A DNA stretch of 42,582 bases, taken from positions 1 to 42,582 of the forward strand of contig JBQGDK010000174.1 of the NCBI GenBank assembly GCA_052039025.1, given 5' to 3'. The notes beneath the pieces are model-generated. The model did no database searches, was not told where the DNA came from, and saw nothing but the letters and a program-made list of their open reading frames with translations. How positions within the stretch are numbered: position 1 is the stretch's first letter; every line of letters begins with the position of its first letter. The DNA comes from Actinomycetota bacterium (lineage in GTDB: Bacteria; Actinomycetota; UBA4738; CALAEC01). Shown here one piece after another: positions 1 to 42,582 of this stretch. The position numbers and the translations under genes are program-made.

Positions 1-520
1 CCATGGCGGGCTGGGGAACCTCTTCCGCCGGGGGAGCCGACGACGCCCGGCGGGCCTCCTCCTTCAGCCGGCGAGCGTGGTCCTGGATGAGCCCGGCCAT
101 CTGCTGCAGGAACTGCCGCTCGCTGAGCAGGAACGAGGTCGGGAGGCCGGGCACGTCGGCCTCGACCTCGCCGGTCGCGGCGCGAGCCTCGGCGTCCTCG
201 ACCAGGCGCGCGGCGTGTTCCCTGGCCTGACGGACGATCGCCTGGGCCTGCCGCTGAGCATCCTCGATGCCGGCGGAGTCCCCGCCGGTCTCCGCGAGCT
301 GCTCGCGGAGGCGCTTGTTCTCCTCGTGCAGCGCCGCCAGGTCCTCGGTGATCTGGTCGAGGAACTCGTCGACGTCCCGCTCGCTGTAGCCGCGGAACGC
401 CAGGCGGAACACCTTCTCCTGGACGTCCACGGGCGTGAACCGCTGCCGCTCCTGGCGCGGCGCGGCCGGCTCCTCGCCCGAGCTCGTCCCCGTCTCTTTG
501 CGCTTCCTCTTCTTCGCCAC
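1..520 (-). CDS. divIVA: DivIVA-domain cell-division/polar-growth protein (3-prime end runs off the window)
   Basis: Absent from the ORF track because it has no stop inside the window. GTG at 520-518 is preceded by GGAGG (532-528, 7-nt spacer). Hand translation VAKKRKRKETG...RFTPVDVQEKVFRLAFRGYSERDVDEFLDQITEDLAALHEENKRLREQL shows the DivIVA N-terminal motif plus a coiled coil. It follows yggT, as in other Gram-positive dcw regions. Confidence 0.8.
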   Translation of the reverse strand, partial: MAKKRKRKETGTSSGEEPAAPRQERQRFTPVDVQEKVFRLAFRGYSERDVDEFLDQITEDLAALHEENKRLREQLAETGGDSAGIEDAQRQAQAIVRQAREHAARLVEDAEARAATGEVEADVPGLPTSFLLSERQFLQQMAGLIQDHARRLKEEARRASSAPPAEEVPQPAM

Positions 521-535
521 GCGCTCGCCTCCTCG

Positions 536-808
536 TCAGAACCCGATGCCGCACCCCAGCGCCGCCTGGATCACACCCAGCGCGACGAACACGACGATGG
601 GCGACAGGTCCAGACCCATCGCCCCCATCCTAACGGGGGGGAGCAGACCCCTGACAAGTCCGAGGACCGGCTCCGTGACGTCGTGGATGATGTCCCACAC
701 CGTCCTGCCGATCCCCGACAGCGGTGGCCGGAACCACGACATGATGATCCGGGCGAACAAGATCGCCCAATAGATCGTCAGGAGGATGCAGACGACCCGA
801 ACTACCAC
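536..808 (-). CDS. yggT: YggT family membrane protein
   Basis: 90 aa and hydrophobic (ILLTIYWAILFARIIMSWF...GLDLSPIVVFVALGVI). GTG start with GGGGAGGG SD. Sits in the conserved position between sepF and divIVA. Confidence 0.85.
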   Translation of the reverse strand: MVVRVVCILLTIYWAILFARIIMSWFRPPLSGIGRTVWDIIHDVTEPVLGLVRGLLPPVRMGAMGLDLSPIVVFVALGVIQAALGCGIGF

Positions 809-850
809 GCGGTTCCCTCCCCTGGTCGGGGGCGGAGTCTAGCCGATGAG

Positions 851-1336
851 CTAGAACTGGTTGTAGAAGCCGCCTTCCCTGATGCGCTCACGCTCTTCCG
901 CGGAGACCTCGACGTCGGCGGGCGTGAGCAGGTACACGCGCTGGGCGACGAGCTCGATCTTGCCGTTCTGCGCGAACACGAGGCCGGAGGCGAAGTCGAC
1001 GAGCCGACGGGCCACGGTGTCCTCGGTGCCCTGCAGGTTCATGATGACCGGCACGCCTTCCTTGAACCTCTCCGCGAGGTCCCGGGCCTCGTTGAATCGC
1101 TTCGGCTCCGCGCGGTGGATCGCACCCGCGGCCGGCTGGGTCTTCGGGATCGTTCGGATGATCGCATCGGGCGCCTCCGGCATCGGCTCGGACCGGCCGA
1201 ACCGGCGCAGGGGGCTCTCCTCGACCCGGCTCGGCATCCGGTCCTCGAGGTCGCGCTCGCCGTGCTCGATCGACTCGAACTCCTCGTCCTCGACGAGGCC
1301 GAGGTACTTCATCGTCTTCCGCCAGAGCCCTGCCAC
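851..1336 (-). CDS. sepF: Cell division protein SepF
   Basis: N-terminus (M)AGLWRKTMKYLGLVEDEE and C-terminal domain VPVIMNLQGTEDTVARRLVDFASGLVFAQNGKIELVAQRVYLLTP are typical of SepF. Lies downstream of yggS. Confidence 0.9.
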   Translation of the reverse strand: MAGLWRKTMKYLGLVEDEEFESIEHGERDLEDRMPSRVEESPLRRFGRSEPMPEAPDAIIRTIPKTQPAAGAIHRAEPKRFNEARDLAERFKEGVPVIMNLQGTEDTVARRLVDFASGLVFAQNGKIELVAQRVYLLTPADVEVSAEERERIREGGFYNQF

Positions 1337-1339
1337 CGC

Positions 1340-2026
1340 CTACCTCCCCTCGACCTCGCGCGGGCCGAAGATCGCGGTCCCGACCCGCACCATCGTAGCG
1401 CCTTCCTCGACCGCCGCCTCGAGATCGGCCGACATCCCCATCGACAGCTCCACGGCGCCCTCCACCCGCTCCCGGAGCCGGTCCCGCAGCCCGCGCAGGG
1501 CGGCGAACGACCGGCGAGGGTCCTCCCCCTGGGGAGCCACCGTCATGAGGCCCCGGACCCGGACCCCCGGGATCCCGGCCATCCGCTCCGCGAACGCCAC
1601 CGCCTCCCGAGGGCCCACGCCGACCCGCCGGCCGGTGAAGTCCACCTCGACGAGGCAGTCGACCCCCCCACGATCGCCCGCCAGGCGGGCCAGCCGGTCG
1701 GCCGCGCCCCCCGGCTCGAGCGTCTGGACGACGTCCGCCGCCTCGAGCACTCGGTGCACCTTGTTCCGCTGGAGCCGCCCCACGAAGTGCCAGACCGCGT
1801 GGGGCGCCAGAGCGCGCTTCGACAGCAGGTCTCGCACGTAGTTCTCACCGAACTCCTCCATCCCGGCGCCAGCCGCCGCGGCCACCACCGAGCCGGGCAC
1901 GCCCTTGGTGATCCCGACCACCCGGACGTCCTCGGGCCGGCGTCCACAGGATCGGGCGGCCGCGGCCACGCGGTCGCGGACCAGGGCGAACGACCGCCCC
2001 GGGTCCGGTCCCGGCTCATGCTTCAC
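1340..2026 (-). CDS. yggS: YggS/YlmE family pyridoxal-phosphate-binding protein
   Basis: 228 aa with VVGITKGV, HFVGRLQRNK and MGMSADLEAAVEEGATMVRVGTAIFG motifs. GTGA overlap with the pgeF stop. Confidence 0.9.
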   Translation of the reverse strand: MKHEPGPDPGRSFALVRDRVAAAARSCGRRPEDVRVVGITKGVPGSVVAAAAGAGMEEFGENYVRDLLSKRALAPHAVWHFVGRLQRNKVHRVLEAADVVQTLEPGGAADRLARLAGDRGGVDCLVEVDFTGRRVGVGPREAVAFAERMAGIPGVRVRGLMTVAPQGEDPRRSFAALRGLRDRLRERVEGAVELSMGMSADLEAAVEEGATMVRVGTAIFGPREVEGR

Positions 2027-2790
2027 TCCCGCACCGCCACCATGGCGTGGCGCCCGGTCACGCCGTCCCGGCGATAGGAGTAGAACCGGTCGTGCTCACA
2101 GGCCGTGCAGGCCTGGTCGGCATCGACCTCGTGGATCCCGACCGCGGCCAGCCCCCGGATCGCGGTCCGCCCCAGGTCCAGGGACATCCCACCGTCCCGC
2201 CGCACCACCACGGCCCCACCCGGAGAGCGCGCCTCGACGGCGTCCACGACCTCGGGACCCACCTCGTAGTGGCACGGCCCGATGGCGGGGCCGATGGCGG
2301 CGACGACCCGCCCCGGATCGGCGAACAGGGTGGCCGCCCGGCCCAGGATGCCGGCGGCGAGCCCGCGCCACCCGGCGTGGACCAGGACCAGCTGGTCGTC
2401 CGAGGCCAGCACGATGGGCAGGCAGTCGGCCACGAGCACGGCCAGTGGCACCCCCACGGCGGTGGTCGCCAGCACGTCGGCGGCGCCGAGTGCCGTGTCC
2501 GGATCGTCGAAGCCGGCCCCGGCCGCCGACGCCGACACCCGAGCGACGCCGGTCCCGTGCACCTGCCTGGCCACGGCGAACCGAGGGACGTCGAGGGCCC
2601 GGGCCAGCCGGATCCGGTTGCGGCGGACCCGCTCGAGCGCGTCGCCCGTGCGGAAGCCGAGGTTCAGCGAGTCGAAGGGGGCGGGGCTGTCACCGCCCCG
2701 CCGCTCCGAGAACGCGGCGATGACGCCCCGGCGCTCGAGCCCCGAGGCCGTCAGCACGTCGATGTCACCGCCCAGGCGTCGTCGCTCCAC
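2023..2790 (-). CDS. pgeF: PgeF/YfiH (DUF152) peptidoglycan-editing / laccase-domain protein
   Basis: 255 aa with VHGTGVARV, ADCLPIVLAS, HAGWRGLAAGI and GPAIGPCHYEVG motifs. Sits in the conserved slot after ftsZ. Confidence 0.85.
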   Translation of the reverse strand: MERRRLGGDIDVLTASGLERRGVIAAFSERRGGDSPAPFDSLNLGFRTGDALERVRRNRIRLARALDVPRFAVARQVHGTGVARVSASAAGAGFDDPDTALGAADVLATTAVGVPLAVLVADCLPIVLASDDQLVLVHAGWRGLAAGILGRAATLFADPGRVVAAIGPAIGPCHYEVGPEVVDAVEARSPGGAVVVRRDGGMSLDLGRTAIRGLAAVGIHEVDADQACTACEHDRFYSYRRDGVTGRHAMVAVRE

Positions 2791-2821
2791 GGATGGTGGG
2801 GACGGGGAGCGCCTCGGTCGA

Positions 2822-2888
2822 GGCGGGGGAAGGGCGCCTCGTCGGCCCTCCCCGCCCCCAGGTCTTCGGCGCGGGGCGGAGGCCCCGC
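2822..2888 (-). terminator. Two GC-rich stem-loops directly after the ftsZ stop (possible U-tail-less terminator or processing/attenuation site)
   Basis: Hairpin 1 is GCGGGGC(2871-2877)-GGAG-GCCCCGC(2882-2888), touching the TAG stop. Hairpin 2 has an outer stem GGCGGGG/CCCCGCC and an inner stem AGGGC/GCCCT within about 2822-2856. No U tract follows either. Confidence 0.35.
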
Positions 2889-4045
2889 TATTTCAGGAAG
2901 TCGGGGATGTCCAGGTCGTCCTGGCCGTCGTCGAGCGGACGAGCCCCGGCCGGCGTTGGCGCCGGCTGGAACAGATCGTCCTCCTCCTCGGCGTCGCGCA
3001 GCAGCGAGGGGACCGGGATGTCCTCCTCTCCCTCCGTCTCCTCCTCCACCTTCCTGGGCCGCTGGGTCAGGAGCGGCGGGCGGAACTCCTGTCCCATCTC
3101 CCGGTCGAAGCCCGCGGCGATCACCGTCACCCGGACCTCGTCCGCCAGGGCATCGTCGATCACGGCCCCGAAGATGATGTTCGCGTCGGGGTGAGCGGCC
3201 CGGGTGATGGCCTCCGCGGCTCGGTGGACCTCATGCAGGGTCAGATCGGACCCGCCCCCGATCGACAGCAGGAGGCCCTTGGCCCCCTCGATCGACGCCT
3301 CCAGCAACGGCGAGGAGATCGCGGCTCGGGCGGCCTCCTCGGATCGGTTCTCACCGGTGCCACCGCCCACGCCCATCAGGGCCGAGCCGGCATCGTGCAG
3401 CACGGTCCGAACGTCGGCGAAGTCGAGGTTGATGAGCCCCGGCGTCGTGATCAGGGCGGTGATGCCTTCGACGCCCTGGTAGAGCACCTGGTCCGCCATC
3501 CGGAACGCGTCGAGCATCGAGGTCTCGTCGTCGGAGATCTGGAGCAGGCGGTCGTTCGGCACGATGATCAGGGTGTCCACCGCCTGCTTCACCTCCTGGA
3601 TCCCGGACTCCGCCTGGGTGGCCCGTCGCCGGCCCTCGAACGAGAATGGACGGGTCACCACCCCGATCGTGAGCGCCCCCAGCTCCCGGGACACGCCCGC
3701 CACCACCGGGGCGCCGCCGGTCCCGGTGCCGCCGCCCTCGCCGGCGGTGACGAACACCATGTCGGCACCCTTCAGGATCTCCTCGATCTCCGCGCGGTGC
3801 TCCTCCGCGGCCCGACGGCCGATCTCCGGATCGGAGCCGGAACCCAGGCCCCGCGTGGTCTCTCGTCCGATGTCGAGCTTCACGTCCGCCTCGGACATCA
3901 GGAGGGCCTGGGCGTCGGTGTTCACCGCCACGAACTCCACGCCTTTCAGGCCCGCCTCGATCATCCGGTTGACGGCGTTCACGCCGCCGCCGCCGATGCC
4001 GACGACCTTGATCAGCGCCAGGTAGTTCTGGGGAGCCTGCATCAT
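2888..4045 (-). CDS. ftsZ: Cell division GTPase FtsZ
   Basis: 385 aa with [13 protein letters not shown], the tubulin signature [16 protein letters not shown], and the C-terminal peptide [10 protein letters not shown]. Confidence 0.98.
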
Positions 4046-4118
4046 CCTCGTCGCCTCCTCGCGTCGGCGCCCTGGGGGGCCGCGACCTGCGGAAACGCCG
4101 TTCCCATCCGACCCTCAA

Positions 4119-4147
4119 CCTTTACTCGACCTTGAATGTTATGTAAA
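4119..4147 (-). promoter_or_regulatory. Candidate ftsZ promoter in the AT-richer ftsQ-ftsZ spacer
   Basis: On the gene strand: TTTACA (4147-4142), 17 nt, TAAAGG (4124-4119), inside the only low-GC patch of the 146-bp intergenic region. The -10 match is weak. Confidence 0.25.
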
Positions 4148-4191
4148 CCTCACCTACAGGTCGCGTACCCTACCAGGGGGCGGTGGGGCTG

Positions 4192-4905
4192 TCAACCCGC
4201 GGCGAGAGCCGGGGCGCTGGGGACCCGTACGTCGATGTACCCGATGCCGAGGCTCCGCTCCTCCGCCCAGGCCAGCATCCCGAGCAGGGCGCGGTTCTTG
4301 GCTCCGAGACGCTCGGGCTCTCCGTACCGGACCTGGCCGCCGTCCCGGAGCTCCAGGACCACCTGGCCGCGCTCCTCGGCCACCGAGGAGACCGAGGCCA
4401 GCAGGGCATCGGTCATCGAGGCGGCGACCCGGAGCGTCGCCACGCCTTCGAGCCGTTCGCCCGGGCCGGCGGGGTCGGCGACGGCCCCGAGCACGGGGAG
4501 CCGGCCCGGGCCGGGGCCGTCGAGGACCGTGCCGTCGTCGGCCACCAGCGCCGGCCCGGAGGGACCCTCGATCCATCCCACGGGCCGCCGCTCCTCGATC
4601 CGGAGCAGCAACGTCGCCGGGAGCGACCGCTCCACGAGCGCGTCTCGCACCCAGGGGCTCCGCTCGAGCCTCGCGGCGACGTCGCCGACCGGGAGCCGGA
4701 CCAGGTTCGTCCCCGCGTCGACGTCGGCCAACGAGCGCACCTCGTCCGCGGTGAGCTCGTGGGCGCCCTCCACCCGGATCCGGTCGATCCCGAAGACCGG
4801 GGAATTGACCACCGCCCACACCCCGAGCCCAAGCCCGACGAGCGTCAGGGCCACGGCCCCAACCGGGTTCCGATGGAACAGCGCGGTCTGGAGCCGCTCG
4901 GTCAT
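4192..4905 (-). CDS. ftsQ: Cell division protein FtsQ (POTRA domain)
   Basis: 237 aa with an N-terminal TM (VGAVALTLVGLGLGVWAVV) followed by a POTRA-like segment FGIDRIRVEGAHELTADEVRSLADV. ATGA overlap with the murB stop. Confidence 0.8.
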   Translation of the reverse strand: MTERLQTALFHRNPVGAVALTLVGLGLGVWAVVNSPVFGIDRIRVEGAHELTADEVRSLADVDAGTNLVRLPVGDVAARLERSPWVRDALVERSLPATLLLRIEERRPVGWIEGPSGPALVADDGTVLDGPGPGRLPVLGAVADPAGPGERLEGVATLRVAASMTDALLASVSSVAEERGQVVLELRDGGQVRYGEPERLGAKNRALLGMLAWAEERSLGIGYIDVRVPSAPALAAG

Positions 4906-5825
4906 CCGACCTCTCCGATCAGACGCACCTCGGGCTCCAGCTCGACGCCGAACCGCTCGTGCACCCGTTCCCGGAGCCGGCGCATGAGCCGGTGGACGTC
5001 ACGCGCCGTGGAGCCGGGGCCGGCCACGATGAAGTTCGCGTGCTTCTCGGAGACCCGAGCCCCACCCACCGCCATGCGCTTGCCGCCCACCGCCTCGATC
5101 AACCGGGCGGCGTGGTCGCCCGGAGGGTTCGTGAACACGCTCCCGCAGTTCGGCTCGGCCAGGGGCTGGGTGGCCCGCCGCCACTCCCGGGCCTCGTCCA
5201 TGAGACGCCGGATCCCCTGCGGATCGCCCGGCCGCAGCCGGACCGTGGCCCCGATCACCACGCCGCGGTCCGGCAGGTCCGAGCCCCGGTACCGGAACCC
5301 GGCGTCCGCCGCGGGGACGTCGCGGGTCCGTTCCTGGTCGAGCTCGAACAGCTCGATCCGCTCGACGACCTCGTCGAGCGACCGGCCGTGCGCACCGGCG
5401 TTCATCCGCACGGACCCCCCGAGCGACGCCGGGATCGCCACACCGAACTCGAGCCCGGCGAGCGAATGGGAGAGGGCCACGCCGGCCAAGGCCGGCAGGG
5501 GCATCGAGCCGCCGGCGGAGAGCCGCCGGCCATCGCGAGCGGCCCACCGAAACGCCCGGCCCAGCCGAAGGACCACGCCGGGGAACCCTCGGTCGGAGAC
5601 GAGCACGTTCGAGCCCTTCCCGATCACCGCGAACGGCACACCGGTGGCCCGCACGGCTCGCGCCACGGCGACGAGATCGTCGGGCGACTCGGCCTCGACG
5701 AACAGCGCCGCGGGGCCGCCGAGACGGAACGATGTCAACGGCGCCAGCGGGAACCCGACGCTCAGCCGCGGCCCCACGGCGGACCGGAGGATCTCCTCCG
5801 CCTCCCGGAGCGGATCACTCGCCAC
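4902..5825 (-). CDS. murB: UDP-N-acetylenolpyruvoylglucosamine reductase MurB
   Basis: Contains LAPLTSFRLGGPAALFVEA, AVIGKGSNVLVSD, GSVRMNAGAHG and NCGSVFTNP. The track ORF (to 5996) runs back into murC, so I trimmed it to GTG 5825, which overlaps the murC stop by 11 nt. The start is uncertain. Confidence 0.85.
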   Translation of the reverse strand: MASDPLREAEEILRSAVGPRLSVGFPLAPLTSFRLGGPAALFVEAESPDDLVAVARAVRATGVPFAVIGKGSNVLVSDRGFPGVVLRLGRAFRWAARDGRRLSAGGSMPLPALAGVALSHSLAGLEFGVAIPASLGGSVRMNAGAHGRSLDEVVERIELFELDQERTRDVPAADAGFRYRGSDLPDRGVVIGATVRLRPGDPQGIRRLMDEAREWRRATQPLAEPNCGSVFTNPPGDHAARLIEAVGGKRMAVGGARVSEKHANFIVAGPGSTARDVHRLMRRLRERVHERFGVELEPEVRLIGEVG

Positions 5826-7257
5826 GGCGGGAACCCAGGAGCGCGAGCGTCTCGGATCCGACCATGGTGATGTCCCCCGCCCCGAGCGTGAGCACGAGGT
5901 CGCCGGGGCGCACCTCCCGGGCCAGGAACGGTGCGACCTCCGATCGCCGCGGGAGGTAGACCGCCCGCTTGCCCGGAGCGGCCTCGACCAGGCCATCGAT
6001 CACCAGCTTGCCCGTCACGCCGGGGACGGGCTGCTCTCCCGCGCCGTACACGTCGGTGACCACGACCAGGTCCGCGTCGCTCAGGCTCTCTCCCAGCCCT
6101 CGCCACAGCCGCGACGTGCGGGAGAAGCGATGGGGCTGGAACACCGCGACGATCCGGTCGGCCCCGTTGGCGCGAGCCGCCCGGAGGGTGGCGGCGATCT
6201 CCGTGGGATGGTGGGCGTAATCGTCGACGAACTCCACGCCGTCGGCATCGCCGCGACGCTCCCACCGGCGGCGGACGCCCCCGTACGAGGCGAGCGCCTC
6301 GACGGCGACCTCCGCGGGGACGCCGACCCGGGTGGCCACGGCCACCGCGGCGGCGGCGTTCCACAGATGCTGCCGCCCCGGGACCGGCAGTTCGAGGCGG
6401 CCGACCCACGCCGCCACACCGGGCGCCGCCGAGACTCGGATCCGGCACCTGCCGCCGGCCCGCCCGCCCTCGACCTCTTCGACCCGGACGTCGGCGTCCG
6501 CGGACCCCCCGTACCAGACGGCGCCGGCGCCGGCGGCCTCGACGACGCGCACGGCGCCGGGCTCGTCCGCGCACGCCACCACCGTGCCCGCCCGTCGGCA
6601 GAACCGGACGAAGGCCGCCTCGATGTCGGGGAGATCCCGGTAGAAGTCGAGGTGGTCCTCCTCCACGTTCGTGACCACGGCCAGCTCCGGCTCGAGCAGG
6701 AGGAACGTGCCGTCGGATTCGTCGGCCTCGGCGAGGAAGAGCTCGCCGGCGCCCGACCGGGCGTTGCTCCCGCTCTCGTTGAGGTCCCCCCCGACCACGT
6801 ACGTCGGGTCGAGGCCGGCCCGCTCCAGGACCACCGCGAGCATCGAGGTCGTGCTGGTCTTCCCGTGCGTCCCGGCCACGGCGATCCCCCGCCGCTCCCC
6901 CATCATCGCTGCCAGCACCTGGGCCCGGGCCAGGACCGGGATCCCCCGAGCCCGCGCATCCGCCACCTCCGGGTTCCCCGGTCCGATGGCGGTCGACACG
7001 ACCACGGCGTCGGCCTCTCCCACGTTGCCGGCGTCGTGCCCCACCGCGACGTCGGCACCGAGGGCTCGGAGCTCCTCGATGGCCGTCGACTCCTTCAGGT
7101 CCGAGCCGGACACGGCCACCCCGCGGGCCAGGAACAGGCGCGCCAGCCCGCTCATCCCGGCGCCGCCGATCCCGACCAGGTGCACCCGGGCGAGCCCGGA
7201 CAGGTCGGGCACCTCGAGCGTGGGGATGCTCCCGTGGGGCGGCACGTACTCGTTCAC
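5815..7257 (-). CDS. murC: UDP-N-acetylmuramate--L-alanine ligase MurC
   Basis: Contains VHLVGIGGAGMSGLARLFLARG, AVAGTHGKTSTTSML and DDYAHHPTEI. Start GTG 7257 forms a GTGA overlap with the murG stop. The 1013-aa track ORF is an artefactual extension. Confidence 0.92.
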   Translation of the reverse strand: MNEYVPPHGSIPTLEVPDLSGLARVHLVGIGGAGMSGLARLFLARGVAVSGSDLKESTAIEELRALGADVAVGHDAGNVGEADAVVVSTAIGPGNPEVADARARGIPVLARAQVLAAMMGERRGIAVAGTHGKTSTTSMLAVVLERAGLDPTYVVGGDLNESGSNARSGAGELFLAEADESDGTFLLLEPELAVVTNVEEDHLDFYRDLPDIEAAFVRFCRRAGTVVACADEPGAVRVVEAAGAGAVWYGGSADADVRVEEVEGGRAGGRCRIRVSAAPGVAAWVGRLELPVPGRQHLWNAAAAVAVATRVGVPAEVAVEALASYGGVRRRWERRGDADGVEFVDDYAHHPTEIAATLRAARANGADRIVAVFQPHRFSRTSRLWRGLGESLSDADLVVVTDVYGAGEQPVPGVTGKLVIDGLVEAAPGKRAVYLPRRSEVAPFLAREVRPGDLVLTLGAGDITMVGSETLALLGSRRGE

Positions 7258-8360
7258 GACCGCCTCCGCGCTTCCGCCACGGCGAGATCGGCGAGCGCGT
7301 CGGCCGCGTCCGGACGGCCGAACCGGAGGCTCGCCCTGGCCATCGACTCCAGCAGGGCACGGTCCTCCAGGAGCGGCGCGATCCGCTCGGCCACCCCGGC
7401 TCCCGACGCGGCATCGTCGAGGAGCACGGCCGCGCCCCCGGCCCGCTCCACCGCCCGGGCGTTCGCCTCCTGGTGCCGGCCGGTGGCGTAGGGGTACGGC
7501 ACGAGGACCGCCGGCACGCCGGCCACCGTGAGCTCGGCGATCGTCCCCGCGCCGGCCCGAGCCAGGGCCAGGTCGGCCGCCGCATAGACCAGCTCGACCC
7601 GTTCGACGAACGGGGCCGTGCGCACGAGCAGGCCCCGGGTGGCGGGCAGGTGCTGTCGGACGACGTCGAGATGTCGGGGCCCGGTGATCACCAGCACCTG
7701 CAGGTCCGAGCGGCCCGACAGGATCCGGCACAGCTCCACCGCGGCATGATCGAGGCGCAGCGCGCCCTGGCTTCCCCCCAGGACCACGAGCGTCCGGCGA
7801 CCGCTCTCCAGCCCCAGCGCCCCCCGGGCCTCCTCGGCCAGGGCCGCGCGGTCCTCCCGGACGCGGCGGACGGCCTCTCGCACCGGGTTGCCGGTGAGCG
7901 CCGTCCGGGCCCGGCGGGGCAGCCGCCGCCCGGCCTCGAGGAACGACAGCGCCACGATCCGGGCCCACCGCGCCGCGAGCCGATTCGCCAGGCCCGGCAC
8001 CGCGTTCTGTTCGTGGAGCACCAGCGGGACCCGTTCGCGCCGGGCCGCCAGCGCGACAGGGACGCTCACGTAGCCCCCCATCCCGAGGATCACGTCGGCG
8101 TCCCGCACCAGCGGTCGACACTCGGCGGCGGCCCGCAGCGCGGCCACGGGGGCGCGCAGCGTCGCCGTCGAGAAGGTCCGACGGAACGGCAGCGCTGCCA
8201 CCGTCCGCAGCGGGAAGCCCGCGGCCGGGACGAGCTCGGCCTCCTGGCCCTCGGCCCGGCCCAGGAACACGACGTCGGCGCCGAGCCGGCCCCTGAGCCG
8301 AGCCGCCGTGGCCACGGCCGGGAAGACGTGCCCGGCGGTCCCGCCGGTGCCGATCCCCAC
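7254..8360 (-). other. murG: MurG (lipid II synthase) portion; could also be made separately from in-frame GTG 8360
   Basis: The G-loop GTGGTAGHVFP starts 5 codons after GTG 8360-8358, which has a GGGGGAGG SD-like run 8 nt upstream. 368 codons to the stop at 7254. Confidence 0.8.
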
Positions 8361-9554
8361 CCGCCCGGCCTCCCCCCGCCGGGCCCGGCGGGCGCCGCGC
8401 GCGACCGAGACGAGGATGCCGACGGCCGCCATCGAGACGACCAACGAGGAGCCGCCGAACGAGACGAACGGGAGCGGCACCCCGGTGATCGGCAGCAATC
8501 CGGTGACCGCGCCCAGGTTCACCAGAGCCTGGACCCCGAACCAGCCGGTGATGCCCACCGCCAGGAACCGCCCGAACGCGTCGGGGGCGCGAAGGGCGAT
8601 CCGGATCCCCGCGAACAGCAGCGCGGCGAACAAGGCCAGCACGGCGAGGCTCCCCACGAGGCCGAGCTCCTCGCCGATGATCGAGAAGATGAAGTCGGTG
8701 TGGGCGTTCGGCACGTAGGACCACTTCTGTCGGCTGGCCCCGAGGCCGACGCCGAGCGGGCCCCCCGAGGCCAGCGCGATCATCGACTGGATCGACTGGT
8801 ATCCGCTCCCCTGCGGGTCGCTCCACGGGTTGACGAACGACACGACCCGGGCCCACCGGTAGCCCTCCACGTACATGAGCCCCAGGCCGAGGGTCGCCAG
8901 CCCGGCCCCGCCCACCAGGAGGTGCTTGGCCCGAGCGCCGGCCGAGAACAGCAGGATGAACACCGTGGCCGCCACGATCACCGCGGTGCCCATGTCGGGC
9001 TGGAGCAGGATCAGCCCGACGATGGTCCCCACGACGGGCACGAGCGGGACCACCAGCTCACGGAGATCGCCGATCCGACGCCACCGGGCGGCCAGGAGCG
9101 CGGCGGCGAACGCGATCACAGCGATCTTGGCCGGCTCCGACGGCTGGATCGTCATCGGCCCGAGCTGGATCCACCGCGCCGAGCCGCCGGCGACCGTGCC
9201 GACCCCCGGGATCAGCACGAGGATCAGGAGCGTCGCGCTGATGAGGAGCAGCGGACCGCAGAGCCGCCGCCACGCCGTGTACCGCATCCTCGCCGTGAGG
9301 AGGAACGCCGCGGTCCCCACCGCCGCGTAGGCGAGCTGGCGCCCGAAGAACAGGAAGCTCGAGCCGTAGTCCTCGTACGCCCGGACGGACGACGCCGACA
9401 GGACCATGACGAGGCCCAGGACGATCAGCGACAGGGTGGCCAGCAGGAGCGTCGCCACCGTGCGGTCGGTCCGAGCCACCCTCCCGGACGTCGGGACGAG
9501 CCGCAGGTGGGAGGGCCGGTGGCCGGCGGGCCGGGCGCGGGTCGCGCTAGGCAC
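7254..9554 (-). CDS. Single 766-codon ORF: SEDS-family FtsW fused in frame to MurG
   Basis: Residues 1 to about 398 are FtsW-like polytopic membrane sequence (PSEPAKIAVI, LLQPDMGTA, HTDFIFSIIGEELG, LPITGVPLPFVSFGGSS). From residue 399, VGIGTGGTAGHVFPAVA...LHEQNAVPGLANR...ATGRHQEANA is MurG. No stop codon lies between them. Confidence 0.8.
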   Translation of the reverse strand: MPSATRARPAGHRPSHLRLVPTSGRVARTDRTVATLLLATLSLIVLGLVMVLSASSVRAYEDYGSSFLFFGRQLAYAAVGTAAFLLTARMRYTAWRRLCGPLLLISATLLILVLIPGVGTVAGGSARWIQLGPMTIQPSEPAKIAVIAFAAALLAARWRRIGDLRELVVPLVPVVGTIVGLILLQPDMGTAVIVAATVFILLFSAGARAKHLLVGGAGLATLGLGLMYVEGYRWARVVSFVNPWSDPQGSGYQSIQSMIALASGGPLGVGLGASRQKWSYVPNAHTDFIFSIIGEELGLVGSLAVLALFAALLFAGIRIALRAPDAFGRFLAVGITGWFGVQALVNLGAVTGLLPITGVPLPFVSFGGSSLVVSMAAVGILVSVARGARRARRGEAGRVGIGTGGTAGHVFPAVATAARLRGRLGADVVFLGRAEGQEAELVPAAGFPLRTVAALPFRRTFSTATLRAPVAALRAAAECRPLVRDADVILGMGGYVSVPVALAARRERVPLVLHEQNAVPGLANRLAARWARIVALSFLEAGRRLPRRARTALTGNPVREAVRRVREDRAALAEEARGALGLESGRRTLVVLGGSQGALRLDHAAVELCRILSGRSDLQVLVITGPRHLDVVRQHLPATRGLLVRTAPFVERVELVYAAADLALARAGAGTIAELTVAGVPAVLVPYPYATGRHQEANARAVERAGGAAVLLDDAASGAGVAERIAPLLEDRALLESMARASLRFGRPDAADALADLAVAEARRRS
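8361..9554 (-). other. ftsW: FtsW (SEDS peptidoglycan glycosyltransferase) portion of the fused ORF
   Basis: About 398 codons with roughly ten hydrophobic segments and SEDS motifs. It ends in a basic linker, ARGARRARRGEAGR. Confidence 0.8.
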
Positions 9555-10899
9555 GGCGGGCCCCCGCGCGCCCGGCCAGGGCCCGGGCCGCCGCCGCGAA
9601 CCGCTCGCCGCGATCCCGGTAGTCGCGGAACATGTCCCAGCTGGCGCAGGCGGGGGCCAGCACCACCGACCCCCCCGGCCGGGCCATCGCGGCGGCCTCT
9701 GCCACGGCCTCCTCCATCGAGCCGGCGGTGCGGACCGGCACGCGCCCCTCGAACACCGCCACCAGCTCCGAGGCCGCCTCGCCGATCGCCACCACCCCGG
9801 CCAACGAGGGGATCGCCGCCGCCAGCGGGCTCAGGTCCACGCCCTTGCTCCGCCCGCCGGCCACGAGGACGGCGCCTCGGAGCCCCTCGATGGCGGCCAG
9901 GGCCGCATGCGGGTTGCTGGCCTTCGAGTCATCGACGAACCGCACCTCGTCGATCTCCGCCACGAGCGAGCCGCGGTGCGGGAGCGGTCCGAACGACGTC
10001 ACGGCCTCGCCGACCGCCTCCGGGTCGAGGCCGAACGAGATCGCCGCCGCCGCCGCGGCGGCGGCGTCGGCCCGCAGCGAGGCCGGCCCGGGGGCCGATC
10101 CGAGCTCCCGGCGTCCGGCGAGCCGGGCCACGAGCACGGCACCCTCGTACCCGACCTGCCCCCGGTCCGGCGGGCCCAGTCGGAACCAGGCCTTCGGGCA
10201 CGGCGCGTCGCGCGACACCTCGGCCGCGTGGGGGTCGTCGAGGTTGCCGACGTGCGTGTCGTCCGCGCCCTGGAGCGCGTAGATCCGTCGCTTCGCCTCC
10301 CGGTACGCCTCCATCGAACGGTGCCAGTCGAGGTGGTCCGGCGCCAGGTTCAGGAGGACCGACACCCGCGGATGGAACGAGCGGTGGAACCGGAGCTGGA
10401 ACGAGGAGGACTCGACCGCCAGGGCGTCGTGCCCCGCCGTGGCCGCCAGGGAGAAGGGGTGCCCGATGTTGCCGCAGGCCACCGCGTCGAGGCCGGCCCG
10501 GCGCATGGCCTCGGCGACCATCTCGGTGGTCGTGGTCTTCCCGTTCGTGCCGGTGATGGCGACGTACGGGGCCGTGGCCAGCCGGGCGCCCAGCTCCAGC
10601 TCGCTCCACACCGGGATGCCCCGGCGGAGCGCGTCGCGGATCGGCGCGGCGTGCTCGGGCACCCCCGGGCTGGCCACGACGAGCGTGGCCCCCTCGAGGT
10701 GGCCGGCCTCATGGCCGCCGGTCAGGACCTCCGCGCCCTCCGCCTCGAGCCCGGCCGCCGAGGCCTCGATCTCGGCCCTGGGCCGGGCCTCGGTGACCCG
10801 GACCGTGGCCCCCCGATCGAGGAGGATCCGGGCGGCTGACGCCCCGCTGGCCCCGAGGCCGATCACCACGGCCCGCTCGCCGCGCACCTCGAGGCTCAC
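9547..10899 (-). CDS. murD: UDP-N-acetylmuramoylalanine--D-glutamate ligase MurD
   Basis: Contains VVIGLGASGASAARIL, ITGTNGKTTTTEM and SSFQL. Start GTG 10899 forms a GTGA overlap with the mraY stop. Confidence 0.9.
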   Translation of the reverse strand: MSLEVRGERAVVIGLGASGASAARILLDRGATVRVTEARPRAEIEASAAGLEAEGAEVLTGGHEAGHLEGATLVVASPGVPEHAAPIRDALRRGIPVWSELELGARLATAPYVAITGTNGKTTTTEMVAEAMRRAGLDAVACGNIGHPFSLAATAGHDALAVESSSFQLRFHRSFHPRVSVLLNLAPDHLDWHRSMEAYREAKRRIYALQGADDTHVGNLDDPHAAEVSRDAPCPKAWFRLGPPDRGQVGYEGAVLVARLAGRRELGSAPGPASLRADAAAAAAAAISFGLDPEAVGEAVTSFGPLPHRGSLVAEIDEVRFVDDSKASNPHAALAAIEGLRGAVLVAGGRSKGVDLSPLAAAIPSLAGVVAIGEAASELVAVFEGRVPVRTAGSMEEAVAEAAAMARPGGSVVLAPACASWDMFRDYRDRGERFAAAARALAGRAGARRA

Positions 10900-11951
10900 G
10901 CGACCCCGCCCCTGGTCAGGAAGTCGGCGTAGAACAGCCCCAGGCCGAAGATCACCGCGAGCCCGGCGACGATCCAGAACCGCACGATCACCGTGAACTC
11001 CGGCCAGCCGAGGACCTCGAAGTGGTGGTGGATCGGCGCCATCCGGAACAATCGCCGCCCGAACACCCGGAACGAGACCACCTGGAGGATCACCGAGGCG
11101 GTCTCGAGCACGAAGATCCCGCCGAAGATCACCAGGAGCAGCTGGGTCTGCGTGGCGATCGCCAGCGCCGCCATGAGCCCGCCGAGCGCCAGCGAGCCCG
11201 TGTCGCCCATGAAGATCTTCGCCGGCGCCGCGTTCCACCACAGGAAGCCGGCGATCGACCCGAGCGCGGCCGCGGCCAGGATCGCCAGGTCGACCGAGGT
11301 CTGGAGGTCGACCGCGTAACAGCTCTCCACGGGGAGGGCCGAGCACGTGTGCCGGAACTGCCAGAAGGCCACGAGCACGTAGGCCGCGAAGACCATGGTC
11401 GACGATCCCGACGCGAGCCCGTCGAGGCCGTCGGTGAGGTTCACGGCGTTCGACGACGCCGCCAGCATCACGAACACCCAGAGGAAGAACACCGCGCCGA
11501 GGTCGAGGCCGGTCTCCCGGATGAAAGAGAGCTCGGTCGACGCCCCCGTGAGCCGGACCAGCGCCAGGCCGAACAGCACCGCCACCACGGCCTGGGCGGC
11601 GAGCTTGGCGGCCTTCCCGAGGCCGAGCGAGCGGCGCCGCCGCACCTTCACCAGGTCGTCCACGAACCCGATCGCGGCCAGCGCCACCCCCGCGCCGAGC
11701 ACGAGCAGCCCGGTCATCGTGATCTGGCCGCGGATCAGCGCCGTGAGGAGGTACGCGAAGCCGAGGGCGCCCATGATGACCAGGCCGCCCATCGTGGGCG
11801 TGCCCATCTTCTCCTGATGCTGGGGGTAGTGCGGCCCCGCCTCCCGCACCCGCTCCCCCCACCCGAGCACCCGGAACAGGCGGATCGCCACCGGCGTGAA
11901 TAGCAGCGTCCCGAAGAGCCCCACGGTCGCGGCTATGAGGACGCTGGTCAC
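10896..11951 (-). CDS. mraY: Phospho-N-acetylmuramoyl-pentapeptide transferase MraY
   Basis: Contains HQEKMGTPTMGG, NAVNLTDGLDGLA, FMGDTGSLALGG and APIHHHFE. Start GTG 11951 forms a GTGA overlap with the murF stop. Confidence 0.93.
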   Translation of the reverse strand: MTSVLIAATVGLFGTLLFTPVAIRLFRVLGWGERVREAGPHYPQHQEKMGTPTMGGLVIMGALGFAYLLTALIRGQITMTGLLVLGAGVALAAIGFVDDLVKVRRRRSLGLGKAAKLAAQAVVAVLFGLALVRLTGASTELSFIRETGLDLGAVFFLWVFVMLAASSNAVNLTDGLDGLASGSSTMVFAAYVLVAFWQFRHTCSALPVESCYAVDLQTSVDLAILAAAALGSIAGFLWWNAAPAKIFMGDTGSLALGGLMAALAIATQTQLLLVIFGGIFVLETASVILQVVSFRVFGRRLFRMAPIHHHFEVLGWPEFTVIVRFWIVAGLAVIFGLGLFYADFLTRGGVA

Positions 11952-13306
11952 CCGAGCTCCTCGACCACGCGCTCGAGCCCGGCCGCCCGCGACCCCTTGA
12001 TCAGCACGACGTCGCCCGACCGCGCCGCCAACCTGGCCGCCGCCGCCGCCTCCTCGGGCGTGTCGCAGGTGACCACCCGGTCGGGCTCCACGCCCTCGCG
12101 GATGGCCCCGACACCGATCAGCCGGGCTCCCGGTCCCACCACCACGAGCCGATCGATCCCGAGGCGGGCGGCCAGCTCCCCGATCCGCTCGTGCTCGGCG
12201 TCGGCGACGGGGCCCAGCTCCGCCATCTCCCCGAGGACCGCGACGCACGAGTTCCGGCCGGCCATCCACCGGGCCGCCTTCAGGGCCGCCGCCATCGAGG
12301 ACGGGTTCGCGTTGTAGGCGTCGTTCAGGACCCGGATCCCGTCCGGGCCCTCGGTCACCTCCATCCGCCAGGGGGAGATCCGAGCCTCCTTGAGCCCGGC
12401 GGCGCACTCGCCGGGGGTGAGGCCCAGCGCCACGCCGGCGGCCGCGGCGGCCAGCGCGTTCCACGCCATGTGCTCCCCGGGGACCTTCAGCTCGACCCGC
12501 TCGGCGCCGCCCGGAACGCGGAGCGTGAACGACGGGAGCCCCGAGGCGTCCAGCGCCAGCTCTTCCCCCCGGACGTCCGCGCCCGGCCCGGTGCCGAACC
12601 GGAGGACCCGGGCCTGCGTGCGGACGTCGAATCCTCGGACCCGAGGATCATCGGCGTTCAGGACCGCGGTGCCGTCGCTCGGGAGCCCCTCGACGAGCTC
12701 CGCCTTCGCCTCCGCCACCGCTCCGATCGAGCCGAACATCTCCAGGTGGGCCGGGCCGACGTTCGTGATCACGCCGACCGAGGGCCGGGCGATCTCGCAC
12801 AGCCTGGCGATGTGGCCGGGCCCGCGGCTGCCCATCTCGGTCACGACGACCTCGGCGTCGTGCGGCGCGTTCAGCAGGGTGAGCGGCACGCCGACCTCGT
12901 TGTTGAACGAGGCGGGGCTGGCGTGGACCCGGAAGCGGGTCCCCAGCACCGCGGCTGCGAGGTCCTTCACCGAGGTCTTCCCGGAGGAGCCGGTGATCCC
13001 GACGACGTCGGCCGGGATCGACGCTCGCTCGTGGCCCGCCAGGCGGAGCAGGGCGTCGCGGGTGTTGGCCACGCGGATCACCGGCCCGTCGAACGACGCG
13101 CCCACGGACACCATCGCCCCGCCGGCCCCCGCGGCCAGCGCCGCGTCGACGTGGTCGTGGCCGTCGACCCGCTCGCCGGGGATCGCCACGAACAGGTCGC
13201 CGGGCCGGACCGCCCGACTGTCCAAGACCGCGCCGGTCACCTCGGCGTCCCGGCCGTCGAGGCGCCCCCCCACGGCCTCGGCCACGGCGGACATCCGGCG
13301 CCTCAC
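11948..13306 (-). CDS. murF: UDP-N-acetylmuramoyl-tripeptide--D-alanyl-D-alanine ligase MurF
   Basis: 452 aa with GITGSSGKTSVKDL, VTEMGSRGPGHI and NDAYNANPSSM. GTGA overlap with the murE stop (alternative ATG at 13294). Confidence 0.9.
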   Translation of the reverse strand: MRRRMSAVAEAVGGRLDGRDAEVTGAVLDSRAVRPGDLFVAIPGERVDGHDHVDAALAAGAGGAMVSVGASFDGPVIRVANTRDALLRLAGHERASIPADVVGITGSSGKTSVKDLAAAVLGTRFRVHASPASFNNEVGVPLTLLNAPHDAEVVVTEMGSRGPGHIARLCEIARPSVGVITNVGPAHLEMFGSIGAVAEAKAELVEGLPSDGTAVLNADDPRVRGFDVRTQARVLRFGTGPGADVRGEELALDASGLPSFTLRVPGGAERVELKVPGEHMAWNALAAAAAGVALGLTPGECAAGLKEARISPWRMEVTEGPDGIRVLNDAYNANPSSMAAALKAARWMAGRNSCVAVLGEMAELGPVADAEHERIGELAARLGIDRLVVVGPGARLIGVGAIREGVEPDRVVTCDTPEEAAAAARLAARSGDVVLIKGSRAAGLERVVEELG

Positions 13307-14838
13307 CGGGCTTCCTCCCGGAGGGAGTCCAGCTCCTCGCGGGCCACCACGCGGTCATCGAACGGGATCGTCCGGCCGGCGAACTCCTGTCCGGTCTCAT
13401 GGCCCTTGCCGGCGATCACCACGACGTCGCCCGCGGCGGCGGCTCCGATCGCCCGGCGGATCGCCACGCGGCGGTCCGGCTCGACCTCGAACGGCCCGCC
13501 CCCCCGCTCGGCCCCGGGAGCGATCTCGGCGATGATCGCCTCGGGGTCCTCGGACCGAGGGTTGTCGCTGGTGACCACGGTGAGGTCGGCGAGCCGAGTG
13601 GCCGCCTCGCCCATGAGCGGTCGCTTCCCGCGATCCCGGTCGCCACCACACCCGAACACCGCGATCACCCGGTGACGGCCGGCGAGAGGGCGGACGGCTC
13701 GGAGGACGTTCTCGAGCGAGTCGGGGGTATGCGCGTAGTCCACGACCACCTGGAACGGCTGGCCGGCCTCCACCGGCTCCATCCGCCCCGGAACGCCGGA
13801 CACCGCCGCGATGCCGCGGATCGACGCCTCATCGTCGATCCCCACCTGCCGTGCCGCGGCCAGCGCGGCCAGGCAGTTGTGGACGTTGAACGCTCCCCGG
13901 AGCGGCGATCGAACCTCGCGGCCGTCCACCCGGAACCAGAGCCCCTCCGCGGTCACCGCCACCTCGCTCGCCCGCACGTCGGCCTGGGGGGCCAGGCCGT
14001 ACGTCAGCGCGGGGAGGTCGTCGCGGAGCAGCGACCGGCCCTCCGGCGAGTCGGCGTTGATCGCGGCCCGGGCCGTCATCGCCGGGGTGAACAGCGTCGC
14101 CTTGGCCTCGAAGTAGGCCTCGATGGTCCCGTGATAGTCGAGGTGGTCCTGGGAGAGGTTCGTGAACACCGCGCAATCGAACCGGATCCCACCGACGCGC
14201 CGCTGGTGGAGCCCGTGCGACGAGACCTCCATCGCCACGGCCGCAACGCCCCGGTCGCGCATGCCAGCCAACAGCCGGTGGAGGTCGGGCGCCTCGGGGG
14301 TGGTGCGGTCGAACGGTTCGGGCCGGCCGTCGACCCGCACGCCGGTCGTGCCGATCACACCGGGGACCCTCGCGGCCTCCCGGAAGATGGCCTCGAGGAG
14401 GTACGTCGTGGTCGTCTTGCCGTTCGTCCCGGTGACGCCGACGACCGTCATGGCCTCGGCCGGACGCCCGAAGAACGCCGCTGCGATCGGCCCCATCGCA
14501 TCGCGCACCGAGGGCACCAGGACCTGGGGCACCGGCACCTGGAGCCGTCGCTCGGCGACCACGGCCGCGGCGCCCGCTCGGACGGCCTCGCCCGCGAACG
14601 CGTGCCCGTCGACCGTTCCGCCCGGGACGCAGAAGAACAGCCACCCCGGCCGGACCTGGCCGGATCGGTACGTCAGGCCGGCGATGGGGACGCGAGGGTC
14701 CCCCACGACCTCGGCGCGTGGGGCCCGTTCGAGCAGTTGCTGGAGCGGGGGGAGCTCCACCGGCATCTCGGAGGTGCCCGTGACCCGTCCGTCGGGCCCG
14801 AGCGCCACGGATTCTAGCGCCCCGGCGCCGGGTCTCAT
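13303..14838 (-). CDS. murE: UDP-N-acetylmuramoyl-L-alanyl-D-glutamate--2,6-diaminopimelate ligase MurE
   Basis: Contains GVTGTNGKTTTTYLL, MEVSSHGL, VVVDYAHTPDSL and DNPRSEDP (a DAP-type motif). ATG 14838 forms an ATGA overlap with the ftsI stop (alternative ATG at 14766). Confidence 0.9.
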   Translation of the reverse strand: MRPGAGALESVALGPDGRVTGTSEMPVELPPLQQLLERAPRAEVVGDPRVPIAGLTYRSGQVRPGWLFFCVPGGTVDGHAFAGEAVRAGAAAVVAERRLQVPVPQVLVPSVRDAMGPIAAAFFGRPAEAMTVVGVTGTNGKTTTTYLLEAIFREAARVPGVIGTTGVRVDGRPEPFDRTTPEAPDLHRLLAGMRDRGVAAVAMEVSSHGLHQRRVGGIRFDCAVFTNLSQDHLDYHGTIEAYFEAKATLFTPAMTARAAINADSPEGRSLLRDDLPALTYGLAPQADVRASEVAVTAEGLWFRVDGREVRSPLRGAFNVHNCLAALAAARQVGIDDEASIRGIAAVSGVPGRMEPVEAGQPFQVVVDYAHTPDSLENVLRAVRPLAGRHRVIAVFGCGGDRDRGKRPLMGEAATRLADLTVVTSDNPRSEDPEAIIAEIAPGAERGGGPFEVEPDRRVAIRRAIGAAAAGDVVVIAGKGHETGQEFAGRTIPFDDRVVAREELDSLREEAR

Positions 14839-16541
14839 CCCCGCACCACGGACGGGAGCGGAGCCGGCGGCTCGGCCGTCGGCACCCGCAGGTGGGCCAG
14901 GGCGAACGCCATCACCTTCCGGAACAGCGGAGCGGCGGCCACCGCCCCGTACACCGTGTCGGGCTCGTCGATCATCGCGGCCACCACCACCGCCGGATCG
15001 CGGGCGGGGGCGAACCCGATGAACGAGGCCACGTACTCGTCGCTGTAGCCGAGCGCTCCCTTGAGCGGCTTGCGGGCGGTGCCGGTCTTCCCGGCCACCC
15101 AGTAGCCGGGCAGTTGCGCCTCGGTCCCCGTCCCCGATGCCACGGCCTCGGCCAGCATCCGCGTCACGATGTCGGCCGTCCTCGTCGAGACAACCCGCTC
15201 GAGCACCTCGGGGGCCCGCCTCCGCATCTCGCCGCCCTCGACGACGCCGCGGACGAGCCGGGGTGCCACCCGCACCCCGTCGTTCGCCACGGTGGCATAC
15301 ACCGATGCCATCTGGAGCGGCGTGACAGCGATCCCCTGGCCGATCGGGATCGTCGCCATGGAGGTCGTCCACCACTCGTCCTCCGGCATCAGGATGCCGT
15401 CGGACTCGCCGGGGAAGCGGATCCCGGTCTCGACCCCGAAGCCGAAGGCCCGGAGGTAGACGTCGAGCTTCTCGCTGCCGAGCCGCTGGGCCGCCATGAT
15501 CGTCCCCACGTTGCTCGACTCCGCGATGACATCGGTCAGCGTCATCGACATCGCAGGACGGCGGTGAGCCTCGGCGAAGACCTTGTCCCCCACCCTGTAG
15601 CGGGGCGGCACCCACAGCCGCTCCCGGAGACCGACCACGCCCTCCTCCAGGGCGGCCGAGGCCGTGATCACCTTGTTCACCGATCCAGGCTCGTACACGT
15701 CGGTCACGCCGCGGTTCCTGGTGACGAACGCTGGCGCCTCCGCGAACTCGTTGGCGTCGAACCCGGGGTTCGTGGCCATGGCGAGCACATCCCCGGTGGC
15801 CGGCTCCATCACGATGACGGTCCCCCCCAGCGCCCCGTTCCGCTCGACCGTCCTGGCCAGGGCCCGCTCGGTGAAGTACTGGAGGTCCTTGTCGATCGTG
15901 AGCACGAGGTCGCGGCCCCGCCGGGGTTCCTCGAGCTCGAGCAGACCTTGAGGGATGGAGAGGCCGTCGGGGTCCTGCTCGACGAGCATCCCACCGGGTC
16001 GTCCGGCCAGCACTTCTTGCCACTGGAGCTCCAGGCCGGCCAGTCCGGCCCCGTCGACGCCGACGAAGCCGAGCACCTGCGCAGCCAGGGGGCCGCCCGG
16101 GTACGTGCGCTTCGGCTCGTCGATGAACCCGATCCCCGGGAGGTCGAGGCCGGCCACGCGATTCGCCACGCTCAGGTCCACCCCGCGGGCCAGGTACTCG
16201 AACCGGGACGGCGCGCCCAGCGCCCTGCGGAGGTGAGCCGCGCGGACATCCAAGATCGCCCCGAGCCGCTCGGCCGTGTCCGCCGGGTCGGCGACCAGCG
16301 CGGGATCGGCGTAGATCGCCTTGGCCGGCAACGACAGCGCCAGCTCGTGCATCGAGCGGTCGTAGATCGTCCCCCGCTCGGCGGGGAGCGAGATGTGCCG
16401 GACCCGCTGCTCGATGGCCATGGCCTCGTAGGCGGCGGCGTCGCGCACCTGGAGGAGCACCAGGCGGACCCCCACGACGCCGAGGGCCACGGCCATCAGG
16501 GCGAAGAGCCCGACCACCCGGGTGCCGGGCGGCCGTCTCAC
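14835..16541 (-). CDS. ftsI: Class B penicillin-binding protein / FtsI transpeptidase
   Basis: 568 aa with an N-terminal TM, then SxxK (GSVNKV), SxN (SSNVG) and KTG (GKTGTA) motifs. GTGA overlap with the ftsL-like stop. Confidence 0.9.
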   Translation of the reverse strand: MRRPPGTRVVGLFALMAVALGVVGVRLVLLQVRDAAAYEAMAIEQRVRHISLPAERGTIYDRSMHELALSLPAKAIYADPALVADPADTAERLGAILDVRAAHLRRALGAPSRFEYLARGVDLSVANRVAGLDLPGIGFIDEPKRTYPGGPLAAQVLGFVGVDGAGLAGLELQWQEVLAGRPGGMLVEQDPDGLSIPQGLLELEEPRRGRDLVLTIDKDLQYFTERALARTVERNGALGGTVIVMEPATGDVLAMATNPGFDANEFAEAPAFVTRNRGVTDVYEPGSVNKVITASAALEEGVVGLRERLWVPPRYRVGDKVFAEAHRRPAMSMTLTDVIAESSNVGTIMAAQRLGSEKLDVYLRAFGFGVETGIRFPGESDGILMPEDEWWTTSMATIPIGQGIAVTPLQMASVYATVANDGVRVAPRLVRGVVEGGEMRRRAPEVLERVVSTRTADIVTRMLAEAVASGTGTEAQLPGYWVAGKTGTARKPLKGALGYSDEYVASFIGFAPARDPAVVVAAMIDEPDTVYGAVAAAPLFRKVMAFALAHLRVPTAEPPAPLPSVVRG

Positions 16542-16888
16542 GGCCCCTCCTCTCCCAGGATCTCCACGCGGGTCGGGGCCGCCAGGCCGGCCCGGCGTCC
16601 CGCTGCGGCGATCCGGTCCGGGGTCGACAGCCGGGCCACCCGCAGCCGAAGCCGGTCGGCCTCGGCCTCGAGCCGCTGGGCCCGCTCGGTCAGGTCGGAT
16701 AGCCGGAAGGCCCCCTGGGCCACGATCGCCTGCGCGCTGGCCAGCACGATGAGGAGGGCCGCCAGGACGGCCCCGGCGACCAGGGGAAACGGGATCCGCA
16801 GGCCCCGCCGCCGGGGCAACCGCCGGACCGTGGCCCGGCCGCGGCTCGGTCGAGGGAGGATCTCCGGGCGGCGGACGGCCACGGCCAC
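16538..16888 (-). CDS. ftsL: FtsL-like bitopic septation protein
   Basis: 116 aa: a basic N-terminus, one TM (FPLVAGAVLAALLIVLASAQAIV), then a coiled-coil-like segment LSDLTERAQRLEAEADRLRLRVARL. Sits in the conserved slot between rsmH and ftsI. The call rests on position and architecture only. Confidence 0.6.
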   Translation of the reverse strand: MAVAVRRPEILPRPSRGRATVRRLPRRRGLRIPFPLVAGAVLAALLIVLASAQAIVAQGAFRLSDLTERAQRLEAEADRLRLRVARLSTPDRIAAAGRRAGLAAPTRVEILGEEGP

Positions 16889-17757
16889 TACGCCGCCCTC
16901 CGCTCAGCGGCCCGCAGCTTCGCGCTGCGGGCCCGAGGGTTCCGGGCGGCCTCGGCGGGGGACGGCCGGACCGGCTTCTTCGTCAGGACCTCGAGGCGCT
17001 CGTCGTCCCGGAGGAACGCCTTCACCAGGCGGTCCTCCAGGGAGTGGTACGAGATCGCCACCAGGCGCCCACGGGGGGCGAGGAGCTGGACCGCCCGGGG
17101 AAGGGAGGCGGCCAGCTCCTCGAGCTCCCCGTTGACCTCGATCCGGATCGCCTGGAACGTCCGTCGGGCCGGATGAGGTCCCCCGCGACGGCTGGGGACG
17201 GCGGCCGCCACCACCGCGGCCAGCTCGCGGGTCGTGCGGAGCGGCGCGCGCTGCCGGGCCCGGACGATCGCCCGGGCGATCCGGCCGGCGAACCGCTCCT
17301 CGCCGTAGTCGCGGATCACGCGCGCCAGCCGCTCCTCGGCGTAGGCGTTCACGACGTCGGCGGCCGTGCGGGTGCCCTCGCCCATCCGCATGTCCAGCGG
17401 CCCCTCGGCCCGGTACGAGAACCCTCGCTCCGGCCGATCGAGCTGAAGGGAGGACACCCCGAGGTCGTACAGGACGCCGTTGGCCTCGCGCACGCCGGCC
17501 TCCTCGGCCACCTCGAGCACGTCGGAGAAGGGGGCCCGGAACGCCCGGAACCGCGCCCCGGCCCCGGCCAGCCGGACCCTGGCCTCCCGAAGGGCCCGCT
17601 CGTCCCGGTCGACGCCGACCACCCGGCCGATCCCGGCGTCGAGGAGGGCACGGGCATGACCTCCCGCCCCGACGGTCAGGTCGACCACGGTCTCCGCGCC
17701 GGACAACAGTCCCACCACCTCAGCCACCAGGACCGGCTCGTGCGGCGCCTCAGCCAA
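16888..17757 (-). CDS. rsmH: 16S rRNA (cytosine1402-N4)-methyltransferase RsmH
   Basis: 289 aa with HEPVLVAEV, DLTVGAGGHA, DLGVSSLQLD and ISYHSLEDRLVK. TTG start at 17757. Confidence 0.93.
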   Translation of the reverse strand: MAEAPHEPVLVAEVVGLLSGAETVVDLTVGAGGHARALLDAGIGRVVGVDRDERALREARVRLAGAGARFRAFRAPFSDVLEVAEEAGVREANGVLYDLGVSSLQLDRPERGFSYRAEGPLDMRMGEGTRTAADVVNAYAEERLARVIRDYGEERFAGRIARAIVRARQRAPLRTTRELAAVVAAAVPSRRGGPHPARRTFQAIRIEVNGELEELAASLPRAVQLLAPRGRLVAISYHSLEDRLVKAFLRDDERLEVLTKKPVRPSPAEAARNPRARSAKLRAAERRAA

Positions 17758-17860
17758 GCACCCGGACCGCCACCAGCCCCACCCCCAGGACCGCCCCCGA
17801 GGTCAGGGCGAACAGCACCATCAGGTACAGGCTCTGCGCGATCTCCCGCGGCAGCGTCAT
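17750..17860 (-). CDS. Unannotated 36-aa single-TM micro-ORF between mraZ and rsmH
   Basis: ATG 17860 is preceded by GAGGAGGAAG. Translation is MTLPREIAQSLYLMVLFALTSGAVLGVGLVAVRVLG. Its TGA (17752-17750) overlaps the rsmH TTG start region. Too short for the supplied track. Confidence 0.4.
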   Translation of the reverse strand: MTLPREIAQSLYLMVLFALTSGAVLGVGLVAVRVLG

Positions 17861-17879
17861 GGCTTCCTCCTCTCGCCCC

Positions 17880-18311
17880 TCACCCACGCGCCGGGGTGAG
17901 GGATCCCGTCTGATACGAGCTCTCCAGCGACTCGGAGTAGCGGGCCCATTCCTCCTCGGGCCAGATCTCCAGCCGGTCCGAGACGCCCACCACGGCGACG
18001 TCCCTGGTCAGCCGGACCTTCTCCCGGAGCCGACGAGGGACCACCAGCCGCCCCTGGCCGTCCAGGTCCACGTGTTCGGCGTTCCCGAAGAACACCCGGT
18101 TGTAGCCGCGCGACTGCGGGTCGGCCAGCGCCCTGTCCTCAATCCGGGCTTTCTCCCGCGTCCACTCCTCGGGGGGGAACGCGTACAGGCAGCCTTCCTG
18201 GCCCAGCGTCAGGTGGACCCCGGCCTTGAACGCCTCCCGGAACTTGCCCGGCAGGCTGATCCGGCCCTTGGGGTCCATCTGGTAGTGGTGCTCACCAAGG
18301 AGCTCCGCCAC
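17880..18311 (-). CDS. mraZ: Transcriptional regulator MraZ
   Basis: VAELLGEHHYQMDPKGRISLPGKFR... and a second SpoVT/AbrB-like half, DGQGRLVVPRRLREK. Trimmed to GTG 18311, which is preceded by GGAGGAGGGGGAGGA; the track start at 18374 lies in the promoter. Confidence 0.9.
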   Translation of the reverse strand: MAELLGEHHYQMDPKGRISLPGKFREAFKAGVHLTLGQEGCLYAFPPEEWTREKARIEDRALADPQSRGYNRVFFGNAEHVDLDGQGRLVVPRRLREKVRLTRDVAVVGVSDRLEIWPEEEWARYSESLESSYQTGSLTPARG

Positions 18312-18340
18312 TCGAGTCCTCCCCCTCCTCCGCTGGCGCT

Positions 18341-18374
18341 CCACTGTTATGCCACTGAGATTCCACCCGGTCAA
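18341..18374 (-). promoter_or_regulatory. Candidate dcw promoter with three MraZ-box-like direct repeats
   Basis: On the gene strand: TTGACC (18374-18369), 17 nt, CATAAC (18351-18346). Three GTGG repeats (plus-strand CCAC at 18341, 18352, 18363) are spaced exactly 11 bp apart across the spacer and -10. Confidence 0.4.
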
Positions 18375-18455
18375 GATGATGGAGCGAATTACAGTGATGA
18401 AAGTTAACGGCTGTGAAACGAGAGGCGGCTGGGTCGAAGGGGCCCGGGGGCCTGG

Positions 18456-18971
18456 CTAGGCCGGGTGCCCGTTCCCGTTCCCGTTCGACGACCGGAGGTA
18501 GGGCTCCCACTCGGGCTCGAGGCGCCCCAGGGAGAGACGGAGCCCGTCGCTGGGCGCGAAGGGCTGTCGGCGCAGGCGGAGACCCACGTCGTCGTGGAGG
18601 CGGTTCTCCTTCCGCGCGTTGCACCGACGGCACGCGGCCACCACGTTCTCCCAGGTGTGGGTCCCGCCCCGGGACCGGGGGATCACGTGGTCGACGTTCT
18701 CGGCATGCCTGCCGCAGTACTGGCAGGTCCAGTCGTCACGGGCGAACACCGCTCGCCGCGTCAGCGAGGCCCGGGCCCGGAACGGCACCCGAACGAAGTA
18801 GTTCAGCCGGACCACGGAGGGCGCCGGGATCTCCAGCCACTGCGAGCGGAAGACCATCCCGTTCGACTCGAGGATCTCGGCCTTCTCCTTGAGGACGAGC
18901 ACCACCGCCCGTCTCGCGGCGACGACCGCGAGCGGAGCGTAGCTCGCGTTCAGGACGAGCGATCTCCCCAA
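18456..18971 (-). CDS. HNH endonuclease
   Basis: 171 aa with CQYCG...VDHVIPRSRGGTHTWENVVAACRRCNARK (HNH with a Cys4 zinc site). TTG start with AAGGAGG SD. A TAGAAT -10-like hexamer lies at 18998-18993. Confidence 0.85.
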   Translation of the reverse strand: MGRSLVLNASYAPLAVVAARRAVVLVLKEKAEILESNGMVFRSQWLEIPAPSVVRLNYFVRVPFRARASLTRRAVFARDDWTCQYCGRHAENVDHVIPRSRGGTHTWENVVAACRRCNARKENRLHDDVGLRLRRQPFAPSDGLRLSLGRLEPEWEPYLRSSNGNGNGHPA

Positions 18972-19140
18972 GCGTTCCCTCCTTCGGGGAGCATTCTACC
19001 GTCGGGCGGACGAACGGCTCGGACGGGATGCTTGACTCGACCGAATCACGGACGTGTAATTCGAGCGGGAAGGCGGCGTCCCAAAGCGTCGACGGCCGAA
19101 GGATGACGGACGCCCATGACGTGGGGCCGCGCGGGGCGTC

Positions 19141-19935
19141 TCAGGGATGAAGGGTGTCGGCCGCGCCGCCTTCCCCTCTGGCCTCCCCGAACCGGCGCAC
19201 CCCGGCCCGGAGCTCGTTCCCCTCCGCCGCCCGACCGCCGCGTCCCTCGATCGCCAGTCCCTGGTCGAGCGGCCTGCCGAAACCCTCGATCACGGAGGCC
19301 CGGTCCGCCAGGAGGCTCACCGCCGGGTAGCCGGCCACGCGCTCCGCCAGTTCCAGCGCCCGCGCGACAGCCTCTCCCGCCGGGACCACCTCCTGGACCA
19401 AGCCGAGGGCCAGGGCCCGGTCGGCGTCGATCTCCTCCCCGGTCTCCAGGACGTACAGCGCGGCCCCCACCCCGATCCGGCGGGCCATCCGCTGGGTTCC
19501 CCCATCCACCCACGGCACGCCCCACCTGCGGCTGAACGCGGCGAAGGTCGCCCCTCGCCCCGCGACCGCGAAGTCGCACCAGCACGCCAGCTCGATACCG
19601 CCAGCGATGCACCATCCCTCGACGGCGGCGATCCGGGGCTTCCCGGGCTCGAGGTCGGAGAAGCCCAGTGGTGCGCGCCGCCGGCCTCCGGCCCGGTCGA
19701 CGATGGCCTCGATGTCCTTCAGATCCGCCCCGGAACAGAAGGCAGCGTCTCCGGCTCCGGTGACCACCATGACTCGCGCGGCGTCGTTCTCCGCGAAGTC
19801 CTCGATGGCCTCCGAGAGCAACCCCGCGGTCTCGGCGTCGATGCAGTTGCGGACCTCCGGCCGATTCAGGGTGACGACCGTCACCGGCCCGCGGCCCTCC
19901 ACCACCACCTTCGGTGCCCTCACCGGCGGAATCAT
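19141..19935 (-). CDS. Enoyl-CoA hydratase/isomerase (crotonase) family protein
   Basis: VTLNRPEVRNCID, AFCSGADLK and AAVEGWCIAGGIELACWCD motifs. Trimmed to ATG 19935; the upstream part of the 425-aa track ORF is antisense to moxR. Confidence 0.85.
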   Translation of the reverse strand: MIPPVRAPKVVVEGRGPVTVVTLNRPEVRNCIDAETAGLLSEAIEDFAENDAARVMVVTGAGDAAFCSGADLKDIEAIVDRAGGRRRAPLGFSDLEPGKPRIAAVEGWCIAGGIELACWCDFAVAGRGATFAAFSRRWGVPWVDGGTQRMARRIGVGAALYVLETGEEIDADRALALGLVQEVVPAGEAVARALELAERVAGYPAVSLLADRASVIEGFGRPLDQGLAIEGRGGRAAEGNELRAGVRRFGEARGEGGAADTLHP

Positions 19936-20017
19936 ACGGGGAGAACCTTCAGCCTCGCCGGGCCGTAAGATTGGGTGGCGGGCCGTGACGGCCGTTCCGT
20001 CGATCCCGGGAGACAGG

Positions 20018-20974
20018 GTGGCGCAACCGGACTGGAACTGGTTCGAGAAGCAGTTCGCCGAGATCCGCGGCAACATCGAGACGGTCATCCAGGGCAAGCG
20101 CGAGGAGATCCGGCTGGCCCTGGTGACGCTGCTGTCCGAAGGCCATCTCCTGATCGAGGACGTCCCCGGCGTGGGCAAGACCATGCTGGCCAAGGCCATG
20201 GCCCGCTCGTTCGACTGCTCCTTCCGGCGGATCCAGTTCACCCCCGACCTGCTGCCCACCGACATCACCGGGGTGAACGTGTACAACCAGGAGCGGGGGG
20301 ACTTCGAGTTCAAGCCCGGCGCGATCTTCGCCAACATCGTCCTCGGGGACGAGATCAACCGGGCCAGCCCCAAGACCCAGTCTGCGCTCCTCGAGTCGAT
20401 GGAGGAGCGCCAGGTCACGGTGGACGCCGTGAGCTACCAGCTCGGGGTGCCGTTCATGGTGGTGGCCACCCAGAACCCCATCGAGCACGAGGGCACCTAT
20501 CCCCTCCCGGAGGCTCAGCTCGACCGGTTCATGATGCGGCTGGCCATCGGGTACCCGGAGGCCGAGTCGGAGGTCGAGATCCTGGCCACGCACGGGAGCC
20601 ACTCCACGCTCGAGGACATCGGTCCCGTCACCGACGCCTCCGGCGCCGCCCGGATGATCGCCGCCGCCCGTGAGGTGTTCGTGGCCGAGTCGCTCCGCCG
20701 GTACATCGTGGATCTGGCCGAGGCCACCCGCCGCCACCCCGACGTCTACCTGGGGGCCAGCCCCCGGGCCTCGATCATGCTGCTCCGGGCCACCAGGGCC
20801 ATGGCGGCTTCGGACGGACGGGACTACGCCATCCCCGACGACATCAAGGCGCTGGCGATCCCGGTGCTGGCGCACCGACTGATCGTCTCGGCCGACGCCG
20901 CGATGAGCGGGCGAAACGCCGAGACGATCCTGGCCGAGGCGCTCGACGAGGTTCCGGTCCCCGTGACCGGGTAG
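20018..20974 (+). CDS. MoxR-family AAA+ ATPase
   Basis: Walker A EDVPGVGKT, Walker B IVLGDEINRASPKTQSALLE, VVATQNPIE.EGTYPLPEAQLDRF. GTG 20018 has a GGGAGA SD (alternative GTG at 19985). Confidence 0.9.
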   Translation: MAQPDWNWFEKQFAEIRGNIETVIQGKREEIRLALVTLLSEGHLLIEDVPGVGKTMLAKAMARSFDCSFRRIQFTPDLLPTDITGVNVYNQERGDFEFKPGAIFANIVLGDEINRASPKTQSALLESMEERQVTVDAVSYQLGVPFMVVATQNPIEHEGTYPLPEAQLDRFMMRLAIGYPEAESEVEILATHGSHSTLEDIGPVTDASGAARMIAAAREVFVAESLRRYIVDLAEATRRHPDVYLGASPRASIMLLRATRAMAASDGRDYAIPDDIKALAIPVLAHRLIVSADAAMSGRNAETILAEALDEVPVPVTG

Positions 20975-20976
20975 CC

Positions 20977-22212
20977 GTGCTGACCACCCGGGCCTGGGCC
21001 GTCATCTGTGGAGCTCTCGCCCTGTGGCTCACGTCCCGGGCGCTGGGCGCGCCCGACCTCCACATGGCGTCGGTCGGGCTCCTGGCGTTGGTCCCGCTGT
21101 CGGCGCTGCTGGTCCGGACGGCCCGGCACGACCTCGGCGCGACCCGTCGGCTGTCGCTTCGTCGGGTGTTCCCAGGGACGAAGGTCCGCGTGGACCTCGA
21201 CCTCCGCAACCGCGGGCGCCGCCGGACCTCGCTGCTCCTGCTCGAGGACCGGCTCCCCCATTCCCTCGGGATCCCGGCCAGGGCGGTCACCGGGGAGATC
21301 CGGCCGGGGGCCGGGCACACGGTCTCCTACCACTTCACGCCCCGGGCCAGGGGCAGGTACACCATCGGGCCGCTCTCGGCGTGGGTGGCGGACCCCTTCG
21401 ACCTCGTCCGCCAGCGGATCGACTTCGGCGACCGGCACGACGTCGTGGTGTATCCGGCCGTCGAGGATCTCGGGCAGGCGCCGTCGGCGGCGCCGGTCGG
21501 CGGCGCCGGCGAGTCCTCCACCCGCCAGCTGTTCCGGTCCGGCGACGACTTCTACACGATGCGTGGCTACGAGATCGGCGACGACCTCCGGAAGATCCAC
21601 TGGCCGAGCGTGGCCCGGACAGGCGAGCTCATGATCCGGCAGGACGAGGCGGTCCGTCGGGCCTCGGCGGTGCTGTTCCTCGACACCAGGGTCTCCGCCC
21701 TGGGCGAGTGGCCGGAGGCCTTCGAGCGCGCCGTGTCGGTGGCCGCCTCGATCGGGGCGCACCACCTCCGGGCCGGCTTCACGCTCCGGCTCGCCCTGGC
21801 CGACACGCCGGCCCAGCCGGTCGACACGGACGGGTTCCTAGAGCTGCTGGCGATGGTTCGGCCATCGCTGGCCCGCCAGCTGACGCCGAGCCTCCGGGGG
21901 CTCCGGCCGGCCGCCGCCACCGCCACCTCCCTCGTGGTGGTGACCCACGTGCCGCCGCCCGAGGAGGTCGCCGCGCTCAGCCGGCTGTCCGGTGGGTTCG
22001 CCACCCGGCTGGCCGTGCTGATCCACTCGCGGGAGGCCGGGGAGCCGGGCCTGCCGGCGAGCCGAGAGGACGATCGGGTCGCTCACGCGGCCCGATCCTC
22101 ACTGACCCGGGCGGGGTGGGAGGTGCTCCTCCTCCGCCCCTCGGGGAGGCTGCGAGAGATATGGGATCTGCGGGACAAGCGACCGGCCAGACGGACCGCC
22201 GCGTCCTCCTAG
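20977..22212 (+). CDS. DUF58 (vWA-like) protein, MoxR partner
   Basis: Two N-terminal TMs, an Ig-like segment (VRVDLDLRNRG...YHFTPRARGRYTIGP), then the DUF58 signature DFYTMRGYEIGDDLRKIHWPSVARTGELMIRQDE. Starts 2 nt after the moxR stop. Confidence 0.85.
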   Translation: MLTTRAWAVICGALALWLTSRALGAPDLHMASVGLLALVPLSALLVRTARHDLGATRRLSLRRVFPGTKVRVDLDLRNRGRRRTSLLLLEDRLPHSLGIPARAVTGEIRPGAGHTVSYHFTPRARGRYTIGPLSAWVADPFDLVRQRIDFGDRHDVVVYPAVEDLGQAPSAAPVGGAGESSTRQLFRSGDDFYTMRGYEIGDDLRKIHWPSVARTGELMIRQDEAVRRASAVLFLDTRVSALGEWPEAFERAVSVAASIGAHHLRAGFTLRLALADTPAQPVDTDGFLELLAMVRPSLARQLTPSLRGLRPAAATATSLVVVTHVPPPEEVAALSRLSGGFATRLAVLIHSREAGEPGLPASREDDRVAHAARSSLTRAGWEVLLLRPSGRLREIWDLRDKRPARRTAASS

Positions 22213-24380
22213 CGGCGCTGCTGGCCCTCGGGGCGGTCACCGGGGCCTCGTTCGGACGCGTGTTCATCGGCACGTGGCCGGCCGTCCGCCTCGCCGTGGC
22301 CGGGCTCGCGGCGGTCGGCCTGGCCGCGCTCCTGGCCCGGCGCCACCTCGCCTTGTCCCTCCTGGGCTCCGCCGCCGGCCTGGTGCTGGCCCTGGGCGTC
22401 CTGGCGTTTCCCCGGACGACCTGGGCCGGCATCCCCACCGATGACACGATCGGGGCGATCATCCGGGCCATGCAGCGGGTCGGCGAGCGGGCCTCGGCCG
22501 AGGTCGCCCCGGCTCCCCCGCTCGCCTCGCTCATGGCGGCGAGCGTGATCGCCGTGTGGGCGTCGGCCACCGCCTCCCACGCCCTGGCGATCCGGGCCCG
22601 GAGCGCCGTCCTCCCGCTGTTCCCTCCCGCCGCCCTGCTGGCGTTCGCCGGGGTGGTCACCGACGAGGGGCCGCGCCCGGGCTACGTGGTGGCGTTCCTG
22701 GCGGTCGCCTTCGCGGTGTTGTTCGGCGGGGCGCTCCTGCGACTGCGGTCCTGGGGCCCGTCCCTGAGCGGGCGGGCCGGCGGCGATGGGGCCCGGTGGG
22801 CCCGGATGCTCGGCCTCGCCGCCCTCGGTGTGGCCCTGGTCGTACCCGGGGTGCTGCCCGGGCTCGAAGGGGGACCGGTCCTCCGGCTGAACCGACCCGA
22901 CGCGCGCGTCACGATCAGCCCGATCGTGGACATCCGCCCGAGCCTGCTCCAGCGCCCCCCGGCGGACCTGTTCACGGTCCAGACCGACACCGCGGCGTAC
23001 TGGCGACTGGTGACCCTCGATCGGTTCGACGGGCGCCTGTGGAGCCCCTCGGACGCCGAGGCCCGTGACGGCGACGCGGTCGACACGCCCTTCGACACGC
23101 TCAGCGGCGTGCGGCCCATCCAGGCGACCCGGATCGAGCACACCGTCGAGATCGGCGAACTCTCCTCGCCGTGGCTGCCGGCCGCGTACCGGCCGACCAG
23201 CGTGGCCATGGAAGGCATCGACGCGAGATGGGACCCCGAGGCCGGCATGCTCGTCGCCGAGGACGAACTGGAGCCCGCCTTCCGCTACCGGGTGATCTCC
23301 TTCTCGCCGGAACCATCGCCCGAGCGCCTCGACCGCCTCGATCCCCGAGACACGGGGCCGCGGCTGACGGGACTTCCCCTCCGGACGCCGGAGCGGGTGT
23401 ACGCGATCGCCGCGAACCTGACCGAGGACGCCGAGACGCCCTTCGGCAAGCTCTTGGCGATCCAGGACCACCTCCGTGAGTTCACCTACGACGAGCGAGC
23501 GCCCGCCGGGCACGGGATCGACGACCTCCTGTTCTTCCTGGAGAAGTCCCGCCGCGGATACTGCGAGCAGTTCGCCGGGTCGATGGCCGTCCTCGCCAGG
23601 GCCCTCGGGTACCCGGCCCGGGTCGCGCTGGGGTTCCAGGCGGGCGACCCGGACCGGACCGGCCGGTACCGGATCACGACCGGCGACGTGCACGTGTGGC
23701 CCGAGATCCTGTTCCCCCAGTACGGCTGGGTGGCGTTCGAGCCCACCCCGACCAGGACGAACCCGACCGCCGATTACCTCACGGAGGTCCCGGCCGGGCT
23801 GGCGCCGGGCCCGGCCGGCCCGGGGGGCGAGCTCGACCCGGCGTCGGCGAGCGGCACGAACGCCAGCCAACGCGAGGCGTTCGCGAACGAGGAACCGCCG
23901 ATCCCGCCCCTCCCGCTCCCCGACCGGGCCGGCCCGGAGACCGACCAGGGCTTCCCGCTCCGGGAGGTCATGGTCGGGCTCCTGGCCCTGGCCGTGATCG
24001 GGCTCGTCCTGACCCCTCCGGTCAAGGCCGTGGTCCGGCGGGCCGCGGTGACCCGCGCCCGGACCCCCCGGCACCGGGCCATGGCCGCGTTCCGGGTGCT
24101 GGAGGCCGGGGCCGCCGACCTCGGGCTGGGCAGGGCCCCCGGCGAGACACCGTGGGAGTACCGGGCCAGGCTGTCGAGGGTCGGGCTCACCGGCCACGAC
24201 CTCGACCGGCTGACGGGCATCGCCGGTCGGGCGATGTACGCCCCGGGGGACCTTCCCCCGGAGCAGGCCCGGGAGGCCGTGGCAGCAGCCCGGAGCGCGC
24301 TGCGCGACCTTCGGCGTCGCTCTGGGTTCGTGCGGTCGGTGGCCGGGGCCCTGCGCCCCCCGGTGCGGACCTCGCGCTAG
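22161..24380 (+). CDS. Transglutaminase-domain membrane protein (TgpA-like)
   Basis: An N-terminal multi-TM region, then the transglutaminase core GYCEQFAGSMAVLARALGYPARV...DVHVWPEILF...GWVAFEPTP, a late TM, and a C-terminal PWEYRARL tail. Start uncertain: ATG 22161 overlaps the DUF58 gene by 52 nt. Confidence 0.85.
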   Translation: MGSAGQATGQTDRRVLLAALLALGAVTGASFGRVFIGTWPAVRLAVAGLAAVGLAALLARRHLALSLLGSAAGLVLALGVLAFPRTTWAGIPTDDTIGAIIRAMQRVGERASAEVAPAPPLASLMAASVIAVWASATASHALAIRARSAVLPLFPPAALLAFAGVVTDEGPRPGYVVAFLAVAFAVLFGGALLRLRSWGPSLSGRAGGDGARWARMLGLAALGVALVVPGVLPGLEGGPVLRLNRPDARVTISPIVDIRPSLLQRPPADLFTVQTDTAAYWRLVTLDRFDGRLWSPSDAEARDGDAVDTPFDTLSGVRPIQATRIEHTVEIGELSSPWLPAAYRPTSVAMEGIDARWDPEAGMLVAEDELEPAFRYRVISFSPEPSPERLDRLDPRDTGPRLTGLPLRTPERVYAIAANLTEDAETPFGKLLAIQDHLREFTYDERAPAGHGIDDLLFFLEKSRRGYCEQFAGSMAVLARALGYPARVALGFQAGDPDRTGRYRITTGDVHVWPEILFPQYGWVAFEPTPTRTNPTADYLTEVPAGLAPGPAGPGGELDPASASGTNASQREAFANEEPPIPPLPLPDRAGPETDQGFPLREVMVGLLALAVIGLVLTPPVKAVVRRAAVTRARTPRHRAMAAFRVLEAGAADLGLGRAPGETPWEYRARLSRVGLTGHDLDRLTGIAGRAMYAPGDLPPEQAREAVAAARSALRDLRRRSGFVRSVAGALRPPVRTSR

Positions 24381-24865
24381 GCCTGGGCCTCGTCGCCGAC
24401 CTGGCGGGCCGCGTCCCGGAGCGCCCGGATGAACTGGTCGCGGTCCCGCCGGAACACCGCGACGTCCTCGTCGACGGAGCGAGCGATCTGGTCGATGGCG
24501 ACGAAGAACGCCATCTGTCCCTGCCGGAGGGCGTCCACGACCTCGCCTCTGCGCCGCGCCACCTTGAAGATGCTGACGCCATCGGTGATCAGCTTGACCT
24601 CGGACAGGTGGCCCTCGAGGTCCGCGTTCTCCCGCAGGTACTCGAAGGCCCGCCGAACGCGCTGGAGGGACATGCCGCCGTCCAGGAGCGAGCGAACCAC
24701 CCGCAGGGCGACGAGATCACGGAAGGAGTACAGGCGGGGGACTCCTGAACGTCCCCCCGTGCGCTGGATCGACGGCGGGACGAGCCCGATCTGATCCCAG
24801 TACCGAAGCTGGCGCGGCGTGCAACCGGTCAGCCTCGACGCCTGATGCGACGTGAACGCGTCCAC
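24377..24865 (-). CDS. MerR family transcriptional regulator
   Basis: N-terminal HTH (QASRLTGCTPRQLRYWDQIGLVPP...YSFRDLVALRVVRSLLDGGMSLQRVR). GTG start with GGAGGGG SD. Confidence 0.85.
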   Translation of the reverse strand: MDAFTSHQASRLTGCTPRQLRYWDQIGLVPPSIQRTGGRSGVPRLYSFRDLVALRVVRSLLDGGMSLQRVRRAFEYLRENADLEGHLSEVKLITDGVSIFKVARRRGEVVDALRQGQMAFFVAIDQIARSVDEDVAVFRRDRDQFIRALRDAARQVGDEAQA

Positions 24866-25007
24866 TGCCCCTCCGTTCCCCGAGCCTCGACTTCACGTGG
24901 ACGCGGCCGCGGTCGCGCCCCGGGGGAAGAACGGAAAGGTTTGTAGACCATCGCGTGACCCGGAGGCAACACCGCTGGTAGATGCGACGCCGGGAGGCGT
25001 GAACCCC

Positions 25008-25376
25008 TCAGTCGGCCGAGGGTGGTTCGCCCCGGAACCGCTGGCTCCATCGGGCCAGCAGGCCCGGGACCGAGAACCGACCCGAGGTGCCGAGCGCGCG
25101 GGCCTGATCGCCGGTGATCCGGCGAAGCTCGTTGTACACGAACAGAGCCGAGACCAGCATGATCCCGAAGCCGGCGATGGCGAGCCAGACCGACACCGCG
25201 AACAGCATCAGGAGGACGAAGCCGGCCCCGAACACGACCCCGCCCCACCGCAGGCGGCGAGCGACGTGGGAATGGAGGGAGCTCCGGGCCACCTGCTGGG
25301 CGAACCGGGGGTCTTCCTCCTGGAGCCGGCGCTCGATGTCCTCCAGGATTCGCTGCTCGTGCTCTGACAGCGGCAT
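25008..25376 (-). CDS. DUF3040 membrane protein
   Basis: MPLSEHEQRILEDIERRLQEEDPRF followed by two TMs, which is the DUF3040 pattern common in Actinomycetota. Confidence 0.8.
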   Translation of the reverse strand: MPLSEHEQRILEDIERRLQEEDPRFAQQVARSSLHSHVARRLRWGGVVFGAGFVLLMLFAVSVWLAIAGFGIMLVSALFVYNELRRITGDQARALGTSGRFSVPGLLARWSQRFRGEPPSAD

Positions 25377-25407
25377 CGCTCCGACCCTTCCTTACCCAGG
25401 CCTTCGC

Positions 25408-25413
25408 ATTATA
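25408..25413 (-). promoter_or_regulatory. Perfect TATAAT -10 hexamer upstream of the DUF3040 gene
   Basis: Gene-strand TATAAT lies 32 nt upstream of ATG 25376, in a 54-bp low-GC spacer. No good -35. Confidence 0.35.
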
Positions 25414-25430
25414 GGAACGGACGGCGGATC

Positions 25431-26612
25431 TTACCTGCCCTCCGGCCCGAGGAGGGAGGCGGGCAGGGCGGCTCCCTCGCCGAACCGCCGCTCGATCCGA
25501 TCGACGGCCCGCTCCGCGTCGCCCCACCGCCCCGCGCGGACCAGCGCCAGCTGATCGGCTCCCGCCGGAACCAGCCCCGACGCGGCCACGCCGAGGAGGC
25601 GGATCCGACGGCGGGCCCCGGGGATGGCCCGATACAGATCGGCCACGACGCTGGAGAGCTCGGTTCCCACATCGGTGGGATCGGGCAGCGTCCTCGACCG
25701 GTTGAGCGTGGCGAAGCTGGCCAGGCGCACCTTGATCGACGCCGTCCGGGCCCGGTAGCCCTCGGACCGCAGGCGAGCCGCCACCCGAAGCGAGAGCCGC
25801 AGGAGCTCCCGCAGCACATCCTCCTCGGCGTCGAGGTCGCGGTCGAACGTCTCCTCGTGACTGACCTGCTTGGGGGCCTCGTACGGGACCACCGGGCGAT
25901 CGTCGTGGCCACCCGCCAACGCGGCCAGGTGGCGGGCGTGGGCCTCGCCGAGCGCCCGCTCGAGCACCCGGACCGGGACCGCTGCCAGCTGGCCGACGGT
26001 CCGAGCGCCCAGGCGCTCCAGCACCTCGTGGGTGCGCTCCCCCACCCCCCACAGCGCCCGGACCGGCAGCGGGTGGAGAAAGCCGAGGACCTCGCCGGCG
26101 GCCACCACGACCACGCCGTCGGGCTTCGCCGCCGCAGACGCCAGCTTCGCCAGGAACTTGTTCGGCGCCACCCCCACCGAGCAGGTCAGCGACAGCTCGT
26201 CCCGAACCCGGGACCGGACCGCGGCGGCGATCTCGGCCGGCGGCCCGAACAGCCGCGTGGCCCCCGATACGTCGAGGAAGGCCTCGTCGAGCGCCAGCGG
26301 CTCGACGAACGGGGTGAACGACAGGAGCACCTCGCGGAGGCGCGTCGAGTACGCGCGGTACGCGGAGAAGTCGGGGGGGGCGAACACCGCCTGGGGGCAC
26401 AGCCGCCGGGCCCGAGCCGAGGGCATGGCCGAGGACACGCCGAACCGACGGGCCTCGTACGAGGCCGACATCACCACGCCGCGGGCGCCGGCGCCGCCCA
26501 CGACCACGGGCCGTCCGCGGAGCGCCGGATCCTTCAGGACCTCGACCGAGGCGTAGAAGGCGTCCATGTCGACGTGGAGGATCGGCTCGGCCGGGGACGT
26601 CCGGCCGCTCAC
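25431..26612 (-). CDS. dinB: DNA polymerase IV (Y-family, DinB type, catalytic residues intact)
   Basis: HVDMDAFYASVE, SASYEARRFGV, LDEAFLDVS, GVAPNKFLAKLAS, and a clamp-binding-like QLALV near the C-terminus. GTG 26612 forms a GTGA overlap with the MFS stop. Confidence 0.9.
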   Translation of the reverse strand: MSGRTSPAEPILHVDMDAFYASVEVLKDPALRGRPVVVGGAGARGVVMSASYEARRFGVSSAMPSARARRLCPQAVFAPPDFSAYRAYSTRLREVLLSFTPFVEPLALDEAFLDVSGATRLFGPPAEIAAAVRSRVRDELSLTCSVGVAPNKFLAKLASAAAKPDGVVVVAAGEVLGFLHPLPVRALWGVGERTHEVLERLGARTVGQLAAVPVRVLERALGEAHARHLAALAGGHDDRPVVPYEAPKQVSHEETFDRDLDAEEDVLRELLRLSLRVAARLRSEGYRARTASIKVRLASFATLNRSRTLPDPTDVGTELSSVVADLYRAIPGARRRIRLLGVAASGLVPAGADQLALVRAGRWGDAERAVDRIERRFGEGAALPASLLGPEGR

Positions 26613-27916
26613 GGCGCCCCGCCATCTCGCCGCCGGGCCGGGACCTGACCGCGCCGCCGGGCCCCCGGGAAGCTCGCCACGCCGAGCGCCGTGAACAGCA
26701 CCGCCGAGCCCACCAGCCAGGGCTGAACCGTGATCAGCCCGCCGAGCGCGGCCACCATGAGCGCCGCCACCAGCGGCCCGCCCTCGGACAGCATCGCGTA
26801 CACCGAGGTGACCTTCCCGGGGTGGACGGCCACCCGCTGGATCAGCGCCTGGCTCGGCGAGGAGAAGAACGTGAACCCCGCCCCGAACAGGAACGCCCCC
26901 ACCAGGGAGATCGCGGCCGAGGACGTCCCGATGTACAGGAAGTACCCGACCCCCCCGCCGGTGAGCCCGACGGCCATCAGGAGGTGCTCCCGCCCCGCGC
27001 CGTGCTTCAGCCCCACCAGAGCCAGGGACCCCAGGGCCGCCCCCGCCCCGGTCAGCGAGAACGCCACGCCCAGGAAGTCCTGGCCCCGCTCGAGGATCTC
27101 CCGGATGTACAGCGTCTCGAGCGTGATCACCATCCCCAGGAGGAGGTACGCGATCACGGCTCGGACGATCACCGACCGGATCGCCGGGGTCCGCAGCCCC
27201 TCCCGGAACCCGGCAGCGAGATCGCCCAGGAGCCGCTCCCACTCCTCGGGGCGGCGCTTCCGGCGGTCGGGGATCATCGCGTACAGCGGGAGCGACAGCG
27301 CCACGGCCAGCATCGCCAGGTAGTACGGGCCGTCGGAGCCGAGGGCCCGTACGGCCAGGGCCGCCAGCGCCGGGCCGATCACCAGGGGGACCTGCCAGGC
27401 CACGCCCATCATCCCGTTCGCCTGCACGAGCCGGCGCTCCTCGACCAGCAGCGGCACCAGCGCGCCCCGGGCCGGCCACACCACGGCCTCGGCCAGGCCG
27501 AACAGCGCGGTGGCCGCGTACAGCCCCGGGAGCGAGGGGGCTCGGGAGGCCAGGAACAGGAACACGAACGCCCCGGTGTGCGCCAGCAGGATCAGCCGCT
27601 TCGGGCTCCACCGGTCGGCCACCAGCCCCATGACCGGCGAGGCGGCCACGAACGTGATCGAGTACGAGGAGATCAGGATCCCCAGCTGGGTCGGGGTGGC
27701 GTCGAACCGGAACACGGCCTCGCCCTCCGAGGCCACGAAGAACGCCCACAGCCCCACGTTCGCCAACATCTCCCCGAGCACGAGCCACAGGAACGGGCGG
27801 ATCGCCAGGAGCCTGGGCGGGTGGCCGGAGTCGGGGTGCGGCCGGGGGACCTCGAGGAGCATCTCCTCGGGGAGCGCGTGTTCCTCCTCGCTTCGATCCC
27901 GGTTGGAGCCCGTCAC
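26609..27916 (-). CDS. MFS transporter inside the dnaE2-dinB operon
   Basis: About 12 hydrophobic segments and an MFS loop motif GLVADRWSPKRLIL. GTG 27916 forms a GTGA overlap with the dnaE2 stop (an adjacent GTG at 27919 is equally possible). Confidence 0.85.
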   Translation of the reverse strand: MTGSNRDRSEEEHALPEEMLLEVPRPHPDSGHPPRLLAIRPFLWLVLGEMLANVGLWAFFVASEGEAVFRFDATPTQLGILISSYSITFVAASPVMGLVADRWSPKRLILLAHTGAFVFLFLASRAPSLPGLYAATALFGLAEAVVWPARGALVPLLVEERRLVQANGMMGVAWQVPLVIGPALAALAVRALGSDGPYYLAMLAVALSLPLYAMIPDRRKRRPEEWERLLGDLAAGFREGLRTPAIRSVIVRAVIAYLLLGMVITLETLYIREILERGQDFLGVAFSLTGAGAALGSLALVGLKHGAGREHLLMAVGLTGGGVGYFLYIGTSSAAISLVGAFLFGAGFTFFSSPSQALIQRVAVHPGKVTSVYAMLSEGGPLVAALMVAALGGLITVQPWLVGSAVLFTALGVASFPGARRRGQVPARRRDGGAP

Positions 27917-30900
27917 CACCCCGCCGATCCCCCGCTGGCGTGCCAGAGCTTGCGCGGTGACCGCTCCGCCGATCCATCGGCGGCCGCCATGCTCCGGGCC
28001 AGCCTACCCTCGCGGAGGGCCCGGCTCAGGGCCACCAGGTCCCACACCTCCTCGGCGGCCACGCTGACGCCGCCGATGCCGGTCCGGCGCAGCCGCCCCC
28101 ACACCGCCAGAAGGAAGCCGTGGAAGACCGTGCGCGCGCACCGCTCCTGGACCCGCTCGAACACCGTGACCTCGATCGGCCCGGTGGCGTCGTCGAGGGT
28201 GAGGAAGATGATCCGCTGCCCGCTGCGGACCGCGGGCGTCTGCGAGGCCACCTTCACCCCGGCGACCATGACCATCTCATCGCCGCGTCGGCGCCGGAGG
28301 TCCCTCGACCGGACCGCCCCGATCGCCTCGAGCACCGGCTCGTAGAACGTCAGCAGGTGGCGCGACACGTCCATGCCGGTGATCTCGAGCTCGGCCCGGA
28401 CCCGCTCGGCGTCGGTGTACTCGCGGAGGCCCGGCGGGCGGTCGTCGCCACCCCACGGCATGGCCAGCTGCTCGCCCCTCCGCTGGGGATCGGCGGTCAT
28501 GGCCACGTACAGCCGATCGCGCCGGGTGGCCCGAACCGCACCGTCGAGCCCGTCGAACGCGCCGGCGTGAGCCATGGCCTCGATCACGGGGCGCGACACC
28601 TCCGTCCGGCGCATGAGATCGACCACCGAGGCGAACGGCTGCTCGGCTCGGGCCGCCAGGATCGAGCCGATCTCCTCGTCGGAGATCCCGTGCACGTCCT
28701 GCAGCCCGATCCTGATCCCGAACCTCTGTGGAGCGGGTCGGCCGTCCTCTTCGTCGGTCGCGGAAGCGGCCGGCGGGGCCGGGCAGGCTGCTCGGACTTC
28801 GTTCGTGTCTCCGGCCGGTGAGTCGCCCCCGGCCGAGCCAACGAACCAGGGGGCCATGTTTCCGGCGCCTCGACGGCGCCCGCCCCGGCCCTCGACGACC
28901 TCCTCCACGGTGTAGGTCTTCTCGCTGTGATTCGCGTCGAGGGGGAGGATCGGGATGCCGTGCTGGCGGGCATCCTCGAGGATCAGCCGACGCGGGTACA
29001 TCCCGGGCTCGTGGGTGAGCACGCCGGCCAGGAACGCCGCGGTGTGGTGGGCCTTCAGCCACGCCGACTGGTAGGTGGGCACGGCGAACGCCGCGGCGTG
29101 AGCCTTGCAGAACCCGAACGATGCGAACGAGGCCAGCTCGCGCCACACGGTCTCGGCGTCCTCGGAGCCGAGGCCGGCGGCCGTGGCCCGGAACAGGAAG
29201 CCGCGGCGGAGGTCAGAGGTCTCGACCTCGTCGTCGAGGTGGCGGCGGATCCGGTCGGCCTCTGCCAGCGAGCACCCCGAGGCGGCCAGTACCCGCATCA
29301 CCTGCTCGTGGTACACGATCACGCCGTGCGTCTCCCGGAGGATCGGCCGGAGCATCGGGTGCGCGTACCGGGGCCGCTCCCACCGGTGCCGTCGGTTCAG
29401 GAACGGCGTGACCATGTCGGACTTCACCGGCCCCGGACGGAACAGCGAGATGTCGACGATGAGGTCCTCGAACCGGGTCGGCTGGAACTTCTGGAGCAGC
29501 TCTCGCTGGCCCGGTGACTCGATCTGGAAGCACCCGATCGTCCGCGACTCCCGGATCAGCTCGAACGTCGCGCCGTCATCGGTCGGGATCCGGTCGAGGT
29601 CGACCCGCTCGCCGGTGGTCCGCTCGATCTCGCCGAGCGCGTGGCGCATCGCCGACAGCATCCGCACCCCGAGCACGTCGAGCTTCAGGAGGCCGAGCCG
29701 CTCGACGTCGTCCTTGTCGGCCTGGACCATCCGGTGGCCGACGAACGAGCGCTCCATCGGCGCCCGGTCCGGGAGGTCGTCGCCCGACAGCACGATGCCC
29801 GACGGATGGAGGGCCAGGTGCCGCGGGAACCCGTTGAGCCGCTCGGCCACCCGGAACAGCGCCTCGAGCTGGCCCGCGCCGAGGTTCGACCCGCGAAGCT
29901 CCGGGAGCGTCTCCAGGGCGTCGCGGATCCGGTGCGCCCCCACGTGGGGGAACGCCTTCGCCACCCGGTCGATCTCGTCGTCGGGATACCCGAGGGCCTT
30001 CCCGACCTCCCGCACCGCGGCCCGGGCCCGGTACGTGTCGACCATCGTCACGCACGCGCACCGGTCCTCCCCGTACCGGCGGAGCACCATGTCGTAGACC
30101 TCCTCCCGGCGGGCCGACTCGACGTCGAGGTCGATGTCCGGAAGCTCGTCGCGGAGGGGGTTGATGAACCGCTCGAACAGGAGGCCGTGGTGGACCGGTT
30201 CGACCTCGGAGATCCCGGTCAGGTAGCACACCAGCGAGCCGGCCGCCGAGCCCCGGGCCGCGCACCGGATCCCCATGGCCCTCACCTCCCTGACGATGTC
30301 GGCCACCGTGAGGAAGTACGCGGAGTACCCCATGCGTCGGATGTCGTCGAGCTCCCGGTCCAGCCGCTCGACGACCTCGCGCCGCCGGCTCATCCCCCGC
30401 TCGTCGAGGCCCCGGTGGCACCGCTCGGCCAGGAGCGAGGTGGCGCTCCGCCCGGCCGGCGTGGGGAAGTCGGGGAAGTGCACGCTCCCCAGGTCGAGGT
30501 CGAAGCGGCAGGCCTCGGCGATCCGCACGGTGGCGTCGCACACTTCGGGGCGCTCGGCGAACAGCGCCCGCATCGCCGCCGCCGGCTTCAGCCACCCCTC
30601 GGCGTTCCTCCGGCTGACGTGGTGCTCGGCGATCGGCACGATCTCCCGCATGCACTCGAGGGCGTCGGCCACGAACGCGTCTTCCGGGACGAGGTAGCGC
30701 ACCGCGTTCGTTGCCACCGCCGGGACCTCGGCCTCCTCGGCCAGTCGCAGGAGCGCCCGGATCTCCGAGGCGCTCCCCGGCTCCACGTGGTTCCGCACCT
30801 CGACCACGCACCACTGGCCGAACGCCTCCCGCCACGGCCGGAGCAGCTCCCGTGCCGCGCCCGGCCGGCCCGACACCGCCAGCCGGCCCGGGGGCGACTC

Positions 30901-31323
30901 CGGCCCCAGGAGGCACGCCAGCCCGCCGGCCCGGGCCATCACCTCCGACGGCCGGAGCGACGGATCACCCCGCTGCCCGGACATGTGCGCGTGGGTGATC
31001 AGCCGACACAGGTTCGCGTACCCCGCCGCGTCCCTCGCCAGCAGGACCACGCGCGGGGCGGGCGCTCCGCGGAGGCGCTCCGCCTCGCCTGCTCGGTCGG
31101 CCCCGCCGCTCCCCAAGGTGAGGCGGGCGCCGAGGATCGGACGGACGCCGACCCGCTCGCAGGCGTCGACGAACCGGACAGCGCCGAGGAGCGTATCGGC
31201 GTCGGTCATGGCCACGGCCGGCATGCCCAGGGCGGCGGCCCGCTCGGCCAGCGCCTCGGGAAGGTACGCCCCGTCCTTCAGCGAGAACGCCGACCGGCAG
31301 TGCAGATGGACGAACCCTGGCAT
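27913..31323 (-). CDS. dnaE2: Error-prone DNA polymerase III alpha-type subunit DnaE2
   Basis: 1136 aa. PHP domain (VHLHCRSAFSLKDGA...AMTDADTLLGAV), pol III alpha core (FQIESPGQRELL, ISLFRPGP), and an ending right after the OB fold. No tau-binding tail. A LexA box lies upstream. Confidence 0.9.
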   Translation of the reverse strand: MPGFVHLHCRSAFSLKDGAYLPEALAERAAALGMPAVAMTDADTLLGAVRFVDACERVGVRPILGARLTLGSGGADRAGEAERLRGAPAPRVVLLARDAAGYANLCRLITHAHMSGQRGDPSLRPSEVMARAGGLACLLGPESPPGRLAVSGRPGAARELLRPWREAFGQWCVVEVRNHVEPGSASEIRALLRLAEEAEVPAVATNAVRYLVPEDAFVADALECMREIVPIAEHHVSRRNAEGWLKPAAAMRALFAERPEVCDATVRIAEACRFDLDLGSVHFPDFPTPAGRSATSLLAERCHRGLDERGMSRRREVVERLDRELDDIRRMGYSAYFLTVADIVREVRAMGIRCAARGSAAGSLVCYLTGISEVEPVHHGLLFERFINPLRDELPDIDLDVESARREEVYDMVLRRYGEDRCACVTMVDTYRARAAVREVGKALGYPDDEIDRVAKAFPHVGAHRIRDALETLPELRGSNLGAGQLEALFRVAERLNGFPRHLALHPSGIVLSGDDLPDRAPMERSFVGHRMVQADKDDVERLGLLKLDVLGVRMLSAMRHALGEIERTTGERVDLDRIPTDDGATFELIRESRTIGCFQIESPGQRELLQKFQPTRFEDLIVDISLFRPGPVKSDMVTPFLNRRHRWERPRYAHPMLRPILRETHGVIVYHEQVMRVLAASGCSLAEADRIRRHLDDEVETSDLRRGFLFRATAAGLGSEDAETVWRELASFASFGFCKAHAAAFAVPTYQSAWLKAHHTAAFLAGVLTHEPGMYPRRLILEDARQHGIPILPLDANHSEKTYTVEEVVEGRGGRRRGAGNMAPWFVGSAGGDSPAGDTNEVRAACPAPPAASATDEEDGRPAPQRFGIRIGLQDVHGISDEEIGSILAARAEQPFASVVDLMRRTEVSRPVIEAMAHAGAFDGLDGAVRATRRDRLYVAMTADPQRRGEQLAMPWGGDDRPPGLREYTDAERVRAELEITGMDVSRHLLTFYEPVLEAIGAVRSRDLRRRRGDEMVMVAGVKVASQTPAVRSGQRIIFLTLDDATGPIEVTVFERVQERCARTVFHGFLLAVWGRLRRTGIGGVSVAAEEVWDLVALSRALREGRLARSMAAADGSAERSPRKLWHASGGSAGW

Positions 31324-31341
31324 GGCCCTCCCGCAGGGAAC

Positions 31342-31387
31342 CGAACGTACGTTCGATAGCCTAGGCGCCGGCCCACTGCGGCGTCAA
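31342..31387 (-). promoter_or_regulatory. SOS promoter of dnaE2 (LexA box plus -35/-10)
   Basis: On the gene strand: TTGACG (31387-31382), 18 nt, TAGGCT (31363-31358), then the palindrome CGAACGTACGTTCG (31342-31355). This matches the Gram-positive/actinobacterial LexA consensus GAAC-N4-GTTC and ends 19 nt before the ATG. Confidence 0.75.
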
Positions 31388-31394
31388 GGGAAGG

Positions 31395-32402
31395 TCATGC
31401 TTCGCAGCTAACCATGGTCTCCCCGGCGACACATCGGTCCGTCCCCTCGCCTCCATCGAGTGTGTCCGTGCCGTCGTGGCCGTCGAGGGTATCGTCTCCT
31501 TCTCGCCCGAAGATCACGTCGTCACCGAGGGACCCCCCGAGCCGGTTGGCCTCACCGCTCCCGGCAAGCGTGTCCGCCTGCTCGGTGCCGAAGGCACCTT
31601 CGATCCCCAGCAGCGCGTAGGTGTCCGGGCCGTGGGCCGCCCGTCCGGCACCGAGATCCACCTCGGCTCCGACGTCCGGGATACCGGGAAACCCCATCTC
31701 GTCGTATCCGCGCCCACCGCTAAGCCGGTCATGGCCGCCCATCCCGTTGAGGAAGTCGTTGCCGCCAAGGCCCTCGATAAGATCCCGAACGCTCCCGCCG
31801 AACAGCGAGTTGCGCTTGGCGTTGCCGATGAGCACGTTCCGATGCGCGTTGGACCCGTCGAGGTTCCGGATGCGGACCAACACGTCCCGGCCCACGCCCG
31901 TGGCCGCGCCGATCCTCAGATCCGCGCGCACCGGGCCGCCGCTCAGCGAGAAATCGGCCCAGTCGTAGCCGCCCCCTCCATCGAGGCGGTCGTTGCCAGC
32001 ATCACCGGTCAGGCTGTCGGCGTCGCGCCCCCCGTCGAGGCGGTCCGGGCCGGCGCCGCCGTAGAGGTAGTCGGAGTCGTTGCCGCCCCACAGGACGTCC
32101 GCCCCCTGCCGGCCCAGGATCGTGTCCAGGTCGGCTCCCCCCTTGATTTGATCATCGCCCGGCCCGCCGTTGATGATCTCCGAGTCGATCCCCGGTCCGA
32201 AGCCCCCGGGTCCACCGCAGATCAGGTCGTCCCCTCCCAGACCGGAGATCACATCCGTGCCTCCGAGGCCGACGATGACGTCAGGGCCGTTCGTTCCCTC
32301 CAGCCCCTCATCCCCAGGCGTACCGACGATGGTGGCCTGGGCACCGAGACAGCGGGGCCGCGCCGCCGATGCCGGCGGCATCGCCAGCAGCATCACCGTC
32401 AC
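31395..32402 (-). CDS. Secreted RTX-type (hemolysin-type) calcium-binding repeat protein
   Basis: Many GGxGxD nonapeptide repeats (GLGGTDVISGLGGDDLICGG, GGAGPDRLDGGRDADSLTGDAGNDRLDGGGG, GREGDDTLDGHDGTDTLDGGEGTD). Start ambiguous among CTG 32429, GTG 32402/32396 and ATG 32393. Confidence 0.75.
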   Translation of the reverse strand: MTVMLLAMPPASAARPRCLGAQATIVGTPGDEGLEGTNGPDVIVGLGGTDVISGLGGDDLICGGPGGFGPGIDSEIINGGPGDDQIKGGADLDTILGRQGADVLWGGNDSDYLYGGAGPDRLDGGRDADSLTGDAGNDRLDGGGGYDWADFSLSGGPVRADLRIGAATGVGRDVLVRIRNLDGSNAHRNVLIGNAKRNSLFGGSVRDLIEGLGGNDFLNGMGGHDRLSGGRGYDEMGFPGIPDVGAEVDLGAGRAAHGPDTYALLGIEGAFGTEQADTLAGSGEANRLGGSLGDDVIFGREGDDTLDGHDGTDTLDGGEGTDRCVAGETMVSCEA

Positions 32403-32425
32403 CGCCGAGCCGAGGACCGCCCCCC

Positions 32426-33070
32426 TCAGGTGCCCTCCAGGCAGCCGGCCACCTCGACGGGGAGCCCGGGGAACCCGAACACCTTCTCCCGGGTCTCGGG
32501 GTCCAGCCCCGTCACGAAGTCGTAGGGCTCGCCGGCCCACTCCCCCGGCAGGCCCGGATGCGCCCGGGGCTCGGACCCCTCGACAAGCTGGAACCCCACC
32601 CAGTCCGGGGATCGGATCCCTCTCGTGTCGAAGGGCGCCACCGCCACCACACCGCCCCCGAACGAGCGCTTCTCGATGAGGAACCGGCCGGCGAACGACT
32701 CGTCCCCCCGGACCGTTCCCTTCACGTACCACCGGCGCACGTTGAGCAGGTACTCCCGCTCCGACGGCGGCGACTCCGGTCCCTCGAAGTACCGGATGTC
32801 GACGACCTCGAACCGCCCCGGCGAGACCGCGGTGGCCCTGCCCAGCAACCGCAGTGCCTCGGCCAGGGCGGGATCCTCCGGTGCCAGGTCCGTGAACCCG
32901 TTGACGCAGTCACCGGTCAGCTCACGGCCCGGGAGCGGGGGCGGCGTGCCTTCCTGGGGAGGCTCCGACACGGCCAGCGGCGGGGTGGCCTGCGGGGACG
33001 GCTCGTCGGCCGTGCACGCGGCCGACGCGAGCGCCGCCGCGACGAGCATGGGAAGCAGTCGAAAGAGCAC
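32426..33070 (-). CDS. Hypothetical secreted protein / probable lipoprotein
   Basis: 214 aa with signal-like MLFRLLPMLVAAALASAAC followed by a Pro-rich linker. I recognise no domain. Confidence 0.6.
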   Translation of the reverse strand: MLFRLLPMLVAAALASAACTADEPSPQATPPLAVSEPPQEGTPPPLPGRELTGDCVNGFTDLAPEDPALAEALRLLGRATAVSPGRFEVVDIRYFEGPESPPSEREYLLNVRRWYVKGTVRGDESFAGRFLIEKRSFGGGVVAVAPFDTRGIRSPDWVGFQLVEGSEPRAHPGLPGEWAGEPYDFVTGLDPETREKVFGFPGLPVEVAGCLEGT

Positions 33071-33094
33071 CGGCTCCCGTAGGATAAGCCACCG

Positions 33095-34483
33095 ATGCCG
33101 GGCCTCCCCATCGATCGGCGCGAGTTCCTGTCGCTGTCCGCCAAGGCCGCCACGGGCCTCTTGGCGGCCTCATGCACGCCCAGCGGTGGCGCCGTGACCC
33201 GGCCCCGCCAGCGCCAGGGCATGACGCCGGAGGACATCGACACGCGATGGCCGATCAAGCGCGTCGTCTACCTGATGCTGGAGAACCGCTCGTTCGACAA
33301 CCTGTTCGGACGGTTCCCGGGGGCGAACGGCACGGAGGTCGGGGTGTCGTTCGGACGGGAGGTGCCGATGATCGAATGTCCCGACTGGCTCCCCGGCGAC
33401 CTGCCCCACGACCACGCGGCAGCGCTCAAGAACTTCGCCGGCGGGTCGATGGACGGCTTCGCCATCGGGGCGTTCGGACCGATCTACGGCTACTCGCAGT
33501 TCTCCGAGCGGGACATCCCCAACTACTACCACTGGGCCCGCGAGTTCGTGCTGTGCGACAACTTCTTCGCGTCCCAGCGGGGCCCCTCCTATCCGAACCA
33601 TCTGTACTGGGTGTCCGGCTCCGGCGGAGGCGCGCTCGACAATCCAGAGAACATCCGGGTCCTCCGCGAGGGCGACCGGCAGTACAAGTCGTGGGGCTGC
33701 GACGCCTGGGGCGACGACGTGTACGTCCTTGTCCAGGGCGAGGATGGGCTCGTCACGAAGCACGACCTCTGCTTCAACATGCGCACGGTCGGCGAACAGC
33801 TCAGCGAGCTGGGCATCGACTGGGCCTCGTACGCCGCGTCGCCGCACCAGCCCGGTTACATCTGGCAGGCCTACTCCGCATTCGAGAACGTGTACGGCAC
33901 CGACCTGTGGGACAAGCACGTCCTCGACGCACCGGTGGACCGGATCCTCGAGGACATCGAGGCCAACCGCTTCCCCTCCGTGTCGTGGATCACTCCCCGG
34001 TTCCAGCTCTCGGACCACCCCCCGTACTCGACCGGGCACGCCCACAACTGGGTCACCGACGTCGTCAACGGGATCATGCGCAGCGACATGTGGGACTCGG
34101 TGGCGATCTTCATCACCTGGGACGAGTGGGGCGGGTTCTACGACCACGTGGTCCCCCCGAAGCTGGACCACATCGACGTCGGGTTCCGCGTGCCCATGCT
34201 GGTGATCTCCCCCTACGCGCGGCGGGGCTTCATCGACCGCGACGTCTCCGACTTCGTGGGCCCGCTCCGGTTCATCGCCGACAACTGGGACCTGCCGTAC
34301 CTCACGGAGCGCTACGACACGGTCCACAACTTCGAGCACGTCTTCGACTTCGATCGGAAGCCCCGGCCGCCCGATCCCCGGCCGAAGCTGAAGGGCCTCA
34401 CCAAGGACCCCTGGGACTTCCCCGAGGACTTCCCGGAGTGGCCGGACTGGATCTCGCCCGCGCCTCCCGCGATCGCGTCCTGA
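33095..34483 (+). CDS. Tat-exported phosphoesterase family protein (phospholipase C / acid phosphatase AcpA family)
   Basis: Twin-arginine signal IDRREFLSLSAKAATGLLAASC, then VVYLMLENRSFDNLFG, PNHLYWVSG and ITWDEWGGFYDHVVPP. Confidence 0.85.
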   Translation: MPGLPIDRREFLSLSAKAATGLLAASCTPSGGAVTRPRQRQGMTPEDIDTRWPIKRVVYLMLENRSFDNLFGRFPGANGTEVGVSFGREVPMIECPDWLPGDLPHDHAAALKNFAGGSMDGFAIGAFGPIYGYSQFSERDIPNYYHWAREFVLCDNFFASQRGPSYPNHLYWVSGSGGGALDNPENIRVLREGDRQYKSWGCDAWGDDVYVLVQGEDGLVTKHDLCFNMRTVGEQLSELGIDWASYAASPHQPGYIWQAYSAFENVYGTDLWDKHVLDAPVDRILEDIEANRFPSVSWITPRFQLSDHPPYSTGHAHNWVTDVVNGIMRSDMWDSVAIFITWDEWGGFYDHVVPPKLDHIDVGFRVPMLVISPYARRGFIDRDVSDFVGPLRFIADNWDLPYLTERYDTVHNFEHVFDFDRKPRPPDPRPKLKGLTKDPWDFPEDFPEWPDWISPAPPAIAS

Positions 34484-34493
34484 TCGACCGGGG

Positions 34494-35189
34494 TCAGGCG
34501 TCCCCGGCCGGCGAGGTCCGGATCTCCTCGAGCGCGGCCGCGTACCGGACCCCGTAGCCCTCGCGCAGGGCGGCACCGCTCACCCCGGCCTCGGCCAGGG
34601 CCGAGGCCCACCGGCCCAGCGTCCACTCGGCCGGGTCCAGGACGAGCCGGAGCGTTGCCTCCACGGCCTCCTGGTAGCCGGTCGGATCGCCGGCCGAGGG
34701 CGGCGGCGCCACGTACACCGGCGTCCGGCAGCCGATCCGCTCCAGATCGCGGCGGTGATCCTGGGAGTGCACGATCACCCCGCGGGCCCGGCGCACGGCC
34801 TGCGCGGACCACGGCACGTCGGGGTCAAGGCCCGGGAGCCGCTCCGCCAGCCGCTCGGCCTCGCGGCGGCCGGCGAACCCGATCGGGTCGCGGGCCCGGG
34901 CCAGCACCTGGATCACCCGCTCCAGCGAGCGGTCCTCCAGCACCACGAGTCCGGGGTGCTCCATGGCGACCTGGTAGATCTCTCGCTCCTCGGGCGCGTT
35001 CGCCATGAAGTACACGGGCAGGTCCACGGTCGCCAGGGCCGCCTCGACGCTCTCCGGCACCGGCCACATCCCCCGGACGTGGTGCCGGCCCCGGAGCGAG
35101 CGTTTCAGCAGCCGCACCAGCGCCCGCGCGCTCCGCGCCAGCGGGGAGCGCGAGGGCGGGAGCGGCCCGAAGACGACGATCCTGGGCAT
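34494..35189 (-). CDS. Hypothetical protein resembling a stand-alone GT-B N-terminal half
   Basis: 231 aa: MPRIVVFGPLPP...ARGVIVHSQDHRRDLERIGCRTPVYVAPPP. Its ATG shares 1 nt with the upstream GT4 stop (TGATG). No E-x7-E nucleotide-sugar half is present. Confidence 0.55.
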   Translation of the reverse strand: MPRIVVFGPLPPSRSPLARSARALVRLLKRSLRGRHHVRGMWPVPESVEAALATVDLPVYFMANAPEEREIYQVAMEHPGLVVLEDRSLERVIQVLARARDPIGFAGRREAERLAERLPGLDPDVPWSAQAVRRARGVIVHSQDHRRDLERIGCRTPVYVAPPPSAGDPTGYQEAVEATLRLVLDPAEWTLGRWASALAEAGVSGAALREGYGVRYAAALEEIRTSPAGDA

Positions 35190-36238
35190 CAGCCCAGCAG
35201 CCTGCCCACGACCTCGGGCCAGGTGGGCACGGCCCGCTCGATCGCGGCCCGGCCCTCCGCGCCGAGCTCCCCGGCCCCGGCCTGGTCGGCGGCCAGCCGG
35301 TCGAACGCCGACGCGATCGCTCGCGGCTTCGGCTGGACCACGAAACCCGTGGCGCCGTCGCGGACGAACTCGAGGGGACCACCGCTGTCGCTGGTGACGA
35401 CCACCGGCCGCCGGGCGGCCATGGCCTCCTGGGTGACGTAGCCGAAGTCCTCGTCGTACGGCCCGTAGTACACGGCCAGCGCGCCACGGTAGAGGTCGAG
35501 GAGGCGCTCCTCGCTCACGTGTCCGGCCAGCTCGACGCGGCCGTCGAGGTCGGCGCGCTCGACCTGCCGGCGGAGCGCCCCCTCCTCCGGGCCGGTGCCC
35601 ACCAGCACCAGCCGGACCTCGTGGCGGACGTGGCGCATCGCCTCGACGGCCAGCGACTGTCGCTTGATCGGGTCCAGCCGGCTCGGGAACAGGACGTAGT
35701 CGCCGGGAGGGACGGCGTCCATGCCCAGCAGCGCCTCGCACAGCGACGAGCGATGGTACAGGACCTCCGCGGGCATGCCGAGGCTGCGCCATAGCCGGTC
35801 CCGCACGTTCGCGGAGTTCGTGAAGATCCGCTTGGCCTCGCCGAGGGCGATCCGGTCCGCCCGGTGGATCAGCTCGCGGACGGCCTCGCCCTCGTCGTGG
35901 TGGGAGATGTCGCCGAACTGGGGGTGGTCCCACAGCTCGTACGCGGTGCGGTGCTGGTGGATCAGCCACACCACCTTGTGCTCGTGCGGCACCAGGTACG
36001 AGGGGAACCGGAGCCCGATCACCATGTCCACGGGCTGGCCGTGGGTCTCGCTCAGGTCGAGGCTCCGCCACATCGCCATCTGATGGACGAGCTCGGCCGG
36101 CGGGTACCACTTGAACGGGATCGACAGGATGTCGGCCTCGTGCCCGGCCACGCGAAGCGCCCGGGTCAGGCTCTCCGTGTGCATCTCCGCGCCCCCCCTG
36201 GCGAAGGGGGTCTGCGGATGGCAGACCGCGATCCTCAC
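35189..36238 (-). CDS. Glycosyltransferase family 4 (GT-B)
   Basis: VRIAVCHPQTPFARGGAE..., a C-terminal half with FPSRLDPIKR, and E-x7-E (EDFGYVTQEAM). GTG 36238 forms a GTGA overlap with the upstream coiled-coil ORF. Confidence 0.88.
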   Translation of the reverse strand: MRIAVCHPQTPFARGGAEMHTESLTRALRVAGHEADILSIPFKWYPPAELVHQMAMWRSLDLSETHGQPVDMVIGLRFPSYLVPHEHKVVWLIHQHRTAYELWDHPQFGDISHHDEGEAVRELIHRADRIALGEAKRIFTNSANVRDRLWRSLGMPAEVLYHRSSLCEALLGMDAVPPGDYVLFPSRLDPIKRQSLAVEAMRHVRHEVRLVLVGTGPEEGALRRQVERADLDGRVELAGHVSEERLLDLYRGALAVYYGPYDEDFGYVTQEAMAARRPVVVTSDSGGPLEFVRDGATGFVVQPKPRAIASAFDRLAADQAGAGELGAEGRAAIERAVPTWPEVVGRLLG

Positions 36239-36636
36239 GGGCGACCGCGTCGGCCCCGCGGTGCGGCCTCGGCCGGCTCGGTGAGCCTGGCCAGCTCCTC
36301 GCGGAGTCGGTTCGTCTCGGCCTCGAGCTGGAGCACGCAGTCGGCCAGGGTCACCTGGACCGCGGCGAGCTCGGCGGCCAGCCGGTCGTACCGGCGGGTG
36401 ATCGGACGGAGCATCCGGTGGAGGACGATCTTGAACCGCCGCCTTGTCCCGCTCCCCGAGGCCAGGCTGGGATCCCCCCACGGGGCCGCCTGGGCCGCGT
36501 CCCGGCGGAGCCGCTGCAGGAGGCGGTCGGCGGCCACCCGGGCCTGCTGCGCCTTGGTGGCGGCGTCGCCGTCCTCGCCACCGAGCCAGTACAGCTCCCG
36601 CTCCAGGCCCTCGCGCGCTCGCTCCGTCTCCGACAC
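36235..36636 (-). CDS. Hypothetical coiled-coil protein
   Basis: GTG 36636 has a GGAGG SD 7 nt upstream. 133 aa, Arg/Glu/Leu-rich with heptad-like segments (LAAELAAVQVTLADCVLQLEAETNRLREELARL). The track ORF (to 36840) overlaps the neighbouring small ORF. Confidence 0.55.
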   Translation of the reverse strand: MSETERAREGLERELYWLGGEDGDAATKAQQARVAADRLLQRLRRDAAQAAPWGDPSLASGSGTRRRFKIVLHRMLRPITRRYDRLAAELAAVQVTLADCVLQLEAETNRLREELARLTEPAEAAPRGRRGRP

Positions 36637-36674
36637 GTCAGCACCTCCGGGTCCACCAAAGGATAGACGGTCGG

Positions 36675-36920
36675 TCAGTCCCAGACCCGCTCCAGATGCC
36701 AACGGCCGCCCTGGCGGTCGTGATACAGGTCGAACACCGCGCCGCCCCGAGCCTCGACCCGCCAGTACTCCCGGTCCCGGCCCTCGGCCCACCACCGACC
36801 CTCGATCCGCCACCGGCCGATCACGTCGGCCACCAGCCACCGCCGTCCCCGCCAGGAGAAGGCCGCCGGCATCCCGGCGTCCCGCTCGACCTCCACCTCC
36901 TGGTCGTAGCGCTTGGACAA
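36675..36920 (-). CDS. 81-aa Trp/Arg-rich protein of unknown function behind a LexA box
   Basis: TTG start with GGAGGA SD. Sequence is MSKRYDQEVEVERDAGMPAAFSWRGRRWLVADVIGRWRIEGRWWAEGRDREYWRVEARGGAVFDLYHDRQGGRWHLERVWD. No TM. I half-remember a small actinobacterial DUF with this pattern (possibly DUF6504) but cannot verify it. Confidence 0.6.
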   Translation of the reverse strand: MSKRYDQEVEVERDAGMPAAFSWRGRRWLVADVIGRWRIEGRWWAEGRDREYWRVEARGGAVFDLYHDRQGGRWHLERVWD

Positions 36921-36935
36921 CGGCTCCTCCGGGAC

Positions 36936-36982
36936 TCGAACGTATGTTCGATACGGTAGCGCCGGGCCGGGGCGCCTGTCAA
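36936..36982 (-). promoter_or_regulatory. Second SOS promoter (LexA box plus -35/-10), with the dnaE2 promoter's layout
   Basis: On the gene strand: TTGACA (36982-36977), 18 nt, TACCGT (36958-36953), then TCGAACATACGTTCGA (plus-strand TCGAACGTATGTTCGA, 36936-36951), 15 nt upstream of TTG 36920. Confidence 0.7.
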
Positions 36983-37028
36983 GGCCGGTATGATGCCCCC
37001 GGCCGCCCGCTCACCGTCCAGGAGCAGC

Positions 37029-37337
37029 ATGCGAGAGGGGAACCCCCAGGACGAGCTCGAGGCCGTCCGCGAGGCCTATCGGACCCAGGTCCGGCGATCC
37101 GCGGCCGGCCGGTCCCGGATGGCCGATCGGGTGGCCGAGGCCGAGCGCCGCCACCGCGAGTACCGGACGTGGGCCGAGCGCCGGATCGACGACCTCGAGC
37201 GGGAGAACGAGGTCCTCCGGCGCGAGGTCGTGGGCAGGGAGGGCGAGCTCCGGAGCGTCCTCAACACGAAGACGTTCCGCTACACCACCGGCCTGCGGAA
37301 CGCCTACGGGCGGGTCCGGTCGCTGTTCCGCCGGTGA
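37029..37337 (+). CDS. Hypothetical coiled-coil protein
   Basis: ATG 37029 has an AGGAG SD. 102 aa with ERRHREYRTWAERRIDDLERENEVLRREVVGREGELRSV, then TFRYTTGLRNAYGRVRSLFRR. Its stop overlaps the GT2 start (GTGA). Confidence 0.55.
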   Translation: MREGNPQDELEAVREAYRTQVRRSAAGRSRMADRVAEAERRHREYRTWAERRIDDLERENEVLRREVVGREGELRSVLNTKTFRYTTGLRNAYGRVRSLFRR

Positions 37338-38542
37338 GCGTCCTCGCCCTCCCCCGGCCGGACCGCCCCCTCGTCTCGGTGGTCATGGTCACGTTCGGCG
37401 GCTGGGGTCTCACCCGCCGCGCCCTGGAGGCCCTGGTCGAGCACACCGCGCTGCCGTTCGAGGTCGTCATCGTCGACAACCCCACCCCCGAGGACGTGGC
37501 CGCCCGCCTCCGCGAGGAGATCACCGGCGCCGAGGTGCTCGAGAACGACCGCAACGAGGGGTTTGGCCCGGCCGCGAACCGGGCCGCCGATCGGGCCGGC
37601 GGGGAGCTCGTGCTGTTCCTCAACACGGACACGCTGGTCGGCCCCGGCTGGCTCGAGCCGCTCGTCGAGAGCCTCACCTCGGACCCCGAGATCGCCGCGG
37701 CGGTCCCGATGTTCCTGAACGAGGATCGGACGGTTCAGGAGGCCGGGGGGCTCCTGTTCGAGGACGCCTCCACGCTGATGTACGGGTTCGGGGACTCCCC
37801 CGCCGAGCCCGCGTACCGGTTCCGACGGACCATCGACTACGGCTCCGCGGCCTGCCTGCTGCTGCGACGACGGGACTTCCTCGACGCCGGTGGGTTCGAT
37901 CCGGCCTTCGTACCGGCGTACTGCGAGGACGTCGACCTGCAGCTGCGGATGCGTGAGCGCGGGCGGCGAACCGTGTACGAGCCCCGCTCCGCGGTGGTCC
38001 ACGCGCGGTTCGGCTCGAGCGGGCTCGACGAGCGAGCCGCGGCCACGCTCGTCGAGAAGCACGCGGCGATCCTCCGCGAACGATGGGGGCACGTCCTGGC
38101 CGAGCGGCCGCCCCGCCCGGAGGCCGGCGTCCCCGAGCACGCCCACCGGGTGCTGGCCGCCCGGGACGCGGAGGCGCCGGTCCGGATCCTCCTGGCGGCG
38201 CCCTCGGCCCCCGCCGAGGTCCTCGATGCGCTCGCCGAGCGCCACCCCGCGGGCCGGATCACGTTCCTGGCCACCGGGGAGGCGCCGGACGTCGACCGGC
38301 TCGGCGCCGCGGGGGTCGAGGCCGCCGGCCCGCTCGAGGCACCCGAGGCCTGGCTGCGGGACCGGCGGTTCCACTACACGGCCGTGATGGCCGTGGCGGC
38401 CGACCCCGGCGAGTCGCTGGCCGCGGCGTTCCAGGAGCACCAGCCCCAGGCCCCGTTCCTCCGGTGCGCCGGGGCCTCGGAGATCGACGCGGCGCTGTCT
38501 CGCGCCGGCGTGCTCCCCGAGCGCCTCTCGGGGCAGCCCTGA
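37334..38542 (+). CDS. Glycosyltransferase family 2 (GT-A) with a C-terminal extension
   Basis: VSVVMVTFGG...FEVVIVDNPTPED...NEGFGPAANRAA...LFLNTDTLVGPGWLEPL...YCEDVDLQLRMRERG, followed by about 130 aa I could not assign. Confidence 0.88.
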   Translation: MSVLALPRPDRPLVSVVMVTFGGWGLTRRALEALVEHTALPFEVVIVDNPTPEDVAARLREEITGAEVLENDRNEGFGPAANRAADRAGGELVLFLNTDTLVGPGWLEPLVESLTSDPEIAAAVPMFLNEDRTVQEAGGLLFEDASTLMYGFGDSPAEPAYRFRRTIDYGSAACLLLRRRDFLDAGGFDPAFVPAYCEDVDLQLRMRERGRRTVYEPRSAVVHARFGSSGLDERAAATLVEKHAAILRERWGHVLAERPPRPEAGVPEHAHRVLAARDAEAPVRILLAAPSAPAEVLDALAERHPAGRITFLATGEAPDVDRLGAAGVEAAGPLEAPEAWLRDRRFHYTAVMAVAADPGESLAAAFQEHQPQAPFLRCAGASEIDAALSRAGVLPERLSGQP

Positions 38543-38591
38543 GGCATCGGCTACACTCTTCCGCCGTGCTGGCTCGGACCCTCGCTCGAAC

Positions 38592-40223
38592 GTGATCGTC
38601 CGGCGACTCGTCCTCCTGTGCCTCGTGGTGGCTGCCGCGTGCACATCGAACGCCTCGTCGAACGAGCCTCAGCCCGACGGGGTCTCTTCGCCGGCGTCCC
38701 CTCCTCCCTCCCCCGGCGAGGTGGCCACGGGCCGGTTCGCCGATCTCGCCTGCGGCCTGCCGCGCGTCCAGCTCGAGCGGATCCGCAACGGCTACATCAC
38801 CGGGAAGTCCGGCGAGATCCAGTTCGTGCTGCGCCCGCCCCACTACTTCGGCCTGTGGTCCCACTCGGGGCCGTGGAACTACCTGCAGCGCGTCCCGTTC
38901 TTCTTCTACGGGCCCGGCCACGTCCCCCCCGTCGGCGAGATCGACCGGCCGGTGACGATGCCGGACCTCGCGCCGACCCTGGCCCGGCACCTCGGCTTCG
39001 AGTTCGACGCCCCCGACGGCCGGGCCCTCGAGGAGGCCGTCGCCGGGAACCCGGACCCGCCGAGGCTGATCCTCTTGGTGGTGTGGGACGGCGGCGGGCG
39101 CAACGTCATGGACGAGTATCCGCAGGCGTGGCAGCCGCTGGCCCGCCTGGTCCCTCGGGGGGCGTGGTTCGAGCGCGCCACCGTGGGGTCATCCCCCTCG
39201 GTCACCCCGGCGATCCACGCCAGCATGGGGACCGGGGCGTACCCGAAGACGCACGGCGTGCTCGACCTGCGGATCCGAGACGGCGACCGGCTGGTCGGTC
39301 CGATCCTGTCGGGACCGGGCTACATGCAGAACCCCACGCTGGCCGACGAGTTCGACCGCGCCAACGGGAACGACCCCGTGGTCGGGTTCATCGCGTCGGA
39401 GCCGGCGCTCGGGATGATGGGACACGGCTCGTACCTCGAGGGCGCCGATGCCGACCTGGCGCTGGGCCAGCGCGCCGGCATCTGGGGGCTCACCCCCGAG
39501 AACCTGGAGTTCTTCCGGTTCGAGGAGTGGGTCAACGACATCCCGGGGCTCGAGGAGGAGGTGCGGGGCCTCGACCTCCAGGACGGCGCCCTCGACGGCG
39601 TGTGGCTCCAGCACCCCCTGGAGACCCCCGACGACATCCTTCACACGCCCGCGTACGCCCGGTACCAGACCGGCGTGATCCGCGAGGTGATGCGACGGGA
39701 GGGGTTCGGCCAGGACGACGTCCCCGACCTGCTGTTCACGAACTACAAGCAGATCGACAAGATGGGCCACCGGTGGAGCTTCCCGAGCCCCCAGATGGAG
39801 GCCGTGGTCCGGTCCAGCGCTGAGGAGTTCGTCGCGCTGACACGGCTGCTCGACCGGGAGGTCGGGGAGGGCGAATGGGTGATGGCCCTGACGGCCGATC
39901 ACGGGTCGACGCCCAACCTGCCGGACGCGTTCATGATCGACCAGGGGACCCTGCAGGACGACATCAACGCGGCGTTCGACACCGACGGAGACGACGTCAA
40001 CGTGCTCCAGAGCTTCCGGGTGACCCAGCTGTGGATCAACCTGGCCGAGCTCGAGGAGCAGGGACACACCCTCGAGGACATCGCGGACTTCCTGATGAGT
40101 TACACCCCGGCGGACAACGCGGCGGACCCCTCGGCGGTCCCCGAGCCGTTGCGGGACGAGCGGCTGTTCCGGGCCGCGTTCCCCGGGGCGATCCTCGACG
40201 CGCTGCGGTGCGCCGAGGGCTGA
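38592..40223 (+). CDS. Alkaline-phosphatase-superfamily (type I phosphodiesterase/NPP-like) probable lipoprotein
   Basis: Signal plus lipobox-like LVLLCLVVAAAC. Metal/nucleophile motifs VVWDGGGRN, SSPSVTPAIHASMGTGAYPKTHG, YKQIDKMGHRWS and LTADHG. Confidence 0.8.
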   Translation: MIVRRLVLLCLVVAAACTSNASSNEPQPDGVSSPASPPPSPGEVATGRFADLACGLPRVQLERIRNGYITGKSGEIQFVLRPPHYFGLWSHSGPWNYLQRVPFFFYGPGHVPPVGEIDRPVTMPDLAPTLARHLGFEFDAPDGRALEEAVAGNPDPPRLILLVVWDGGGRNVMDEYPQAWQPLARLVPRGAWFERATVGSSPSVTPAIHASMGTGAYPKTHGVLDLRIRDGDRLVGPILSGPGYMQNPTLADEFDRANGNDPVVGFIASEPALGMMGHGSYLEGADADLALGQRAGIWGLTPENLEFFRFEEWVNDIPGLEEEVRGLDLQDGALDGVWLQHPLETPDDILHTPAYARYQTGVIREVMRREGFGQDDVPDLLFTNYKQIDKMGHRWSFPSPQMEAVVRSSAEEFVALTRLLDREVGEGEWVMALTADHGSTPNLPDAFMIDQGTLQDDINAAFDTDGDDVNVLQSFRVTQLWINLAELEEQGHTLEDIADFLMSYTPADNAADPSAVPEPLRDERLFRAAFPGAILDALRCAEG

Positions 40224-40237
40224 GCGAGGAGGAAGGG

Positions 40238-42582
40238 ATGGGAGCGACCGACCTGCACGCCCCGGAGACGCCGGCCCGGCCCGGCACCCCGGCCTCACGG
40301 CTCCAGGCGCTGGGCGGACGCCCGATCGTGGGCATCCTGGTGGTGACGGCCGTGGCGCTGGCCATGGGGTGGCAGTTCATCACCGACGCCTCGCGCGCCG
40401 TGCCGGCCTTCGACACCGCCTACTACCAGTGGCGGGTCGAGTACCTGATGAACGAGGAGCCCGGAGCGATGATCGAGCTCCGGGGCGCGGTCGGCTCGCT
40501 GGCCGGTGGCTACCGGATCGCCGAGCCCGTGTTGGCCGCGGCGATGCGCACGGTCGGGGGGGTCGACGCCGCCGTGCCCACGGTGATCCTCTCCATCTTC
40601 TTCCGGATCCTGGCCGGAGCGGCCATGGCCGCGTTCGCCTGGAAGCACCGCCGCAACTGGCTCCTGTTCTACCTGACGCTCGTGGCCGTCCCGGCGCTGT
40701 TCCTCCTCCAACGGTTCTTCGGCTACATGGACAACTTCATGTCGCTGGCGCTCCTCGGCGGCGTGCTGCTGCTGATGGACCGGATGCAGGACTCGTGGGG
40801 CGCGCGGGTGGCGGCAACAGTGTTCATGTTCCTGGCCGGGCTCAGCCACCCCACCACGCTGGCGATCTTCCTGCTGGCCATGGGCGCGGTGACCGGGTAC
40901 CGGTTCCTGCGCGAGCGCTCCCTGCTGGCGGCGCTGCGCTCGGAGGGCATGATCATCGTCACCGGCACGGTCGCGGTGATCATGACCGCCGCGTTCTGGC
41001 TCGGCGGGCTCTGGGGCCCGCGCTCGTCGTTCAGCGACGCCGCCGTCCCGCCCCCGGCCGACGTCGACTACTTCGTGACCCGCAGCCTCAGCGTGCTGAA
41101 GAGCCTGGAGCCGTTCTACCCGCTGTTGATCCTGGTCCCTCTGATGGCCCTGGGGCTCATCCACCTCCTGATCAGGGTGGTCCGGCGGAAGGAGTACTTC
41201 GCGGAGCTGACGGTCGGGTGGACGCTCCCGCTCCTGGGGATGCTCGGCTTCGTGATCGGGGCGGCGTACCCCTATTTCCGCTTCTTCAACGCCACTCTGG
41301 CCCCCGAGCTGCTGGCCTCGGTGGGCCTGTTCCTGGTGATCTGGGGCGCCACGAAGCTGGGGACCATGCGCCAGGTGGCCACGGTGGTGGCCGTGGTCGT
41401 GGTGGGCTTCGTCCTGGCGACATGGTGGTCCCGGGGGCTGTCGGCGTGGAACGCCGGCGGCACCTGGCTGACCCCCGAGGTGCGGGAGACCACCGCCGCG
41501 GCCTCGGCGTACCTGCGAGCCACGCCTGATGACGAGGCCGCGTTGTTCGTAGTCGACGCCCAGGGATCGGCCCCGCTCCCGTACGGGGAGTACAAGAACT
41601 TCGCGAACGCGATCTACGCCGGGATCGAGGGCGACCAGATCGACGACGTGGCGATCTACTACGGGACGATCGAGGACCTCGAGGCCGGACGGGCCAGCAC
41701 GTTCGACGACGAGGTCTACAACGACGTCGCCGCCGACACGGCCGACGAAGCGCTCCCCGTCCTGGAGGGCGACCGAAACGTCGCGGTGCTCATGCCCGCG
41801 ATCATGAACGAGGAGACCACGAACGCCGACTTCCTGGCCTCGTGCGATGCGTCGACGTGCGTCGAGGTCGGCGACACCGGGCTGTTCGTCCTGCCCGAGG
41901 TCGGGGGCTCGCCGGTGGACGAGGAGGCGGTCGGCGCGGCCGCGGCCCGGGCCGGCGAGGCTCGTTCGTTCGCCCAGGATCCCCCGGGGCCGTTCAGCGG
42001 GCTCGGTGGGACGATCCTGTCCTTCCTCCGGCTGATCTTGCTCCTGGTGGTGCCGGGATGGCTGTTCTACCGGCGGCTCGACCGGCGGTCCTGGCCCGAG
42101 GCCCTGGCGCTGATCCCGCTGTTCTCGGTGGCCGCGGTGACCACCGCCGGCGTGCTCCTGGTGGCGATCCTCCGGGGGCCGTTCACGCCGGCGGTCGGGT
42201 GGATCTCGTGGGCGATCGCGGTCGCCGTGGCGTTGTTCTGGCGGCCGCCCGAGGCGCTCCGGCGGCGGCGCGACCGGATCGTGGCGGTGCCGGCCCGGAT
42301 CATCGACGACGCCTCGGAGCTGTTCCGCAACCGCCACTTCACCGCGCTCATGGGTGCGCAGTGGCTGGGACAGATGGCGGACGGGCTGGTGGCCACGGCG
42401 CTGGCCAAGCTGATCACGTTCGGCGGGGCCGCGGGGTTCGACCCGGAGTCGGCCCGCACACCGCGCGAGGCCCTGCTCGTCGTCCTGCTGACCTTCCTCC
42501 CGTACACGCTGTTCAGCCCGTTCGTCGGCGTGCTGATCGACCGGTGGGACCGGCGGCGGCTGCTGATCGGGGCGAACGCGCT
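40238..42582 (+). CDS. Polytopic membrane protein (GT-C-like architecture) continuing in frame into an MFS transporter domain; 3-prime end off the window
   Basis: Absent from the track because it has no stop in the window. ATG 40238 has a GAGGAGGAAGGG SD. I checked all 781 codons row by row and found no stop. About 10 TMs, a roughly 190-aa acidic soluble domain, 3 more TMs, then an MFS N-terminus (FRNRHFTALMGAQWLGQMADGL...SPFVGVLIDRWDRRRLLIGANA). Confidence 0.75.
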   Translation, partial: MGATDLHAPETPARPGTPASRLQALGGRPIVGILVVTAVALAMGWQFITDASRAVPAFDTAYYQWRVEYLMNEEPGAMIELRGAVGSLAGGYRIAEPVLAAAMRTVGGVDAAVPTVILSIFFRILAGAAMAAFAWKHRRNWLLFYLTLVAVPALFLLQRFFGYMDNFMSLALLGGVLLLMDRMQDSWGARVAATVFMFLAGLSHPTTLAIFLLAMGAVTGYRFLRERSLLAALRSEGMIIVTGTVAVIMTAAFWLGGLWGPRSSFSDAAVPPPADVDYFVTRSLSVLKSLEPFYPLLILVPLMALGLIHLLIRVVRRKEYFAELTVGWTLPLLGMLGFVIGAAYPYFRFFNATLAPELLASVGLFLVIWGATKLGTMRQVATVVAVVVVGFVLATWWSRGLSAWNAGGTWLTPEVRETTAAASAYLRATPDDEAALFVVDAQGSAPLPYGEYKNFANAIYAGIEGDQIDDVAIYYGTIEDLEAGRASTFDDEVYNDVAADTADEALPVLEGDRNVAVLMPAIMNEETTNADFLASCDASTCVEVGDTGLFVLPEVGGSPVDEEAVGAAAARAGEARSFAQDPPGPFSGLGGTILSFLRLILLLVVPGWLFYRRLDRRSWPEALALIPLFSVAAVTTAGVLLVAILRGPFTPAVGWISWAIAVAVALFWRPPEALRRRRDRIVAVPARIIDDASELFRNRHFTALMGAQWLGQMADGLVATALAKLITFGGAAGFDPESARTPREALLVVLLTFLPYTLFSPFVGVLIDRWDRRRLLIGANA

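Follow-up and report, generated by a model that had tools for sequence, protein, structure and literature searches.

A stop-less ftsW-murG junction in a single Actinomycetota assembly: very young stop loss or sequencing error

The window, i.e., the whole stretch of 42,582 nucleotides analyzed here (contig JBQGDK010000174.1 of GCA_052039025.1), carries a dcw cluster in which ftsW and murG are read as one frame. An earlier note on this DNA had described one uninterrupted 766-codon ftsW-murG frame, and the ORF listing agrees, with no stop between the two halves; its strand is corrected here to minus. The main features are as follows.

7254..9554, minus strand: single-frame ftsW-murG ORF of 766 codons (766 aa), start GTG, stop TGA at 7256-7254, from the ORF listing
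8373..9554, minus strand: FtsW part, residues 1-394, ending ...ARGARRARRG exactly like the stand-alone FtsW of the genus
7257..8360, minus strand: MurG part, residues 399-766, the sole murG of the genome
9547..9554, minus strand: 8-nt overlap of the murD stop TAG and the ftsW start GTG (GTGccTAG)
7254..7257, minus strand: overlap GTGA of the murG stop and the murC start

With regard to the FtsW half, Pfam FTSW_RODA_SPOVE (PF01098) was found at residues 35-387 with an E-value of 6e-111, and the NCBIfam ftsW score (TIGR02614) of 397.5 bits exceeds the curated cut-off of 337.5, which places it in the FtsW family. All 42 columns that are invariant in an alignment of 30 FtsW sequences are kept, including W128, E140, K143 and D287, the last of which we take to be the catalytic Asp. 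The gene lies between murD and murG in the dcw cluster, unlike RodA paralogues. Two further SEDS genes are present elsewhere in the same genome (C386 and C84). The MurG half carries Glyco_transf_28 (PF03033) at 402-534 and Glyco_tran_28_C (PF04101) at 588-752, scores 278 bits for NCBIfam murG (TIGR01133; curated cut-off, 250.25) with positions 8-352 of the 353 in the profile covered, and agrees with an alignment of 29 MurG sequences at every one of its 47 invariant columns as well as in the G-loop GGTxGH. MurG is complete and extends over residues 399-757 of the fused protein. Both halves are thus complete, and the FtsW tail, which is basic, forms the end of the SEDS protein that faces the cytoplasm, in line with the earlier note. 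Neither a second murG (one TIGR01133 match in G000) nor a second contig carrying the ftsW-murG junction was found in the genome, and Rfam and tRNA scans of the window gave no matches.

As had also been claimed, the other dcw junctions do have stops: all eight other gene ends examined carry one, and five junctions (murE/murF, murF/mraY, mraY/murD, murG/murC and murB/ftsQ) are 4-nt overlaps of the GTGA or ATGA type. The FtsW frame reads on through ...VSVARGARRARRGEAGRVGIGTGGTAGHVFP... without a stop. The junction contains the following features.

8361..8402, minus strand: linker as the earlier note delimited it, ARGARRARRGEAGR, residues 385-398
8370..8372, minus strand: codon 395, GAG (Glu); a TAG stop at the same codon in the same-frame relatives G023 and G016
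8364..8366, minus strand: codon 397, GGG; a murG start codon (GTG, ATG or TTG) in 13 of 13 aligned relatives
8355..8357, minus strand: codon 400, GGG (Gly), in strand beta-1; Val in 12 and Leu in 2 of 14 relatives, Val in the MurG P0278
8289..8291, minus strand: codon 422, GGC (Gly); Asp in 14 of 14 closer relatives and in P0278
8369..8373, minus strand: Shine-Dalgarno sequence GGAGG, 8 nt upstream of GTG 8360; it shares base 8372 with codon 395
8358..8360, minus strand: in-frame GTG (V399), candidate start of free MurG; it corresponds to the called start (MVIGTGG...) of P0278

Measured from FtsW to MurG, the linker has 11 residues of basic and Gly character. The deciding base is a coding-strand G instead of T at 8372, since GAG to TAG at codon 395 is the only one-substitution route to a stop within the linker, and TAG there would restore the usual FtsW end ...RRG. 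The beta-1 strand before the G-loop of MurG reads VGIGT here versus VVIGT or VLIGT in all 14 relatives. There are three private T>G changes in the 2.3-kb ORF, two of them 9 nt apart in the junction, and a 90-nt segment at the junction holds two private nucleotide sites versus a mean of 2.0, i.e., no excess. The junction includes a run of six Gs (8377-8372), has a GC content of 73% and folds into a hairpin of -21 kcal/mol versus -15 and -10 in two relatives, which is no more stable than same-composition shuffles (z = 0.05). It contains no stop in any frame, and with one base removed or added, the FtsW frame stays open for another 96 or 854 codons. The Shine-Dalgarno-like site that had been noted 8 nt before the in-frame GTG 8360 is borne out as GGAGG at 8373-8369, and sites comparable to it also precede murF, mraY, murC and ftsQ. 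Free MurG can still be made because this GGAGG remains, and, judging from the sequence, it would probably be initiated internally at GTG 8360.

To get insights into the history of the junction, it was compared with those of relatives. No stop-less ftsW-murG junction was detected in 42 related genomes (junction recovered in 38), in three metagenome loci of the genus from one scan, which represent other species at 81-82% nucleotide identity, or among the FtsW members of the window protein's own 90% protein cluster, in seven of which FtsW ends ...ARRG. Moreover, P0278, a 97% identical MurG from another sample with no frameshifts relative to the window, was called as a stand-alone protein whose start is the GTG equivalent to window 8360. 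This call suggests an upstream in-frame stop in that strain, and the fusion is probably absent from the closest known strain. Eight of the 26 other family genomes have ftsW and murG in the same frame with one stop between them, so that there, too, a single mutation would create a fusion. In relatives of the same genus, murG lies in a different frame and the spacer is one base shorter, and the junction spacing here is that of G023 and G016. In the G023 pair (...GGG AGG TAG CCG GTG CGC GTG GTG ATC), the gene order murD-ftsW-murG-murC, the frame and the spacing are identical to those of the window, which differs in having GAG in place of the stop and GGG in place of both the usual murG start and the Val codon that follows. 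The ordinary ftsW/murG pair of the family likewise has the Shine-Dalgarno sequence embedded in the ftsW end, and both halves share 64-72% protein identity with it. Of the marks of a natural chimera, the locus has the single ORF without a stop, in this assembly, and lacks conservation in related genomes. Because the relatives are unfused and a single base decides, the junction is explained by a very recent mutation or by an error of sequencing, and not by an evolved fusion.

In the AlphaFold model, the last transmembrane helix continues to residue 392, pLDDT is below 50 at 394-396 and beta-1 starts at 399 (strand at 399-403), so that about six residues of the linker are unstructured; the mean pLDDT of the 10-residue blocks is 63 for 391-400 and 75 for 401-410. 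The model (mean pLDDT 72.8, pTM 0.54) was built on seven fused sequences only, because an alignment of fused, FtsW-only and MurG-only sequences was misaligned. A complex prediction of the FtsW part with the MurG part scored 0.00, which is evidence neither way.

We prefer the reading that the loss of the ftsW stop is a private, evolutionarily very young and real mutation, and give it close to an even chance. In this lineage, ftsW and murG would share a frame and be parted by one stop right after ...RRG, which in this strain would read GAG in place of the TAG of G023 and G016. Ribosomes on ftsW would then run on via the 11-residue linker into MurG to yield an FtsW-MurG polypeptide of about 80 kDa, spanning the junction as ...ARRGEAGRVGIGTGG..., with MurG attached to TM10 on its cytoplasmic side. 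This substitution would also complete GGAGG 8 nt before GTG 8360, so that free MurG (MGIGTGG...) would probably still be initiated. Our inference is that the cells do carry this G and make both products, and that they tolerate the fusion without its having been favored by selection. The assembly is clean nearby, with 13 private changes on 1183 invariant columns of eight other dcw genes, none of the 13 being to Gly, which is no sign of a general G miscall. By analogy, the FtsW-MurG fusions found elsewhere (the Limisphaerales ORF, P0018 and the Atlas cluster described below) suggest that such proteins are viable. On the other hand, the stop loss is seen in one MAG only, which consists of 386 contigs and is 89% complete. 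The Gly residues at codons 400 (core strand beta-1) and 422 replace conserved residues, the linker has 11 aa versus 25-38 aa in natural fusions, two of the three private T>G changes lie close together at the junction, and its context combines GGC motifs, a hairpin and high GC. In addition, apparent FtsW-MurG fusions in high-GC Actinomycetota assemblies are often artefacts.

A consensus or base-call error is a serious contender, which we place not far below an even chance. The organism would then have ...RRG-TAG and a separate murG from GTG 8360 (MVIGTGG...), with a true T miscalled as G at 8372 and at 8356, and perhaps a true A at 8290, owing to systematic miscalls in a GC-rich, hairpin-forming, low-coverage stretch. 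The fused ORF is unique to this assembly, the MAG is fragmented, and fixing 8372 and 8356 alone gives the FtsW end of the genus and the exact N-terminus of P0278; nevertheless, several identical errors would be needed to win the consensus within 82 nt. According to PMC3141275, sequence-specific errors of Illumina reads in most cases copy the base before them, are concentrated behind GGC motifs and inverted repeats and occur more often at high GC. Both private Gly residues, at 400 and 422, are preceded by G as such errors would be, but any change at the second position of a GNN codon has a G before it anyway. Similarly, the hairpin is stronger than in the two relatives but ordinary for its composition, and private sites are no denser at the junction than the gene mean, just as none of the private changes elsewhere in the cluster is to Gly. 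Furthermore, at a protein divergence of 3% between the window and P0278, about three nucleotide differences between the strains would be expected within 82 nt. The ancestral murG start, replaced by GGG at codon 397, seems to be lost in P0278 as well, as inferred from its called start, and some T>G change here would therefore be natural.

The evolved and selected tether proposed in the earlier note, in which fusion channels lipid II synthesis to the septal polymerase, is in our view highly improbable. In its favor, the topology makes sense, neither half is damaged, another phylum has conserved fusions of this protein pair and, according to PMC2170320, the E. coli divisome recruits MurG. However, the orthologue comparison left every relative unfused and this assembly alone fused (0 of 42 relatives, 0 of 3 metagenome loci and separate calling of the 97% relative). 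Moreover, the linker is a plain FtsW tail plus four codons of the former spacer, and the internal Shine-Dalgarno sequence and start are kept.

Least probable of all, and rejected here, is the indel that had been suspected of hiding a stop: a length error in the GGGGGG run might be thought of in view of the other frame and one-base-shorter spacer of same-genus relatives and of the many fused-looking ORFs that error-prone assemblies yield for this gene pair (at least 33 with both Pfam families among the 120 matches listed; 7 of 7 examined run into out-of-frame text), but a shift leads to 96 or 854 more FtsW codons, none stopping near ...RRG, no frame of the junction has a stop, and the spacing is already that of G023 and G016. 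No indel error restores two normal genes, and the question is therefore whether a substitution is real or miscalled.

If the very young stop loss is real, a living strain has its only MurG covalently tied to the cytoplasmic end of FtsW by a linker of at most 11 residues and grows enough to dominate an assembly; this is a tentative claim, to which we give somewhat less than an even chance. If true, it would suggest, together with the Limisphaerales and Atlas fusions, that lipid II synthesis can operate in the immediate vicinity of the SEDS polymerase and may even be located there as a rule, and the locus would be a natural construct for testing MurG-divisome coupling. A real G at 8372 would be a natural experiment in which MurG, an essential peripheral enzyme, tolerates a very short tether to FtsW. 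In E. coli, mid-cell localization of MurG needs a mature divisome, including FtsW(Ts), which PMC2170320 gives as data not shown; according to the same source, association of MurG with the divisome has long been discussed and is structurally undocumented. The present locus does not merit the label of an evolved fusion, in annotation or in the literature, because it depends on one base in one assembly with no sign of selection. The sturdier lead is the conserved FtsW-MurG fusions in Limisphaerales and other lineages.

The FtsW-MurG architecture is already present in sequence data, and conserved but uncharacterized fusions exist in other lineages. A 770-aa ORF in a Limisphaerales MAG chromosome (L034, OZ244865.1) is 65% identical to P0018 (768 aa); this type was found in 1 of 61 sampled genomes of the order. 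P0014 (764 aa) and at least six more relatives among the 120 matches listed are also fused, and an ESM Atlas cluster of FtsW-MurG proteins has 63 members, most commonly from Pseudomonadota, with a representative of 746 aa. The earlier note knew of no characterized FtsW-MurG fusion; likewise, our literature search, including passages of the chimera survey PMC10214165, found no description of one, whether of the Limisphaerales type or of the other conserved fusions.

Like the window protein, the fusions of other phyla have FtsW followed by MurG, with the same three Pfam domains in one chain. They are only 31-39% identical to it and have linkers of 25-38 aa versus 11, and the Limisphaerales type is kept between sequences that are 65% identical, whereas the window fusion is in one assembly. 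Common descent with the Limisphaerales type is not indicated, because identity is low (37-39%), the linkers (11 versus 36-38 aa) have no similarity and the window's own family is unfused; the window fusion and those of other phyla are of independent origin. The artefactual fusions in error-prone assemblies of high-GC Actinomycetota (P0158, P0170, P0415 and others) also run from the FtsW C-terminus into the MurG N-terminus with no stop, but these ORFs have out-of-frame stretches inside or at their ends, whereas the window ORF is in frame and homologous throughout. Natural Mur/dcw chimeras given in PMC10214165 are MurE-MurF, MurC-Ddl, MurC-MurB, MurG-MurC, MurD-FtsW and MraY-MurG; the passages of it that were compared here do not include FtsW-MurG. 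These chimeras resemble the window in that adjacent dcw genes are read as one polypeptide, and differ in being conserved across species. Since MurD-FtsW and MraY-MurG are among them, both partners of the fusion described here tolerate being fused.

The ftsW and murG genes are joined in one frame in this assembly. The earlier note had claimed an uninterrupted ftsW-murG frame, and this was borne out by a single 766-codon ORF in which both families score above their curated NCBIfam cut-offs (397.5 vs 337.5 bits for ftsW; 278 vs 250.25 bits for murG, with profile positions 8-352 of 353 on residues 399-757). The fused ORF is real in the assembly, and its parts are as follows.

7254..9554, minus strand: GTG-initiated ORF of 766 codons (ORF listing)
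Residues 35-387: FTSW_RODA_SPOVE (Pfam, E 6e-111)
Residues 402-534: Glyco_transf_28 (Pfam)
Residues 588-752: Glyco_tran_28_C (Pfam)
8372-8370, minus strand: codon 395, GAG

The junction sequence, ...VSVARGARRARRG-EAGR-VGIGTGGTAGHVFP, is stop-free in the ORF frame, and every invariant column is kept in the alignments of both the FtsW half and the MurG half. The window has a G+C of 73% and is contig C174 of a genome in 386 contigs that is 89% complete; close FtsW relatives are labelled 'Actinomycetota bacterium' MAGs in the source records. In this genome murG is single-copy. Two more SEDS (FtsW/RodA-type) genes were seen there (C386:5344-6477 and C84:300-1211), 39-40% identical to the dcw FtsW.

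Judged from the sequence, the ORF is one base from an ordinary ftsW|murG gene pair. Codon 395 is the sole codon of 14 around the linker that one substitution converts to a stop, and TAG at this position would end FtsW at ...RRG, as in every genus relative. When the DNA is aligned, two family relatives with both genes in the same frame (G023 and G016) have their TAG at codon 395, six codons ahead of the ATC of IGTGG. Two further T positions where the window departs from all 13 aligned relatives lie in codon 397, which is GGG vs the murG start codon in 13/13, and in codon 400, which is GGG (Gly) vs Val or Leu in strand beta-1. In addition, codon 422 is Gly vs Asp in 14 closer relatives and in P0278, the MurG protein of the closest known strain; among 11 relatives sampled more broadly, this position varies.

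In a whole-protein search of 40 relatives, the window's own genome was the only one with a stop-free match spanning both halves. A 141-residue junction-spanning piece, searched against all 26 family relatives (two not in the first search), gave the same outcome. Overall, 0/42 relatives were fused; the junction was actually seen in 38, since G006, G021, G035 and G042 matched with SEDS paralogues only, and 11 junctions were inspected by eye. The four same-genus genomes read ...RRG TGA CC GTG CGG GTG GTG ATC, with murG in a different frame. Two of them (G001 and G004) are unpublished, and this junction type is established just as well by G002, G003 and the metagenome loci. The latter, three loci found by a pattern scan of metagenome contigs, share 81-82% DNA identity with the window, and each has the genus-type stop. 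Eight other family genomes of the 26 have ftsW and murG in one frame with a single stop, 2-7 codons ahead of the murG start: TAG in G023, G016 and G020, TAA in G010, and TGA in G013, G007, G024 and G041 (G016 and G020 are unpublished, as are G012, G014, G018 and G030, which were used only in tallies). All eight are one point mutation short of the same fusion. On this comparison the fusion belongs to this genome alone and is not an evolved one; the tether proposed in the earlier note is unsupported, being confined to this assembly among the 42 relatives and three metagenome loci.

The 90%-identity protein cluster of the window protein has nine members. Seven are FtsW sequences, whole or partial, each with the end ...ARRG. 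P0278, a 368-aa protein encoded on a 1551-nt contig, is 97% identical to the MurG half (355/366), with no frameshift between them, and is called as a stand-alone protein starting at MVIGTGG..., the GTG equivalent to window 8360. Since the genus MurGs from the same sources begin two codons earlier, at MRVVIGT, this strain probably shares the loss of the earlier murG start codon. It probably also has an upstream stop, as its called start, rather than its DNA, suggests, because the ORF would otherwise have run on.

We tentatively favor a real private stop loss, to which we give nearly an even chance. A base-call or consensus error in the assembly is a serious competitor, somewhat short of even. 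The fusion is known from one fragmented MAG assembly, the closest strain is seemingly unfused, and only three private T>G changes occur in 2.3 kb, two of them 9 nt apart at the junction. Moreover, each changed base is preceded by G in a GGC-rich stretch that folds into a -21 kcal/mol hairpin, and Illumina sequence-specific errors are described, in part of PMC3141275, as copying the preceding base in such GGC/hairpin context, more often at high GC. This case is weakened because shuffled sequences fold as stably as the hairpin (z = 0.05) and a preceding G is expected anyway at second positions of GNN codons. The neighborhood is also clean, with all other inspected junctions intact and no frameshift relative to P0278, from which the window protein differs by 3%, so that a few differences in 82 nt are expected between the strains. 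The 1183 invariant columns of eight other dcw genes hold 13 private changes, none to Gly, and the 1418 genus-conserved sites of the ORF hold 51 private nucleotide sites, two of them in the 90-nt junction vs a mean of 2.0. The remaining probability is shared between an indel error and an evolved fusion. A homopolymer or other indel error hiding a stop, for which the note had suggested a check, was rejected because there is no stop near the junction in any frame and a shift by one or two bases runs 96 or 854 more codons.

If the stop loss is real, ribosomes on ftsW would read on into murG and give an FtsW-MurG of about 80 kDa; we infer this and the following steps from the sequence. Free MurG is also likely to be made, since the GGAGG at 8373-8369 (minus strand), 8 nt ahead of in-frame GTG 8360, resembles the coupling signals ahead of murF, mraY, murC and ftsQ. 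Both this SD-like site and the statement that every other cluster junction has a stop were correct in the note: a stop is present at 8/8 other gene ends inspected, with GTGA/ATGA overlaps at five and an 8-nt overlap at murD|ftsW. The murB start is apparently a GTG overlapping the murC end by 11 nt (GTG GCG AGT GA; 5815-5830, minus strand), which differs from the 4-nt GTGA overlap typical of most other junctions. Scans of the window (1-42582) for tRNA genes and for Rfam families above gathering score were both empty. Both ends of SEDS proteins are cytoplasmic, as established from RodA and FtsW structures; the window protein aligns to 8bh1 over residues 36-390 and to 6bar over 78-386, and its FtsW tail, ARGARRARRG, is basic. 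In an AlphaFold model built on only seven fused sequences (mean pLDDT 72.8, pTM 0.54; domain packing was not read from it), the final TM helix runs on as far as residue 392, pLDDT is <50 at 394-396, and residues 399-403 form a strand.

Many fused-looking ftsW-murG ORFs of high-GC Actinomycetota, including the database protein P0158 and possibly P0170, are assembly artefacts. PF01098 and PF03033 occur together in 33 of 120 short proteins listed (P0399-P0514), mostly from long contigs (many >50 kb, up to 1.47 Mb), and 7/7 inspected have Arg/Pro/Gly-rich out-of-frame text at their start or end. Such text is typical of indel-rich assemblies, and these calls are a common high-GC artefact. P0170 (1246 aa, 480-kb contig, NCBI/ENA), also from Actinomycetota, reads FtsW-MurG-MurC in one chain; as the final ~50 residues of the MurG part appear to be in the wrong frame, this may be a MurG-MurC fusion with a frameshift artefact superimposed.

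The passages covered of a survey of Mur chimeras list MurE-MurF, MurC-Ddl, MurC-MurB, MurG-MurC, MurD-FtsW and MraY-MurG, with FtsW-MurG not among them (PMC10214165). No description of an FtsW-MurG fusion was found in the portions covered of the literature on ftsW/murG fusion and the dcw cluster, nor any paper describing the Limisphaerales one. Full-length fusions do occur in databases: a search of 1.84 billion representatives has P0014 (764 aa) and P0018 (768 aa) in its best 150, and 7/120 proteins listed for the P0018 junction region carry both families. A 63-member ESM Atlas cluster (representative 746 aa, commonest in Pseudomonadota) has FtsW with both GT28 domains; a second match, a 79-member Bacillota cluster, combines Wzy_C (O-antigen ligase-like) with the C-terminal domain of MurG. 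The chromosome L034 (OZ244865.1), from a Limisphaerales MAG, has an uninterrupted 770-aa FtsW-MurG ORF at 3001-5313 (+), 65% identical to P0018, and several partial relatives, like P0018, have this type of fusion. Downstream of it, to about 7649, lies what reads as a MurC-MurB fusion. Natural FtsW-MurG fusions are likewise sporadic, with only 1/61 sampled genomes of the order Limisphaerales carrying one, and their linkers have 25-38 residues (38 in L034) vs 11 in the window.
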